A stretch of 64,000 nucleotides of DNA from positions 832,001-896,000 of the forward strand of contig CM000436.1 of the NCBI GenBank assembly GCA_000165345.1, given 5' to 3'. Of this stretch, positions 1-64,000 are shown in pieces. Positions within the stretch are counted from its first letter, which is position 1. Each line of letters opens with the position of its first letter. A model generated the notes under the pieces. The model saw only the letters and a program-made list of their open reading frames with translations, was not told the origin of the DNA and did no database searches. Both the position numbers and the translations under genes were made by a program.

Positions 1-156
1 GCAAAAATAAATTTTTCTGGCGGTTATACAATGCATTATAAAACTTGTCAATTTATGTGTCGGTTCTAAAATTCTGATAAATTTTAATTATTGCAATATA
101 AACTCTAGAATTCAAATTATCTAGAGTCATTTGAATGCTCAGTTACATATTTAAAT

Positions 157-2616
<2,460 letters not shown>

Positions 2617-2995
2617 CGTCACACAGACTCTAATACAATTTATCACTTAATATAGTCTTAAATTGTATTATTATAGTTTATTGCAATTTTTCACTAATCT
2701 GTATATTATTGTTTTAAAAATTTAGGAATAATTAGTAACTCACTACTTTAAAGTAATTTCTTATTATTGAATTATTGTCTTGGAGATATTTGTGCTAAAG
2801 ATCAAAATTTTTGAATTGAATATATATCTTTCACTCCCTTGAATGAGATAAATTTTTTTGTGGTTGATTCTTTCGGTTGTGTGAAAAAAAAAGAATTGAA
2901 TGCACACTTGTGAGCAAGAATATTTTTGGAAGAACATGAATGGAAAAAATAATTATATTTAATAAAACTTGATTAAATTATTGCTTTAGTGTAAA

Positions 2996-5245
2996 ATGCC
3001 TGAGAAAGGAGGTGTTGTCTTAAAAATTAAACATGCAGCAGAAAATTATAACGAAGATAAAAAAGATGGAAAAATTGCTGCAAAGAAGCAAATAGAGCTT
3101 GAACACAATGCAGCAAAAGCTATTATGAACTTGAGACATAGAAGAGATTGTAATGGAGAAGTCACCAGGTTTTCTTGGTGTAGCGACCCATTATGTAGAA
3201 TGTGGTACGATATGACTCAATTTTTTGGCTTTTTGGGAGAAGATATTATTGATACAGATATTGATAATGCAATTATTTCTGTAGCAGATGGAGGAAGTGG
3301 AATATATGAAAGGTTAATAGTTCTTGGGCACAGAATTCTTGACGCTACAGGAAAGGAATATGCAGTAAAAAAATATATGAATTCAGGTATAGATGGCATG
3401 CCTAAAGAAATTAATAAAATAGTTGGTGAATCTAATAAAAAGTTACTTGTCTTTTTAAAAATGCGTTGGTTGAGTAATAATGTATGTTCTATAGAATGCC
3501 TTTCAAAATTTGCAAAACGGTACTGTCATTATTGTAAAGCGGAATTGAATTCTGATTCAAATAAATGGGACGATATTAAATTATCTAAGTATGTCAAGTT
3601 TTGCATTTCATTTTGTATTTACGGTCAGGGAATAATAGATTGGAACAACCCACTAAATATTGAAAATAAACTTTGCCAAAGATTCCCTTGGTTAGAAGTA
3701 TTAATAAGAAGCATGGATATGAGCATACTTAATCCTTCTATGCAAGATGATGGAAAGTTCCTATCAGCTGAAGGTATAAGAAATGCAAAAATTTTGGGAA
3801 TTTTACACAGGCACTTTGGATACAATAGAGGGAAAAAAGATATTCCCCCCAGAGTTTTATTTGCATTAAACACGCCTGAAGGGTCTCAGCTACCTGAAGA
3901 AAAGACTGGACAAATGATTTTCAGTCATTATATCAGTCATTATTTCAAGGCAGTAGCTTCTGAGCATGGCTTTACTGGAATTGATATACTGCACTGGGTA
4001 GAGAAAGAAAAAAATATTTTATTACAAAGCAATGCTGTAGAATTATTTGCCTTAATAGACTTGGAGCTAGGTGAGGTTTACTCTAATGGCGTATCATCAA
4101 AAATAGAGGAGAAATTTTCAAGATATAGAGGGTTATTTTTTTCGTTAATTGCAAATATGTTTGTACTATGCGAAGATGATAAGAGTGCACAAATATGGTT
4201 GCAAGAGTTAGTTACATGTGTTAGGCAGATACAACTTTACATAATTGAGTTTTGTGAGTACAGTAATTCAGAGTCCATGCAAAAAGTTAATAGCATTCCC
4301 CAAAATGAGGTTTTCACTATTTCAGAAACTTCACTTGATCATACTCATGTCCCTGACATTTTTACAGATTTGGAGCCTGAAGAAATAATATCATTTATTA
4401 GTTTACTTGAAAAATGTAAATCACCAGCAATTGTTGACGCATTAAAAGATGTAATATCAAGTTCAAAAAACTGTGTCAATGCAGTTACTGAAATCGCCTC
4501 CATTCCACACAAATGGTTAAATGAAGCTATCATTAAATTTGCAAAGTTTTCTAAGCATGAAGCAAAGAAAACAGTTAAGAAGTGTAATAAATTTAACTTG
4601 TTTAGCGAATCTTGCAATGTAGAATCAGATAGTAGCGAACAAGAGCACTCAAAAAATACAAATTTGGAGAAACACGACAAAAGGAGCAAAGAAACTACAT
4701 CAAAGGATAGTAAATGTAAAAATTCAAATAAAGATATAGACTTTAATTTAAAAATAGAAAGTTCGAAAAATATTCACTGTGCGAAGGCTTTAGGTCCAAT
4801 TTTAAGACCTGTGTCTCTTAAAGCACGAGATGATGAACTTGGCCTCGAAATTCAGCCGGTTTCTCTAACATTTATTGATGAAGAAGGTAACCCTGTACAT
4901 TATACTTTAACTCCAAACTCTAGTGTCATTCCAAATGGAATAGTAAAGCCGATAGGTGAAATAGTTAATGAAAATACAAAAGATAACGCAATGAAGGAAA
5001 ATGACAACTCAACACCTAAAAATAAATCATTACATGTTTTTTCGAGAAATATTGGTAGAAGCAGATCGCCCAATCAAAGAAATTTCGAAAGAAGGGAACA
5101 CGGAGTGTTTATATGTGGTGATTTCTCTGACCATACTGAGGAAAATAATCCTATAAGAGTTTATAAAGACCAAAGGGATTACATGAAATTTAGCGGATAT
5201 AATACAAATGATTTTCCAATCAACAATGGTTATTATCATGACTAA
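2996..5245 (+). CDS. hypothetical protein (749 aa), no domain recognised
   Basis: Long ATG-initiated ORF in an otherwise stop-dense AT-rich background, with a Lys/Ser-rich acidic C-terminal half. Coding is inferred from ORF length only. Confidence 0.55.
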   Translation: MPEKGGVVLKIKHAAENYNEDKKDGKIAAKKQIELEHNAAKAIMNLRHRRDCNGEVTRFSWCSDPLCRMWYDMTQFFGFLGEDIIDTDIDNAIISVADGGSGIYERLIVLGHRILDATGKEYAVKKYMNSGIDGMPKEINKIVGESNKKLLVFLKMRWLSNNVCSIECLSKFAKRYCHYCKAELNSDSNKWDDIKLSKYVKFCISFCIYGQGIIDWNNPLNIENKLCQRFPWLEVLIRSMDMSILNPSMQDDGKFLSAEGIRNAKILGILHRHFGYNRGKKDIPPRVLFALNTPEGSQLPEEKTGQMIFSHYISHYFKAVASEHGFTGIDILHWVEKEKNILLQSNAVELFALIDLELGEVYSNGVSSKIEEKFSRYRGLFFSLIANMFVLCEDDKSAQIWLQELVTCVRQIQLYIIEFCEYSNSESMQKVNSIPQNEVFTISETSLDHTHVPDIFTDLEPEEIISFISLLEKCKSPAIVDALKDVISSSKNCVNAVTEIASIPHKWLNEAIIKFAKFSKHEAKKTVKKCNKFNLFSESCNVESDSSEQEHSKNTNLEKHDKRSKETTSKDSKCKNSNKDIDFNLKIESSKNIHCAKALGPILRPVSLKARDDELGLEIQPVSLTFIDEEGNPVHYTLTPNSSVIPNGIVKPIGEIVNENTKDNAMKENDNSTPKNKSLHVFSRNIGRSRSPNQRNFERREHGVFICGDFSDHTEENNPIRVYKDQRDYMKFSGYNTNDFPINNGYYHD

Positions 5246-5560
5246 TAATATGAGTTATTGAAATTATTATAGAGCAGTTGGGTAATCAGCGTTACTAGAT
5301 CATTTAAATAATAATATATTTTCAAAAATTTGTAAATTTGAATATTTTAAACAGATTGTTACTTTAGAATTTTTAAAGCAATTAGACTAATAATTATTTC
5401 TAATTACAAACATTATATTTGATAAATCAATTAAATCTATATGTTTTCCGAAGAAATCAACACATAGATGTCTTGATAGTTAATTTGTTCAAATTTTAAA
5501 ATTTGGGGTAAACATAAAAATGTCTTGGAGGGAATTATTAATTATTTAAATAAAAGAAAA

Positions 5561-7246
5561 ATGAGAAAATTTAAACTAATTTATGAACCAAATACTCTCA
5601 TAACAACCTTTTCAAAAAATAAATTTAGCAGATTTAATCAAATATTGAAGCTTTTAAAAAATTCTTCTCAATTTATCATTTCTGAAAAAAAAACAGGTTT
5701 ATTTTGGATCTCACATAAGAATAAAGGAGATTGGCATGAAACAGATAATTTAATACCTAAATATTCAAACTATAAGGACCCTAAAATAAGTATAATTACA
5801 AAAGTAAAATCAATAGAAAATCACCTTGCGTCTATAGAAACATCGAAAAGAGTAGAAAAAAAAGTGCCAACAAATAGCGCGGTTAGATTATTTCATGTGA
5901 GCAATATGGTAATAAAGCTCCTACTTGGATCTGCGAAAGAAACGTATAGTGATTATAAGCAGGGAAATGGATTTTCAGTAAAGGGAAAACTATTAGGAAA
6001 TGAAAATATTGAAGCAGTAAATCAAACAGTAAAGTTACTAAGGGGGGTAGCACTTAAGTTTGCACAGTTTATTAATCTAAATAATATTGGTATTCCTATT
6101 GAGTTATCGAATGCACTAAATGATGCAAAAAAAAATGCGTTTGCAATTCCAATCTGCCAAGTACATAAATTAATGGAATCAGAGTTTGGGAATGGTTGGA
6201 AGGAAAACATTTTTGCCTATTTTTGTGAAAATCCCTTTGCAGCAGCTTCAATTGGACAAGTACATCATGGAATTCTTAAAGATGGGCAGTCTGTAGCTGT
6301 AAAAATTCAATATCCTAACATAATGAAGGCTATTTTATCGGACATAAATCTATTTCAATTTGTAAACAGTTATTGCCGAATTTTCCCAAAAGGGCTATTT
6401 ATTAATGAGCTGTTGGCTGAGTTAAAAAAAGAATTAATTTCTGAATGTAATTATGAAAATGAACTTTTATTTTTGAAATATTACAGGGAAAAAATCATTC
6501 CCACTATGAATATGTATGATTTAAAAGTGAATTTTTATATACCAACAGCATTTAATCATCTTTCTACAAAAAAAATTTTGACAACAGAAAATATGAATTC
6601 AGAAAATACAATTGAAATCTCATCTTTGTTCCAAGATAATGTAAAAAGTACATTTGGCTTACAAAATACTATGGAGTTGAGGAATTCAATAGCAGAGTCA
6701 CTTCTTTATTTGACATTACATGAACTTTTTATTTTTAGAACGCTTCAAACAGATCCAAATCCTGCAAATTTCCTGGTGGATTTGAGGAAAAATCGAATAA
6801 TATTGCTGGATTTTGGCGCAGTAAGATCATATTCAGAGGATTTTGTTGATGATTACATTAACATGATTAGATTCGCAATTAGTGGATCGGAACCTGATAT
6901 CATTAAACAATTCATTAAAATGAAATTTATTTTGGGGACTGAAAGTGAAGATTTCATTAAATTGCACTGTGATGCAATCAAAATGGTGTCTGAGGTGTTC
7001 AAGTATTCTCCATCCCCATTTGACTTCTCAAAAAGTGAAATAGTTGCAAATATTTCAAAAATTGTCCCAAATATATTGCTAAACAGAGAAACGCCCCCTC
7101 TTTCTGATATTTATTCACTACACAGGCGTATCGCTGGATTCTTTATAATTTGCAGTCGTCTTGGAGCAGCGATAAACTCACATAAAATATTCAATCAAGT
7201 ATTGGAGAAATATAATACGAGAAGAGTTAAATCAACTCCTAACTAG
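5561..7246 (+). CDS. ABC1/UbiB-family atypical protein kinase (ADCK/COQ8-like)
   Basis: The motif AAASIGQVHHGILKDGQSVAVKIQYPNI matches the ABC1 family signature, and a later LVDLRKNRIILLDFGAVRS segment is also present. The ORF track start at 5525 is a TTG. The first ATG is at 5561. Confidence 0.8.
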   Translation: MRKFKLIYEPNTLITTFSKNKFSRFNQILKLLKNSSQFIISEKKTGLFWISHKNKGDWHETDNLIPKYSNYKDPKISIITKVKSIENHLASIETSKRVEKKVPTNSAVRLFHVSNMVIKLLLGSAKETYSDYKQGNGFSVKGKLLGNENIEAVNQTVKLLRGVALKFAQFINLNNIGIPIELSNALNDAKKNAFAIPICQVHKLMESEFGNGWKENIFAYFCENPFAAASIGQVHHGILKDGQSVAVKIQYPNIMKAILSDINLFQFVNSYCRIFPKGLFINELLAELKKELISECNYENELLFLKYYREKIIPTMNMYDLKVNFYIPTAFNHLSTKKILTTENMNSENTIEISSLFQDNVKSTFGLQNTMELRNSIAESLLYLTLHELFIFRTLQTDPNPANFLVDLRKNRIILLDFGAVRSYSEDFVDDYINMIRFAISGSEPDIIKQFIKMKFILGTESEDFIKLHCDAIKMVSEVFKYSPSPFDFSKSEIVANISKIVPNILLNRETPPLSDIYSLHRRIAGFFIICSRLGAAINSHKIFNQVLEKYNTRRVKSTPN

Positions 7247-7371
7247 GCCTGTTCTACTAGAATTCGTGGAATCATATATAGTTTATATTTGAAAATGCTA
7301 AGTTTAGTGCATCAATAAAGTTAAATTCACCAAAATTTTTAGACCCATTAATAACGTTTTTCTGATAAATT

Positions 7372-9012
7372 TTACTCAAATTTAAAATCTACATTCGAAT
7401 CAGGATTATACTTAAATTCTGGCTCAGCACTTTCAATTGTGTCAAAAATTTCTTCGTGATCATCTTCGTATTCATACGGGAAATAGGAAACAATGATATG
7501 GAATGCCTTTTCGTAAATAGCCTTTGAAGGAGCTTCTTGAAGCTTCTCAAGCCTAGATAGTCCATAAGCTTGTTCTACAAGGGCGCAATATGGATTCTCT
7601 TGAAGGCCACGTTCATGTTGCCTTATCGCACCTGTCTTTAGAATATTCTCAATTGCCTCTAGAGCTACGTTGATTACCTTCGCATCCTCAATGCTGAGCA
7701 AGTCACAAAGAGGTTTGATCACCCCCTGGCTAACTAAATATTCAATTTGTTCGACAGTGCCTCCTGTTGTCGCATTAGAAATCGCCCATGCAGCTTCCTT
7801 TTTCACATCAAACTCTGCAGTGTTTAGTAGATTAACTAATGGAACAATTAATCCGTTATCAATAATTTCTTGGATTTGTTCTTTGTTTCCTGCTGTAATA
7901 TTTGACACAGTCCAACAAGCTTCTTTCCTAATTACCTTCTTGGGAGAAGATAAAAGTTGTAAAAGGTACTTTGCAGCTCCGCATGATAGAACCATCTGAG
8001 TTTGTCTATCATCACCCGTAACAATATTTCCAACACACCTAAGTGCAGGAGTCTGAACAAGGGGTGATGGATGGCCCAAAAGCTCTACAAGTCTGGGGCA
8101 TGCTTCGCTCCTTAGTACCGCCTCAACACGATCATTGGGCCCATCTGAGATATAACTAAGCGCCCAACAAGCATCTGTCATAACTTCCAAGTCAGAAAAA
8201 TATAAAAGTCTACATAGCACTGGTAGTGAGTGAGACACCATTTCGAATGGTGGCGGTGGCCTACCTCTACAAAGGTTGTTAACCGTCCAAGTTGCTGTCC
8301 TTAGTATGCTGGTCTTACCACTAACCTTGCCACCTACTGTACTCGGTGATTTTACATTCATCATTTGTTCGTTGTTGTCCAATGGGCCTATTTCTAGCGC
8401 AATTAATTGTAGGATTGGTGGAAGCGCACCTGCTCTCAATACTAGATCACGGCAATTCGCAGAATCACCCGCTATATTACCGAGCGTCCAAATAGCTTGT
8501 TCTTTAACTTCAAGTTTTGGACTATTTAAAAGTTCAACACATTTTGGAATCGATCCGTGTCTAACAACTTCACAAGTTTGCTCAGTAGTACCAGACGATA
8601 TATTTGTTAAAGTCCATGCAGCTTCGAACTGAAGATTTGGGTGGTCATAATCACTTAAAAAGTGAACCAAACGAGGGATCACCCCAGCGTCAATAACTGC
8701 CTGAATTGGTGGGTTGTGCTCTCTAGAAAGCAGTCTTCTTAAGCCTTGTGTTGCTTCAAACTGAGTAGTGAATTCTTGACTCATTATTCCCTGAGATAAT
8801 GCCGGAATATGCTCAACACCGTACATATTTCCTGATTGGATATTCATACCCATAGATATATCATTATTTTCACCATCGTTTCCTTGACGTCTCTTACTAA
8901 GTTGTTCATCACGTTGTTGTTTTCGAATTTGCGCTTGCTGTTCTTCACGCTTCCTTCTAGGGTCATCAAAGGTCTTTTTATAAGCCTTCTTATGGGTTTC
9001 CAACTTATCCAT
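7372..9012 (-). CDS. importin alpha (karyopherin alpha) with N-terminal IBB domain and armadillo repeats
   Basis: The N-terminus has a basic IBB-like segment (DPRRKREEQQAQIRKQQRDEQLSKRRQ). It is followed by a classic ARM repeat series (TWTLTNISSG, WALSYISDGPND, WTVSNITAGN, WAISNATTGG). Confidence 0.9.
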   Translation of the reverse strand: MDKLETHKKAYKKTFDDPRRKREEQQAQIRKQQRDEQLSKRRQGNDGENNDISMGMNIQSGNMYGVEHIPALSQGIMSQEFTTQFEATQGLRRLLSREHNPPIQAVIDAGVIPRLVHFLSDYDHPNLQFEAAWTLTNISSGTTEQTCEVVRHGSIPKCVELLNSPKLEVKEQAIWTLGNIAGDSANCRDLVLRAGALPPILQLIALEIGPLDNNEQMMNVKSPSTVGGKVSGKTSILRTATWTVNNLCRGRPPPPFEMVSHSLPVLCRLLYFSDLEVMTDACWALSYISDGPNDRVEAVLRSEACPRLVELLGHPSPLVQTPALRCVGNIVTGDDRQTQMVLSCGAAKYLLQLLSSPKKVIRKEACWTVSNITAGNKEQIQEIIDNGLIVPLVNLLNTAEFDVKKEAAWAISNATTGGTVEQIEYLVSQGVIKPLCDLLSIEDAKVINVALEAIENILKTGAIRQHERGLQENPYCALVEQAYGLSRLEKLQEAPSKAIYEKAFHIIVSYFPYEYEDDHEEIFDTIESAEPEFKYNPDSNVDFKFE

Positions 9013-9279
9013 TGTCGCTATTATCCCAATTTATAATATTTTTTTTAACCCACAGTTAACTATTACTCTCACTTACTTAAAAAAGTGGAATTTTGTGGCG
9101 GCAGTTTATTCCCGCATGAATGAATTTTTATCCATCTTAATCAATATACGACTCATTGAAAAATAATTTTGTATAAATACTAAAAAATTTAAATATACAT
9201 CAAGTACAATTCACACCGCCAAGTCTATCTCGATTATAAAATAATTTGTAACTTTATTATTTGATTTTGTTAATTAATA

Positions 9280-9701
9280 ATGAAGGATGTATCTGCTATA
9301 AGTGGATTGATGGGTTCATACCTTCTAAAAGGATGGATAATGTTAGGCGATGCTTGCCCATCTGTAAGTATCAAATAAATTCAAAATATTCTTAACTCAG
9401 CTAGTGTGAAGAGGTACCTTTATTAGAAGATCCTTCGAATGGACTGAAGTATTGTATGAAATGCTCTCCTCCAATGATATCCAGTAGAAGCTCAAATAAT
9501 AAATTAGCTGAATCGTTAAGCAACGAAGAAAAACTGAATATGTTCACTAATATCGAAGCAGACTGCACTAATAAAGAAAGTGGTAAAATAACAATTAAAA
9601 ACACTCTCGAAGAAAACGTTAACCATATGGTAGTTGAAATATCAAAAATAGGTGTGAGCGCATTAAACAGCGCAGATTTTAGTATAGAGAGGAGGTAAGT
9701 T
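9280..9701 (+). CDS. SSSCA1/autoantigen-p27-like zinc-ribbon protein, 2 exons (9280..9363, 9414..9701)
   Basis: Exon 1 MKDVSAISGLMGSYLLKGWIMLGDACPS ends at a GTAAGT donor. Using an AG acceptor at 9412-13 gives VPLLEDPSNGLKYCMKC..., in frame with track ORF 9456..9698. The join aligns to human SSSCA1 (ISRLMGDYLLRGYRMLGETCADCGTILLQDKQRKIYCVAC) with identical spacing. The 50-nt intron has a weak polypyrimidine tract. Confidence 0.55.
9364..9413 (+). other. intron (50 nt) of SSSCA1-like gene
   Basis: GTAAGT donor at 9364 and AG at 9412-13. The placement is chosen by homology and frame. Confidence 0.45.
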
Positions 9702-9868
9702 ATTTTTTTTCTTAAACTACGGTTAATTGCTTAAAGACTAGATATTGTTGACAAGGCGGCAAACACCATACACAAATTACTTAGCATCTATATGCTCGAC
9801 TATAAATAATGTATGTAATTGGCTCTAATTATTTCTGAAATTAAACTGGAATATTTGCACCTAACGGG

Positions 9869-11734
9869 CTATTTTTCATCTCTTTGTTGAGCAGCTTTAA
9901 TGAACGCCTCTTCAACTTTTCTTCTTGCATCCGGTTTATCGCCTTTTTCTTCTCTCTGTTGATTTGAATCGTTTGCTACAGATTGAAAAATTGAGCCAAG
10001 TTCTATGAGAGCTAGTGCCCTTTGCTTTCTTGTATTTAGATCAACTCCCATATCTTTCACTAGTTTCTTAGCAACTGTCCTGATTGTATCTTCAATGTCC
10101 ATTATTGTGATCTGAAGCATTGTATCCAATATAAGTGGTAACGTCTCTTCGAACTGCTGTTGTGTTCTTGCTGATTCCTCTGCATCTTGTTCCAAATTAG
10201 ATTCATAGGTGCGTTCATTTTCTGCAGTTCCACTGGATTTTTTTTTAATAGACGACTGCAGACTTTGAGCTGCCATAGCTGTTCTAATTGCAGTAGATGC
10301 CATTTTCCAAGTAGATGCAACATTCCTTGTCTTTGCTTGAAACTTGGCATACTTACCTCCTATTCCAAGAAAGGTGTCAATTTTTCCTAAGTATTGAGAA
10401 CCATAATTTTCATAGCTCCAGCCAATTGCCTCAACCATTGCGTCACAAAACGAATCGTTACATAAACTTTTTGCTTCTTGAGAAATCGATTCTCTCCAAT
10501 TAATAAGAATCTCTGAAGTTTCAATTGGAACTGATTTTTCAGCATCAAACTCTTGCAGTATAGGAGTAATTATCTTTCTCATTTCTATTGCGAGTAAAAT
10601 TGTTCTTTTATTTTGTTCGTTTTCAATTGCTTGCTCCATCTCTATTGAATTTCCAGCACCATTTTGACCATTATTGGTGGAGGCAATTTCAACAAGAGAA
10701 ACCATCTTCAGTTTGCCTACATACTTTTCTAAACTATCAGACCCAAATAAAATTGTGAAAATCAAATTCGAATCAATAACGGGCATATCATAAGTAGCAC
10801 CAATTCCATATTCATCATATCTTTTCCTGCGTTCAGGATCAGCAAGTATTTGATAAGCTTCGCCCAACTTTTGAAATTTATCTTTTGCGTCTGCATCATC
10901 AGGATTTTTATCTGGATGGTACTGCTTTGCCTTCCTGTAATATTGTCGTCGAATTTCATCTGCATCTGCATTTGGCGAAACAGATAACAAATCATAATAA
11001 GTTGTATCTACAACATTTTTTGAATCTAAATTTATTGATTCTTTTTTATCATAATCACTAGCTTCATAATTATCATTTTTTTGTGAATATTTTATTTCCT
11101 TTTCCTTAAGTCGCTGAATTTCATCATCTAACGAATAGTAATATTCAATCCACTGTCTGTTTTTTTTGTCCCATTTCCTCCCCTTATTACTTTCAGTTAT
11201 GGCCTCTGGAGTATTCGCTACTCCCCTCGCCATTTGGTATCCGGCAACTCCAACAGCAGTTACAGGTAATGCAACTGCTGCAACTAAACCAGCGCCCATT
11301 CCTTTGAAAAACCCAGATACACCTTCGGTAGCAGCTCCGACCACAGGTGCGGCGACTAATGTTGCAACACCAGCTGCAACGCCCTTCCCCACTGTCTTCA
11401 TTCCGCTGCTAAACCCTGCCATTGCATCTCTCGGCCGTCTTGTTGAAAACAAGCCACCCAAAACACCTTCATCGCTATATAATAAAGAGTTCATGTCTTC
11501 ACCTGAAATATTCCTAGATCCTGACTGAATAGCTAATTGATACCAAGAAGAAGTTGATTCATCAAATGAAGTACTTCCAGGCTCAATTTTAGAATACCTT
11601 TGGTTATAGGGCAGCTCCTCAATATTTGCCTCGGATTTGGATCTTTCTTCAGGCCTCTCATGCTCGACTATATTCGATGAAGTAGCATCCGACAAGAATG
11701 CATTATCTTTCACATTACTTCGTTCTTGCTCCAT
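9869..11734 (-). CDS. DnaJ/Hsp40 protein with N-terminal Gly/Ala-rich hydrophobic segment, J domain and C-terminal DnaJ-X-like domain
   Basis: The J domain is DYYDLLSVSPNADADEIRRQYYRKAKQYHPDKNPDDADAKDKFQKLGEAYQILADPERRKRYDEYG, including the HPD motif. A Gly/Ala/Val-rich stretch lies upstream, and there is a long helical C-terminal extension. Confidence 0.85.
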   Translation of the reverse strand: MEQERSNVKDNAFLSDATSSNIVEHERPEERSKSEANIEELPYNQRYSKIEPGSTSFDESTSSWYQLAIQSGSRNISGEDMNSLLYSDEGVLGGLFSTRRPRDAMAGFSSGMKTVGKGVAAGVATLVAAPVVGAATEGVSGFFKGMGAGLVAAVALPVTAVGVAGYQMARGVANTPEAITESNKGRKWDKKNRQWIEYYYSLDDEIQRLKEKEIKYSQKNDNYEASDYDKKESINLDSKNVVDTTYYDLLSVSPNADADEIRRQYYRKAKQYHPDKNPDDADAKDKFQKLGEAYQILADPERRKRYDEYGIGATYDMPVIDSNLIFTILFGSDSLEKYVGKLKMVSLVEIASTNNGQNGAGNSIEMEQAIENEQNKRTILLAIEMRKIITPILQEFDAEKSVPIETSEILINWRESISQEAKSLCNDSFCDAMVEAIGWSYENYGSQYLGKIDTFLGIGGKYAKFQAKTRNVASTWKMASTAIRTAMAAQSLQSSIKKKSSGTAENERTYESNLEQDAEESARTQQQFEETLPLILDTMLQITIMDIEDTIRTVAKKLVKDMGVDLNTRKQRALALIELGSIFQSVANDSNQQREEKGDKPDARRKVEEAFIKAAQQRDEK

Positions 11735-11907
11735 TATTATTATCTGATTAAATTACTAGTTACATTATGAAGTTTAGTTGAACTTGCAAAAAAACACTCA
11801 CATTGGCGCCTAAGTATCATTATCTCGCAAGATTGTCACTAAATGCATGACTTGAAAAGATAATTACAAAAGATAATTAATTAAAAATCTTATCTATCTA
11901 TAATAAT

Positions 11908-12468
11908 CTAAAGTTTTCTGTTGATAATTGCAATATCGTCTATCGAAAGATCTCGCCCAATTAATAGTCTTTTGCTAATAGCTCTGTGTAAGCTCTATCA
12001 AAAGTTATACAGTAAATTTACATAGAAATAATCAGTAATCGACTTACAGACAACGTAAACGCTTCCCCCCTAGCTCTATCGTTTTGCTCGTCGAGAAGCT
12101 TGAATAAATCCATTAGCCACGTGTTTGGTGATTTTCCTTCATCAATGTGCCTAATGACAATCACATGAAACGTAGAATCTATTAATACTTACTTAATGAA
12201 TCCTAATGGAATTTCTTCTTTTGATAGACTTGAATCCGAAAGAATGCTTTGCGCACTAACTAACAGGTTAATATATTCCTGGCTTAAAACAAAAATGATT
12301 AATTTAAATTTTAAGTAATAAAACTTACACATCGTTTTTCAATTTGTTTGAACTATCTGTATTTTTATGGCTACTAGAGATAACTATTTCGTTAGTAATG
12401 GTTGTTAAGTTTCTTATAATGTTAATGTAGCACTCTAAGAGAGGGTCTATAGATACCTTGTTCTCCAT
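11908..12468 (-). CDS. MED10: Mediator complex subunit 10 (MED10/NUT2) homologue, 5 exons: 12457..12468, 12329..12352, 12193..12278, 12048..12150, 11908..11994
   Basis: The gene is not in the ORF track. Four short introns of 104, 50, 42 and 53 nt have GTAAGT or GTATCT donors and AG acceptors. Splicing yields the 104-aa protein MENKFKQIEKRCEYINLLVSAQSILSDSSLSKEEIPLGFIKHIDEGKSPNTWLMDLFKLLDEQNDRARGEAFTLSSLHRAISKRLLIGRDLSIDDIAIINRKL. This aligns along its length to human MED10 (MAEKFDHLEEHLEKFVENIRQLGII...VPLEVFEYIDQGRNPQLYTKECLERALAKNEQVKGKIDTMKKFKSLL). Confidence 0.6.
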
Positions 12469-12563
12469 TCTTCCTATATTAATTCTGCAAATGGCTTAAC
12501 TCTTGATATATTTTAATATACAAAAATTAATCGGCAAATTGCCACGCGAAAAAAAAAACCTTT

Positions 12564-15050
12564 TTATTCAGATATTTTTGATTTAATAAATTTCATAAAG
12601 CGCATAGAATATTTATCTGGTGGAACCGCTGAAATGCCGTTTGATGATCCAATAATGATTGCTTTGTAAAGTCTTTCAAACTTCTTAATGGTGCTCCAGG
12701 TTGAGAAAAAGTCAATAAATCCCAGGTAATAAACTTTCTTTTGATCAGAAGAGAGAATTCCAACGAACTTTCTATTATTCTTATTTTCAATAAGAGACTT
12801 GATGTTCATGGCGTCATCCTGCACATAATGTATTCCAATCAGGAGCGAATAATCCATTATGTTATAAAGTTCAAAAAATTTACAGTCTACTTCTAGTTGC
12901 TTTAGCAAATCTATTTGATCTTGCTGATTAATGTGCAACATTTCCTTATTATTCTTCATGTCCAACTCTTTTAAAGCAATAGTCTTATCTTCCTGAAGAA
13001 TTAAAGGCGTCGACCTTCCAATCCAGCTTCCCTTTATATCGTATCTTCTATGTATTTCAACGGGAGTATGAAAAATATTCTCCATTACAATGAAAAAAAT
13101 TTTGTGTATCTTGCTTTTCCTTAATATTGAATTGCCATTACTCGAAATTTGTTCCCTAATTGTATTGAATGGTTGAAGTAGAGGCTTTTTAAATCTAAGA
13201 GCATGAAGCCCATATATTCTCGTTATTAAACTGTTCTGGTTGCTTTTAATATGGTTAAAATACTTGCTCAATATGCTTCTAAAGAACACTGCCGTCTTTT
13301 TTCCCACAGTTTTTATTAAAAATCTACCGTCTGTAGTATAGTAGAAAAATGCACCAGACTTTCCTTCGCTACATAATTCATTCATTGAAGACAAATTTCC
13401 CAATACCATATTTCCCAATAACTGTTCTGGGCCAACGCTTCTTACATATGATTCAGGAGAAATATTGCATATTTCGCGGATCTTTCTGAATACCATGGGA
13501 TTATAATCAATAAACTGTACAGGCTTCATGAATCCTCTATAATCATTTGACTTTTGAATTAAAACATTTGATTTAGTGTTTGATTCCCTTGAAGTCCTGG
13601 GAATTATAAAAAACTTTTCTTTCATTATAAAGTCATAATCTGCGACATCTCGGTTCGGTTCTGAATAAACTCTCCCAATTGCCAGCCTCATTCCAACCAT
13701 CATATTCAATACTGTATTCCAACTTTCATGGCCAATGTAAACTGCATATCCCTTCGTTATTTTCACTACAGGAACATTTATACCACTTATCGTGGGTGTT
13801 TCCTTTTCAGAATGAGAATGTTTGGACTTTATTGAAGATACATTTGCCCTGGAACCCTTCACTTTAATTTTACTTGATGTCTTTGCCATATTTTGGAATC
13901 CTCTGCTAATATTGCTTCTGCGCCTATAAGTGTGTATCAAGGAGACTCGCTTCCGATTATTAGAACAATAGCTGTTCCTAGTATAATCAAGGGTACTGCT
14001 CGACTTATGCATAAACGTTTTCTTAATCATTTCGCTTGCAGACATACGATGTTTAGTATTCGGAGCAACATTACCTTTATTAATGTACATTTTCCTTCGA
14101 TTATAAACTTTTTTTATTATTCCCAAATTGAAATTGTTATATGTTACGATTTGAGATGGTGGCACCATATTCTGCAAAGAATAGATACTTTTTTTGCAAA
14201 TTGAATCGAGCATCTCAATATTATTATTCAATACACTTTTAAGCAAGAGCATGTCATGAGTAAATATTTTTACTATGCTATTAGTATCAGTAAAATTTTG
14301 AGCTTCAAACATATTTGTGCTTTTATTGATATCAAAAAGCATACAATTTAATAAATTATTTTCATTTGGGCTACGAATCCATTTTTCTAGAGTGTTAAGC
14401 GAATCAGTTGTCTCTTGTTTAATGTTTTTAATGTCCTCTAAAATATTAAAGACCTGTAGTTTCAGTCGAGAAGTAAATTCCTTTTCAATAGACTCGTTAT
14501 ACTCAACTCTATCAATTGGTTGCCTATTAAAAATATTAATTCCCTCGAATATTAACGGCGATTTCCTATTTTCAATATCTAAGTCATAAGATTCAAGAAT
14601 ATTCGGGGTTATTATTCCAAAAAATGAGAGAAACTCTGGGGAGTCTTGAATAGCCGCTTTATAACTTTCAAAGTAGATTTTGGGTTCATTTTGTTCATCT
14701 TTCACTGTTGAATAGTCGTTGAAAAAATTTTTAATTTCTTGATCCGAGAAATTTAATATTTGCGGCCCAACAAGCATATATCTAGCACTATCAATTGCTC
14801 TAATAGATTTTAATAACTTCTCAAAGGTGATCCCATCACTCAAATTCATATAATTTTCTCCCTTGATTACCCTGTAGGAAAACCTTGCCTTTTCATCGAA
14901 ATTATCAGAAATCATTATCGCTAGTGCTCTACCAAACTCGTAAAAATCAAGCAAGTTATTGTTATCAGTGTCCATCGCGTTAAAAATCATTTGAGAAAGA
15001 AGCCCATCATCTAATAGCCCCAAAACGATTCTAAACCTCCGAATATCCAT
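12564..15050 (-). CDS. phosphatidylinositol-4-phosphate 5-kinase with N-terminal EF-hand module
   Basis: The PIPK catalytic core is present (GKSGAFFYYTTDGRFLIKTV, MDYSLLIGIH). The N-terminus has an EF-hand-like loop (MDTDNNNLLDFYEFGRAL). The track start at 15083 is a TTG. The first ATG (MDIRRF) is at 15050. Confidence 0.85.
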   Translation of the reverse strand: MDIRRFRIVLGLLDDGLLSQMIFNAMDTDNNNLLDFYEFGRALAIMISDNFDEKARFSYRVIKGENYMNLSDGITFEKLLKSIRAIDSARYMLVGPQILNFSDQEIKNFFNDYSTVKDEQNEPKIYFESYKAAIQDSPEFLSFFGIITPNILESYDLDIENRKSPLIFEGINIFNRQPIDRVEYNESIEKEFTSRLKLQVFNILEDIKNIKQETTDSLNTLEKWIRSPNENNLLNCMLFDINKSTNMFEAQNFTDTNSIVKIFTHDMLLLKSVLNNNIEMLDSICKKSIYSLQNMVPPSQIVTYNNFNLGIIKKVYNRRKMYINKGNVAPNTKHRMSASEMIKKTFMHKSSSTLDYTRNSYCSNNRKRVSLIHTYRRRSNISRGFQNMAKTSSKIKVKGSRANVSSIKSKHSHSEKETPTISGINVPVVKITKGYAVYIGHESWNTVLNMMVGMRLAIGRVYSEPNRDVADYDFIMKEKFFIIPRTSRESNTKSNVLIQKSNDYRGFMKPVQFIDYNPMVFRKIREICNISPESYVRSVGPEQLLGNMVLGNLSSMNELCSEGKSGAFFYYTTDGRFLIKTVGKKTAVFFRSILSKYFNHIKSNQNSLITRIYGLHALRFKKPLLQPFNTIREQISSNGNSILRKSKIHKIFFIVMENIFHTPVEIHRRYDIKGSWIGRSTPLILQEDKTIALKELDMKNNKEMLHINQQDQIDLLKQLEVDCKFFELYNIMDYSLLIGIHYVQDDAMNIKSLIENKNNRKFVGILSSDQKKVYYLGFIDFFSTWSTIKKFERLYKAIIIGSSNGISAVPPDKYSMRFMKFIKSKISE

Positions 15051-15562
15051 GAATCCTAGTGTGTGATGTCGAGATAAAATCAATTCAAATTTATTTTGGC
15101 ATTTAATATATATAAATATATATCATTATAGTTACGAAATACTAATATTAAAGAGTTAATAATATAACTTACCATTATCTGAGTTTGAGATAAATGTATT
15201 GTAAAAATCCCTAATTTGCTTTGTGGATAGGTTTGTCTCATTTTGGATTTTTGTAAAAATATCTTGTTTTAATTTGAAACTTGAACATTTCCTAAAGAAA
15301 ATTTTGATTTTATGCATTTGTTCAAATAATAGTTACTATATATAGCATATCAAAAATCGAATGTATAACTTTCGATCAAACAGAATTATTAGATATAAAT
15401 CAATACAAGTAAAAGATATTTGAAACTCATTGCGCGGGAGAAAAGCTCAGAAACATGTAAATATTTCGAGAAATTAAGAGAAAATGACAAACAATTATTT
15501 AAGTTAATAGTAGATATGCTACATCAAAATTTGTCACATTGAGTTCAAGTATATCACAATAG

Positions 15563-16670
15563 TTACTTTGTGTCATATCTGTTCGTAAGTGACGTTCTCT
15601 CTTCCTGAATTGTTTTGGATTTGTTAAATTGAACTGGTTTTTTACTTGCAATAATATGGTACTGGCCTTCGCCTCTTATCATAGCGTTTAGTGGTATCCT
15701 CACGGTTTGACTATTTACAAGCCACATTAGAGCTCTTCCAATGTAACTTGAAGAACTTTTGGAATTAACCTAATTTTCATTAGTTAAAAAAAACATGTTT
15801 ATGTAATGACTTACCTTGGATAAAAAAGGCTCTACTTCCGTCTTCAAAGAATAAATGACGTTGGTAGTAATATTGAATTGCTTAATAATTTGGAATCCAG
15901 TATTTGCAATTGTATCCTAATCTAGTATTGAATGAAGATTCCTTAATATTTTGCAAGCTTACCTTTATATCTGGCCAGGCAATTGTGGGCGAAATATCTG
16001 CGAAGAGCATCATTCCACCTGGTTTAAGTAAGTCAAAAACTCCCTTTACAAACTTGTCAAAATTTGGATAACAGTGAGCGGACTCAACATTCAACACAAT
16101 GTCAAAAGATTCAGGCGCAAAGTAATTTTCAAGTTCCATACTGCTTCCAACATAAAATACTTTATTTCCAGCAGGAATCAAATCATTCCTATATATTTGT
16201 CTGCATAATTCAATCCCCTGATCACTAATATCAATCCCAGCATAAGACATCGGTTCAGCAACACTGCAAACTACAACCGAGCCTCCCCCTCTTCCGCAGC
16301 CTACCTCTAAGATGGATTTACCTTTGAAGTCATCATCATAAGTAGATAGAACTGCGGTATAAAGCTGCACTGAGTTCCAAACATCATTAAAGTTTGGCGG
16401 GGATTCTTTCTTTAACTTTTCCAATTTAGACTCGATAAATTTATCTAGCTCCGAATTTTCAGGAGGGCTATGAGGAGTTTTAATTGCATAGCCATAGTTC
16501 ATAAATGAGACATCAATGTTAGAAGTGTACTGTAACTTTGTAAATAGTGAATTGCAAGCATTATAACAAAATCTCCAAAATGACGGAGCAATGTTCAATA
16601 ACGACTTAAGGTGCCAATAAGTTAGCCAAACGAAGGTTAGTATTGAATCAATTACTGTAAGTATTTTCAT
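15563..16670 (-). CDS. membrane-anchored class I SAM-dependent methyltransferase (ERG6/SMT-like motifs), probable 3 exons: 15963..16670, 15815..15880, 15563..15769
   Basis: An N-terminal TM helix (ILTVIDSILTFVWLTYW) follows the first ATG at 16670. The track start at 16757 is a GTG. Motif I is ILEVGCGRGGGS, and a later FDIVLNVESAHCYPNFDKFVKGVFDLLKPGG segment is also present. After WPDIK there is an in-frame GTAAGC, then a second GTAAGT donor, and a 69-codon open 3' exon ending ...GQYHIIASKKP.... The single-exon alternative ends at 15882. Confidence 0.55.
15770..15814 (-). other. putative intron (45 nt) of methyltransferase gene
   Basis: GTAAGT donor and ...aaaattag acceptor. The flanking exons are both open and in frame. 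Confidence 0.45.
15881..15962 (-). other. putative intron (82 nt) of methyltransferase gene
   Basis: GTAAGC donor directly after ...WPDIK. The acceptor ttattaag is the weaker of the two sites. Confidence 0.35.
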
Positions 16671-17097
16671 TTCTCCTAAAGCCTTAATATCTGAGTAAAT
16701 AATTATTAAAATTGATTCTTTACCAAAAAAAAATGAATGTAAATGAAATATCCTCACTTGCTTGGAGCGATAAACAAGTCGAGTGATAACCCTCTTAAGT
16801 TTCGAAAAAAAAACCGAACGCTTTTATCAAAGTTCAAGTACGAGCAAAAACAACTTTCGTATTTTCGAAAAAAAAAAATTGTAAATATGTTGCTTCATTA
16901 AAGCACTAATGAATGTAATACAAAGTTATACTTTACATTTTATCAAATTAACTACCCAGACAACTTAAATATACCAACCAGACATAAATGTGTGGCCAAG
17001 AAGAGTATTAATAAATACAATATAGAGCTTACTATATTTTATTTTATCCTTGAGCCTCTGCAATTACCAATTGATAAAAATTTGCAAAAAGAAAGAA

Positions 17098-17105
17098 CTT
17101 TCCCG
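17098..17105. promoter_or_regulatory. canonical E2F-type site TTTCCCGC about 185 bp upstream of the kinesin-13 start codon
   Basis: Exact match to the E2F core TTTSSCGC, in AT-rich intergenic DNA upstream of a cell-cycle motor gene. Confidence 0.3.
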
Positions 17106-17288
17106 CAAAAATTTTAACAGAAAACCACCTCACAATACGTTTAAAAATATGTCTATACGAATGAAAGTGAGGTAAAGTGAGAATTCTTAGAAAAAAACTC
17201 TTAATCCAGTTAGATTTTTCCTACGAAAAAATTTATGGGAAAAGTTTGGATGGTATGTTTTGCAAAAAAATAATATGCAAAATAGAAA

Positions 17289-19121
17289 ATGAATCTTTCT
17301 CGTCCTGGATCATCTAAAGTTAGAACAAACGAGCATTTGAATTTTAATGTGAAAAACAAATTAAATAGAACAAAGATTACGGTTGTTGTCAGAAAACGAC
17401 CTCTTACTGATAACGAAATCTCAAGGAATGATGTTGATGTTGTAGAGGCTGTATGCAACGAAAATACTATTTATGTCCATGAATTGAAAACCAAAGTAGA
17501 TTGTACTAAATATATAGACAAGCATTCATATACTTTTGATCGAGTATATAGTGAGCAAATCAACAATAGAGAACTATATGAAGATATTATACGTCCTTTA
17601 ACTGAAAACATCTTTACCCCGGGATTTAAATGCTCCTGTTTTGCCTATGGCCAAACTGGAAGTGGAAAGACTTATACAATGATGGGAAGTGAAAATACGG
17701 CTTATTCTAATAGCTTACAGAGGAAAACTGAACGTGAACTTGGAATTTTCGAACTAGCAGTGAATAATATTTTTGAGCTTCTTGAACAAAGCGAACATGA
17801 AAATAAAGAAGTTTATGTTTCGTTTTTCGAAATCTACTGCGACAAACTATATGATCTACTTAACAATCAAAAGCTTGTGAGCGCAATGGAAAACAGTAAA
17901 CGTGAAGTAGTTGTCAAGGATCTAACTGAAAGGTTGATAAAAACCCGGGAGGACTTGTTATCTGTGATTAGCAAAGGATTAGAATATAGAAGAACTGCCC
18001 AAAATAGTATGAATGATATGTCATCCAGATCTCACGCAATTCTGCAAATTGAAATTAGATCCAGAATTTTTTCTACCACAAAAGAATCTACTCTTCAATC
18101 TCCCCTTTCTCCTAAATTCATTACATATGGGAAAATGGTATTTATCGACTTGGCAGGAAGTGAGAGGGGTGCAGACACAGTGCATAGCACAAGACAGACA
18201 CAACAGGATGGAGCAGGGATTAATCGCTCTTTACTTGCTCTAAAGGAATGCATTCGAGCTCTACACGACCAACAAAGCAGCCATGTTCCTTTTAGGCAAT
18301 CAGAATTGACCAAGGTTTTAAAAGATGTATTTGTTGGAAATGCACACTCTGTTATGATTGCAAATATAGGCCCTTGTTACTCTTGTTCTGAACAAACTTT
18401 AAACACTCTTAGATATGCTCACAGGGTAAAAGAACTGAGGAAAAAGTCAGTTATCAGATCAGATACTTTTCATAGCGATAAATATTCTTCTAAGCATCCA
18501 CTTTCTAGAAAAACAACTGCGCCTGCAAATATGTCTAAAAAAGATGCATCTTCCAGTAATGAAAGCCCGAGATCATGTACTGAAGAGGAATTTGAGGAAT
18601 CTAATGCTGACACTGAGTTTAGAGAAGATGATTTCGAAATTAGCCAGGAAATGATCAAATATGGAAATGCTGTAGAGCGTAACTTAAGCCAATCGTCTCC
18701 AAACATGCCTGATGAAGAGCATCTGTCAATCAGAAATGAATCTCCACAAATCGAAAAATTATTTGGAAGAAGCAGTATTTTTAACATTCCTGGTATTGGC
18801 ATTGTCAATACCGATACGATTCCGGAGGCTGATCTAAACAAACTAAAAAAATATTTGGGTGAATACTTTATTAAAAAACAAGAAGAACTTGCATCAAACC
18901 ATGCAACGCATTTGGGTGTGCTGTGTGAGTGTTTGAAGGAAGAATCGCTAATACTAAAAGACTTGTTAAAGAAAAACTATAGCAGAGAGAGCTCTAATGA
19001 ATACATCCAAGAATTAAAAAGTTTGGTTACGAGGAAATCAGAATCTTTGGAAAACCTAAAAAAAGAATTGGTAGAAATCGAAGAACTCATATCGATTATG
19101 GATACTATAGGAATCAGGTAA
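17289..19121 (+). CDS. kinesin-13 (MCAK-like) motor protein
   Basis: The kinesin-13 neck/motor signature VVVRKRPL...KVDCTKYIDKHSYTFDRVY is present, with a P-loop (GQTGSGKTYTMMG), switch II (DLAGSE) and a C-terminal coiled coil. Confidence 0.85.
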   Translation: MNLSRPGSSKVRTNEHLNFNVKNKLNRTKITVVVRKRPLTDNEISRNDVDVVEAVCNENTIYVHELKTKVDCTKYIDKHSYTFDRVYSEQINNRELYEDIIRPLTENIFTPGFKCSCFAYGQTGSGKTYTMMGSENTAYSNSLQRKTERELGIFELAVNNIFELLEQSEHENKEVYVSFFEIYCDKLYDLLNNQKLVSAMENSKREVVVKDLTERLIKTREDLLSVISKGLEYRRTAQNSMNDMSSRSHAILQIEIRSRIFSTTKESTLQSPLSPKFITYGKMVFIDLAGSERGADTVHSTRQTQQDGAGINRSLLALKECIRALHDQQSSHVPFRQSELTKVLKDVFVGNAHSVMIANIGPCYSCSEQTLNTLRYAHRVKELRKKSVIRSDTFHSDKYSSKHPLSRKTTAPANMSKKDASSSNESPRSCTEEEFEESNADTEFREDDFEISQEMIKYGNAVERNLSQSSPNMPDEEHLSIRNESPQIEKLFGRSSIFNIPGIGIVNTDTIPEADLNKLKKYLGEYFIKKQEELASNHATHLGVLCECLKEESLILKDLLKKNYSRESSNEYIQELKSLVTRKSESLENLKKELVEIEELISIMDTIGIR

Positions 19122-19754
19122 CAAAAATTAATTGTTTGATTGTTAATTTAAGTAATATTCATCTTTAAAGGTTTTAAATTACCCATCTAATGAATTCCCA
19201 CGTTTATATATCTATTTTCAATTGTTAATTTATATAGTGTTCTTACAATTATAGAATTAGGTAATTTAATTAAAAAAATATAAAATAGAAAGAGAAAAGT
19301 TAGAAATGTCATATGCAAGTAGAGTTTTCTATCAATTGAAAGTTCGAATGCATTTAATTTTTTCCAATATAGTACTTTTAAGTCAAGTATTAGTTCAACC
19401 TTTCTCATTTAACAAGCTGTCAGGAGACCAGAACTGAATCCTTTACTTAACTCCTTATTTTTATTATTACAGCATAACTACAGCTCGAGAATCAGATGTT
19501 TTGTTAGAAAACTACCTTTACCAGTGGCAACCAGTATTAGGTATTTCTACAAAAAAATTAGTGATATCCAGACCAAACTTATGGAAGAGAGTGCCCAAAT
19601 TTCCCTATCAAAATTAAAAAGCCCAATTTACAATGCAATATAATGTAAGTTGCAAAAATTGCTTTTTAGAGCAGAATGGATCTAATGCCACAATATAACA
19701 GGTGTGCATTAAAAAAAAAAACAGCGGCAATACTGATTCACCATTTTTTTAAAA

Positions 19755-20876
19755 ATGTCGCTGTTCCAGCCGAGTAATCAAATCAAACTGACCAATGTTG
19801 CAGTTGTTCGCTATAAGTCTCATGGAAAAAGATTTGAAGTTGCGTGCTATAAAAATAAAATTCTGAATTGGAGAAGTGGAGTAGAATGGGATCTTGATGA
19901 AGTTTTACAGATTAGAACAATTTTTGCAAATGTCTCAAAAGGCCAATTGGCGAATTCCGATGATTTAAATACCGTTTTTGGAACAAATAGCATTGATAAT
20001 ATTTGCAAAACTATTCTGAGCAAGGGTGAGATTCAAATATCAGAAACAGAAAGAAGTTATATGCTAGACAAACAATTTACCGATATCTGTCACATGCTCA
20101 ACAGAATGACTGTTAATCCAAAAAATAACTTGCCACTATCCGTAAAAATTATAGAATCTGAACTTAAAGATTCTGGATTTTCTGTATCATTAAATAAAAC
20201 AACTAAGGAGCAAGCACTAAAAGCGTTTGACATATTAAAAAAGCGTATTCCTGATCAGATTGAAAGGGCTAAAATGATGCTAAAGTTATCGGTAGATATT
20301 GTAAATAAACAGAATATAACTAAAAAGCTTAATGAATTTAATGTATTTCCTATTTCATCTGAAGAAAAACATAATACTTATACCATTACGTTTCTTTGTG
20401 AGCCACGATATTATCGAGAAATAGATCAGTTGGATTGCAAATTACTCTTACTTGACTCAAATGTAAAAACTTTGGACAAAAATTCAAATTTTGATAATGC
20501 AGAAGCTATTCAACTTGAACTTTCTAACAAAAGCGATATATTGTTTAATTCAATAACTTCCGACCCCAGGCATATAATTGATAAAAAACTAGAAAAAACA
20601 GAAGTTAGTATTAAAGAAAATGCAAATGCATTTGTAAAACCGATTGTCTCGAGTTTGAATATAGAAGAAAGCAAACGTGAGATTAAGTCTAACATGCTTC
20701 TTTGTCGCAAATGTAATATTCAATTGATGGATCATAATGCGTTTAAACAACATTACCGATCTGAATGGCATATTTTTAATACCAAAAGAAATGCAAGAAA
20801 AATGGAGCCGATTAGTGAGGAAGAATTTCTAGAGCTTCAGCAAGATATAAAGTTGGGATTTCTTGCAGTAGAATGA
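19755..20876 (+). CDS. SBDS: SBDS/Sdo1 ribosome-maturation protein with C-terminal C2H2 zinc-finger extension
   Basis: The N-terminus MSLFQPSNQIKLTNVAVVRYKSHGKRFEVACYKNKILNWRSGVEWDLDEVLQ is near-identical to the SBDS FYSH domain. The C-terminus carries CRKCNIQLMDHNAFKQHYRSEWH (C2H2). Confidence 0.85.
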   Translation: MSLFQPSNQIKLTNVAVVRYKSHGKRFEVACYKNKILNWRSGVEWDLDEVLQIRTIFANVSKGQLANSDDLNTVFGTNSIDNICKTILSKGEIQISETERSYMLDKQFTDICHMLNRMTVNPKNNLPLSVKIIESELKDSGFSVSLNKTTKEQALKAFDILKKRIPDQIERAKMMLKLSVDIVNKQNITKKLNEFNVFPISSEEKHNTYTITFLCEPRYYREIDQLDCKLLLLDSNVKTLDKNSNFDNAEAIQLELSNKSDILFNSITSDPRHIIDKKLEKTEVSIKENANAFVKPIVSSLNIEESKREIKSNMLLCRKCNIQLMDHNAFKQHYRSEWHIFNTKRNARKMEPISEEEFLELQQDIKLGFLAVE

Positions 20877-21333
20877 CTTCAGCCTATTATTGCTGAAATT
20901 CAATATTAAAACTTAAGATTTATTTCTATATATTTTATAATAAGTTAGATCATTTGAATGAAACTTAGAAATAGAAAATAATTACGTTTATATTTGATAA
21001 TCAGTTCAGTTACTGCATAATAAATCTATTCATTGAAAGGACTGTTTCATAATTTGTAGAACTTATGCAAAAAAATTTTAGGAAAAGGATATTTGAACTA
21101 TTGATTCAATCTCCGAGAAAATTCAAGAGCATAAATTTGTGGAAAGAAGTTTAAACACTGTCTTTGATTCAGTTTTATTGTCCGATTATTACTATTTCTA
21201 GACTATAGAACTAAGAAATTTGAATCCATGGAGGAATTTCAGCCATCATGCGCTTAACATCTAAAATTTGAAAATATTAATTCTGTTTTATGTGAATTAC
21301 CCTTTTTGCGTTTTGAAAAAGTTATAAAATTTA

Positions 21334-23277
21334 CTATTCATCATAGAAAAATGTATCTGGCCACAAATTCATAATAGGCTCAAGTCTCAGCTCTAACACA
21401 CTTGTTGGCAGAGTCAAAGAAAAATTGTTTAATACTTTAGGGTGAATAACGCCCATAATCCCAATAACAACTTGCTCATTTAACATTGTTTTTTCAATGT
21501 CAATACTCTTTAAACAGCTATTAAGTTCTACTTTTTGAATGGTAATTTTAACACTTCTAGTCGGTAGAAAAGAGGGGTCATTGACTTCGGAAAGTGAATA
21601 CATACCAATAATATTTGGGTGTATTGAATTGGGTTCATTAAGTGAATATTCTGCAACAAGACCCAGTTTACTTAGTAATTGGTCGAGAAATCCGTGAATC
21701 TCCTCAAGCCCACTACCGCTTGAATTACAATATGCTATTGACACTCGTTTATCATTCCTTGATCCGGATGGAGTATTATTATCCAAAATTACAACATCGC
21801 CCACTTCAAATATCTTTTGTGGTAGAGGCAAACTTTTGTTGGAAGCAATTGTTTTCAATAAAGATTGAATAAGTGTTGTTCTTAAGATTTCAAATTCACT
21901 TGTTTTTGCATCCTTAACTACAACTGGAGGGCAATTCAAGTTGTACTGTACCTCACTCTCGAATAAATTCTTTAACTTAATATTCTCAGTTCTAAATAAG
22001 CTTTCAAAGCAATCAGAGTGTTTGCAAAGAGCCCAGTTTAAAGACTCCGAAATTCCTAAAAGAGAGAGTTCACGTTTAACTTGTTCTGCCATCAAGCTTG
22101 ATTTATCAAGTTCGTAAAAACGTGACTTTTTCAACTCAATGTTATTAAACCCAAAAGAAATTCCAATATCTTCAATTATATCAACAGGATGTAATATATC
22201 TGATCTGTTAATTGGAACAAAACACTTCAAAGATTCACTGTCTTTAATAATTTCTGAGTCTATCATCATTTTGCGAAGCAAACTCTGAGTAACTATTGGA
22301 TCTAGAATTGGGTTGATACCAAGTAGATTTGATGCTTCAGATGCTTTAACCACAAATTCTAACCTCTCTAAATTCGGAGTTACCACATGATAATTACCAT
22401 TTGCTAAAACCTCGTATTTATGCGGAAATGGAGGATAGGTCGAATGTTCGTATTCAACCTTAACAGGTTCAATCTCAAATTTATTTTTACAATACATTGA
22501 GAAAGAAGAAACGATTTGGTTTAAGACTATGGATGCTCTACTATAGTCTGTTGCGGTTACTTCAATAAAAACGTTTTTTGTATTTAATGTGATTTTGCTT
22601 TGACTACCATTTATTAGTGGAGGAACTGATAATACAATTCCATTAGAATCGGTAACAACAGGCAAAAATATTTCGTTTTCCACCAGTGAGACATATTTTT
22701 TTAGCTGCTGATGTTTGTTAAGTAAATCTAATAGTTGGTTTCCATCAACCTCCGTTGAGCCAATCAAAGGTACAAATTTAATTTCACTGTGTGGTTTTGC
22801 ATCATAATAAAATGGGCCTTCAATCATATCAAGATCATGGGTACCAATTGATACCAAAGATCTCTTTCTGCAAATATTATTATGTAATTTTTCTTGGTAA
22901 TCGATAAAACTCTTATAAACATCTTCATTGAAGCTAAGATCTCTTAATATTGCGCATAAAATAAAGGGTCGTACTCTTGCTACATTTCTCTTTACAATGA
23001 TCTTTTGATCATTCCCCTTGGGTTTCAAATTAAATAAAGGAATATTTGAGTTTCCTATAAAACAACCTAATGCAATTACAAGACCCTCTAAGCAGAGAAT
23101 ATCAGGTCTATTTGCAGGTATTTCAATTTTTGCTACATTATCTTTTATTTCCTCATCGAACTCTATACAATCCAATTCCAGACCAAAGTTGAAGCAAACC
23201 TCATCTAACCACTCGCTGGTTACCTCCTTATTTAAATAAGAAGAAAGCAATCTTGTACTTACTGATATAACGGGCAT
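21334..23277 (-). CDS. phenylalanyl-tRNA synthetase beta subunit (cytosolic type)
   Basis: The N-terminus MPVISVSTRLLSSYL...EWLDEVCFNFGLELD and overall length fit eukaryotic FARSB. The track start at 23331 is a GTG. The first ATG is at 23277. Confidence 0.85.
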   Translation of the reverse strand: MPVISVSTRLLSSYLNKEVTSEWLDEVCFNFGLELDCIEFDEEIKDNVAKIEIPANRPDILCLEGLVIALGCFIGNSNIPLFNLKPKGNDQKIIVKRNVARVRPFILCAILRDLSFNEDVYKSFIDYQEKLHNNICRKRSLVSIGTHDLDMIEGPFYYDAKPHSEIKFVPLIGSTEVDGNQLLDLLNKHQQLKKYVSLVENEIFLPVVTDSNGIVLSVPPLINGSQSKITLNTKNVFIEVTATDYSRASIVLNQIVSSFSMYCKNKFEIEPVKVEYEHSTYPPFPHKYEVLANGNYHVVTPNLERLEFVVKASEASNLLGINPILDPIVTQSLLRKMMIDSEIIKDSESLKCFVPINRSDILHPVDIIEDIGISFGFNNIELKKSRFYELDKSSLMAEQVKRELSLLGISESLNWALCKHSDCFESLFRTENIKLKNLFESEVQYNLNCPPVVVKDAKTSEFEILRTTLIQSLLKTIASNKSLPLPQKIFEVGDVVILDNNTPSGSRNDKRVSIAYCNSSGSGLEEIHGFLDQLLSKLGLVAEYSLNEPNSIHPNIIGMYSLSEVNDPSFLPTRSVKITIQKVELNSCLKSIDIEKTMLNEQVVIGIMGVIHPKVLNNFSLTLPTSVLELRLEPIMNLWPDTFFYDE

Positions 23278-23602
23278 CTTAACTGTATACAAACTTAATA
23301 ACTTTGGACACTTAATAAGAGAGAGCGGCACTTTGCAAATAATGAAACTATTTTGAGGTAACAGGGTTTTGTTTCATTTTCTATAACTGTCACATTCAGC
23401 AGGATTTATCATTAGTTACATACCGTCAGCTCCAAATCATCCCAAAGGTATATCAGAAGTTAAAAAAAATACTACTATAGGTGCCAAGACATTAAAATTT
23501 CCCTATCTCCTAAAGAAAGCCGCTAAGCTCCTAGTTTCAATTTGAATTTCTGTATAAATACAAGATTAAAAAGATTCGATGATATTAACCTATATTCATG
23601 AA

Positions 23603-24034
23603 TTAAATATCTTCTATATCTACTCCTTCTGTTTCATCAAACTCAATTCCAACTTCATCGTACCCATCCTCGAAAATATCAGACTCATTGATCTTTGTAG
23701 TTTCAGGAATTTCACCTTTAGATTTCAATGCTCTAGCCTCATCTGGAGTATACTTGAGAATAATATCGCCCTTTGAGTCTTGAAAGTCTCTGAGCGAAAC
23801 TAATACAATATCGCCAGGATTTACCCAAACTTTCTTTCTCATCTTGCCCCTAATATGGCAAAGACGTTTCTGTCCATCAAAGCAATACGCATCAAGTCGT
23901 CCGTTGCCCAACATTCTTTGGACTTGGCCATATTCTTGCCCTTCCTCTTTGAATACTAACTCTCTCTTGTCTCCCTCACTGTCATTTTTCCCTCTCCTAC
24001 GATTTTTACCTCCTTTTCCTTTATTCTTCGGCAT
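23603..24034 (-). CDS. translation initiation factor eIF1A
   Basis: [17 protein letters not shown]...[31 protein letters not shown]...[29 protein letters not shown] is a near-canonical eIF1A OB fold with an acidic tail. Confidence 0.9.
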
Positions 24035-24341
24035 AATTTTTGGGAGAAAAAATCAAGTATATATTAGCAAAATAATTTATCTTTGCTTTATTTTACTCGA
24101 TATATATAATACTGTATTAATGTAATAATTCAAAAAATTATGTGTTAGTTGATTTCTTAATTTAAATTAAATTTATAAATAATTTTAACTAGTTAAATAT
24201 TTGTACAAATATAATTTTCTTAATTATATTAATAAATTTTTGTTAAATATTAATAAAATATATAAATTAATTTTGAAATTGGACGCCAAAAAAAATATAA
24301 CGGGGTCGCAAATATACGGTAAATTTTAAAGATTTCAAATT

Positions 24342-25292
24342 ATGGAAATATTTGAAAAAAAAATTAACTTTAATACTCTACCACTCAATAAAGTAAGAAG
24401 ATGGATATCCTCAAAAACTGAACAAATTCTTGGAAAAGAAGATGAAATATTTATAGATTATTGCATTAACCAACTTGTATATAAGATTAGAAAGTCTGCA
24501 GCAGAAGAAGAATTACAAATATCGCCTAATGAGCTCATTAAGAATATTGAAGGATTTCTAGGTGAAAGAGCAATTGAATTTGTTAGTGAATTATGGGAAT
24601 ATATATCAAAATTCTCAGGAAATCCCATTAAAATTAAGTCAAGCAAAAACCATATCTCACCAAGAAATGTTGCAATAAAAAAAAATATTTTGCGTTCAAG
24701 TGATATATATAATAGAGATAAAAACAGTCTGATCACAAAAAATTCAAACATTAATAAAGAGATTGCATGCTGTCACATTTATAAAGGCAATGCAAGCTAT
24801 ATAAGTGCTATGAATAATACTGAAGATAGCTCAAAATTCATTCCATTAACTTCTAGGCATTCAAAAGAAAACAAAAGAGCTAGGTCTCTTAGTAGATCAT
24901 TATCTCCGGATCTATATGAATCATATGGCATTAAAAGTTATAAATATGAGAAAATACAAAAAATGGAAGAAAATTCAATTATAGGTGGAATAAGTTGCTC
25001 AAAAGTTTATACGAATAAATCTGAAAAGAAAAGCGAAAGGTTTTCTAATATAAATAAATATATAACTTCCATAGATGAAAAAGCTTCTTTTCCCGATATA
25101 AATCCGTTGAATAATTGTCAAACTGCTCTCGCGGCTCCAACTTCTGAAAAAATGCAAGAGCATAATCTGAGGATGAAAGCATTAGAACTGTTTAAACGAA
25201 AAAATCAAGCAAAAAATTTTAGATCAGAATCCGAAGAAATTCTGCGAGCTCGTGCTATTGAAAAATTTATAAAAAAGAAACCAAAAAATTAA
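24342..25292 (+). CDS. PWI-domain protein (SRm160/SRRM1-like splicing-associated)
   Basis: The N-terminal PWI signature is present (VRRWISSKTEQILGKEDEIFIDYCINQL...FLGERAIEFVSELWEYI). The C-terminus is Ser/Arg/Lys-rich. Confidence 0.7.
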   Translation: MEIFEKKINFNTLPLNKVRRWISSKTEQILGKEDEIFIDYCINQLVYKIRKSAAEEELQISPNELIKNIEGFLGERAIEFVSELWEYISKFSGNPIKIKSSKNHISPRNVAIKKNILRSSDIYNRDKNSLITKNSNINKEIACCHIYKGNASYISAMNNTEDSSKFIPLTSRHSKENKRARSLSRSLSPDLYESYGIKSYKYEKIQKMEENSIIGGISCSKVYTNKSEKKSERFSNINKYITSIDEKASFPDINPLNNCQTALAAPTSEKMQEHNLRMKALELFKRKNQAKNFRSESEEILRARAIEKFIKKKPKN

Positions 25293-25485
25293 AAAAATTT
25301 AGTTTCATTATCTCGAGAGTACTAATTTATAAGTTATTCTATTATTGTTTATAATTTTTTCTATAATTCGATAATAAAATTATTATATTCTATGTTTTTT
25401 CTAGAAAAAGTTGTAATTCTTTAATTTTTAATAAAAAATAAATATTAGGGGACTCCATATTTATGATATAATTTAAAACTGTCCC

Positions 25486-28149
25486 ATGTATTGGATTAGA
25501 TGGTTCATCTTTCTATTTATCATATATTCTTCAAGTAGAGACGTGGAAACAAAACCTGGAATTTCGGCATCACATGGTAAAATTATTATTTCCAGCACAA
25601 ATCACCAGTACGACCATAGTCAATTATCTTCAACCTCAAATGGAGTAAATGGAAGAACATTCATTCATGATAAAGGTTTAAATACCCAACCAAGGATTGA
25701 GCCTCCAATTTCTCCTAAGTTGTTGTGTCCAAAGGGTTACGATTTGGTTGATGAGAGTTGTTTTTTTTCTCATATTATTCCTGCAAACATTGAGTGTCCG
25801 GAGGGGTTTGAAGTACTTAAAACAGACCTTAGTGTAGAATGTATACACAAAACCTTAGTATCTGCGCAATTCAATTGCAAGAATGGAACTCCTCCAAAAA
25901 TATTGGATAATAACGCATATTGTCCAACAGAAATAACCGAGAGCCCATCAATAAATTGTCCTTCAGGTACTTTTCAGAAAGAAAATCAATGCATTGTTAT
26001 TGAATCAAAACCTCCAACTTTGAAATGTTTGGATGGTTTTTCTTTGGATAACAATTCTAATTGCAAACAAGTCATTGAATTAAAGCCTTTACTAAACTGC
26101 CCTCCAGATACAGTATTAGAACAAACAACGATGACGTGCGTTACAAAAGTTATTGTAGAACCTTTAGAGGTGTGCCCACCTGGAGCAGTCCCAGTCAAAT
26201 CCAGGGATCTTTCAGACATTAAAGGGTTACTGAACAGGATAGCAATAAATAACGATAATAAATTCAGAAGTTTGCAAGAAATCCCCACATTGGGATCTCT
26301 TGATAAATACAAAAATAATTTATCTTCAGTCGAAGATAATATAAATAATTCTCAAAAAGATAGAAGTTCTTTTAATTATTTTAATGAACAGAAGTATAAC
26401 AATAACAAGTTAGGAAATAAAGATTTTAATAACGAAAATAAAATTATTAACCCTGGATCAGGTAATATTAATGGCCAAATTAAATTGCCATCTAATACCT
26501 CAGATAAAAATAAAACAAATAATTCGGATTCTGTTTCAAATGTACGAGAACAGTTTTATGAAAATGAGAGGCCTATTGGGGTAAATCTTGGTCAGATTGA
26601 TACATTTTATCAGGCACTGTATGATTCAAGTAGAGACTTGAAAAATAATGGTGGAATAATTAATGAATCATTAATTGGAGATGAAATAGTATGTTTAGTG
26701 CTTCAGTTTACAAACCCGAAGGTAGAGTGTCCTCCAGGACTTAGTCTTGGTGAAGATGGAATTTGCGTTCATTCAGATATATTCACACCTAAAAAAACTT
26801 GTGAAGGCGGAATCGAGCCTGATAGTGATAATATGTGCGTAGTAGAAAAGTTACTTCCCGCAGAGGTTGAATGCCCAAAAGATTTTACCTTAGAAATTAT
26901 AACAGGTATGTGCATAAAAAGAGAAATAGAAGAACTTATTTGTCCGGAAGGAACAATATTAAATAGATCCTCACTGAAATGCGAATCTGATCCCAAATGC
27001 CCCGAAGGATTTACTTTGAATAACTCAACTATCAGTTGCGAATATGAGAAATCAGTACCTCCTCATCAGAAGTGTCCTGAAGGGACTGAATATGAAGAAT
27101 CTTCTAGCTCCTGTAAGGTGAAGGACGCACAGCTACCATTAATCATGTGCCCAGAGGGTTATGAACAAAGAGGGGATGATTGCATTTTAGATAAAAGAAT
27201 CCCTGCTTCTTATTACTGCCCACCAGATTATTACCAGACAAATAAAAATGATTGTGTTAAATGGTACCAGGATTACTTGCTTCAATGCCCTCCATTTTTA
27301 GACCTCAAGGATGAGATATTTGCTTATAGAACCGATCTAATTCCTCCGCCTGCGGCTGGGAGAGGACCTGTCCTTCCATATGTGGAATTTGGAAGAAGAT
27401 TACAGAAAATTTCTTACGAAAACTTTAGTCAATTTTCGGAACAAAGAAATATAGATCAAACTAAAAATATTAAAAATAGAAATGGGGTTGTCAATCTCAA
27501 AAACACTAATAGTATGAATTCAAGAAAACAATATGATGACTTGAGTTCATCAACTCCTATTGTAATAAGAAGTTCAAAAACTAGAGGGATGGTCTGTTTT
27601 GGATGGGGAAAAAGATATAAAATGATTGTAAATTGTCCTGAAGGAACTATTTTGTTAAATGAGAAATGTATTGAAACCAAGTTAACTTCACCACAATTTT
27701 TCTGCACAAAAGGTTATACATTTAATGAACTTGACTCAACGTGTATATATGAAGAAAAAGTTAATCCAAACATAGAGTGTCCTGCATATATGAACTTAAC
27801 GTTCGCTAGTACTGGATCCCCTATTTGTATTGGAAGCAGGAGGGAGCCTGCAGAAGTAAATTGTCCTGAAGGATTTGAATGGTTATCCGAAACATTGAAC
27901 TGCCAATCACAGGAATTTTCACAGCCAAGAATTACATGTATTAAAGGGTATTCAATTGTAAAAGAAAGTACTGGGACTTTTTGTAAAAGAACTGATTCGA
28001 TCAAGCCCACACCTAGCTGCCCACCAGAATATAGATACGACGACTTGAATAAAATTTGTATTTACGAAGTAAAACTTCATGAAGTGAGAGAACGAGATGA
28101 AAACTTAAGAAATTCAATTACAAACATTAGAACAAATCTGAATTTATAA
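25486..28149 (+). CDS. secreted cysteine-rich protein with repeated CP-x-G modules (oocyst-wall-protein/COWP-like) and a central Asn/Lys-rich low-complexity insert
   Basis: The N-terminus MYWIRWFIFLFIIYSS is signal-peptide-like. More than 14 spaced repeats of C-P-[EPS]-G-[FY]... are present, each followed by further Cys at regular spacing. Examples are CPKGYDL, CPEGFEV, CPSGTFQ, CPPDTVL, CPPGAVP, CPPGLSL, CPEGTIL, CPEGFTL, CPEGTEY, CPEGYEQ, CPPDYYQ and CPEGFEW. Confidence 0.6.
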   Translation: MYWIRWFIFLFIIYSSSRDVETKPGISASHGKIIISSTNHQYDHSQLSSTSNGVNGRTFIHDKGLNTQPRIEPPISPKLLCPKGYDLVDESCFFSHIIPANIECPEGFEVLKTDLSVECIHKTLVSAQFNCKNGTPPKILDNNAYCPTEITESPSINCPSGTFQKENQCIVIESKPPTLKCLDGFSLDNNSNCKQVIELKPLLNCPPDTVLEQTTMTCVTKVIVEPLEVCPPGAVPVKSRDLSDIKGLLNRIAINNDNKFRSLQEIPTLGSLDKYKNNLSSVEDNINNSQKDRSSFNYFNEQKYNNNKLGNKDFNNENKIINPGSGNINGQIKLPSNTSDKNKTNNSDSVSNVREQFYENERPIGVNLGQIDTFYQALYDSSRDLKNNGGIINESLIGDEIVCLVLQFTNPKVECPPGLSLGEDGICVHSDIFTPKKTCEGGIEPDSDNMCVVEKLLPAEVECPKDFTLEIITGMCIKREIEELICPEGTILNRSSLKCESDPKCPEGFTLNNSTISCEYEKSVPPHQKCPEGTEYEESSSSCKVKDAQLPLIMCPEGYEQRGDDCILDKRIPASYYCPPDYYQTNKNDCVKWYQDYLLQCPPFLDLKDEIFAYRTDLIPPPAAGRGPVLPYVEFGRRLQKISYENFSQFSEQRNIDQTKNIKNRNGVVNLKNTNSMNSRKQYDDLSSSTPIVIRSSKTRGMVCFGWGKRYKMIVNCPEGTILLNEKCIETKLTSPQFFCTKGYTFNELDSTCIYEEKVNPNIECPAYMNLTFASTGSPICIGSRREPAEVNCPEGFEWLSETLNCQSQEFSQPRITCIKGYSIVKESTGTFCKRTDSIKPTPSCPPEYRYDDLNKICIYEVKLHEVRERDENLRNSITNIRTNLNL

Positions 28150-28151
28150 AA

Positions 28152-29933
28152 TTAATTCAAGATAGGATTTTTTTTTCCATTTTTAGATAATTTTTCTAAT
28201 CTTTCTATTTCCAATCTAAAAAATTGTTCAAGTCTATTTTTTGAAAGCTTTTCCTCACCATTCATTAGAGCCTGGACTCTCGCAAGCATAATCCAAGTAT
28301 GCAATGAACTTGCATGAATTAAATTGCAGATATTTGATTTTTGCCTAATATTCACAAATGTTTCCGCGATATAATCTTGTGTTTGCTCATCAAATTCTAA
28401 CATATCAACACAACTGCCTACAATAGAAATAAACAACTTTAAAACAAAGGAGAAGTTTGCTTCAGAACAATTAGGAACCAAGTTTCCAGATTTATTCCGG
28501 GGATTCAAAATACCATTATTTTCTTCAGCATATTTGGCATTCAAACTAATCGAAAGATTACTTTTATTTGCAAAAATACTCTTTTCATTACTAGTTAAAA
28601 TGATGTAGTTTGATTCAGTCTTTATCGGGACTTTGTAGTTCGTAAAACCATAGTTCACATATCCGAAATTAGTCAGTAATGAAATATTGGAAATATTTTC
28701 CAAGCCTTTTTCAGACAATTTTCCATCTTCAAGAGAAGTTTCATTAATTACGATTAAGTTTCTCAAAAGTGGAACTTGAAGAATCCCCGTAACAAATCTG
28801 TCCTCTTCAACATCAAAATATGGGGTTAAACGACCATTATTCAGGGTTGAAATATCGGCATTTATCCAATTTAATCTTGGAAAGTGGTTCAACAAAAATG
28901 AATTTAGTCTTTCAACAAACTCTTTATTACACATAGATATATGCAATACAATCTGAGGTAATTTTGAAATACAGTCTGAGACATTTTCTTCATATGCATT
29001 AAACTCTAACTTTTGCCTACTACATATACATAACAAAATATACTCGGATAATAAATAGTTTCCATCACAAATTTCATTAGCAATATGTTCAATAGAGATA
29101 TTGTATAAGTCTGAAATACCATTTAAATTAGGGCATTTATATTTTACTAATCTTTCAAGAAGCTTGCAAGTTCTAGATGGAGAATAAAACTCCCCGAGAA
29201 ACCCATAATATTCTATTTCCTTGCAGAAAATCGAAGAAAAGTTTGATATACGCTTAAAGGAAATGGCGTGTAGCACAAGTTTTCTTTGAGTTCTTTGGCT
29301 TAACTTGATTAATTTGCTATTGTATAGCTTCTCTTCCATCTTAGATAAATACTCGAAATTGTCTAAATCTTGGAGTTCAACGGTAGTTAATATTTCTAAA
29401 AGTTCATTAATTTTTAGTTTGTTTGTAGTTCCTTGATCAATTTTTAATTTACTTGTAGTGTCAATCATGTAATCAAAGAAAGCCTTTCTAGTTTCAACTT
29501 CAATTGAAGAAGTGCACTCAGGTAATTCTACGCTAAAATCGTAAGTCTTTACTATACATTCATCAAACTTGTGATAAACATTTGAAAAATAGTCTTGATC
29601 GTTTTCTACAAAGTTGTGATTCCAATGTAATCTATTTTCGAACGGAATTGGCACAAATCTGTATACGTTTCTGAAGCTATAGCTGTTCCCGTTACTTCGG
29701 TTCTTTCGAGCCAAATTATTGCAACCATAAAAAATATCAGAACTTGCAGGGCTTCCATGGTCAAGGTCCTCATCTGAGATGAATAGTTCTTGCTCTTGAA
29801 AATACTCAATCATTCCCCTAGCTATAAAATAGCCCTTTATGGGCTGTTTAATTTTTTCATCAGAGATTAGCCTATTTATGTCGCATTTTCCATAATTTAA
29901 TTGTTCAACAAATTTATTTAATAAATTTAACAT
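28152..29933 (-). CDS. MCM-binding protein (MCMBP)-like
   Basis: Two segments align to human MCMBP. VYRFVPIPFENRLHWNHNFVEN matches FYCVPVPGESTWVKEAYVNAN. ILQVPLLRNLIVINETSLEDGKLSEKGLENISNISLLTNFGYVNYGF matches [46 protein letters not shown]. Confidence 0.6.
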   Translation of the reverse strand: MLNLLNKFVEQLNYGKCDINRLISDEKIKQPIKGYFIARGMIEYFQEQELFISDEDLDHGSPASSDIFYGCNNLARKNRSNGNSYSFRNVYRFVPIPFENRLHWNHNFVENDQDYFSNVYHKFDECIVKTYDFSVELPECTSSIEVETRKAFFDYMIDTTSKLKIDQGTTNKLKINELLEILTTVELQDLDNFEYLSKMEEKLYNSKLIKLSQRTQRKLVLHAISFKRISNFSSIFCKEIEYYGFLGEFYSPSRTCKLLERLVKYKCPNLNGISDLYNISIEHIANEICDGNYLLSEYILLCICSRQKLEFNAYEENVSDCISKLPQIVLHISMCNKEFVERLNSFLLNHFPRLNWINADISTLNNGRLTPYFDVEEDRFVTGILQVPLLRNLIVINETSLEDGKLSEKGLENISNISLLTNFGYVNYGFTNYKVPIKTESNYIILTSNEKSIFANKSNLSISLNAKYAEENNGILNPRNKSGNLVPNCSEANFSFVLKLFISIVGSCVDMLEFDEQTQDYIAETFVNIRQKSNICNLIHASSLHTWIMLARVQALMNGEEKLSKNRLEQFFRLEIERLEKLSKNGKKNPILN

Positions 29934-30333
29934 TTATTTCTGAATATTTAGTACTCAAACATGAAAAAAACAATATAGGTAGCAGCGAAGAATAATCTAA
30001 TTAAAATGTTTGGCAGATAGCAAAATCAATAAAAAGTATATCAAGTACTAACATGTTCAAATTCAGCATGTCAATTTGGGATGATCAAATTATAAGTAAA
30101 ATACCGGTATGTAGGGCGTCTTGTCTTTATATGAGACGGTCGCCATAATTAACACTTGTATAGAGACGAAAGCGTAGTCGCATTTTTTGAACAACATAGC
30201 TTGAAAAGAAATTGTGTAAAGTTGATCTTAAGACAAATTAGCTCGAGTTGTATGCGAATTTTGTCGTACATTATTGCAGTAAATTGTTACACATTGGCGA
30301 TTTTTCTCTATTCTGTCTCTTTGACGAGAGAAA

Positions 30334-31776
30334 ATGGATCCGCTGTCTGCTAATCCTCGTAAGTTTAAAGTTTATGGGTGTGAGTAATATAAATTGTGTA
30401 GTTAAAATTGCCAACCTTGGTTGGTTCAATTTTCTCTGATCAAGTTAAGATTGATCTAATAGAGTGAGTGATGGTAATTTTTGCGAGTCCTCAGCCATAC
30501 ATTCAATTTGACGTTTCTACTGTAATTTATTATTCATACCTTTCTTCTTTTACTTGATTTATTAAATAATTTAGGCAAAGTTTTTGTCGGAAATTTACCA
30601 CCAGGCTATGCTGAACAGGATTTGAAAGATTTTTTTTCCAAGGTTGGTGAAATAAAAAAATTAGAGCTCAAGCAAAGGTTCTGCTTTATTGAATATGAAG
30701 ATGAAACACAGGCAGAAGCAGCTCACCGAGAATTAGATGGGGTTGAATTTGGAGGACAAGTTATTGCTGTTCAACCTCACGATCCAATGGTTAGAAATAA
30801 GGAGACAAATGCTGCTAATAAGCCCCAATATAATCGACCATTACCTTCTGATGGTCGAGGGCCTCCAAGAAAACACTTTCGTGTATGCGTTTTTAACTTA
30901 GATGATAACGCTTCGTGGAGAGATCTCAAAGATTATGGGAGGCAGATAGGCGAAGTCAATTACTCAGCAGTCTTCCACTATCAAGGGCAGAAAGTTGGAG
31001 TTGTAGAGTATCTAACTGTTGAGGAAATGAAGAGAGCACTAGAAGAGATACCTAATCTACCATTTCTGGGAAAATCTATCCGTGTGGAAGAAGATATTGG
31101 GCAGCTTGACCGTGAACTTGCAGCTGCAAACGGGTACGGCGCTAAGAGAAGATCACCGCCTCCATTCTCATCAGGGCCCTATAATACAGGAGGTAGAGCT
31201 CGCGGAAGATACCCTTCGCCTTCAAGGTTTAGAATGCGCAGCAGGTCTCCCAGACGCGATCCATATGATAGGCGTGAACGCTCTCATCACTATCCTGATG
31301 ACCGATATCGTAGAGGGTATGAAGACCGTATTCCACCACCAAGGGAGGACTACTATAGGAGGGATGAAGTAAGGGGCGGATACCCGGGAGAGAGATACCC
31401 CCCACCCCCATATGAAGACCCTAGAGAAAGATATATGCACGGGTCTGAACGCTTTGATGACAGGTATCCAGGGAGAGCGGTCCCGTTTGATAGGAGAAGC
31501 CCATCTCGCAGTGGAATAGGAGTTGGGCCAATTGGTGGGAATGGTAGTATGAACGTACAAAGGAGTGGCCATTATGGAGGCTCCACCAGAGGCTACTACA
31601 GAGATGATGATCGCGATCGAGAGCGTGATCGAGAGCGTGATCGTAGATCAGCCAATGATCAATATTCTAACTCTTATTATTTAAGGGATGATAGAGATCC
31701 TCCAGGTTCTAGACCATCGGGTGGATACGTATCTAGTGGAGTTCCATCTGGTGGCCGTCCGAACGTTGCATATTAA
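30334..31776 (+). CDS. SR-family splicing factor (SRSF1/ASF-like: RRM, pseudo-RRM with SWRDLKD motif, RS/RD-rich tail), 2 exons: 30334..30358, 30575..31776
   Basis: The 25-nt first exon ATGGATCCGCTGTCTGCTAATCCTC is followed by GTAAGT. The acceptor ...aataatttag lies at 30573-74. The join reads MDPLSANPR|KVFVGNLPPGYAEQDLKDFF..., restoring RNP2 of RRM1. Without exon 1 the frame has no ATG before the RNP1 region, because the track start at 30622 is a TTG. The second domain carries SWRDLKDYGRQIGEV. The tail is RSRSPRR/RDRERDRERDR. Confidence 0.75.
30359..30574 (+). other. intron (216 nt) of SRSF gene
   Basis: GTAAGT donor and TTTAG acceptor. The phase-1 join gives codon CGC (Arg). Confidence 0.7.
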
Positions 31777-32525
31777 TTTCTATTTTACCATTGGACGGTA
31801 CATGGAGAATAATTGGCAATAATTATCGGATTTCTTGTTACTCTCTTGGCGCTTTCGGGGTGGAATAAGTATAATCTTTTAATTGAAAACGGTTGAGCTT
31901 TAATGGAGGTATTAATTAGCTCTAGCCAGTATGGCCAATTTTTTAATTGGGACATTAAAACCTGAATAAAACCATTAATAGATTCCTCATGTTATTACAA
32001 TATAATCGTGAATAAATGGCTTACATTCATATCTTTAATTAAATGCTATTACTAGCTCAGTGTTATCTGTGACTATATAGCTCTTGTTCAGCTGTTTTTC
32101 CCAACAGATTGGTTGATTTAATGCTGCTGAAATTTTATCTCTTTCTCCTTTTACTTGTTAACGTTTACTATAACCTCCTCAATAAGCCTTACGAGTTGTG
32201 GTGGTATTCTGGATATATTTATCTTGTCTACTTAGTGGAGCGGTTGTTATCTTGCCTCTAAGTCGATTTATTTTGTGGTTGAGCTCTGCACTTGTTAGAA
32301 TTCATTGGTGTGGGCATTAATACTGGGTTATTCATGCAATGAAAAATATATTTCTAATTGAGCTAGACGTCAATTGAAATTCAGTAGTGGGGCAACGAGT
32401 CATACATAACATATAACGTAGGTTTGACGACAATAAATCGATAATACTGCGAATATGTACGGAATAAATAGTCTAAAATATTTTCGTATAATTACAGCTT
32501 GTGAATTATTCTTAAAATTAGCTAA

Positions 32526-35500
32526 TTACCTAATTTCTACTTTTTTTTTGAAAACAGTTGAAATGGACTTGGTTGCACTTAGTTTGTGTTTTTCTTTCGA
32601 CAGTGCCGGATTAAGTCTCAAATATGCAAATGGCTGCATTCCATTTCTTGCGATATCGCCTTGTGCATTCTTACTTTTGAATTCTTTCGCACTTTTAACG
32701 GTTATATGTTGCCTTCTTTTCTTTTGATTATCATTCTTTTTAGTTGACGTTCTTTTATAAAACTTAATACCTTCGCATTTTAATGGACTAAAGTTTAATT
32801 CTGGACTTTTGTCAATATCAATATTTCCTGGTCTGGATTTTTCATTAACAATAACTTTATTCAAAACTTTATCGAATTCTACAGTTCCGTCATCATCGTT
32901 GCAATGCCTGTTAGTTATTTTGTTTGAGCTGGTGCACAGAATTCTAGATGACGCTTCTGAACTTAATAAATCTGTTGGGTTAATAAAATTTCCGTAGCCA
33001 TCGTCAATAATTGTGAGAGATTTACTTGTATCTTTATGATAATTCGAAGTGCTATGTTTTATTTGAGAATTGTAACTCGTTTTTATTCCAAAAGAACTCT
33101 TCTTTCTACTTTCTGAGTCTTCATCACTTAAAATTATATCGTCGTATTCAATGTTATGGAAGAATTCTTGGTCTTTAAAGATCAATTCCTTCGTTTCGAG
33201 CTCATCAACTTCGTCGCATACGTTATTAAATATGTCTGGATTATTTTTTCGTGCTTTTTTCCTGGATGTTTTATTCATTTCCCTTATTAGATATCTATAT
33301 AACTGATTGTGCTCAAGAGGAAATACTTGAGAAGTCTTTTCCGCTCCAAACCTTTTAATTAATGAAATTAGAATTTTTCTAACATAAATACGGAATTTTA
33401 AAGAACATTGGTTATTCAGTATATTTGAAATAATATTTGGAGTATAGTTCCACATTAAATCGGCTTTTAGGCGTAAAAGAAATATTCTAATGCATTTTAG
33501 GCTATTAAAATAAACTAATGGATTGGCGTTATTTAGTGAATGAACGATGAAATTGATTATTAATTGCAAAATCGAATTGCCATGAGTTTGCAAACGATTC
33601 TGTATTACATCTCCATAATCAAAAATTATTCTAGTTAATGAGATTATACATGAAATTTCTATGTAGTCATTATTAATTTGGCCATTGTTAATTTGAGAAA
33701 GTGTGATAATTTTTACGATAATAATCTCCAATAATTGATCATTTTCAATGCAGCATTCTATTAAGGATTTCAATAATGTAATTGCATTTATTCTCACAGT
33801 AAAATTTGGTTCTCTGATACTAAATAAAATTTCTGGAATTAAATGGTTAATAATTTGATCCTTTCCAAAATATAAAGCGTACTCTTTTTCATCTAATTTT
33901 TTAATTAACTGCACAAATACTCTTAAGCAACTCAATCTGTGTTTTAAAGAATTAACTGGGCATTTTCCACTGTCCAATGTTATGATTTTCCAGATTTCTG
34001 AAAGCTGATCCTTTAAACCTAAAGGCGTACTAGTACGATCTCTAAGAGTCTCAAGGCCCACTTTGAGTCCTTTGTAAAGCCTTTTTAGTAATTGAGATCT
34101 TTCATTGAAGTAATTCTTAGATTCGCGCGTTAATAAAACTTTTAATAACCGAAGAAAATAAGAAAGAATTGAATTGACCTTATCAAAACTAATGCGTTTA
34201 AACATAATTATTGCAACGTCTAATAGTGCAATAATTTTACCACATGAAAGTGGCAATCTTGAGGATTCTACGCCCTGAGCAAGATTTTCCCAAACGATAT
34301 AAAAGTTCTTTAAGTTCTTTTGTAAAACAGACTCGTTGCAAAATGGCACAAGGTTTTGGATGCAAATTAAATAATGTTGAGATTCTTGTTCTTTTATTAT
34401 ATTTACCTGGCTTTCTCTAGCGTTTTCTGAATTACAGTTTAAGAATCTGACTATCAAAAGCGACAAAAATGTATTTGAATGCATATTTAAAGCCTTTGTA
34501 TTTTCTTTCCAAGTCTTCATTGCAACATAATATTTTCTATTGTCAATATTACTCATTTTTTTTGCATCGTAGAGTTCATCTTCATTATCATTCGACAGAC
34601 CGCGACCAATAAAAGTTTGTCTAGAAATTCTTAAAAGGGCATTACATATATGGTCTCTCAAACCAGGTCTTTCCAATAATTGTATCATATATGACCTTAG
34701 GTTTCCATCCCTATTTCCAAATGTCTCAATAAAATCAAGCGGTTCATCAAAGAACCCAGGAAGCAAAGCCCAAACTTGTTCTTCAAGAATACTATAAAGT
34801 CTAGCATAATTAGGTTCTGTATCTTTGTATTTGGAACAGTATTCATTGAGCTTTAGTGCTATTGGGAGGAGATTCTCAATAAAAAAAGAAAGTTCTGTTC
34901 TATTAATATGAACTCTGAGTAGAGGGAGTAACCAGGAATTGCTCTTTATTGCAAAATTATGATCTGCTAATTCAACATTATCAAATGATAAAGGCCTTTT
35001 CTTTAACACTAAATTTGGTCCGAATGCTCTTGTAATCGACCCTACAATTCGCCTAAGTTCTTCCTTTAGATTTGAAAGATCTTTATATTCAAAAGACGAA
35101 TAATTCGAGATACCACATAATGCAACTGATGCCATATCTAAAGTTTTGCAAATTACCTCTTGAAATAACTCTATCCCATGGCTCCTTTTAATTCTCAATA
35201 TTTCTATTGTGTTGTAATAATAGTAAATTATTACTAATTCATCCCATGACTCAATCATGACTATCAGAAGCCTTAAGAGTTCTTGCAATGAAAGTTTATA
35301 TCTATAGTCATCTAACATTGATGAACAAAGAGGTAATAATTTTGTTATTATTAGCTCGAATAAAGCATATTTTTCAATACTTTTTTCTAATTCAGGGTAT
35401 TCTGTTATACTTTCCTTCGCCCTTAAAAATAGATCTATTAAAGAGTTTATAACTGTGGAGTGAATAGCGTTATCAGTTGTAAACATAAACTGCTTTAAAG

Positions 35501-36545
35501 AGTGAATAAATGTATCGATTAAAGCATCTATATCCATTTGTTGAATATCTTTTTCAAAAGTGTCAAATAATACGTATTTCAAACAGTTAATACAAGTTTC
35601 TAAATAAGTTTGTATCAACACAGCATCCCTTGCTTCTTTGAAGTCACAGATAAGATGTTCAAGTGTATATAAGGGAATCCAAATGTATCTGGACTCAAAT
35701 TTTAGTTTGTCTAATAAATTTACTTGATTTTTCAAGCATTTCAAAGCATAAATTGAGAAAAATCTGTATTGTTTCAAAGTACAGAGCTGTAACAAGGTAT
35801 TTAAATATTCCTTGATTTGACTCTGATCAAGGAAGTTAACCAGTGAAAAATATAGTTGATTTATTGGGATTAAGATTTGTTCATTATATTCTAAAGCAAA
35901 CCCCTTAGATACATCCAAATGCCTTTGTCCATGAATTGATAAGTAATGTAATGCTAATTTATGAATAGAAAGTAGAATAAGTGAGTTATCTTGAACCAGT
36001 TTTAATAAATCAATAATACAAATCTGGATCTGAATCTTTTGTTTTTCAGAGATATGGGTCTCTAGAAGAATTTCCATTAAATTTATAAACGTTTTAGGGC
36101 TTAGTTGGATACTATCAAAGGCTGAGCAGAATTGTTTCAATATAGAAGTGGCTTGATTCAATCCAATTTTTGCCTGACCGTTTTTTGAAATTAAAACTAA
36201 AATGCCAACTAATCGGTTAATAATTACTTGCGAAATAGCTAAATAATTGGTTCCTAAAATGTTCACATCTAAAGTTCCCAAGATTCTCTTTTGTAGAGTT
36301 AATAGGCCAGTAAGTGTTTTCACATCTGCGTTCGCGTAGTGAATATTATCTAGTTTATTTCCTGAAAGAATGTTTTCAATTGCTTCAAAAGTTAGGTTAA
36401 TAAATATAGGGACCGTACAAAATCCATTTCTGGAAAGAATTGACTCTTTAATAATTAAAAAGCTTTGAAATGCCTCCAAATATGACTCTTTTTTAAGAGA
36501 TAATAATTTAAGACTCTCCTCTAGATCAAAAATGAGTGGATCCAT
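32526..36545 (-). CDS. large helical-repeat protein, probably RRP12-like ribosome biogenesis/export factor
   Basis: The 1339-aa ATG-initiated ORF is Leu/Ile-rich throughout, which is HEAT/ARM-like. The basic C-terminal tail contains ...GMQPFAYLRLNPALSKEKHKLSATK.... This resembles the conserved RRP12 C-terminal PYAY-x-PL motif, but the assignment is tentative. Confidence 0.5.
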   Translation of the reverse strand: MDPLIFDLEESLKLLSLKKESYLEAFQSFLIIKESILSRNGFCTVPIFINLTFEAIENILSGNKLDNIHYANADVKTLTGLLTLQKRILGTLDVNILGTNYLAISQVIINRLVGILVLISKNGQAKIGLNQATSILKQFCSAFDSIQLSPKTFINLMEILLETHISEKQKIQIQICIIDLLKLVQDNSLILLSIHKLALHYLSIHGQRHLDVSKGFALEYNEQILIPINQLYFSLVNFLDQSQIKEYLNTLLQLCTLKQYRFFSIYALKCLKNQVNLLDKLKFESRYIWIPLYTLEHLICDFKEARDAVLIQTYLETCINCLKYVLFDTFEKDIQQMDIDALIDTFIHSLKQFMFTTDNAIHSTVINSLIDLFLRAKESITEYPELEKSIEKYALFELIITKLLPLCSSMLDDYRYKLSLQELLRLLIVMIESWDELVIIYYYYNTIEILRIKRSHGIELFQEVICKTLDMASVALCGISNYSSFEYKDLSNLKEELRRIVGSITRAFGPNLVLKKRPLSFDNVELADHNFAIKSNSWLLPLLRVHINRTELSFFIENLLPIALKLNEYCSKYKDTEPNYARLYSILEEQVWALLPGFFDEPLDFIETFGNRDGNLRSYMIQLLERPGLRDHICNALLRISRQTFIGRGLSNDNEDELYDAKKMSNIDNRKYYVAMKTWKENTKALNMHSNTFLSLLIVRFLNCNSENARESQVNIIKEQESQHYLICIQNLVPFCNESVLQKNLKNFYIVWENLAQGVESSRLPLSCGKIIALLDVAIIMFKRISFDKVNSILSYFLRLLKVLLTRESKNYFNERSQLLKRLYKGLKVGLETLRDRTSTPLGLKDQLSEIWKIITLDSGKCPVNSLKHRLSCLRVFVQLIKKLDEKEYALYFGKDQIINHLIPEILFSIREPNFTVRINAITLLKSLIECCIENDQLLEIIIVKIITLSQINNGQINNDYIEISCIISLTRIIFDYGDVIQNRLQTHGNSILQLIINFIVHSLNNANPLVYFNSLKCIRIFLLRLKADLMWNYTPNIISNILNNQCSLKFRIYVRKILISLIKRFGAEKTSQVFPLEHNQLYRYLIREMNKTSRKKARKNNPDIFNNVCDEVDELETKELIFKDQEFFHNIEYDDIILSDEDSESRKKSSFGIKTSYNSQIKHSTSNYHKDTSKSLTIIDDGYGNFINPTDLLSSEASSRILCTSSNKITNRHCNDDDGTVEFDKVLNKVIVNEKSRPGNIDIDKSPELNFSPLKCEGIKFYKRTSTKKNDNQKKRRQHITVKSAKEFKSKNAQGDIARNGMQPFAYLRLNPALSKEKHKLSATKSISTVFKKKVEIR

Positions 36546-36915
36546 AATAATTTATGCTTTAACTATATTTTAAAATTCAGATTCGGTACCAAAGGCATAA
36601 TTTGAAAACCTTTTTTCTTCTATGAATTAAAATTTTAATCAGCCAGTTGGAGGTAAAATAATTTAATGGTTTTAATATTAAGGCAGTCAGGGCCTATACC
36701 GTTATGCATAGCACGTCACGTCTACGGGTTAGTGCTGCCTTTACCGGTTTTTTATATTAAAGATAGTTTTTAAACGTTGAAATACAAATAAAGCATTGTA
36801 GTTAACACAAATTTGTTTATTTTCCCAAGTTATATTTAAATATATTTTAAACAGGTTAACTATATTTTTAAGTTCATACTTTTCTAGATAAGTTTCAAGG
36901 TTATTAGTTATAAAA
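36546..36915. promoter_or_regulatory. shared bidirectional promoter of divergent RRP12-like (minus) and Brix/SSF1 (plus) ribosome-biogenesis genes, containing a GC-rich imperfect palindrome at 36680..36741
   Basis: The two start codons are 370 bp apart and face outward. The element AAGGCAG-TCAGGGCCTATACCGTTATGCATAGCACGTCACGTCTACGGGTTAGTG-CTGCCTT has 7-bp terminal inverted arms, an inner CCGT...ACGG pair, an ATGCAT core and tandem CACGT CACGT. It sits in otherwise AT-rich sequence. Confidence 0.4.
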
Positions 36916-38007
36916 ATGCCTAAGCTGCACGGGAGAAGGAAAAAAACAAAAACTCATAAAAAGGAACTTGTCGAGGAGGAACTTAAATCTATTCCAAAAT
37001 GTTTTGTATTAAGAAAGGGCAAAGTTGTTAAGCAGTTAAAAGGCTTAGTAATGGACTTAAGATATCTAATGTCTCCCTGGAGCGCAATTAAATTGCAGGA
37101 GAATAAGCACAACAAGATCAAGGATTTTGTCAGTATTGCAGGCCCATTGGGGATATCACATATTCTTGCAGTAAGCCAAACTGCTTCAGGCGCCTATATC
37201 AGATTAATTGTATTGCCTTCTGGGCCAACAGCGACATTTAAAATCGAAGATTTCAGCCTAATGCATGATATTAGATCTTCACAAAAAAGGCCTAGAAGTT
37301 GCAGTTCGGATTATTTAACATCTCCATTGCTGGTATTAAATGGGATCAAGAATCTGCCTTCAAACGACTCTACTAACCCCATACCTTTAAATTTACTTCA
37401 AACAATGATAAATGGGATGTTTCCTGCAATTGATTTGACAAAAATACGGATAAGATCTTGTAAAAGAGTTGTTCTTATCGAATATTGTAAAGATAGTGAA
37501 TTGTTTGAACTAAGACATTACGCAATTATACGTCGTCCAGCTGGAGTTTCAAAGCCAATTAAGAAATTACTATTAAAAACAAAAGACCAGAAACTTTACT
37601 CTATAGGGAGAGGGGATGATATGGCAGATTATGTTTTGTCTTCAGAAAATGGAGCCTGTGCCTCAGATAGCGAAGTTGATGATGAAGTAGAGGTAAAGAT
37701 GCCCACTTCGAGTGGGAGCCGCGATGAAAATCAAATGGGTTTGTCGGAAAGAAGTGGTAGTTATACAGGAAAAGTTTCTGTCTCATTGAAAGAGTTAGGT
37801 CCTAGAATATCAATGAGATTGGTTAAGGTAGTCGATGAAGTTTGTGATGGGGCTGTTATTTATCATCGTTTTGTTAGAAAGAGCAAGGACGAACTAAAAG
37901 AATTAGAAAAAAAAGAAATATTATTAAAAGAAAGAAGAAAAGAGGAAAATTCCCTATTGAATAGCTACAATGAAGACAATAATTCATGTAAAGACACATG
38001 TGAGTAA
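36916..38007 (+). CDS. Brix-domain ribosome biogenesis protein (SSF1/Peter Pan family)
   Basis: The N-terminus MPKLHGRRKKTKTHKK...IPKCFVLRKGKVVKQLKGLVMDLRYLMSPWSAIKLQENKHNKIKDFVSIAGPLGISHILAVSQT...IRLIVLPSGPTATFKIEDFSLMHDI matches the SSF1/Ppan Brix signature. An acidic/Lys-rich tail follows. Confidence 0.85.
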   Translation: MPKLHGRRKKTKTHKKELVEEELKSIPKCFVLRKGKVVKQLKGLVMDLRYLMSPWSAIKLQENKHNKIKDFVSIAGPLGISHILAVSQTASGAYIRLIVLPSGPTATFKIEDFSLMHDIRSSQKRPRSCSSDYLTSPLLVLNGIKNLPSNDSTNPIPLNLLQTMINGMFPAIDLTKIRIRSCKRVVLIEYCKDSELFELRHYAIIRRPAGVSKPIKKLLLKTKDQKLYSIGRGDDMADYVLSSENGACASDSEVDDEVEVKMPTSSGSRDENQMGLSERSGSYTGKVSVSLKELGPRISMRLVKVVDEVCDGAVIYHRFVRKSKDELKELEKKEILLKERRKEENSLLNSYNEDNNSCKDTCE

Positions 38008-38076
38008 TAAGAAAGTAATATTTATATTGAAAAGTTATTATATTAAGTATAGTTCATGTTAATTAATGTTTGTAAC

Positions 38077-39078
38077 TTATTTCAGAAAAAATTTGCCAAA
38101 TTTTCTGCGTAATTCACTTTTTTCTGAAACAGTTTTTCTGTATTCGTTAAACTGATCTCCAATATTGGTATCATTACACCTGAATCTCTTTAAATATTCC
38201 CTTATATCACCTGGTTGTAAGGCTGCTGCCTTTAATAAATCAATAATTGAGTTAAGTTCGTTGTCATATGGATCACCTTTAAATATAGGGAGCACGATAG
38301 AGTTATCGTATTGAATATTTGCAGAATACGATTCATTATCAACAAGAATTACTCTATTTAGGTTTCTTCCAAGACGACTTAAGTTTTTGAATAGCTTACC
38401 ATTAATCTTTGAAAAGTGGTTTTTGTTCAAGATCCCAATTATGGGTAAATTCCATTTTTCCAGAACTTCATGAGGAATTGGGAATGATTCATCACTCCAA
38501 ATCACAATTTCATAATAATTTTTAAGTATATTAAAAAACTTATCTACGCCGGGCCTTTTTACAATTCCCCAACCATTTTTTTTAGAATGGGTAATTTCAC
38601 ATATTAACCCACGTAGACCAAGCACAAGAGTAGGTAAATTTCTTGGGTATCCTAACTGTTCGAAGTCGGGTAATAGAGGCTCATCATCAGGTGGAACGAA
38701 CCTATTAATTTGGTTTTGCAATAAGTCATAGCTCCAATCATTAAATCTCTCGAATTTATTGCATATATCGGATAGACGTATTGGCCTTTTCTTAGCAACA
38801 AAATACCCAAAATACATTGTAATTCCTATTCCAAGTAGATTTTTAGTAATAATCCTGTATAAGTTGAGCTTTGGTGCACTTTGATTTAAATTGTGAAAAT
38901 TTCGAAAGTTGTTATTAAGCAAAATAAAGTATTTATCTCGATTTAGCTTCCGCTGTAAGTTGTAATGGAAACGCGAGTAAAGAAACCTGATATCTAAGTT
39001 CTTTACAAGAAAAGTTGAGTATTGCGGCGAAATTAATATATGTCTTTTGAAGCATTTTACAATGGTGTTTAGAAGCAT
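38077..39078 (-). CDS. TIM50-like protein (FCP1-homology/NIF phosphatase-like domain with N-terminal TM segment)
   Basis: A TM helix (LLGIGITMYFGYFVA) is followed by an FCP1-like domain. PTLVLGLRGLICEI...YYEIVIWSDESFPIPHEVLEKWNLPIIGIL...NRVILVDNESYSANIQ... is typical of TIM50. Confidence 0.75.
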   Translation of the reverse strand: MLLNTIVKCFKRHILISPQYSTFLVKNLDIRFLYSRFHYNLQRKLNRDKYFILLNNNFRNFHNLNQSAPKLNLYRIITKNLLGIGITMYFGYFVAKKRPIRLSDICNKFERFNDWSYDLLQNQINRFVPPDDEPLLPDFEQLGYPRNLPTLVLGLRGLICEITHSKKNGWGIVKRPGVDKFFNILKNYYEIVIWSDESFPIPHEVLEKWNLPIIGILNKNHFSKINGKLFKNLSRLGRNLNRVILVDNESYSANIQYDNSIVLPIFKGDPYDNELNSIIDLLKAAALQPGDIREYLKRFRCNDTNIGDQFNEYRKTVSEKSELRRKFGKFFLK

Positions 39079-39229
39079 CTAAATTTGTATAAACTAAAAT
39101 ATCAACAATAAACCCCCGCCAGCGAAAATCAATTAGCTAGCGGAACAATTTAAACATCTTAAAGTGAGGTGACAGGATACTTCTATAACTTGGCTTTAAA
39201 AATAATGAAGACAATGATTCGACAGGCAT

Positions 39230-39600
39230 TCAATGTATTTCACTTACTATTGTTGCAATACATGTAGGAATACTTTCTGGCAACTCTACCCAAAGTTTAT
39301 GGATTACTTTCCTTGCTTTAAGATCAGATGAAACATTCCTTAAAGTTTTTTCATCCGGGCAATTAAGAACAACTTTTCTCATTTGGTTAATTTCTTTAAG
39401 ATATTCTTTGACAGAGTCTTCTCCTAAATTTTCAAAAATAGCTGCGGAACTAAGTAAAATTAAATGTATTTAAGGACAAAATATAAATTCTGTAATATAT
39501 AACTAACCTTGCATGACAAGCCTGAGCAATAATTGAACCGGTACTCCATCCAAGATCTGAACGAACTAGAATATATTGAATGATTTGTTCTTTCTGATCC
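39230..39600 (-). CDS. PTRHD1-like (peptidyl-tRNA hydrolase PTH2-domain) protein, 2 exons: 39506..39600, 39230..39449
   Basis: The gene is not in the ORF track. Exon 1 is MDQKEQIIQYILVRSDLGWSTGSIIAQACHA plus partial codon AG, followed by a GTTAGT donor. After the 56-nt intron the join yields ...QACHASSAAIFENLGEDSVKEYLKEINQMRKVVLNCPDEKTLRNVSSDLKARKVIHKLWVELPESIPTCIATIV.... This aligns to human PTRHD1 (...LVQYLVLRKDL...ALVAQACHAATAAL...[51 protein letters not shown]). Confidence 0.65.
39450..39505 (-). other. intron (56 nt) of PTRHD1-like gene
   Basis: GTTAGT donor and ttacttag acceptor. The unspliced read-through hits TAG immediately. Confidence 0.6.
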
Positions 39601-39794
39601 ATTTATTTAACTGAATTTATTTAATATCGAACACCTCCCGCTCAACCAAAACAAAAATTTTGATATATTACAAGACTATTTGATAAATAGTCACAAATTT
39701 TTCTATATGAGGAATATATCTTACAAAATATATGATTTCTTTCATTATTCCTTTATATTAGTCAATATTTCGTGGCATATCAAAATAATTGAAT

Positions 39795-40270
39795 TTATGA
39801 TGCAAGGCATTCGCCACAAAATTGATGATCATGAATCTGCTGATTATCATTTTTAACATAGAGTTGGTTACACTCTGAATGCTGGCTATTGCAACATTTA
39901 TGAGTATGAATTTCTCTTGGTACATGGCAGTTTACTTGCTGATTTTGTAAATGCTGATGTTGGATATACGACTGCGGAGGAACATATTGCTGGTTAGTGT
40001 CATTCGCATTTATAAAAATATTTGATTGAAATTCATTAATTGCCTTTTCTTGATCTGAAATTTATAAAAAAATCAAGATAATTTACGTAAAAAATAAACC
40101 AAGAAATCATTAATCAAAATTGTGTTACTTTACAACTTACCTATGAATGACTTAGCTTTGGGTGTAAATCTATGCGAGGTTCTAAGAAGCGTCCACATCA
40201 GTATGAAAACTGCAACGAACAAAAAAATGGCTAAGGTAACAATAACTGGGACGATCCAGGGGGCCAACAT
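39795..40270 (-). CDS. small single-pass membrane protein with Cys/His-rich C-terminal tail (hypothetical), 2 exons: 40141..40270, 39795..40054
   Basis: The gene is not in the ORF track. Exon 1 is MLAPWIVPVIVTLAIFLFVAVFILMWTLLRTSHRFTPKAKSFIG, a TM helix, followed by GTAAGT. After the 86-nt intron and a TTTCAG acceptor, exon 2 is an 86-codon open frame. It reads DQEKAINEF...NCHVPREIHTHKCCNSQHSECN...HDHQFCGECLAS. No family was recognised. Confidence 0.45.
40055..40140 (-). other. intron (86 nt) of TM/Cys-His small protein gene
   Basis: GTAAGT donor and TTTCAG acceptor. Both flanking exons are open. Confidence 0.45.
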
Positions 40271-40542
40271 ATTTGTTTTAATTAGCACGAATCCTTCTCT
40301 GTTTCCTTCTAGTTACAATTGATCAAAGGATTACGTTGGGTAGACATAACGTATTTCTGACTTTATGTGATTTAGAGATTTAAAAAGGGGATAAATACTT
40401 ATGGAATAAATGGAAATTAATGGCAAAAATTTGTGTGATATTACTAATAATTGTAATGTACTAATAGAATTTTATTTTTAAACAGTTTAAATACTAAATT
40501 TAAACAGCTTTGTAAGTGAACGATCACATTTCCTAGAAAACT

Positions 40543-41517
40543 TTAAAACTCAATACTTGCATCTTGGACTTCAATAGAAATAGTATAACACCTTTTACTT
40601 TCATTAACACACCTCTCGAGCTTTGAAAGACATTTTAAATTTAGCCCTGCTTTTGCTTCTAAACAATCTTGAAATAATACTATTGTCTGCTTCCAGTGCG
40701 TAGGTTTGTCATAAGGCGATGTGGAAAGTATAATGGCATTAGACTTGTGAGCGGGGAATTCTATATCGAACCATACTATAAAGCCATGGACGAATTCTGT
40801 ATCTTTTTTTACTTTAAGAGTAAACTGTGATTTAATAATATCAAGATCATTGATGTTTATTTTTAAGAGATCCAAACTTAATATACGCGCAAATGAAAAG
40901 TTTTCGACGTTTTTTGGTTCTACGCCGAGTATCAAAGGCGATTTTAAGTAACTAGAATGTATTATCCTCCTCATTGAAGAGTAATCAAATCCTTGAATAT
41001 TATTTATTCCTTCAATGTTTTTATACCAAAAGTCTTCAATTTCTACTAATGATACATATAGCGACGCTTTTTCAGGGAAAATTACGCCATGCTTAGAATT
41101 AAGCCATTTGTCTCTTGCAAAAATTACACTGTCAAGCATTCCTTCATGTAACAGATAGAAACCCATCCATTCAGAAACAATGATGTCAACTTGATTTACA
41201 GGGAGCTCAATTTCTTCTATAACCCCATGGATGACTTTCACAACCTCTGATAGTTCATTATCTTCTACGATTGTTTTTGCTAGAAATGATATATTGCTCC
41301 CATCTACAGCATATACTGCTTTAGCTCCGCATTTTGCTGCAAGCATAGACAATATTCCTGTTCCACATCCCACATCTAACACTATTTTTCCTTTGAACAA
41401 CTCTTTGTTTTCCTCGAATGATCGTTTATAAGCTTCTACTCTCTCCACATCTTGAAGCATTAATTGATGAACCAAAAGATCGTCATAGCTCCTCGAGTAA
41501 GTATCCAGAGTTGACAT
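40543..41517 (-). CDS. protein arginine N-methyltransferase (PRMT1-like)
   Basis: Motif I is VLDVGCGTGILSMLAAKCGAKAVYAVD. Post-I VIHGVIEEIELP, a double-E loop (SEWMG) and a THW loop (KPTHWKQT) are all present. Confidence 0.85.
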   Translation of the reverse strand: MSTLDTYSRSYDDLLVHQLMLQDVERVEAYKRSFEENKELFKGKIVLDVGCGTGILSMLAAKCGAKAVYAVDGSNISFLAKTIVEDNELSEVVKVIHGVIEEIELPVNQVDIIVSEWMGFYLLHEGMLDSVIFARDKWLNSKHGVIFPEKASLYVSLVEIEDFWYKNIEGINNIQGFDYSSMRRIIHSSYLKSPLILGVEPKNVENFSFARILSLDLLKININDLDIIKSQFTLKVKKDTEFVHGFIVWFDIEFPAHKSNAIILSTSPYDKPTHWKQTIVLFQDCLEAKAGLNLKCLSKLERCVNESKRCYTISIEVQDASIEF

Positions 41518-42008
41518 ATTGACTTAAGTTGAGCACTTTTCATTGCCGGGGGTTAAGACAGAAATTTAATTGGCGGAATTTTCCCAAGTTTCAAAGGTTG
41601 AAATAAAAAAAGGTAAGTATTATTTATGATATAGGAGAGCCAATACTGGCATCTTGAATATAATAGCCACTGGATCTATATAGTTTGGTTGCAACCTGAT
41701 CTATAGTTTTTTCAATTAGTACTAAATAGCGGGAGTTGAGTAATTGTGCCCACTGTGTGCCTATAAATTGGATTGTGGCGGTAGTGAATCTTAATCATGA
41801 GACAAGATTTAGCATACTCAGATTTGAAAGATTAAGGAAGTAAACAAAACTTGGTGTTGCAATTAGTTGAGTAACGAGATACTAGTGGTAATAAGCAAAA
41901 ATATATCGAACAGTTACTATTAGTAGTGCTAAAGCATAGATTTTTATAAATACAAGTGTATTTTTTTTTTTTTTTGCTAGTTAAGCTTTAAATCATTAAA
42001 AAATTAAG

Positions 42009-44819
42009 ATGGGCAATTTATTCGGAAAATGTGGCTGTAGGGATTTGACAATATGTAACCTAAATGTATTAAGGCCTGCTCACTCTCAGGATCGTATTTA
42101 TCGCAAAGAATATAAAGTTCCAAATTTTTTAATTGATCATGTTAACTTAGATATTAATATAAAAGACGACGTAACTGTTGTTTCTTCAGTAATAATCATG
42201 AGAAGAAATCCAAATTCATCTTTTAGAGGTGACTTATCATTGGATGGCGATTGCTTGAAACTTGTTTCAGTAAAACTAAACGGCGTAATTTTAGAAAAGA
42301 GTCTGTATAAGGGTTACTTTCAACCCGATGGCCCTGATGGTAAGCTTGTTATTTCAAGTAATTTACTACCAAATAAAGATCAGCAGTTTACACTCGAGAC
42401 AGTTGTTGAAATTTTTCCTGATAGAAATACCAAAAATATGGGATTGTATTATTCTGCAGGAGTTTATTCCACGCAGTGCGAATCGGATGGCTTCAGAAGG
42501 ATAACATTTTTCTTAGATAGACCCGACGTAATGTGTAAATTTAGGGTTAGAATTGAAGGAGATAAAACTAAATCTCCCGTATTGTTGTCAAATGGAAATT
42601 TGCTAGAAAAAGGTGACGTTCAGGGCTCTGAAAATCGGCACTTTGCCATATTTGTGGATCCTTTTCCCAAACCTTGTTATCTTTTTGCGGTTGTTGCTGG
42701 AGTTTTGGGAAGATTGGAGGACAAGTTTATAACAAAATCTGGCAAGACTGTCAGGCTTTTTGTGTACAGTGAGCCCAAGTATGTAGATAGATTGAGATTG
42801 GCAATGGAGTCCTTGAAGCTAGCAATGAAATGGGATGAAGACCGCTTTGGCTTGGAGTATGATCTTGAAATTTTTAATATTGTAGCAGTTGAGTCTTTCA
42901 ATTTTGGTGCAATGGAAAATAAGAGCTTGAACATTTTTAACTGCTCTTGTCTTCTAGCATCAGAGAATATCACCCCTGACTATTTTTTCACGAACATCCT
43001 TTCAATAGTTGGGCATGAATACTTTCATAACTACACAGGTAATAGAGTTACATGTAGAGATTGGTTCCAACTTACTTTGAAGGAAGGCTTGACAGTCTAT
43101 AGGGACCAAGAGTTTTCTCGTGACTGTATTGATAGGTTATCTGAACAGTTAGGAGACATAGAGGTGTTGCGCAACTACCAGTTCCAGGAAGACTCAGGGC
43201 CGCTTGCACATCCTATTAGGCCAGATTCCATTGTTTCAACAAATAATTTATATACAAGCACAGTATATAGGAAGGGGGCAGAAGTTGTAAGGATGTATGA
43301 AACTATCCTTGGCCGTGAGGGATTCCGCAAAGGTATGGATCTTTACTTTGCTCGCCATGATGGCCAGGCAGTTACTTGTGATGACTTCAGAAAAGCTATG
43401 GAAGACGCTAATAATTATAATTTCACACAATTTGAGCGCTGGTACGACCAAGCTGGCACACCTGAAGTTGAGGTTGTTTCTATTGATCACAACAAAGCGG
43501 AGGGGACATGTTCGATTACACTTCGACAACGCTGTAGTCCTACTCCAGAGCAACCTAAAAAGAGACCATTTTATATTCCGGTTATAGTAGGGTTAATTGG
43601 AAAGGATTCATGCAAAGAAATAAGACAGTCGGAAACACTGATTCTCAAAGAACAGCAGCAGACATTTATTCTAGATGGAGTTTGGGAGACACCAGTTGCA
43701 TCGATCCTTAGGGGTTTCTCAGCACCCGTAAATTTAAGGTTTAAAACACCTCGTTCAGACGAGGAGTTGGCATTTCTTTTTGCATTTGATACAGACGAAT
43801 ATAATCGTTTTGATGCAGCTCAAACGTTATATAAAAAAATTCTGATCCAAGCATCTACCAACTCTTCACAAGAAATTTCGCCTAGTTCTGTAATAGAGAG
43901 CATTCTTTCACAAACTATTCTCAGTTGTTTTGAATCGTTTATTTCAAAAATTAAGACGTCTAAAAATCCAAATGGTACTGTTTCTCCAATGGTTGCCTCA
44001 TACACGCTTAGAATCCCAAGTTATTCCCAAGTTTTGGCTTCTATTGCAGAACCAAACTTCGATTTTGTTGTCGAGTCTTTTAATGCATTAACAGTTGCCT
44101 TTGCATCGAGGTTTAAGACTCAAATAGTAGATTTATTCCAGGTTCTTACTGAAGATTTATCGGCGTTGCCTTCTCAGAGCCCATTCATTCATGGTAAAGG
44201 TGTAAATGTTGAAGCTATTGCAATCCGTAGATTATTAAATATTTTACTAGACTTTATTGCAAAACTTGATCCTAGCCTTGGCACTAAGTTGGCTTTTGAG
44301 CAACACAATCGTTTTGATTATATGACAAGTAAGCTTGGTGCAATATCAGCACTACAAATAGCGGATCATAAATCCAGTGAGTGTATTCAAGCTTTGGATT
44401 CTTTGTTACTTGCAACTTCAGATGACGTTTCGACCTTGAATCAATATTTCTCCATTCAGGCAAGTTGTCTTATCCCTGACAATGTTGAGCGTGTAATAAA
44501 TATTTACCATTCTAACCCACAATTTATTAAATATCGTGAAAACCCAACAATCTTCTCCTCTTTGGTTGGCACTTTTGCATCTAATTTTGTTGCGTTCAAC
44601 AGGAAAGATGGGCTTGGGTATTCCTTTGTTGCAGATGCGATAATTTTGATGGATAAAGTAAACCCAATGTCAGCTGCGTCTGTTTCGAGAGCATTTACAA
44701 AGGTCTTGAAACTTGATGAGGGAAGACGCAATCTTCTTAAGGAGAATGTCGTTAGAATACTTCAATCCCCCGGTTTATCGAAAGATACGTCTGAAATCCT
44801 AAAGTCCATCGATTTTTGA
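42009..44819 (+). CDS. M1-family aminopeptidase N, bacterial PepN type
   Basis: A GAMEN motif is followed by HEYFHNYTGNRVTCRDWFQLTLKEGLTVYRDQEFS (HExxH-18-E). This is almost residue-for-residue the gamma-proteobacterial PepN active-site block, and the same subfamily as apicomplexan M1 aminopeptidases. The 936-aa length fits PepN. Confidence 0.9.
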   Translation: MGNLFGKCGCRDLTICNLNVLRPAHSQDRIYRKEYKVPNFLIDHVNLDINIKDDVTVVSSVIIMRRNPNSSFRGDLSLDGDCLKLVSVKLNGVILEKSLYKGYFQPDGPDGKLVISSNLLPNKDQQFTLETVVEIFPDRNTKNMGLYYSAGVYSTQCESDGFRRITFFLDRPDVMCKFRVRIEGDKTKSPVLLSNGNLLEKGDVQGSENRHFAIFVDPFPKPCYLFAVVAGVLGRLEDKFITKSGKTVRLFVYSEPKYVDRLRLAMESLKLAMKWDEDRFGLEYDLEIFNIVAVESFNFGAMENKSLNIFNCSCLLASENITPDYFFTNILSIVGHEYFHNYTGNRVTCRDWFQLTLKEGLTVYRDQEFSRDCIDRLSEQLGDIEVLRNYQFQEDSGPLAHPIRPDSIVSTNNLYTSTVYRKGAEVVRMYETILGREGFRKGMDLYFARHDGQAVTCDDFRKAMEDANNYNFTQFERWYDQAGTPEVEVVSIDHNKAEGTCSITLRQRCSPTPEQPKKRPFYIPVIVGLIGKDSCKEIRQSETLILKEQQQTFILDGVWETPVASILRGFSAPVNLRFKTPRSDEELAFLFAFDTDEYNRFDAAQTLYKKILIQASTNSSQEISPSSVIESILSQTILSCFESFISKIKTSKNPNGTVSPMVASYTLRIPSYSQVLASIAEPNFDFVVESFNALTVAFASRFKTQIVDLFQVLTEDLSALPSQSPFIHGKGVNVEAIAIRRLLNILLDFIAKLDPSLGTKLAFEQHNRFDYMTSKLGAISALQIADHKSSECIQALDSLLLATSDDVSTLNQYFSIQASCLIPDNVERVINIYHSNPQFIKYRENPTIFSSLVGTFASNFVAFNRKDGLGYSFVADAIILMDKVNPMSAASVSRAFTKVLKLDEGRRNLLKENVVRILQSPGLSKDTSEILKSIDF

Positions 44820-45101
44820 GTTTCTATATACTTTTAGAAAACACTTATAGGTCTTATTCTCTTAAATTTATTTTACTGTCTGAAATTTCAGTATAATGTT
44901 TTGGAAGCCTGTAATGCCCCTATTTGGGGCCTCAGGAGGGAGTAGTTAATAGAAACTTATGGAGACCTAGATTTCGGATGAATAGTTTGCAAGGATCAAA
45001 CTTTGATTCTAGTTCCTATAATCTAATTGTATTCGAGTCATGAAGATATAAGAAAAGAACTAAAAATGAGAATATAAGGTTATTAGTGCCCAAAGGCAGT
45101 G

Positions 45102-47897
45102 TTAGCTGCTTAAAAACGATGTTACTAGAGTCTGAACATAGCCATTGTGGGATTTGACAATCTGTAAAAATGTATTTTTATCGGCAAGCCCCAAATAAAT
45201 GGACTTAAGCGTGCTTTGTAGAATAGGAAGAATATTCTCTGAAAAGCTCGATTTTGAGTCTAGAGCTGGCTGCATAGAATTTAATAGATCAAAGAATGAA
45301 TTGATACTAGACGCACTTAGTGAAGTTGGATTGGTTTGAATAGCAAAGCAAATTCCTTGAACTGCATTCATTTTTTCTTGATCGTTACGAACATTAGTTA
45401 GTACCAAAAAAAAACGATCAGCACAAACCCCTAGTCTTCCTCCAACCCTAGAAGGTGCCACCACTGCAACTCTACCGATAGTAATACATGCATTAATTGC
45501 AAGGTTATCTATGTGTGAAGATGAATTACAAGACGTGGTTATTCTGGAAACGAGCATGTCAATTATATGTTCTAAAAAAGGTTCAATAACTGTGAAAATC
45601 TCTGGGAGATTTCCATACATAGCAATTTCTCCTATGGCCCAGGCTGCGTTGTTAGCTATACCAATATTTGGACTTGAAAGATTTAACACTAAAAGTTGCA
45701 GTAATGTAGGTAATAAAGGCTTTAAAAAATCCAAGTTGTCTCCTCCAAACTTGGCTATATCCCCTACACAAGCAAATACACTTTGCTTTATATTTGGATA
45801 GCTTTCATCTTGGCAAAATATGAGAATGTAGTTGGCAAACCCATATCTTTTCAATGTTGGGATTGTAGGCTCCCTCACTGCCTCTACAATCGAACTGACC
45901 AAGTCTAGAGCGCATTCGGCAGTGTCAGGCACTGAATATGAAACTTCTTCTGAATTCTTTAAATTATTTAGAGCTGACATTAGAATGTTTTGAATACAGT
46001 GTTGCAATATTGAGTCTGCAAATCCAGATGCCTTGTTCCCTACTACAGCAAAAATTTTTGCGATTGCATCCATCGAAGCAACTAAACATGGATGGTCTAT
46101 AGGAAAAGATTTCCATTTTGTAATAAGAAGTGGGACCAGGTTATTTTCAAATGTTTGGCTAAATACATTGGGACCAACTGAGAAACATAATGTAGAAATG
46201 GTGTCACATAAAATAAGCAAGTTCCTATATTGATATACGGTCAGTGCCCCAGATATAGTATTCACAATGTCATCAAGGAATGGTATAAGAGAAAGTGATT
46301 GAGCAGAATCCTCAATAAATGTAGCTGTAGCAGAGCAAGCTGCCTCTTCAACACGTTTATTAGGATCAAGCATTCTAGCTAATAGCGCACCAAAAGCGCT
46401 ATTAAGAATTGGTTGGCCTTGCTGAAGCGCTAACCAAGGTGTGAATCTTGAGATGCACCAACATGAAATGCTCCTGATCAGTGGTTTAGAATTTGATGTA
46501 AGTTTGACCAAATAACTCAAGACTCTAGGTAAAAATGGTGATAGTCCTTTAATACAACCTCTAGCAATAGCGCCTAAGACCAAAATTGCACTCTCCTGCT
46601 TCTCCCAGTTGGGATCTTGGAGAGTTGCTTCAATTTTAGGTAATAGCTCTCCCAAAATTTCATCTCCGTATATCACCGATATGTGGTCCAGCGCAAGAGC
46701 TGAGGCTTTTCTTACTGTCCATTGGTTTCCCCATGCTCCGAGCTCTACCTCGTCATCGTTTGATTCAGAGTTATCCGTGCGTCCCTGATGAAACCTAGGG
46801 CCTATAGAGTGAAGGTCATCTTCAGTTTTGTCCTCGAAATGAGAAGGGTCCATTTCAATATAATCAAAATCTGTAAATATAGAATTTTCAAGTAAGCAAA
46901 TGAGTAGTCGAGGTAGAAATGGTCTAAGAATATTTATTCCCTTTTCATTTCTAAGATACAATGGCCAAAACTCAAAACTTTCAAGCCGTAGATTATATGA
47001 ATCACCGCTTGTCTCTTCGCAACAGCACAATACAAAATCAATAATTATATTAACACCTGCTCCGTCAAGGATCACTCCAGGGTCATCCTCCAAAATTGTA
47101 ATAATTCCCATTATAGATAGTAGTCTTATCTGCCTACTTTCCTGTTTTGCCAAAATACCAATTACTTGCCAATATCGCGTGAAAAAGTCATGTAGAGCAT
47201 TACCAGAACTAAAAAGGTGATATTGAGCATATAAAGTGATGCACTTGAAACTAAGATGTACTGCAGTCTCATTCTTACTTAGTATTAAATGCTCACCTTG
47301 AGATATTTGAAAGAGCTTGGGTAATATTAATTGTCTTGACGCGTCAAGAAAAGACATGAGTCTTGGGTGAGTATGCTCCAATATACCTGAATTTTCACCC
47401 AAACAATACTCCAGCTCATCTTCGCATATTTTTATAAGACAATCAAATGCACCATCAATACTATCATTTGTGGCCATATCTAACAACTGAGACAAATGGC
47501 GAAGAGATTCTACCAGTAAAGGTTTTCCTTGTTCTGTATTAACAAATGTGGTAACAATTGTACCAGCAGTAGATCTGATTAACCTCTGGGAGTCATTTAA
47601 TGCATTAAGAGATGTAACTTTGAGATATTCTATATATTCAGAAGAAGAAGGTATTCCATATTGTACAAGATAGTTCTTTAATAAAAGCCCTGCCCTTTGA
47701 CGCACATCCAAACCCTCACTATTCATACCAGAAAATATAAGAGCAAAGTAGCATGGCGCATCAGGGCTATTTATTACAAAGGAATTCAAGGCATTAGTTA
47801 CTTGGAGTTGTACACTGCTTTCAGAAGAATCAGCCTGTCTCAAAATGGACAGCACTTCCTGACATTTTGTTACATCATACTTCCAGGAAGACAACAT
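45102..47897 (-). CDS. importin-beta family HEAT-repeat nuclear transport receptor, transportin (karyopherin beta-2)-like
   Basis: The 931-aa protein is helical-repeat throughout. The N-terminal region aligns with transportin-1, for example DGAFDCLIKICEDELE versus EGAFGALQKICEDSAE, with a preceding importin-N-like segment. Confidence 0.65.
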   Translation of the reverse strand: MLSSWKYDVTKCQEVLSILRQADSSESSVQLQVTNALNSFVINSPDAPCYFALIFSGMNSEGLDVRQRAGLLLKNYLVQYGIPSSSEYIEYLKVTSLNALNDSQRLIRSTAGTIVTTFVNTEQGKPLLVESLRHLSQLLDMATNDSIDGAFDCLIKICEDELEYCLGENSGILEHTHPRLMSFLDASRQLILPKLFQISQGEHLILSKNETAVHLSFKCITLYAQYHLFSSGNALHDFFTRYWQVIGILAKQESRQIRLLSIMGIITILEDDPGVILDGAGVNIIIDFVLCCCEETSGDSYNLRLESFEFWPLYLRNEKGINILRPFLPRLLICLLENSIFTDFDYIEMDPSHFEDKTEDDLHSIGPRFHQGRTDNSESNDDEVELGAWGNQWTVRKASALALDHISVIYGDEILGELLPKIEATLQDPNWEKQESAILVLGAIARGCIKGLSPFLPRVLSYLVKLTSNSKPLIRSISCWCISRFTPWLALQQGQPILNSAFGALLARMLDPNKRVEEAACSATATFIEDSAQSLSLIPFLDDIVNTISGALTVYQYRNLLILCDTISTLCFSVGPNVFSQTFENNLVPLLITKWKSFPIDHPCLVASMDAIAKIFAVVGNKASGFADSILQHCIQNILMSALNNLKNSEEVSYSVPDTAECALDLVSSIVEAVREPTIPTLKRYGFANYILIFCQDESYPNIKQSVFACVGDIAKFGGDNLDFLKPLLPTLLQLLVLNLSSPNIGIANNAAWAIGEIAMYGNLPEIFTVIEPFLEHIIDMLVSRITTSCNSSSHIDNLAINACITIGRVAVVAPSRVGGRLGVCADRFFLVLTNVRNDQEKMNAVQGICFAIQTNPTSLSASSINSFFDLLNSMQPALDSKSSFSENILPILQSTLKSIYLGLADKNTFLQIVKSHNGYVQTLVTSFLSS

Positions 47898-48828
47898 CTG
47901 GGATCCTTCTCTTTAATGGTTTTATTTATGCTGCCGATTTATTCCAGTTTTTATTTGACTAAATAATTATTCGAACCTATTATTTTACCATAAATTTAAG
48001 TGTGCCCCTTTTTGAGCTTTTTTGTACGTTTCCTATTTAGCTTAACTTGTTTAGTACTTAGTTACTCTTAATTCAAACCCCTTTCTTATCCTTGATTCCT
48101 TAATCACAATTTCAGTTTTAATAGGTTTTGTCACAATCTCAATAAGGATATGTCCCGTCTATACTTACGTTAATTATTGTGATGTTAGTGAAGGTTGGGA
48201 AGGAACGAGGCGGCCTAAGTAATTAATTTATTTGCACCTAGGTGTGTTTACAGGCTTGTTAATGTGGGAGTTATCAAGGCTTATAGGTTAGAAAATCAGA
48301 TAAAATCTCAGTCCAATCTTGCTGACATAGATTTGTTAAGCAGCTTAATCACTTTTAAAAAAAGATATAGCGGACGGTAAAGATCCAGGAGAAACTAGAT
48401 ATCATTTCAGAAGCAGGAACAATTAAATAGCAAACAGTTAATACATAGCTCTTCCTCAATAGAGGATCAAGATAAAAACGCAAACATAATAATTCTTAAA
48501 ATCAAAACTCAATATTTGTATTGCTTTGCAGGCTGCATTTAGGCGGGCAGTTCAGATTTTATTACAAATTAATTAAATTAACGTGAATGTCTATCGTCAA
48601 TTGGAATTACGTCTCGTATTGAGACAGATTACAGTTATTTATTAGTTAAAGTTATTTAACATTTTGTTTTGGAAAATAACGTTCTCTTGACAAAGTAATA
48701 TTTATTGCAAAACATTATAAGCGCTGTAATTCCGATCAACTTAAATATTGTTTATATCTCATCAAGAACTTAAGGTATAATTTTGACAATAGTAGGAGAA
48801 ACACTAGGCAAAACAAAAAAAGTAAAAG

Positions 48829-49392
48829 ATGGTTAGATATGCTGTAAGACCCGATACTCCTTCCAAGAGTGTAATGTGCAAAGGTAGCGATCTTCGCGTT
48901 AGTTACAAGAATACATACGAGACAGCAACAGCCATCAAGGGAATGTATCTACTTGATGCTCGCCAATATCTATTGGATGTAATTGCAAAGAAAAGGTGCG
49001 TTCCATTCAGGAGATTCAATGGAGGCGTTGGTAGGACTGCGAAGGCAAATGAATTCAAGCTTACTCAAGGAAGATTTCCGGAAAAGTCATGTAGATTCCT
49101 TCTAGATCTTTTACAAAACGCAGAGAGTAACTGCGACATGAAAGGTTTAGATGTTGACCGTCTTATGCTCGTCTCTGCTGTAGTTACTCATGCTCCATTC
49201 AATAGAAGAAGGACCTTTAGAGCTCATGGACGTATTACTCCTTTCAAAAGCCAACCATGCAATATCCAGCTTATTTTTAAGGAGATAGACGATACTGTTG
49301 AACAACCAAAGAATATTGAAGGGCAGAAAGTTGTCAAGCTTACAAAGAAACAATTAGCTCGCAGAAAATTACGTGTAGGTTCTAAAAATTAG
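48829..49392 (+). CDS. RPL17: 60S ribosomal protein L17 (uL22)
   Basis: MVRYAVRPDTPSKSVMCKGSDLRVSYKNTYETATAIKGM...CVPFRRFNGGVGRTAKA... is collinear with eukaryotic RPL17. Confidence 0.9.
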   Translation: MVRYAVRPDTPSKSVMCKGSDLRVSYKNTYETATAIKGMYLLDARQYLLDVIAKKRCVPFRRFNGGVGRTAKANEFKLTQGRFPEKSCRFLLDLLQNAESNCDMKGLDVDRLMLVSAVVTHAPFNRRRTFRAHGRITPFKSQPCNIQLIFKEIDDTVEQPKNIEGQKVVKLTKKQLARRKLRVGSKN

Positions 49393-49771
49393 TTTTTTTT
49401 TCATTATGAATCCCATTAAATTCATGAGGAACTTTACATTTATCATGTGGAACGACACAAAGTCGTTTTACTATATAATTTCTAGAATTGCGATATAATG
49501 GATTGGCTAGATTTAATTGATGAAATTTTCTCATTTTTTTTCGTTCTGAATGTCTCCTTTGTCTTAGTTTTTATCTTGGAGTTGATTTATCGGCAGTTTG
49601 ATGTAGACCTTTCTCTGTTAGCCCGAGTTTTGTAATCGAGGAGAAATGCGAGGGAAATTCTATGCGATATTTTTTTTTTTGTAAGCCGAAATTCCTTATT
49701 TTTTTATATAATAAAAACGAAGTTTTCGAGTTTATTCAGATTATTGTAGAAATAATTTAACTTACAATAAA

Positions 49772-51460
49772 ATGACTAAGATAAATACAACATACAGAAA
49801 CTCGTCGGGAAAATATTACTACTTCACGACTGCAATAAACTATACTAATGGAACACCGCATATGGGGCACGCATATGAAATAGTAACTTCTGATATTCTT
49901 GTTAGAATTGCAAGGCTATTCGGCTTTAATACAAGATTTCAAACAGGAACTGATGAACATGGGCAAAAAATTGCAGCTACTGCAGAAAAAAAAGGCATAT
50001 CTCCAAAAGAACTTTGCGATGAAAATGTAAAACAATTTAAAAATATGAATGAAAAACTTCAGATTAGTACGGACAGGTTTATTAGAACAACTGATGCTGA
50101 TCATTATGAATCATGTAAGGAGTTATGGAGACGTTGTGAGGCGAAAGGAGACATTTACCTTGGAAAGTATAATGGATGGTATAACGTAAGAGAAGAGAGT
50201 TTTATGACTGAATTAGAAGCAAAAATGCTAAATTATACTGACCCAATTTCGGGATTACCTTTAACAAAGATGGAAGAACCTTCTTACTTTTTCAGAATAA
50301 CTAATTATCTTGAATCAATAAAAAACCACATTATTGACAATCCAGAATTTATACAGCCGGAATCGAGTAGAGAAAGTATATTAGCAAGGTTAGAGGCTCT
50401 TGGCAGCGATTCTGAGGACTTATCTATAAGTAGAGCTAGTTTTTCCTGGGGAGTTCCCGTTCCAAATGACCAGGAACATGTTATGTATGTTTGGTTTGAT
50501 GCTCTAACAAATTATATTACTGGTTTGAAATGGGCTGATTTTGACAATGATCTTGAAGAAAATTCGTTATTTAACAAGTATTGGGAAAATACAGTTCATA
50601 TCGTTGGTAAAGACATTACTTGGTTCCATTCCGTAATCTGGCCTGCGATGCTATTAAGTGTCGGACTCAGCTTGCCAAAAACGATTTTTGCTCATGGATT
50701 TGTTACCGCACCCGACGGTAAAAAAATGAGTAAGAGCTTGGGGAATGTTGTTGATCCATTCGAACAAATTGATAAAATTGGTTCTGATCCATTTAGATAT
50801 TACTTGGCTAGAGAAGGGAGATTTGGGAATGATATTAAATATCAACCTTCTTCCGTTATAGACTATAATAATGGTGAATTAGCTGATACTTATGGGAATC
50901 TTATTTCAAGAATTACAAATTTAACACACAAATTTTGCCAGGGAGTTGCGCCTTCTTTATCTCAATCTTTGTTATTAGATAAACCAGTAGATATTGATAC
51001 AGTTTTCGAAGAATACTATTTGGCTTGGAATTGTTTCCGTATTGATGAGTGCATACAAATAGCAATGGATTTGTCGAGGAATATTAATAAGTTCCTTACT
51101 GACCACGCACCTTGGAACAAAGATAATGGCAAGTCTGATGAAGAGAGGATAGAAATTATTAGAATCGTATTGGAAGGTTCCTACTATATTTCAATTCTGC
51201 TTAGTCCATTTATTACTTTGGCATGTAAGGAGGTTTTCAATAGACTTGGGACTCCAGAGAAAATAATCCCAGAAGTTGATATAAACTATAATAACATTAA
51301 ACCTGGCACGCCAATATTGATTGGCGAACCTCTATTTAAGAGAATTGTGAATAAGGAAGAAAAGACATTCGAAGAGCTTAAAGCAGAGAAAAGAGAAAGA
51401 GAGAAACAAAGAAGATCAGGAAATAAGAAATTAAGTGAAACTAAAGATAAGGGAAAATAG
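49772..51460 (+). CDS. methionyl-tRNA synthetase
   Basis: The class I HIGH motif is present as TPHMGHAYE, and KMSKS as KKMSKSLGN. The MetRS core runs from YYFTTAINYTNGTPHMGHAYEIVTSDILVR, with a Lys-rich C-terminal tail. Confidence 0.9.
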   Translation: MTKINTTYRNSSGKYYYFTTAINYTNGTPHMGHAYEIVTSDILVRIARLFGFNTRFQTGTDEHGQKIAATAEKKGISPKELCDENVKQFKNMNEKLQISTDRFIRTTDADHYESCKELWRRCEAKGDIYLGKYNGWYNVREESFMTELEAKMLNYTDPISGLPLTKMEEPSYFFRITNYLESIKNHIIDNPEFIQPESSRESILARLEALGSDSEDLSISRASFSWGVPVPNDQEHVMYVWFDALTNYITGLKWADFDNDLEENSLFNKYWENTVHIVGKDITWFHSVIWPAMLLSVGLSLPKTIFAHGFVTAPDGKKMSKSLGNVVDPFEQIDKIGSDPFRYYLAREGRFGNDIKYQPSSVIDYNNGELADTYGNLISRITNLTHKFCQGVAPSLSQSLLLDKPVDIDTVFEEYYLAWNCFRIDECIQIAMDLSRNINKFLTDHAPWNKDNGKSDEERIEIIRIVLEGSYYISILLSPFITLACKEVFNRLGTPEKIIPEVDINYNNIKPGTPILIGEPLFKRIVNKEEKTFEELKAEKREREKQRRSGNKKLSETKDKGK

Positions 51461-51646
51461 AGTTATTTAGTTAAATATATATAACTTTAATATAAATTGA
51501 AATAGCTTACTATAAATACCTAAACTCAATGTATTGGAAAGCTGATTAAAATTTTTATATCAAAATTTAAATTAAATAAAAAAATTCAAGTTAGAATTAC
51601 GAGTGTTAATTTCCTAACATCCAGCTTTCTTGAGTCTGATTATTTT

Positions 51647-52960
51647 TTATTTTAAGGATGCTTGGCATAAAGGACAAACTGCGTTTCTGAGTAGCCACAT
51701 GTCAATACAGTCATCGTGGAAAACATGGTTACAAGGAAGGCAACGAGCCATTTCGAATGATGAGAAGTCATTTAAACAAATAATACAATTATCCTGTAGA
51801 AATGAATGTTTGTTAAGCAATAATTCATTTTCTTTTAATTTTTTCCATTCAGAATATGTCTTCACGGGAAGGGATTCGAGCTTGTTAATTGTACACGCTC
51901 TTAATTTATTATCAGAATACTCACTTGAAACAACAGTAGGAAATACAAAGTAGAAGAAGCTGACCATAAATATTATCCTGAATGTGCATATAAGCATTAT
52001 AATTAAATATAGGGGCCATATTCCAGATCTACAGTCAACTTTAATAAGGTCCTTTAGTGAGTATAATGAACCGTTTCCCAGCAATAGGTATGATCTATGG
52101 CCAGCAATCAATGAGTAATCTGCCAATTGTGAATCGCTAAGACTGCCTACAAACTTTCTTGATTGACCTGAAAATGTTTCAACGTTTGGTCTTACTGATA
52201 AGATCCAATAAAATCCAAACATAAACCAAGTATAATATATAAACGATAATACTTTACCTATTTTCCATGCTCTATTTGCGGTTAGTCGCCTAACTGCTTG
52301 TAAAATTTGAATTACTCTCGTACTATTCGAATTAATTCTTTCTCTTTCTAATATAATTTTGTAGTAAAACCTGAATATTCCCTGTAACATTTGAAGAGAC
52401 CCATGAATTAATAACCAGATACATAGAAAAGGGCTATTGCTGAAGTCTGATCTCCAATTCTTAAGTGTTAAGCCTGTCGAAATTAATCCGAGAGAAATGA
52501 AAGAGATCATTCCAATTAATAAATTGCACGAAAGAAACCAAATAGCTTTCTCTGGGTAATTACATACTAGTTGCATGAGAGAATCATCTGAAGCATGCTC
52601 TTGCTGAGACATATTGTTTATAAGAGGATTATTCGAAAGCTGATTTATTCCTGAAACATAGTCGGAGTGATTGCTCGGTGTGATATTTGGAGTAGTTCTT
52701 CCGTAAATGCTTCTTAGTGAGCTTTCAGTTACAGGAGAAGATATTATTACATTGTCCTGGGTTCTAAATAGTGGTTGAATATTCAAATATTTTCTACACC
52801 AGATGTTTATTCTTTCTTTAACCAACATGATTTTGCGAATTGTTTTGTTGCTAAAGTTAGCCTTGCCGGTATTTTGTGTCAGGCTACGAAGAGCCACATG
52901 CTGTTTTTTATGGATGTAATAAGAGACATACCTTTTATAAATACCTAAATTATTATCCAT
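51647..52960 (-). CDS. multi-pass membrane protein with C-terminal RING-H2 finger (E3 ubiquitin ligase-like)
   Basis: Several hydrophobic helices are followed by the C-terminal RING-H2 finger CIICLNDFSSFEMARCLPCNHVFHDDCIDMWLLRNAVCPLC. Confidence 0.75.
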   Translation of the reverse strand: MDNNLGIYKRYVSYYIHKKQHVALRSLTQNTGKANFSNKTIRKIMLVKERINIWCRKYLNIQPLFRTQDNVIISSPVTESSLRSIYGRTTPNITPSNHSDYVSGINQLSNNPLINNMSQQEHASDDSLMQLVCNYPEKAIWFLSCNLLIGMISFISLGLISTGLTLKNWRSDFSNSPFLCIWLLIHGSLQMLQGIFRFYYKIILERERINSNSTRVIQILQAVRRLTANRAWKIGKVLSFIYYTWFMFGFYWILSVRPNVETFSGQSRKFVGSLSDSQLADYSLIAGHRSYLLLGNGSLYSLKDLIKVDCRSGIWPLYLIIMLICTFRIIFMVSFFYFVFPTVVSSEYSDNKLRACTINKLESLPVKTYSEWKKLKENELLLNKHSFLQDNCIICLNDFSSFEMARCLPCNHVFHDDCIDMWLLRNAVCPLCQASLK

Positions 52961-53336
52961 TTCTTATTCGTAGTTATTTGTCTTATAACAATATAATATT
53001 ACGAGGCCATATTAGTCAAGTAACGCATATATTAAATAAGTATTTCGACTAGCACTCAATATTACATGTACTGTATACACTTATGTCTATTAAATAAAAA
53101 GTCTACTTGTCTTTGTATCTAAAAAGGATATTTTGGATCTTAGAGTTTATTAATCTTCATCTCAAGTTTTTTATTTGATTTTATTATATTTGTAATTAAT
53201 TAAACTAAGTTTTGCAAAAAATTGTTGCATGTAAGTCATGCACGTAAATGTTACGTAACTTTTTTGAATTACGCATTAATTGTAATATGATATAATTATT
53301 GCAATTAAAGGCATTTATAAAAAATCCATGCGGCGC

Positions 53337-53398
53337 CTTTACCGCCATGCATTAGTGTCTCCGTTACTGACTTCATACGGGCGGGAAATGTTATTTGA
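53337..53398. promoter_or_regulatory. pair of E2F-like GC boxes (CTTTACCGCC and GGGCGGGAAA) in the RING-E3/RPL34 divergent intergenic region
   Basis: GGGCGGGAAA at 53389-98 is the reverse complement of TTTCCCGCCC. A one-mismatch copy lies 43 bp upstream, next to CCATGCGGCGCC. Confidence 0.3.
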
Positions 53399-53839
53399 GC
53401 AAAAGGAGAATATTAAAATAAAGTATGTTAGGCATTACGTAGTGTAGTATCGTAAGTTAATTTGTAATTGTATATTATATAAATGGGACGGCGTCTCTGT
53501 AGTTTTCGGTTATATAAATTAAACAAATTAATATAATAAATCAAAACGACAATATTTGAATATTAATTGGCTATTCAAAAGTAATAACAATTAATTGAAA
53601 TATTAAATTTATTTATGGTACTGGCGGTTTGATAGACTTTCTTCAAACTGCAGAGTAGGTAGGAATCACGAGAATATTTACAAAAGTCTGAGGGAGCATC
53701 GCCATTCCTCTTTAAAAGTGAATATAGTGCGCAAGATATCGAAAATTCAAGTTTGTGGAATACTTCATTCTTTGTACGAATCTCAAGGTATCAATATTGC
53801 AAATTAGTTTTATTTTAAACCGATATATAATTTCAGAAA

Positions 53840-54247
53840 ATGTCTCCAAGAGTGACTTATCGCAGAAAGTGCCGTTATAATACCCCATCCAACAGAGTTC
53901 GTGTTGTAAAGACTCCAGGCGGTAGAAACTTGATTCAAAATATTGGAAAAGTATATTCGAGACCTAAATGCGGTGATTGCAAAAAGCCCTTGGCAGGAAT
54001 TCCGGCATGTGCTCCATATGAAATGAAACACCTTAAAAAACGCGAGAGAACTGTTGCCCGTGCATATGGAGGAACCAAATGTCCAACGTGTGTTAGGCAG
54101 AGAATCCTAAGAGCATTCTTGCTTGAGGAACAAAAAGTTGTAAAGAGTGTAATTGCAGAGAAAGAGCAACAGAAGAAGAGTGAAGAGAAGCCAAAGGTTA
54201 ACAAGAAATCCGCAGGAAGTAAGCAAGCCTCATCCAAGAGGAAGTGA
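53840..54247 (+). CDS. RPL34: 60S ribosomal protein L34e
   Basis: MSPRVTYRRKCRYNTPSNRVRVVKTPGGR...CGDCKKPLAGI...RAYGGTKCPTCVRQRILRAFLLEEQK is collinear with eL34, including its 4-Cys zinc ribbon. Confidence 0.9.
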   Translation: MSPRVTYRRKCRYNTPSNRVRVVKTPGGRNLIQNIGKVYSRPKCGDCKKPLAGIPACAPYEMKHLKKRERTVARAYGGTKCPTCVRQRILRAFLLEEQKVVKSVIAEKEQQKKSEEKPKVNKKSAGSKQASSKRK

Positions 54248-54320
54248 AGATCTTACACTTAGATAAATCTAACTTTACTAGTGTTAGTTTTTTATTTAAT
54301 ATTAATACTTTTTTCTTGGT

Positions 54321-55280
54321 TTATAGACCGGTTCCCTCTGGTTTTGGAGGTAGTTTATTCAACTCCTTCTTGATCACGTTTGAGTCTGGAATTACGGAGT
54401 TCATTTTATTGTATTTAGCATCGCCTCCCTTTAAGTTCCCTTTTTTAGACGGATTTTTATTGTCGATTCTTTGTCTATATGCCATATTTGGACTCTCTGA
54501 TTTGATTGAACAATGAAGGCTAACCCTTCTCTTGCTAATTGGCAAGATCAAACAGCCATCATCTTTCCGAATACGGTCTTTTTCGTCGTCGCTGTATTTC
54601 TTCTCGAGCTCTTCGTTATTTCCATTATCTAGATTATTCAAAACAATCATCTCTTTAGCTCTTCTGAACTCGGCAAATCTTTTTTGCTTGAGTTTTTCAG
54701 CATAGTCCTTAATATTTCTTCCAAAATCGTTGGATGTTAAGTTATAAATATATTCATTTTCAGCCTTTTCTTGTATTGCTTCTTGGTATTCAATCTCCCA
54801 AAGCTTTATTACTGAACTCTTGGTTTCTATTATACTGTAAAGTCTCCAAATTTTTTTCCGGAGTTCCAACAAAGATCTTCTCAATGAAAGAAAAAAAGTA
54901 AATTCCTTGAAAATAGGTACCTCATCCATAAATATATTATGTGGGACTGGGTAATGCGAATAATATATTTCCTCATCAGAGTAATTTTGTAATATTAGAC
55001 TCGAACCCAAATCTATCCTTCGCCTGACTTCAGGTAACATTGAGCATAGTTTGAGTGTAATGCTGTGTTCTAAAGCTTCATAACGTGATAACTTTGCTAA
55101 ATAGTATTTATATTGGTATTGGTAATCCGATTGGTATGAATAAACTTTGCTGCTTAGCTCCGAAAATGCTTTATAACGCAAATTTAAGAGAATATTTGAA
55201 AGCTGAACTGGGTTTGCCTGAGAGATGGGCACTTTTTTCACATCATTTATTCCAAAAGAAAGTCCACTATAACCCTGCAT
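54321..55280 (-). CDS. hypothetical protein (319 aa), Lys/Glu-rich C-terminus
   Basis: ATG-initiated ORF with no family recognised. Its 3' end lies 73 nt from the RPL34 stop, in convergent orientation. Confidence 0.5.
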   Translation of the reverse strand: MQGYSGLSFGINDVKKVPISQANPVQLSNILLNLRYKAFSELSSKVYSYQSDYQYQYKYYLAKLSRYEALEHSITLKLCSMLPEVRRRIDLGSSLILQNYSDEEIYYSHYPVPHNIFMDEVPIFKEFTFFLSLRRSLLELRKKIWRLYSIIETKSSVIKLWEIEYQEAIQEKAENEYIYNLTSNDFGRNIKDYAEKLKQKRFAEFRRAKEMIVLNNLDNGNNEELEKKYSDDEKDRIRKDDGCLILPISKRRVSLHCSIKSESPNMAYRQRIDNKNPSKKGNLKGGDAKYNKMNSVIPDSNVIKKELNKLPPKPEGTGL

Positions 55281-55454
55281 CTTATTGTTCGTCGGCTTTG
55301 CATATTAAAGTCGACTCACTTTTGTTTCATGTAATTATTATTCAATTAGCATTTTAAAAATTTCATCAATATAAAAAAATTGCCACTATACCGCACAAAC
55401 GTTTTTAGATCGCAATGCAATGTAGTCATTTTATAAAATGCCATTTATTAAAAT

Positions 55455-58400
55455 TTAATGTGATTTTAGGCGGCTTGATCTGCGAAGTTTCTTGGGAGTT
55501 CCAATCTTAAATGGAACGCTTTCAATCCAGTTTTCATCGCTTCCCTCAGAAAGGCTTGAAGAAAAAGAATCTGAATCGCGTTTATAGTATTTTCTTACCA
55601 AATTTTCATCATTATGATCTATTAAGTCTGTTCTCGTGTTTGGATCTGCTAATTTTCTGATTTTTATTGAGCGATTTTTTTTAATTTCTTTCTCTTTAAT
55701 TTGTTTACTTTGAGCCATTACTGGCACATTCCATATATAGTTAAGCTTTGTAGTGTTGTGATTCATTTTTATTCTGGAAAATAGATATGACGGCATTCTG
55801 AATTTGTACGTACTTTTTATGTAGTTCCAGTTATCAAATATATCTGTATTTTCTCTCAAGTATATTTCTGGGTCTTCCTTATTTAGAAAAAAATAGGAAA
55901 TATGGAATTGAATCCCCTTGCAAATATCAGTAATATTAATGCTATGAATAAATAAATTGCTATTATCCGATATATAATTATATTTAGAGCCTATTTCTTC
56001 AAGAAATGCTATACAGTACACTCCCATTGCAGTAAGTTGTTCTAAAGCGATTTCATAACTTTTAAGCTTATCCTGTAGTTTATCATAAAAGATTTTTACA
56101 AAGCAATGAATGGAATTATTAATATATTCCAAATTGAAATTATTTGTTTTAGATATGTAATATAGGAAAACGGAAATAATACAATCAAACACACAATATA
56201 GCTGGTTATATTTGATTGTTTTTGGATAAATTACAGAACCAATAAATATATTTACGGCTTCACTGATAGATCTCTCTATATCTATATAAACTTTTGAAGA
56301 TTCCAGCTCTTTGCTGAGTTGTTGGCTTAAAAGGGGTATGAAAGATATTCCTATTGATCTTCCCAATGCAGTTGATAAGATATTATTTTTAATCCCATCC
56401 TTGCTTGTATAAAAAACTTTTGAATTCATTAAAAAAATCATCTGAGCTGGTCCGTTATTACAAAATTCTTGGCCTAATTCGAATAATCTGAGATGATTTT
56501 CTCTATAGAAATCCTTCAATTCTGAAAGGCAAATATAATTGTTTAGTTCGAAATAAAAATATAAATTGAATACTAATATACTTTCTTTAAGTGAATGCAA
56601 ATTAATCCCAATTGATCCATCAAAACTTGATTCAAGATTATATGTGAAATAAGTATAAAATAACTTGTTTTCTAAGTATAAATCCGTGAAGGATAGTTTA
56701 CTTAATCTAGATTCTATATCTGGAGCGAACTTAAACTTCTTGTTGAAGTTATAATAAATATCAAAGAATTTACTGAATATTATTTTGTCTATGGTACTCA
56801 ACTTGAAACATAATAAGCATCCCACTCCAATTAATTTTGTTAATAAAATATATTGATAAGCTGTAATATCAGATTGCATTAAAACTTTCTCAATAAAAAT
56901 GATCAATTTACTTATTATTGTTTTAGCATCAGTTATTTCTTCAAATTCATATTTCCACATTTTTTCCGCTTGCAAACATAAGATGAAAAGTTCCAAACTT
57001 CGTTCATTATTGAGATTATTTTTCTTTTTTAAAATATTTGACTCAATATAAATCCGGAAATCTGAATAATCGCAAAGAGTGTTTGAAATAAAATTGTTTG
57101 GAAATATTTGAAATACTATATCACTTATAATTGTTCCCAGTTCGTTATTGGGAATTATTTCCGTAATAAAATTGCTTCGATAATTTTCCAAAGAAAAACA
57201 GTCATCAGTAAATTGAATATCAAAAATTTCATTAATATTACTGAACATAGAATTTGCTTCTCTTAAATACTTCATAAGTTTCTTTCTAAACAAATTTTTC
57301 GAGTTAAAATAAAAGCCTTCATATAGTTTGAATATTTCTTCTATATCAAAAAGTTTAATAGCATCGTTAAGCATTTGAATAATCTTTTCACTCGAATGAC
57401 TAAGTTCTTGACTGTTCAAAATATAGTTCAGCATGTTTATTTTAAATTTGAATTGTAAATTTAATTTAATTGCATCTAAGCCATCTGCAAATGATGATCC
57501 ATTGCAGTATTCATTGCATAATTTTTCTTTTACGATATCCAAATTAGGACAAAAGATAGTGCGAAGTAGTATACAGTTAATATTCTCAAAATTAAATTTA
57601 AATATGCTCAAGTAACGAATAATTTTTTTAAACTTTACGGCCAGATCTATTTCCAAGCCTTCAATCAAATCTTCAGTACGTTGCTCTTTATGCCAAATTT
57701 TAATTCCAAGAATAGCTGCCCATTTTACAAACCTCTCCCTTGAAATTAATGAATCTTGAATTTTAGACAGCATATTTTTTGCAGCTGTTTCAGAATCCTC
57801 CTTTGAACTTCCGTCTTCTTGAAAGAAGTATTCTATTTGCGCAATAATTTCCAATTTTAGCGAATCAAGATATTTATCTAACTTGTTATTTTTGTGAATT
57901 TGAATTAAAAATAATGAACATACAAATAGCCTAAAGTTTTTGAGTAGTGCATACCTTTGATAAATAAAGGTCTTTATTATTTTAAATATTGCCGTATTTG
58001 ATTTATATTCAGCAGCTTTGCTGCAAAGAGTTTCTGATGTTTTGTTAATAGGAAAACATGATTCAAGCGCTTCTAATTGATTGAGATCGAGTAGAGCATC
58101 CTCAATAATTATTCTCATTTGGCAATCTTTTTGTTTGAATGAAACATACCATAATAGCCACAGTTTTCCTGATAACTCGGGGATTTTGATAAATCCTTTT
58201 AAGTATTTGATCAAGTATATTCTGATATTTCTATTTTTATCACAAATATGTTTTATTAGATATTGGATACTATTATCTACTAATTTACTTGAATTTGATT
58301 CCTTCTGATTATTTGCAAGCCAAACAGAGACAAATTTAATCCAACTTTCACTCATATTGGGGCATGTAATATTTTTACTTTCGATAATAAATTTGATAAA

Positions 58401-59738
58401 TTTCTCACTATAATATCCAAATTCTGATTTTTCAATTAAGATGTTCATAGCTTCTGTAATTCCTTCAAAAACTTCTGACCTGATATTAAGTTGTTTATCA
58501 TTTAATCTGGAAAGCCAGAATTCTATTAGCTGGCTTTTTAGTAGACTTTCTTTGAACTCTCTTTGTTGGTTTTTTATCTTTGAGCTTTGAAAAACAATTT
58601 CATATTCGGATTTAATATCAAGTAAAATAAACTTCGTGACCATTTTTACTGTTTCAAGACGTAGTTTATCATTAGTTTCTCGAATTTCGCAAGCCATCTG
58701 ACTGATCACCGATTGAATATACTCTTCATTTATACTTCCTAGAAAGTGGATAACATCAATGACAGCCATTTGTATATCTTTAAATTTTTCAAACTTAATA
58801 TTCTTTAATAAATCTGGAAATAATGCAGACCTATCTCTCCACCAATAATTTTCTTTCTCATACAAATTCCTGAAATCAGAAGAATATCTTGCTTTGCATC
58901 TCAAAAACTTGAAGGATTCTGTTAGAATTGTATTAGTTATGTACGAAATCCCGCTAACTCCCACATTTGACAAGATAGCACTAAAGTGGAAAAGAAGGTC
59001 ACGAATCTTCACATTCTTAGAAGATTTGAACAAATTTATTAGTTTCTTAAGAAAACTTAACGTCAGTTCATTCTTTGCATTAATCATTCCGGTATAGCTC
59101 AAAATACTAGAAATTGCATACTTGCAAATATCTTGTAATTCAATATTTTTTTGAATAACAGAATTCTCAAGAAGATCCAATAACATATCAAAGATTAAAA
59201 TTAACCGACTTTTGCTTAAGCTTTCATGAATATTTTCTATCAAGAATATCAATAATTTGGAATTATTCTCAGTGGCCCTTTCTATAGAGTAAATACATTT
59301 TGACCAAATTTTATTTGAACCATTTATTTTTACTTCATTCCCTTTCAAGCTCTCTAATATGCTTTCAATATGTTCAATCAACCCAAATAGAGTAATCTCA
59401 CATATTATTTCAGTATTTGATTGTTTGAGGTTATTTTTAGAATTGTTTGATATATTTACACAATTTTTAAATTTAATTTTTTTCAAAAAGTTCGGTGAAA
59501 CAGGCAGAGCAAGCCTAATGCAGTCTAAAATACAGTTTAAAAGTATGCTTTTATAGTTGTTGAATGGCTTTTGTAAATCTTCTTGTTCTATTAATACTTC
59601 TAAAATTGGCAACTCGATATTTACGCTTAGGTTTGATAAACAAATACTTATTTCTCTTAATCTCTCAATACTAAGTTTATTATACCCTCGTGACTTGCTA
59701 GTCATTAAAATATCAGGGATGTTATTGTATTCACTCAT
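55455..59738 (-). CDS. large hypothetical protein (1427 aa), Leu/Ile/Asn/Lys-rich helical, basic C-terminal tail
   Basis: An uninterrupted 4.3-kb ORF in 70% AT sequence is not expected by chance. No catalytic motif was recognised. The C-terminal segment ...KIGTPKKLRRSSRLKSH looks like a nuclear-localisation signal. Confidence 0.55.
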   Translation of the reverse strand: MSEYNNIPDILMTSKSRGYNKLSIERLREISICLSNLSVNIELPILEVLIEQEDLQKPFNNYKSILLNCILDCIRLALPVSPNFLKKIKFKNCVNISNNSKNNLKQSNTEIICEITLFGLIEHIESILESLKGNEVKINGSNKIWSKCIYSIERATENNSKLLIFLIENIHESLSKSRLILIFDMLLDLLENSVIQKNIELQDICKYAISSILSYTGMINAKNELTLSFLKKLINLFKSSKNVKIRDLLFHFSAILSNVGVSGISYITNTILTESFKFLRCKARYSSDFRNLYEKENYWWRDRSALFPDLLKNIKFEKFKDIQMAVIDVIHFLGSINEEYIQSVISQMACEIRETNDKLRLETVKMVTKFILLDIKSEYEIVFQSSKIKNQQREFKESLLKSQLIEFWLSRLNDKQLNIRSEVFEGITEAMNILIEKSEFGYYSEKFIKFIIESKNITCPNMSESWIKFVSVWLANNQKESNSSKLVDNSIQYLIKHICDKNRNIRIYLIKYLKGFIKIPELSGKLWLLWYVSFKQKDCQMRIIIEDALLDLNQLEALESCFPINKTSETLCSKAAEYKSNTAIFKIIKTFIYQRYALLKNFRLFVCSLFLIQIHKNNKLDKYLDSLKLEIIAQIEYFFQEDGSSKEDSETAAKNMLSKIQDSLISRERFVKWAAILGIKIWHKEQRTEDLIEGLEIDLAVKFKKIIRYLSIFKFNFENINCILLRTIFCPNLDIVKEKLCNEYCNGSSFADGLDAIKLNLQFKFKINMLNYILNSQELSHSSEKIIQMLNDAIKLFDIEEIFKLYEGFYFNSKNLFRKKLMKYLREANSMFSNINEIFDIQFTDDCFSLENYRSNFITEIIPNNELGTIISDIVFQIFPNNFISNTLCDYSDFRIYIESNILKKKNNLNNERSLELFILCLQAEKMWKYEFEEITDAKTIISKLIIFIEKVLMQSDITAYQYILLTKLIGVGCLLCFKLSTIDKIIFSKFFDIYYNFNKKFKFAPDIESRLSKLSFTDLYLENKLFYTYFTYNLESSFDGSIGINLHSLKESILVFNLYFYFELNNYICLSELKDFYRENHLRLFELGQEFCNNGPAQMIFLMNSKVFYTSKDGIKNNILSTALGRSIGISFIPLLSQQLSKELESSKVYIDIERSISEAVNIFIGSVIYPKTIKYNQLYCVFDCIISVFLYYISKTNNFNLEYINNSIHCFVKIFYDKLQDKLKSYEIALEQLTAMGVYCIAFLEEIGSKYNYISDNSNLFIHSINITDICKGIQFHISYFFLNKEDPEIYLRENTDIFDNWNYIKSTYKFRMPSYLFSRIKMNHNTTKLNYIWNVPVMAQSKQIKEKEIKKNRSIKIRKLADPNTRTDLIDHNDENLVRKYYKRDSDSFSSSLSEGSDENWIESVPFKIGTPKKLRRSSRLKSH

Positions 59739-60046
59739 TTCTTCATTTTTGTTAGATAAAATTTGTACAATATTTGTGTTGAGAAACTATTTTTACATGC
59801 AGCTATATTAGTCCCCACAAAGCGCCAAGTTACGAAATTAATTGATTTTTCTTATTTTTAACAAGATTAAAGTAATGATGAAGGCGAGTAATAAAAATAG
59901 GTATGTTTATAGAAATAAGTATGCGCAATTAATTTCTGATTCAATTCCTCAGCATTATCGATTTTATTAAGAAAACCTCAATTGAATGTTTAAATGAAGA
60001 TAGAAATTTCCCATTTAAAAATGCATTATTTCAGACTAATCTTGAA

Positions 60047-60460
60047 ATGTTTTGTTCTTCATTAGATGATCACGAATTGCTAGCCAAATTCAATTTCGTT
60101 CAACCTGTGAATTTGACCGGAGTTTCATTCAAACTGTTAGAGAAAGATGTAATAGAAGGGTTTGGACCAAAAAAAATTAAACTTTTCGCCGACGCCACTT
60201 CTTACAGTATAGGAGATGCAGAAATAGAAAACGGAACACAAGAATTTGAGCTGACAAAGAGCCAGCTAATTAGCGGAGAATGCATTGATTTAAAAATGGT
60301 CAAGTTCAAGAATGTTAATTTCATTCAAATTTATATTTCCGAAAACTACGGCAATGAGAACACTAGAATTGGGAAAATAAACATTTATGGTGAAAAAGGT
60401 GATTTTGTAGACATTACCAAATGGAAGCCATACAGAGAAGAGAAGCCTCCCCTAAGTTAG
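60047..60460 (+). CDS. PITH-domain protein (proteasome-interacting thioredoxin C-terminal domain, PITHD1-like); N-terminus unresolved
   Basis: ...HELLAKFNFVQPVNLTGVSF...VKFKNVNFIQIYISENYGNENTRIGKINIYGEKGDFVDI aligns with human PITHD1 (...EELLFNIPFTGNVKLKGIII...SRFSNVYHLSIHISKNFGADTTKVFYIGLRGEWTE). About 40-70 N-terminal residues expected for the domain are absent, so upstream exons may exist. Confidence 0.65.
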   Translation: MFCSSLDDHELLAKFNFVQPVNLTGVSFKLLEKDVIEGFGPKKIKLFADATSYSIGDAEIENGTQEFELTKSQLISGECIDLKMVKFKNVNFIQIYISENYGNENTRIGKINIYGEKGDFVDITKWKPYREEKPPLS

Positions 60461-60959
60461 ATACAAACCAAATTTAGTAAATAATCAGGTAGCACTGCAT
60501 CCGATTCAATCTAACTAAAAGAGAATTTTTAGAAGGATACGTAAAAATTAGAATACTTGTAAATGCGTGGCATCACTATAAACGTACAATCTATCAGAAT
60601 GGAAGGAGAATACTGACGACTCCTCCCAAGCATGTAAACCTATTTGGCGTGCATCAAGTCTTAGATAAGTCGGCCCAGTCTCTACTTGAATTCTCAAATA
60701 TAGGGCAAGTTAAGCCATATGATTCCGAGAAGAATATGGTGAGCCAGAAGTGGAGATAATGCTTACTCGACCGGTCACCTGAAAATGTCTTTTTCGGGAT
60801 GATCCTTCCAGTACATACAATCGGGCCTGGTATCTTAACTTAAAGCTGATTAACTTGCCACCATCTTGAACGGACGCTAATATTACAAAATTGTTTAATC
60901 GCTCTAAATATTCAATAAGACAGTGCAACCTTGTAGAATACTTGTCAAATTATCTAGAC

Positions 60960-63900
60960 TTAGTCGATGTTATTTTCTGCCTCTGATGCCAATCTTACTG
61001 GACTTGAACTGCTTCCACCCTTGCCACCGCAGCCCATGGAACAACCATATGCACACCCATATGCGCATGCAGAACCTGCGCAACTGCATTTTCCGCAGCG
61101 GCCGCTTGAGCAGTTGCAAGAATTACTCTTAGATTCTGGTCTCTTAGATTCTGGTTTCCTAGATTCTGGTATCTTAGATTCTGGTTTCCTAGATTCTGGC
61201 CTCTTAGATTCTGGTCTCCCAGATCCTACTACTTTCTCGGAACCTAAATCCGGTACCTGGGCTAATATCCTGCGAGATGGACCTGTAGAAATAGGTGATG
61301 AGACAGTAGTGGTAGAAGTCCTTAGGCTAGTCGTGACGTATCTGGTAGTAGTGGTGGTAGTGGTGGTAGTAGTGGTAGGTCTTGTAGTAGTAGTGGTAGG
61401 TCTTGTAGTAGTAGTGGTAGGTCTTGTGGTAGTAGTAGTAGGTCTTGTAGTAGTAGTGGTAGATCTTGTAGTAGTAGTGGTAGGTCTTGTGGTAGTAGTG
61501 GTAGGTCTTGTGGTAGTAGTGGTAGATCTCGTAGTAGTAGTGGTAGATCTTGTGGTAGTGGTGGTAGATCTCGTAGTAGTAGTGGTAGGTCTTGTAGTAG
61601 TAGTGGTAGTAGTGGTAGGTCTTGTAGTAGTGGTAGGTCTTGTAGTAGTGGTGGTAGATCTCGTAGTAGTAGTAGTGGTAAATCTTGTGGTAGTAGTAGT
61701 GGATGGCCTCACGCACTCAGATCCTTTGCACTTGGAGCCATCACAGTTAGTACCTTTACAACCGGGATTTTTACACGATGGTGCAGTGCAGACCTCCTCT
61801 GGTTTTTCGCGTACGCAATGATCTGGCTTTTTACAATTTGGCTTACCTGCACAATGGGATTTATAATAGTTGTTGCTGCATGAGCCTACAGCTCTTCCAT
61901 CATACCCGACGATACGAGCAGGGATAGCCTTCACGCCCCTACATCTAGCAGGGACGCACTTAGCACCTTCAAGATGGCAAAGGGAACTAGAGCACCCATC
62001 GCAGTGAACGCGACCGCATTTTCCTCCTACACATCTCGCAGGGGTACATTCTCCTCCGGTGCACTTGGCTGTAGTGCAACTGCATCCATTGCAAGATGGG
62101 TGGCATTTAGCAGGAGTACATTCTGAACCCTTGCATTTAAATCCATCGTATTCATTTCCATTGCACTTAGGCCCAACGCAATATCCTCCTTTGCATGAGC
62201 CCTTCTCACATCCAGTTTGACTTTCGCCTACATTGCAAGAACCAGTCGTGCATGTTCCTGGAGTACAAGATCCAGGTTGGCACCTCGGAGCAACACACTC
62301 ATCGCAATAGCACCTATGTGAGCAATCACCAGCAACACACTTTCCTTTCTTACATTCTCCCTTGACACACTCGCCTTTAGAACACTCCTCCTTTGCACAG
62401 TGATGATTTGGTAATATTTCATGCTTAACGCACCTAGCACCTCTGACCCTAGCAGGAGAACATGACCCTCCAGTGCAATGAGCGGGACGCGCAACGCACC
62501 CCTCGAGCCTTGGAACCTCTGTAGTGCATCCAACACACTTGGTTGAAGAACATGAGCCCGAATGGCAAGACCCTCCTACGCATTTTCCAGGCTTGCATTC
62601 ACCGCCTACGCAATTACCACATTTGCACGAGCCCTTTTCGCATTTTGCATCAGAGCAATCAACCATATGAATGGCAATGTGATTGCAATCTTTCTTAACG
62701 CATGTTGCCTTGTAACACATTTTAGGTGATCCGTCCTTGTTGCTGATACATGAAGGACCAGAAAGGCATGATATTGAGGCGCATTGAGCGGGAGTATACG
62801 CCTTACCAGTTGCAACCTTGCTTAATATCTCCTCTGGAGTAGAAACTTGTGGATCTAATATCTCTTGAACATTAGGCATTTCATCATCATCTTCCTCTAT
62901 GTCCGAAGTGGCTTCTGCTAGCTTTCTATTTGGTGTTACCACTGGGGAGGGCTCTCTAGCAGAGGAATCATCAACATCTGACTCAACCTCATTAGTGGAA
63001 AAATCTGCGTTGGGGTCAACAACCATAGAAGGCTTTGAAAGGGTACCCATTGCTTTAGATTCTAAGGTAGTAAAGAATTGGAGAGCAGAATAATTTGTTG
63101 TTCTTTCGCGGTGTTCGAGAACGGAGACTGCAGTCCTCAAAATGTAAAGAGCCCTTTCTGCCTCTTTATCGCCATCCTCTGCTCTCTTTACAACAACGGA
63201 CTTATGAAAATCCAAAAGATCCTTATTCGGCTCAGACATTATTACGCCATAACTGCCATCACTCTCAACTATGAATGGATCTTTAGTTTGATCTCTTGCC
63301 CATCTAGGAAGTAAAGGAGAATACTTATCAATGTGATATCCTAATGCAAGACTGCTTGCATTAATCTCGTCAATGTTTTGAGATTGAGACTCCACTTTGG
63401 AAAATATTTCGTCCGTGACCTCGTTAGCTGTAGATAACTCTTCGAATAAATCTTCAAAAACATCCAATTCTTGTTTGATATCAGAAACGAGCTTCTCGCG
63501 AGTTCTTTGAGCATGCTGTCGTTGATATAACATTGGAATTTTGTCAATTCTACCATGATTTCTCTCGATATAGTCCAGCTGCGACTCAATCAGTGAGCGC
63601 TGCTCCTTCAAGTGGTTTTTCAAATCATCAAGATTCCTTGGTGTCTTTGGTGATTTACCTGGAATGGGACTTGGAGAGGCGTGAGCAATCAACATAAACG
63701 TAGTAGAAACAAGAATGTCATCTTCCTTGGCAATAACAAATGCACGGGTAGATATACTCTCATTCACCTCATCATCTAGAGAAAGATCAGACACAGATGC
63801 GCTTAGGTTGGACAATTTTTCCCTCTGTGTCTTACAAAGAGACTTCATATAAAGCAAGACTTGAGAATAAACCTTCTTTGCCTCTGTATCAGGTAAAGAT

Positions 63901-64000
63901 GTTATAGTCGGCTCAGCATCATGCAATAATGTTTTCTCAATATTATCAATTAGTTTAATATCCTCCTCACAAAAACCGACAATTCCTCTTTTAGTTGGAG
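60960..64000 (-). CDS. large modular Cys-rich / Thr-rich mucin-like protein, 5'-partial (open frame continues past window end)
   Basis: The frame stays open to position 64000. The track start at 63926 is a TTG. N to C, the protein has an acidic/coiled region, then about 330 aa of hexad C-x2-G-x-C repeats (GECKPGKCVGGSCHSGSC...), then about 25 (T5-R-[PS]) units, then KRPESRKPESKIPESRKPESKRPESK, then the tail CNCSSGRCGKCSCAGSACAYGCAYGCSMGCGGKGG. Confidence 0.7.
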   Translation of the reverse strand, partial: PTKRGIVGFCEEDIKLIDNIEKTLLHDAEPTITSLPDTEAKKVYSQVLLYMKSLCKTQREKLSNLSASVSDLSLDDEVNESISTRAFVIAKEDDILVSTTFMLIAHASPSPIPGKSPKTPRNLDDLKNHLKEQRSLIESQLDYIERNHGRIDKIPMLYQRQHAQRTREKLVSDIKQELDVFEDLFEELSTANEVTDEIFSKVESQSQNIDEINASSLALGYHIDKYSPLLPRWARDQTKDPFIVESDGSYGVIMSEPNKDLLDFHKSVVVKRAEDGDKEAERALYILRTAVSVLEHRERTTNYSALQFFTTLESKAMGTLSKPSMVVDPNADFSTNEVESDVDDSSAREPSPVVTPNRKLAEATSDIEEDDDEMPNVQEILDPQVSTPEEILSKVATGKAYTPAQCASISCLSGPSCISNKDGSPKMCYKATCVKKDCNHIAIHMVDCSDAKCEKGSCKCGNCVGGECKPGKCVGGSCHSGSCSSTKCVGCTTEVPRLEGCVARPAHCTGGSCSPARVRGARCVKHEILPNHHCAKEECSKGECVKGECKKGKCVAGDCSHRCYCDECVAPRCQPGSCTPGTCTTGSCNVGESQTGCEKGSCKGGYCVGPKCNGNEYDGFKCKGSECTPAKCHPSCNGCSCTTAKCTGGECTPARCVGGKCGRVHCDGCSSSLCHLEGAKCVPARCRGVKAIPARIVGYDGRAVGSCSNNYYKSHCAGKPNCKKPDHCVREKPEEVCTAPSCKNPGCKGTNCDGSKCKGSECVRPSTTTTTRFTTTTTTRSTTTTTRPTTTTRPTTTTTTTTRPTTTTTRSTTTTTRSTTTTTRSTTTTTRPTTTTTRPTTTTTRSTTTTTRPTTTTTRPTTTTTRPTTTTTRPTTTTTTTTTTTRYVTTSLRTSTTTVSSPISTGPSRRILAQVPDLGSEKVVGSGRPESKRPESRKPESKIPESRKPESKRPESKSNSCNCSSGRCGKCSCAGSACAYGCAYGCSMGCGGKGGSSSSPVRLASEAENNID
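61128..61226. repeat. 15-nt tandem repeat (agattctggtNtcYt) about 6.5 copies, coding (RPESK)n on the minus strand
   Basis: The sequence is ttagattctggtctcttagattctggtttcctagattctggtatcttagattctggtttcctagattctggcctcttagattctggtctcc. Confidence 0.8.
61322..61705. repeat. 18-21-nt tandem minisatellite (ggtaggtcttgtagtagtagt / ggtagatctcgtagtagtagt variants), coding for (TTTTTR[PS])n on the minus strand
   Basis: About 20 near-identical head-to-tail units are visible directly. They are read as Thr5-Arg-Pro/Ser in the gene frame. The other frames produce the spurious VVVVVG and YYYH track ORFs. Confidence 0.85.

What the first reader, a model, noticed from the sequence alone, without database searches (positions are those of the whole stretch)
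11908..12468. Unannotated 5-exon MED10 gene hidden in an apparent intergenic gap
The six-frame track shows nothing here because no exon exceeds 35 codons. Joining five exons across four GT...AG introns of 42-104 nt gives a 104-aa protein. It aligns end to end with Mediator subunit 10, with an MxxKF start and a conserved IPLxxFxxIDEGKxPNxW block. Four introns in a 104-aa gene is striking in a genome where most neighbouring genes are intronless. Automated annotation easily misses it.
Basis: partly seen in the sequence, partly recalled or inferred. Interest (0 to 1): 0.5.

Follow-up and report, generated by a model that had tools for sequence, protein, structure and literature searches.

The report
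Already annotated Cryptosporidium Med10 gene
The stretch holds a real, short, spliced gene for Mediator subunit 10 of Cryptosporidium parvum, but it has 4 exons and 139 amino acids rather than 5 exons and 104, and public annotations already carry exactly this gene, so it is ordinary.

Summary
Window 11908..12468 (minus strand) does encode Mediator subunit Med10. The window is Cryptosporidium parvum chromosome 8: 8.5 kb around the gene is identical to CP044415.1.

Its first "intron" (12456..12353, 104 nt) is coding sequence, and its next acceptor is 4 nt off.

The supported model has 4 exons (140, 90, 103 and 87 nt) and 3 GTAAGT...AG introns (46, 42 and 53 nt), giving 139 aa.
- This protein is residue-for-residue identical to four deposited C. 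parvum proteins, three accessions named Med10, the fourth entry "hypothetical protein CPHLJ_8g3275".
- Five other Cryptosporidium species support it.
- A profile built only from gregarine and Colpodella Med10 proteins scores it 78.5 bits; 2,000 shuffled sequences reach at most 7.1.

So the Med10 identification is right, the gene structure is partly wrong, and "unannotated" is wrong for current public records. Three introns in a 139-aa gene is above average for this intron-poor genome but within its published range. I found nothing novel.

The parts
12329..12468 (-). Exon 1 (140 nt; ATG at 12468..12466). Encodes residues 1-46 plus the first two bases of codon 47, i.e. the N-terminal helix of Med10.
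   Evidence: It is an uninterrupted ORF with a constant length of 140 nt in five intestinal Cryptosporidium species. Variable columns by codon position are 22/17/35. It raises the Pfam Med10 score from 24.9 to 33.9 bits.
12353..12456 (-). This is coding sequence inside exon 1, not an intron.
   Evidence: No indels in five species, and variable columns by codon position of 14/11/28. The acceptor AG is AA in C. ubiquitum, C. canis and C. felis, and the donor GT is GC in C. canis. It has no stop in the ATG frame and GC 0.31. Exon-1-only ORFs from two further Cryptosporidium assemblies (P0011, P0014) read straight through it.
12283..12328 (-). Intron 1 (46 nt, GTAAGT...AAG, phase 2).
   Evidence: It is part of the only GT..AG combination that yields the deposited protein. 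The donor GTA[A/C]GT and an acceptor AG at this position are kept in all species. The alternative donor at 12330 and acceptor at 12279 are lost in C. felis, and the acceptor also in C. ubiquitum. Its length is 44-47 nt in four other intestinal species and 84 nt in C. muris. GC is 0.13, and there are stops in two of three frames.
12193..12282 (-). Exon 2 (90 nt).
   Evidence: Its length is 90 nt in all six species, including C. muris. It encodes ...LSKEEIPLGFI and the first two bases of the K codon.
12151..12192 (-). Intron 2 (42 nt, GTAAGT...TAG, phase 2). It splits the conserved IPLGFIK|HIDEGKSPNTW block.
   Evidence: The splice sites are conserved and the length is 42-58 nt across species. 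There are stops in all three frames. The Med10 signature motif is restored only by this splice.
12048..12150 (-). Exon 3 (103 nt).
   Evidence: Its length is 103 nt in all six species. It encodes HIDEGKSPNTWLMDLFKLLDEQNDRARGEAFTLS, the best-conserved part of the family.
11995..12047 (-). Intron 3 (53 nt, GTAAGT...TAG, phase 0).
   Evidence: GTAAGT and a terminal AG (TAG in five species, CAG in C. muris) are kept in all six species. The length is 46-53 nt, including a 7-nt deletion in the 95%-identical species. There are stops in all frames.
11908..11994 (-). Exon 4 (87 nt including the stop TAG at 11910..11908).
   Evidence: It completes the 139-aa protein, which is identical to the deposited C. 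parvum Med10. The C-terminal length varies between species (87-129 nt).

Best explanation
This is the single-copy Cryptosporidium parvum gene for Med10, a subunit of the Middle module of the Mediator complex.

Structure (shown here): it lies on the minus strand at 12468..11908. It is built from four exons joined by removing three very short spliceosomal introns (46, 42 and 53 nt, each GTAAGT...AG), giving a 139-residue, all-helical protein.

Function (inferred from family membership, not tested here): the protein assembles with other Middle-module subunits and Med14. It thereby helps Mediator bridge DNA-bound regulators and RNA polymerase II.

The gene is already in public annotations with this exact structure.
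For: Identity to deposited records:
- The spliced product is identical to QOY40091.1, WKS79586.1, WRK34089.1 and KAL5367067.1 from C. parvum.
- 8,561 bases of the window are identical to CP044415.1:831467-840027, where a 139-aa Med10 gene is called over the same 561 nt.

Family membership:
- Pfam PF09748 Med10 scores 33.9 bits, E = 3.2e-8, against a cut-off of 23.3.
- Profile searches of PDB sequences return Med10 as the top hit: yeast 5oqm_k at E = 3.9e-5 with the 7-sequence profile.
- With the 16-sequence profile the five best hits are all Med10: yeast 5oqm_k E = 1.1e-6, human 7emf_J E = 0.007, 8t1i_G, S. pombe 5n9j_B and 6w1s_G.
- All eight distant relatives I tested, found by an exhaustive profile search, pass the Pfam Med10 cut-off themselves. 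The four of them whose source I looked up are gregarines and Colpodella.
- A profile built only from those non-Cryptosporidium proteins scores the 139-aa product 78.5 bits, against at most 7.1 for 2,000 shuffles.
- The AlphaFold model (pLDDT 73) is all-helical. Its four best PDB fold matches are chains of yeast and human Mediator entries that hold Med10, with probability 0.90-0.99.

Gene structure:
- In six species there is a unique GT..AG solution with internal exons of 90 and 103 nt.
- Intron lengths vary by amounts that are not multiples of three.
- The splice sites are conserved, and so is PIP5K-Med10-DnaJ gene order.
- Intron GC is 0.22 against exon GC 0.355. The published C. parvum intron GC is 22% (PMC4637869).

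Biological role:
- Med10 is described as a universal Middle-module subunit that is essential in yeast, and C. parvum was among the species examined (PMC2475620).
Against: - I had no transcript evidence (RNA-seq or cDNA), so splicing is inferred from comparative data and from deposited annotations, which may partly derive from one another.
- The intron 1 acceptor in C. parvum is AAG, a weaker acceptor than the CAG 4 nt downstream. Minor use of another site cannot be excluded.
- Fold matches have low TM-scores (about 0.36) and weak E-values (0.02). This is expected for an elongated helical subunit modelled without partners, but it is not strong on its own.
- No Mediator complex has been purified from Cryptosporidium as far as the searched literature shows.
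Confidence: 0.93

Rival explanations
1. One reading: five exons and four introns (104, 50, 42 and 53 nt) giving a 103-aa Med10 that starts MENKF.
For: The model is open and in frame, all its introns have GT...AG ends, and it passes the Pfam Med10 cut-off at 24.9 bits.
Against: - Its 104-nt 'intron' behaves as coding sequence. It has no indels, substitutions biased to the third codon position, and an open frame.
- Its splice sites are lost in C. ubiquitum, C. canis and C. felis.
- Its second acceptor (12279) is AA in C. ubiquitum and C. felis.
- It scores lower than the 139-aa model against Pfam and against the gregarine/Colpodella profile (73.6 against 78.5 bits).
- The removed residues align with the N-terminal helix of transcript-derived gregarine and Colpodella Med10.
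- This sequence is absent from a collection of 15 billion proteins, whereas the 139-aa one is present four times.
Confidence: 0.02
2. Intron 1 uses the shifted pair GT at 12330 and CAG at 12279 (52 nt), giving a 137-aa protein without Val47-Gln48, either as the main form or as a minor isoform.
For: It is in frame and has a stronger CAG acceptor in C. parvum. It still passes Pfam Med10 at 29.4 bits.
Against: The donor GT is TC in C. felis, and the acceptor AG is AA in C. ubiquitum and C. felis, whereas GTA[A/C]GT at 12328 and the AG at 12283 are kept in all species. It scores lower than the 139-aa model (29.4 against 33.9 bits; 72.2 against 78.5). It is not in the protein collection.
Confidence: 0.03
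3. The locus is a decaying or unexpressed relic (pseudogene) that only resembles Med10.
For: No expression data were available to me, and the exons are short.
Against: The reading frame, exon lengths and splice sites are kept in six species spanning the genus, including C. muris. Substitutions are biased to the third codon position. Gene order is conserved. Med10 is described as a universal core subunit, essential in yeast (PMC2475620).
Confidence: 0.02

Closest known systems
Cryptosporidium parvum Med10 as deposited (QOY40091.1 on CP044415.1, IOWA-ATCC; also WKS79586.1, WRK34089.1, KAL5367067.1 / CPHLJ_8g3275)
   Same: The protein is 100% identical over all 139 residues, the gene span is the same 561 nt, and the surrounding DNA is identical.
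   Different: Nothing. This is the same gene.
Med10 orthologues in other Cryptosporidium species (C. tyzzeri 98%, C. hominis 96%, C. ubiquitum 80%, C. canis 76%, C. felis 63-65%, C. muris 42%)
   Same: They share the four-exon structure with internal exons of 90 and 103 nt, the three intron positions, and the flanking genes PIP5K and DnaJ.
   Different: Intron lengths range from 42 to 84 nt, C-terminal tails differ in length, and C. muris has a longer exon 1 (161 nt).
Yeast Med10/Nut2 (PDB 5oqm chain k) and human MED10 (PDB 7emf chain J); Pfam PF09748
   Same: The length is similar (135-157 aa) and the protein is all-helical. The central motif is shared: (I/V)PL...(I/V)(D/E)xG(K/R)xP followed by a long helix. 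The alignment covers yeast residues 25-144 of 157.
   Different: Identity is only about 15-18%. The apicomplexan and gregarine clade has its own signature, PLGLIxHxDxGxSPNxWL...ENDxARGE. Incorporation into a Mediator complex is untested in Cryptosporidium.

Membership tests
Mediator subunit Med10 (Pfam PF09748) | Sequence matches the curated family profile above its gathering score | tested here: met
33.9 bits, E = 3.2e-8, cut-off 23.3, profile positions 13-104 of 119.
Mediator subunit Med10 (Pfam PF09748) | Best matches among experimentally solved proteins are Med10, found through a family profile | tested here: met
   With the 16-sequence profile the five best PDB sequences are all 'Mediator of RNA polymerase II transcription subunit 10' (yeast E = 1.1e-6, human E = 0.007, S. 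pombe, and two further MED10 chains). With the 7-sequence profile the best hit is yeast Med10 at E = 3.9e-5.
78.5 bits against a profile of non-Cryptosporidium Med10 proteins.
Mediator subunit Med10 (Pfam PF09748) | Med10 fold (elongated helical protein as seen in Mediator cryo-EM structures) | tested here: inconclusive
   The model has pLDDT 73.1 and helices at 7-33, 37-60, 73-80 and 85-123. The Foldseek top four are chains of entries that hold Med10 (7uio, 7ui9, 7nvr, 5oqm_k) with probability 0.90-0.99. However, E = 0.02-0.16 and TM is about 0.36.
Mediator subunit Med10 (Pfam PF09748) | Conserved single-copy orthologue in related genomes | tested here: met
   One syntenic copy lies between PIP5K and DnaJ in C. 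parvum, C. ubiquitum, C. canis, C. felis, C. muris and a 95%-identical species. Relatives occur in gregarines and Colpodella.
Mediator subunit Med10 (Pfam PF09748) | Physical membership of the Mediator Middle module (contacts with Med4, Med7, Med21, Med14) | not testable with these tools
   This needs co-purification or a structure from Cryptosporidium. I found no such study in the paper library.
Spliceosomal (U2-type GT-AG) introns, for the three introns of the 139-aa model | GT...AG ends with a consensus-like donor, conserved at the same position in orthologues | tested here: met
   The donors are GTAAGT, GTACGT, GTGAGT or GTAAAC and every intron ends in AG, at the same positions in six species.
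Spliceosomal (U2-type GT-AG) introns, for the three introns of the 139-aa model | Evolves as non-coding sequence (length changes not in multiples of three, stops, low GC) while flanking exons keep their length | tested here: met
   Intron lengths are 44-47/84, 42-58 and 46-53 nt, while internal exons are fixed at 90 and 103 nt. Intron GC is 0.22 against 0.355 for exons, and the introns contain stops.
Spliceosomal (U2-type GT-AG) introns, for the three introns of the 139-aa model | Removal from the mRNA observed directly | not testable with these tools
   No RNA-seq or cDNA data were available. The only contigs carrying the protein are genomic and longer than 1 Mb.
   The acceptor AG is AA in three species and the donor GT is GC in C. 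canis. The length is 104 nt in all five species, variable columns by codon position are 14/11/28, and the frame is open.

The most novel reading that the evidence does not exclude
The three very short introns (42-84 nt) have kept their positions since the deepest sampled split in Cryptosporidium (C. muris against C. parvum), in a genome that has lost most of its introns. This might mean they are retained for a reason, for example splicing-dependent expression or export of a very short mRNA, rather than by chance. Separately, the apicomplexan and gregarine Med10 clade carries its own invariant signature, PLGLIxHxDxGxSPNxWL...ARGE, which could reflect a lineage-specific Mediator interface. I tested neither idea beyond position conservation and the alignment.
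Probability: 0.08. Interest if true: 0.3.

Novelty: already known. Interest (0 to 1): 0.08.

Why it matters
It matters little for discovery. The gene, its exon structure and its Med10 name are already in GenBank records of C. parvum and its relatives.

The practical value is as a caution:
- Short multi-exon genes in intron-poor genomes are invisible to ORF scans.
- They are mis-modelled in some deposited annotations, for example the C. hominis UdeA01 72-aa partial and the C. ryanae 77-aa truncation.
- Forcing a model to resemble a distant homologue (the human MAEKF start) can invent an intron that deletes 36 real codons.

Tried and rejected
- An alternative intron 1 (donor 12330, acceptor 12279, 137 aa): rejected because its sites are not conserved, it scores lower, and it is absent from databases.
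- Structure from 7 close orthologues only: low confidence (pLDDT 62.4). I repeated it with 16 sequences (pLDDT 73.1).
- The fold search gave Med10 chains on top, but with weak scores, so I treat it as supporting evidence only.
- A literature search for the identifier cgd8_3275 (inferred from the CPHLJ_8g3275 locus tag) found nothing.
- The supplement of the 2015 re-annotation paper lists cgd8_3270 and cgd8_3280 in the passage found, but has no occurrence of cgd8_3275 or Med10. I therefore could not establish when the gene first entered the C. parvum annotation.
- The supplement of Bourbon 2008, which should list the C. parvum Mediator subunits, is not held.
- A T-run plus CGCG motif upstream of the ATG is only loosely conserved, and I did not pursue it.

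Full report
**What is in the sequence.** The feature lies on the minus strand. Reading 12468 down to 11908 gives an ATG followed by a 47-codon ORF, and then three further short coding stretches separated by AT-rich pieces that each begin GTAAGT and end AG. The window is AT-rich (about 33% GC) and consists mostly of long uninterrupted ORFs.

It passes the Pfam Med10 (PF09748) cut-off only narrowly: 24.9 bits against 23.3, covering profile positions 41-104 of 119.

A simpler model keeps the whole first ORF as exon 1. Its exons are 12468-12329, 12282-12193, 12150-12048 and 11994-11908, and its introns are 46, 42 and 53 nt, all GTAAGT...AG. It gives 139 residues and scores 33.9 bits (E = 3.2e-8), covering profile positions 13-104. 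A third variant (donor 12330, acceptor 12279, 137 aa) scores 29.4 bits.

**It is an annotated gene of Cryptosporidium parvum.**
- The 139-aa product has a 98%-identical hit named Med10 in C. tyzzeri, and orthologues in C. ubiquitum, C. canis and C. felis.
- An exact-sequence look-up shows that the 139-aa protein is deposited under four C. parvum accessions: QOY40091.1, WKS79586.1, WRK34089.1 and KAL5367067.1. The names given are 'Transcription factor subunit Med10 of Mediator complex' and 'hypothetical protein CPHLJ_8g3275'.
- In three C. parvum assemblies the Med10 gene is called over exactly 561 nt, between a PIP5K gene and a DnaJ gene.
- 8,561 bases of the window are identical to CP044415.1:831467-840027 and to CP141125.1.

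So 'unannotated' does not hold for current public records.

**Comparative test of the splice model.** I fetched the orthologous loci of four other intestinal species and of C. muris. PIP5K-Med10-DnaJ gene order is kept in all of them.
- In the DNA alignment every exon of the 139-aa model has the same length in all five intestinal species, apart from the variable C-terminal end. The three introns change length by amounts that are not multiples of three: 44-47, 42-49 and 46-53 nt.
- An exhaustive search for GT..AG combinations that reproduce each deposited protein gives one solution per species. Exons are 140/90/103/87-123 nt, and in C. muris 161/90/103/129 nt. The intron positions therefore predate the deepest split sampled.
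Its variable columns fall 14/11/28 by codon position. Its AG is AA in C. ubiquitum, C. canis and C. felis, and its GT is GC in C. canis.
- The 104 + 4 nt wrongly removed equal 36 codons, which is exactly the difference between 139 and 103 residues.
- Intron GC is 0.22 and exon GC 0.355. The false intron has GC 0.31 and is open in the ATG frame. The published mean intron GC for C. parvum is 22% (PMC4637869).

**Is it Med10?**
- Single-sequence and profile searches of PDB sequences give yeast Med10 (5oqm_k) as the best hit: E = 2.2e-4, 3.9e-5 and 1.1e-6 with increasing profile depth. With the deepest profile the five best hits are all MED10 chains (yeast, human, S. pombe and two others), and the yeast alignment spans residues 25-144 of 157.
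- An exhaustive profile search of 1.84 billion representative proteins finds only 13 relatives. Apart from Cryptosporidium sequences, these include proteins of gregarines (Lankesteria, Porospora, Blabericola) and Colpodella. All eight that I tested pass the Pfam Med10 cut-off themselves.
Two thousand shuffled sequences reach at most 7.1 bits.
- The family alignment shows a clade signature, PLGLIxHxDxGxSPNxWL...ARGE, with P72, H78, P85, W88, L92, G105 and E106 invariant. This block is split by intron 2, so the splice is needed to restore it.
- An AlphaFold model built from 16 sequences (pLDDT 73.1) is all-helical. Its four best Foldseek matches in the PDB are chains of yeast and human Mediator entries that hold Med10, with probability 0.90-0.99. 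TM-scores are only about 0.36, so I count this as consistent rather than decisive.

**How it most likely works.**
- Shown: a four-exon gene encodes a conserved Med10-family protein.
- Inferred from knowledge of the family: Med10 is a Middle-module subunit. It is essential in S. cerevisiae, is described as universal, and links to Med14. C. parvum was among the genomes surveyed, and its Med14 homologue is described (PMC2475620).
- Not shown: splicing at the RNA level, and assembly into a Cryptosporidium Mediator.

**Is the intron count remarkable?** Published figures for C. parvum are introns in about 10.8% of genes, 2-10 exons per intron-containing gene (mean 2.6), and a mean intron length of 99 nt (PMC4637869). 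Three introns of 42-53 nt in a 139-codon gene is at the dense, short end, but within that range. Two near neighbours are also modelled with introns.

**Verdict.** One intron was invented and one acceptor misplaced. The gene is already known and correctly annotated, so novelty is nil and interest is low.

Noticed in passing
window 9280..9809 (+): There is a second short multi-exon gene between the DnaJ and importin-alpha genes, matching Pfam Auto_anti-p27 (PF06677). Three C. parvum annotations give it different products (122, 138 and 148 aa), so its exon structure is unsettled. The ORF starting at ATG 9280 (MKDVSAISGLMGSYLLKGW...) is its first exon.
   Followed up: partly
window 12564..15317 (-): The PIP5K gene immediately upstream of Med10 is modelled as 828 aa in one assembly and 878 aa in two. 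The longer model spans more DNA than it encodes, so it needs an intron. It probably uses the 53-aa ORF at 15156..15317 as its first exon.
   Followed up: no
P0009 (C. hominis CUV07879.1), P0010 (C. ryanae KAH8739528.1), L005:1-1416 (C. canis): Several deposited gene models at this locus in relatives look wrong. The C. hominis UdeA01 Med10 is a 72-aa 'partial' beginning with exon 2 in the wrong frame (VSFFRIQVYQKKKF...). The C. ryanae Med10 is a 77-aa truncation lacking the first and last exons. The C. canis annotation fuses the methyltransferase and PIP5K genes into a single 1,199-aa product.
   Followed up: partly
window 12469..12563 (-): Only 95 nt separate the PIP5K stop from the Med10 ATG. 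This stretch holds a T10 run followed by CGCGTGGC (about 12538-12556), which resembles an E2F-type TTTSSCGC site. A T-run followed by GCG recurs in the closest species and, loosely, in C. ubiquitum and C. felis, but not in C. canis or C. muris.
   Followed up: partly
L001 (GCA_048859185.1, CM109968.1) vs window 7908..16468: Across 8,561 bases the window is identical to two C. parvum assemblies and differs from a third by a single base, so the locus is nearly invariant among sequenced C. parvum isolates.
   Followed up: no

What the first reader, a model, noticed from the sequence alone, without database searches (positions are those of the whole stretch)
60960..64000. Partial gene for a modular surface-type protein: C-x2-G-x-C hexad domain + (T5-R-P/S) mucin array + (RPESK)n + Cys/Gly tail
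I do not recognise this architecture as a described family. The hexad region has about 330 aa of strictly periodic C-x2-G-x-C (KCVGGSCHSGSCSSTKCVGC...GECTPARCVGGKCGRVHCDGC), reminiscent of metal- or disulfide-knotted repeats. It is followed by about 25 perfect T-T-T-T-T-R-[PS] units, a classic O-glycosylation substrate with a regularly placed basic residue. A charged RPESK pentapeptide array follows, then a terminal CxCxxGxCGKCSCAGSACAYGCAYGC tail. In an apicomplexan, Thr-mucin plus cysteine modules usually mark secreted or surface adhesins involved in invasion. Here the regular Arg spacing and the hexad Cys domain are atypical, and the N-terminal part has no obvious signal peptide within the window because the gene runs off the edge.
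Basis: seen in the sequence. Interest (0 to 1): 0.65.

Follow-up and report, generated by a model that had tools for sequence, protein, structure and literature searches.

The report
Cryptosporidium secreted cysteine-repeat mucin cgd8_3520
This is the 3' nine-tenths of cgd8_3520, a gene found only in Cryptosporidium that is already annotated but has not been studied; it encodes a very abundant secreted protein with no membrane anchor, made of a helical head, a 5-residue cysteine repeat, a threonine mucin stretch and a cysteine/glycine tail.

Summary
A minus-strand frame, open from the window edge to a TAA at 60960-60962, encodes the four modules in the stated order.

- **Corrections:** the cysteine period is 5 residues (C-x4-C), not 6, and it runs in blocks. 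There are 16 Thr-run units, not about 25.
- **Identity:** published qPCR primers and gene order identify it as Cryptosporidium parvum cgd8_3520.
- **Relatives:** orthologues in C. hominis, C. meleagridis, C. bovis, a fourth species and C. serpentis supply the missing 121 N-terminal residues, including a signal peptide. Two are annotated [quoted passage not shown].
- **Real gene:** dN/dS against C. hominis is 0.15 overall and 0.06 in the cysteine array.
- **No anchor, no known domain:** there is no transmembrane or GPI signal and no Pfam domain. An exhaustive search with the N-terminal domain found relatives only in Cryptosporidium.
- **Published data:** very high transcript levels in early/asexual stages, and enrichment in pull-downs of the dense-granule protein DG8 at 3 h post-infection.

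Best reading: a soluble, O-GalNAc-decorated protein released from secretory granules into the vacuole and host-parasite interface. It is not a proven surface adhesin and not an oocyst-wall protein. The fold of the cysteine array is unresolved.

The parts
60960..64000 (-). Partial coding sequence of cgd8_3520: the last 1012 codons plus the stop; the 5' ~121 codons lie beyond the window.
   Evidence: The frame is open from 63998 to TAA at 60960-60962. The protein is 96% identical to C. hominis P0001. The published cgd8_3520 qPCR primers map at 63731-63752 and 63872-63893.
63009..63998 (-). N-terminal non-repeat domain (fragment aa 1-330): an elongated alpha-helical bundle, net charge -14.
62784..63008 (-). 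Acidic Asp/Glu-rich linker (aa 331-405), net charge -14.
   Evidence: Composition. Its length varies between species.
61713..62783 (-). Cysteine pentad/decad array (aa 406-762): 63 Cys, consensus C-[VTK]-[GKP]-G-[SKE], net charge +20.
   Evidence: Spacing statistics and shuffle test. dN/dS is 0.063, the lowest of any module. Most Cys columns are invariant across the five aligned sequences from four intestinal-clade species. No Pfam or PDB relative was found.
61329..61712 (-). Basic Thr mucin array (aa 763-890): 16 Thr-run+Arg units, 91 Thr, 17 Arg/Lys and no acidic residues.
   Evidence: TRF finds period 21/42/63 at 61343-61702. Copy number varies among C. hominis isolates.
61218..61328 (-). 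Ser/Thr/Pro spacer (aa 891-927).
   Evidence: Translation; conserved among the C. parvum, C. hominis and C. meleagridis sequences.
61128..61217 (-). Six [RKI]PES[KR] pentapeptide repeats (aa 928-957).
   Evidence: TRF finds period 15 at 61126-61218; motif positions; unit number varies between species.
61020..61127 (-). Cys/Gly(/Tyr) tail (aa 958-993), with 9 Cys in 36 residues.
   Evidence: Translation and composition. The tail is present in the intestinal and C. bovis-type orthologues but not in C. serpentis.
60963..61019 (-). Hydrophilic C-terminus ending LASEAENNID. The terminal motif is conserved to C. serpentis (ASLAEESYD), and there is no GPI-type hydrophobic end.
   Evidence: Alignment and hydropathy scan.

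Best explanation
The region is the 3' 90% of C. parvum cgd8_3520, a single-exon, Cryptosporidium-restricted gene. It encodes an abundant secretory protein of about 1130 aa that has no membrane anchor.

Shown:
- The gene's identity.
- Its conservation and purifying selection.
- A signal peptide in the orthologues.
- The absence of a transmembrane or GPI signal.
- Very high transcript levels in early/asexual stages.
- Protein present at 3 h post-infection and enriched in pull-downs of the dense-granule protein DG8.

Inferred mechanism:
- The protein is made in zoites, stored in dense or small secretory granules, and discharged at or after invasion into the parasitophorous vacuole and host-parasite interface.
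- The acidic helical head is the specific interaction module.
- The 5/10-residue cysteine repeat forms a disulfide-stapled, protease-resistant rod.
- The Arg-punctuated Thr array is densely O-GalNAc-modified by the parasite's GalNAc transferases, giving a stiff, basic 'bottle-brush'.
- The terminal Cys/Gly tail allows intermolecular disulfide cross-linking.
- Together these let the protein contribute to the lectin-reactive glycoprotein matrix of the vacuole and interface.
For: **Identity**
- Primer matches and gene order identify the gene.

**Orthologues and constraint**
- Orthologues with the same module order and a signal peptide exist. The C. hominis gene is a single exon on chromosome 8, next to the PITH gene.
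- dN/dS against C. hominis is 0.15 overall and 0.063 in the Cys array.
- There is no hydrophobic segment other than the signal peptide.

**Expression**
- RT-qPCR signal is about 1e-3 to 1e-2 at 2-24 h and falls to 4e-5 to 1e-3 by 72 h. This is roughly 1000-fold above the neighbouring genes (PMC3305300 supplement).
- It is the 4th most abundant parasite transcript in infected mouse ileum, listed beside gp40 and gp900 (PMC8852703).

**Protein**
- In the GFP-DG8-C pull-down it gave 22 peptides and 84 PSMs, log2FC 3.99, p=0.07. Gp900 in that sheet was at -1.04 (PMC13241007 S1 Table).
- That paper states that the additional anti-DG8 partners are enriched for predicted dense-granule and small-granule proteins.

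**Glycosylation**
- C. parvum GalNAc transferases nearly saturate consecutive-Thr arrays in Gp20 (PMC5549699).
Against: - No localisation experiment or hyperLOPIT assignment for cgd8_3520 could be read here.
- The pull-down enrichment could reflect abundance or stickiness. One of the two experiments has p=0.07.
- No glycopeptide of this protein has been reported; one search lists four other proteins as the source of nearly all O-glycopeptides found.
- The rod and disulfide model for the Cys array is inference only. AF2 gave pLDDT 31.
- C. serpentis replaces 43 of the 63 Cys and lacks both the Thr array and the Cys/Gly tail. Those modules therefore cannot be essential to the ancestral function.
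Confidence: 0.6

Rival explanations
1. It is a micronemal or surface-shed adhesin or lubricant like gp900. It would be released apically during gliding and attachment and bind host glycans through its basic mucin half.
For: It has a Thr mucin array with basic punctuation like gp900's KP-T12-K. Its transcript level is among its highest at 2 h and it ranks beside gp40 and gp900 in vivo. The C-terminal half has a net charge of about +45, which could bind sulfated or sialylated glycans.
Against: It has no TM or GPI anchor and no TSP, EGF, Apple or lectin domain. It is enriched with DG8 and predicted dense/small-granule proteins, while gp900 is not enriched in the GFP-DG8-C pull-down.
Confidence: 0.22
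2. It is a structural oocyst-wall or tether protein (COWP/POWP-like), cross-linked through its many cysteines.
For: It has periodic cysteines and a Cys/Gly/Tyr tail reminiscent of eggshell proteins (recalled from memory). [quoted passage not shown]
Against: Its transcript is highest at 2-24 h and lowest at 72 h, whereas COWP6, COWP7, POWP3 and POWP4 spike at 48-72 h. The protein is present in infected cells at 3 hpi. It does not appear in the supplementary files held for the COWP paper, which include its TMT proteomics; those files may be truncated.
Confidence: 0.07
3. The long frame is an artefact. On this view, repeat-driven assembly or chance keeps a frame open across low-complexity DNA, and the region is not a real gene.
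For: Repeats generate phantom ORFs on the other strand and in another frame.
Against: The frame is intact in at least five species, and the C. hominis orthologue lies next to the same PITH neighbour. There is strong purifying selection. The gene yields 16-22 unique peptides in MS and an abundant transcript.
Confidence: 0.01
4. The cysteine array is a metal-binding, metallothionein-like module rather than a disulfide scaffold.
For: It has dense Cys with 13 His in 357 aa. Cys-to-Ser swaps are tolerated in C. serpentis.
Against: The protein enters the oxidising secretory pathway. The spacing is a regular C-x4-C with few CxC or CxxC clusters. There is no Pfam metallothionein hit.
Confidence: 0.05

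Closest known systems
Gp900 (cgd7_4020), the Cryptosporidium micronemal mucin
   Same: Both have a signal peptide, long Thr runs punctuated by a basic residue plus Pro, cysteine-containing flanking domains (recalled from memory) and very high expression.
   Different: Gp900 has a C-terminal transmembrane helix; cgd8_3520 has none. One search's whole-protein search returned only orthologues, although that tool retrieves Cys-rich sequence poorly. The two proteins behave oppositely in the GFP-DG8-C pull-down.
Gp20 (cgd7_1280) and gp40/15, small secreted O-GalNAc glycoproteins of C. parvum
   Same: Their consecutive Thr/Ser arrays have been shown by MS to be nearly saturated with HexNAc. The same modification is expected on the T5R units.
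   Different: They have no cysteine repeat and no helical head. Gp15 is GPI-anchored. No glycopeptides have yet been observed for cgd8_3520.
CpPOWP3 (cgd3_1540) and the COWPs
   Same: CpPOWP3 is annotated as a large signal-peptide protein that is cysteine-rich, threonine-rich and a possible mucin.
   Different: The POWPs and COWPs are expressed late, at 48-72 h, whereas cgd8_3520 is expressed early. No sequences were compared directly.
Gel-forming mucins (an analogy of architecture only)
   Same: Both have a central O-glycosylated Pro/Thr/Ser domain flanked by Cys-rich regions, which in mucins drive disulfide multimerisation (established knowledge).
   Different: No VWD, C8, TIL or CTCK domain is detected. 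Multimerisation was not tested.
Beta-solenoid repeat proteins (pentapeptide-repeat proteins; disulfide-braced insect antifreeze beta-helices)
   Same: Both have short, strictly spaced repeats with small residues at fixed positions. The only PDB sequence hits to the Cys array, both non-significant, are solenoids: 2xt4 at E=0.87 and 4n69 at E=0.28.
   Different: The hits are not significant. The consensus C-[VTK]-[GKP]-G-x lacks the central Leu/Phe of pentapeptide repeats. There is no Pfam hit, and AF2 gave no confident fold.

Membership tests
cgd8_3520 orthologue group (Cryptosporidium 'secreted protein with cysteine rich repeats and a mucin like threonine rich repeat') | High full-length similarity with the same module order. 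| tested here: met
   Identity is 96%, 90%, 54% and 54% to P0001-P0004, with collinear modules. C. serpentis P0009 scores E=1e-86 on the N domain and 214 bits on the Cys-domain profile.
cgd8_3520 orthologue group (Cryptosporidium 'secreted protein with cysteine rich repeats and a mucin like threonine rich repeat') | Genomic position on chromosome 8 next to the PITH gene cgd8_3510, and a match to the published gene-specific primers. | tested here: met
   Primers match at 63731-63752 and 63872-63893, and the cgd8_3510 primer matches at 60108. The C. hominis locus has the same neighbours.
Cryptosporidium mucin-like O-GalNAc glycoproteins | N-terminal signal peptide. | tested here: met
   All full-length orthologues have one. 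The window itself lacks the 5' end.
Cryptosporidium mucin-like O-GalNAc glycoproteins | Arrays of consecutive Ser/Thr. | tested here: met
   There are 91 Thr in 128 residues, in 16 units.
Cryptosporidium mucin-like O-GalNAc glycoproteins | Demonstrated O-linked GalNAc or lectin binding. | not testable with these tools
   No glycopeptide of this protein appears in PMC5549699.
Membrane-anchored zoite surface adhesins (gp900/TRAP/gp15 type) | Transmembrane helix or GPI-addition signal. | tested here: not met
   The highest KD-19 window outside the signal peptide is 1.26, and the last 19 residues are hydrophilic.
Membrane-anchored zoite surface adhesins (gp900/TRAP/gp15 type) | A recognised adhesive domain (TSP1, EGF, Apple/PAN or lectin). 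| tested here: not met
   Pfam gives nothing at E<=10 on each module.
COWP/POWP oocyst wall proteins | Expression in late, sexual stages. | tested here: not met
   The published time course peaks at 2-24 h and is lowest at 72 h. COWP and POWP transcripts spike at 48-72 h.
COWP/POWP oocyst wall proteins | Sequence similarity to COWP Cys-rich repeats. | tested here: inconclusive
   One search returned only orthologues. However, the word-index search cannot retrieve even the orthologues from the Cys domain alone, and no COWP sequence was compared directly.
Pentapeptide-repeat proteins (Pfam Pentapeptide families) | Tandem A(D/N)LXX units with a central Leu/Phe, detectable by the Pfam models. | tested here: not met
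   There is no Pfam hit. The consensus is C-[VTK]-[GKP]-G-[SKE]. The PDB hit 2xt4 at E=0.87 is not significant.
Gel-forming mucins | VWD/C8/TIL assemblies and a C-terminal cystine knot. | tested here: not met
   No Pfam hits.

The most novel reading that the evidence does not exclude
The 5/10-residue cysteine repeat could be a previously undescribed, Cryptosporidium-specific disulfide-laddered repeat fold, possibly solenoid-like, that forms a rigid stalk. Together with the basic O-GalNAc array and the terminal Cys/Gly tail, it would polymerise cgd8_3520 into a major structural glycoprotein matrix of the parasitophorous vacuole and host-parasite interface. It could then be a principal ligand of the GalNAc lectins used to stain the vacuole.
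Probability: 0.15. Interest if true: 0.6.

Novelty: new member of a known kind. Interest (0 to 1): 0.35.

Why it matters
Cryptosporidium is a leading cause of childhood diarrhoea, and there is no vaccine and no fully effective drug. cgd8_3520 is among the most abundant parasite transcripts in vivo. It is secreted, is restricted to the genus, and is pulled down with the DG8/SG4 interface complex, yet in a 2026 dataset it is still called an 'uncharacterized secreted protein'. If it is a main glycoprotein of the vacuole and interface, it is a candidate antigen and a marker of that compartment. Its Thr-unit copy number varies between isolates, so it could also be a typing locus. Its cysteine repeat has no curated family and would be worth a structure. 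The gene and its architecture are already in public annotation, however, so the finding is a pointer to a neglected gene and not a discovery.

Tried and rejected
- **AF2 of the Cys array.** With a 5-sequence alignment the model had pLDDT 31.5 and was unusable, so no fold search was run on it.
- **Large protein database, Cys domain alone.** Both the alignment query and the single-sequence query returned nothing, not even the orthologues. A local hmmsearch with the same profile scores those orthologues at 530-690 bits. These two searches therefore reflect a retrieval limitation and are not evidence of absence.
- **AFDB50 fold search.** The library was not available.
- **PDB sequence searches.** Only non-significant hits were found.
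- **Literature under the annotation phrase and under 'sporozoite cysteine-rich protein'.** No papers were found.
- **Key papers not held.** The hyperLOPIT paper (Guerin 2023), the single-cell atlas (Walzer 2024) and Chatterjee 2010 were not available, so the spatial-proteomics class and the cell-type expression could not be read.
- **Supplements without the gene.** The COWP paper, the dual-transcriptome paper and the 2026 rhoptry preprint do not list it.
- **Artefact and oocyst-wall readings.** Both were considered and rejected; see the rival explanations.
Full report
**1. What is in the sequence**

On the minus strand, one frame is open from the window edge (63998) to a TAA at 60960-60962. 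It gives 1012 codons ending ...LASEAENNID*. The modules, in order, are as follows.
- A non-repeat, acidic part: aa 1-330, window 63009-63998.
- An Asp/Glu linker: 62784-63008.
- A 357-aa cysteine array: 61713-62783, with 63 Cys and 48 Gly.
- A Thr array: 61329-61712, with 91 Thr and 17 Arg/Lys.
- A short spacer.
- Six [RKI]PES[KR] units: 61128-61217.
- A Cys/Gly tail: 61020-61127.
- A hydrophilic C-terminus.

Tandem Repeats Finder reports the 21/42/63-bp array at 61343-61702 and the 15/30-bp array at 61126-61224.

**2. Corrections to the observation**

- The commonest Cys-Cys spacing is 5 residues. It accounts for 37 of the gaps, and 10 is the next in-register value. The unit is therefore a pentad, C-[VTK]-[GKP]-G-[SKE], and not a hexad.
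- Residue autocorrelation is as strong at lag 10 as at lag 5 in this protein. In the C. serpentis orthologue it is clearly stronger at lag 10, which points to a decapeptide super-repeat.
- The array is broken into in-register blocks of 3-12 pentads. It is not strictly periodic.
- Shuffling the same residues gives 5.0 +/- 2.2 such spacings (maximum 17 in 10,000), against 37 observed.
- There are 16 Thr-run+Arg units, of which 13 match TTTTTR[PS]. There are not about 25.

**3. Identity**

The window is AT-rich, at about 27-43% GC.

A protein search with the N-terminal and Cys parts found four clusters:
- C. hominis, 96% identity, named 'putative Secreted Protein'.
- C. meleagridis, 90% identity.
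- C. bovis, 54% identity.
- A fourth species, also 54% identity.

The last two are named 'secreted (protein) with cysteine rich repeats and a mucin like threonine rich repeat'.

The C. hominis gene is a single exon on LN877954.1, a 1.32-Mb record that I take to be chromosome 8. It has the same neighbours as here, a PITH-domain gene and a 1425-aa ORF.

Gene order fixes the identifier:
- The M1 aminopeptidase at 42009-44819 is cgd8_3430.
- The PITH gene is cgd8_3510, annotated 'thioredoxin-like protein, fragment' (PMC3542205).
- The next gene is therefore cgd8_3520.

Primers confirm it. The published cgd8_3520 reverse qPCR primer (Mauzy et al. 2012, PMC3305300, supplementary file 3) matches 63731-63752 exactly. 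The forward primer matches 63872-63893 apart from one extra C in the printed primer. The cgd8_3510 primer matches inside the PITH ORF.

**4. It is a real, constrained gene**

Codon-aligned against C. hominis, dN/dS by module is:

| Module | dN/dS |
|---|---|
| Whole fragment | 0.15 |
| Helical domain | 0.13 |
| Cys array | 0.063 |
| Thr array | 0.20 |
| Last 55 codons | 0.75 |

Most Cys columns are invariant across the five aligned sequences, which come from four species. The opposite-strand poly-Val ORF and the alternative-frame Tyr/His ORF over the Thr array are by-products of the repeats.

**5. Missing 5' end and topology**

The orthologues add about 121 N-terminal residues that begin with a classic signal peptide. 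A Kyte-Doolittle scan finds no other hydrophobic segment, and the C-terminus is hydrophilic. The protein is therefore predicted to be soluble and secreted, with no TM or GPI anchor.

**6. Domains**

- Pfam gives nothing for any module at E<=10. The only hit is a sub-threshold coiled-coil match.
- An exhaustive HMMER profile search of the N-terminal region against 1.84 billion representative proteins found only three sequences. They are the C. meleagridis representative, a 997-aa C. serpentis protein (E=1e-86) and a 113-aa fragment. The head domain is therefore genus-restricted at HMMER sensitivity.
- AF2 on a six-sequence alignment models the head domain as a disordered N-terminal ~90 residues followed by long 25-45-residue helices. 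pLDDT is about 90 over residues 90-320 and pTM is 0.68.
- The Cys array could not be modelled (pLDDT 31.5).
- Its profile has no significant PDB relative. The only hits are two beta-solenoid proteins, at E=0.87 and E=0.28. I treat these as a lead and not as evidence.
- Two attempts to search the large protein database with the Cys array alone failed technically. Not even the orthologues were retrieved, although they score 530-690 bits locally. Whether this repeat exists outside the genus is therefore untested.

**7. Comparative anatomy**

The module order is conserved in the intestinal species and in the C. bovis-type species. The numbers of Thr units and PES units vary. Among C. hominis isolates the Thr array has 15-24 Arg-punctuated units, so it is a variable-number repeat.

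The gastric species C. serpentis differs in several ways:
- It keeps the head domain.
- It keeps the V-G-G / x-P-A scaffold of the repeat and the terminal ...A-E-x-x-[IY]-[DE] motif.
- It retains only 20 of the 63 Cys. Another 20 become Ser, and the remaining Cys are spaced 10 apart.
- It has a Ser/Lys-rich low-complexity region in place of the Thr array and the Cys/Gly tail.

The mucin and many of the cysteines are therefore lineage-specific elaborations on an older repeat scaffold.

**8. Published data on cgd8_3520**

- **Time course.** RT-qPCR signal is about 1e-3 to 1e-2 at 2-24 h and falls to 4e-5 to 1e-3 at 72 h. This is roughly three orders of magnitude above the adjacent genes (PMC3305300 supplement). 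The same paper reports COWP6, COWP7, POWP3 and POWP4 spiking at 48-72 h.
- **In vivo RNA-seq.** In infected mouse ileum it is the 4th most abundant parasite transcript, listed with gp40, gp900 and CP2 (PMC8852703).
- **Pull-downs.** A 2026 study of the host-parasite interface (PMC13241007) used lysates of cells infected for 3 h.
  - In the GFP-DG8-C pull-down it is also enriched: log2FC 3.99, p=0.07, 22 peptides and 84 PSMs. Gp900 in that sheet is at -1.04.
  - The authors state that the extra partners are enriched for predicted dense-granule and small-granule proteins.
- **Still unnamed.** It remains 'Uncharacterized Secreted Protein' in that dataset, and it is absent from the protein tables of a 2025 review.
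- **Glycosylation context.** Glycoproteomics shows that C. parvum GalNAc transferases nearly saturate consecutive Thr in Gp20, and that gp900 contains KP-T12-K units. No cgd8_3520 glycopeptide is listed (PMC5549699).

**9. Interpretation**

The best-supported reading is an abundant, soluble, granule-stored glycoprotein that is released around invasion into the vacuole and interface.

The following steps are inferred and not shown:
- The acidic helical head is the interaction module.
- The Cys repeat is a disulfide-stapled spacer.
- The basic Thr array is an O-GalNAc brush.
- The Cys/Gly tail is a possible cross-linking site.

The charge split (N half about -28, C half about +45) would allow head-to-tail association or binding to acidic host glycans.

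A gp900-like shed adhesin remains possible (about 0.2). An oocyst-wall role is unlikely on expression timing. An assembly artefact is excluded.

**10. Novelty and score**

What remains open is its function, its localisation and the fold of a cysteine repeat that has no curated family. I rate it as a member of a known kind, the Cryptosporidium secreted mucin-like glycoproteins, with lineage-specific domains. Interest is 0.35.

Noticed in passing
window 59875-60460 (+): The neighbouring PITH-domain gene cgd8_3510 is annotated in the literature as 'thioredoxin-like protein, fragment'. A spliced model gives an intact 177-aa ORF: exon 59875-59900, a 52-nt GT..AG intron at 59901-59952, and exon 59953-60460. 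This matches one C. hominis gene call, so the 'fragment' label probably reflects a missed intron.
   Followed up: partly
window 60967-61821 (+) and 61327-61716 (-): Two long phantom ORFs overlie the Thr array: a 284-aa poly-Val ORF on the opposite strand and a 129-aa Tyr/His-rich ORF in another frame. They are by-products of the ACN-codon repeat and are not genes.
   Followed up: yes
window 63872-63893: The published forward qPCR primer for cgd8_3520 (Mauzy 2012 supplement) has one extra C compared with the window sequence (GGCC versus GGC). The reverse primer matches exactly.
   Followed up: yes
window 60963-60992 (last ~10 codons): The extreme C-terminal motif LASEAENNID is conserved as far as C. 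serpentis (ASLAEESYD), although the flanking low-complexity sequence is not. It may be a short sorting or processing motif.
   Followed up: no
P0001/P0005/P0008 (C. hominis orthologues), equivalent to window 61329-61712: The number of Thr-run units differs among C. hominis isolates, with 15, 16 and 24 Arg-punctuated units giving proteins of 1126, 1133 and 1188 aa. The array is therefore a variable-number tandem repeat and might serve as a typing marker.
   Followed up: partly
window 60461-60959: The ~500-bp region between the convergent 3' ends of cgd8_3510 and cgd8_3520 is conserved between this window and C. hominis. The whole 59740-60960 alignment is 98% identical, apart from one small indel near 60530.
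   Followed up: no
window 42009-52960: The upstream neighbours are housekeeping genes: an M1 aminopeptidase (cgd8_3430), a HEAT-repeat importin-like protein, ribosomal protein L17/L22, methionyl-tRNA synthetase (a known drug target, recalled from memory) and a RING-finger protein. There is no cluster of secreted-protein genes around cgd8_3520 on this side.
   Followed up: partly
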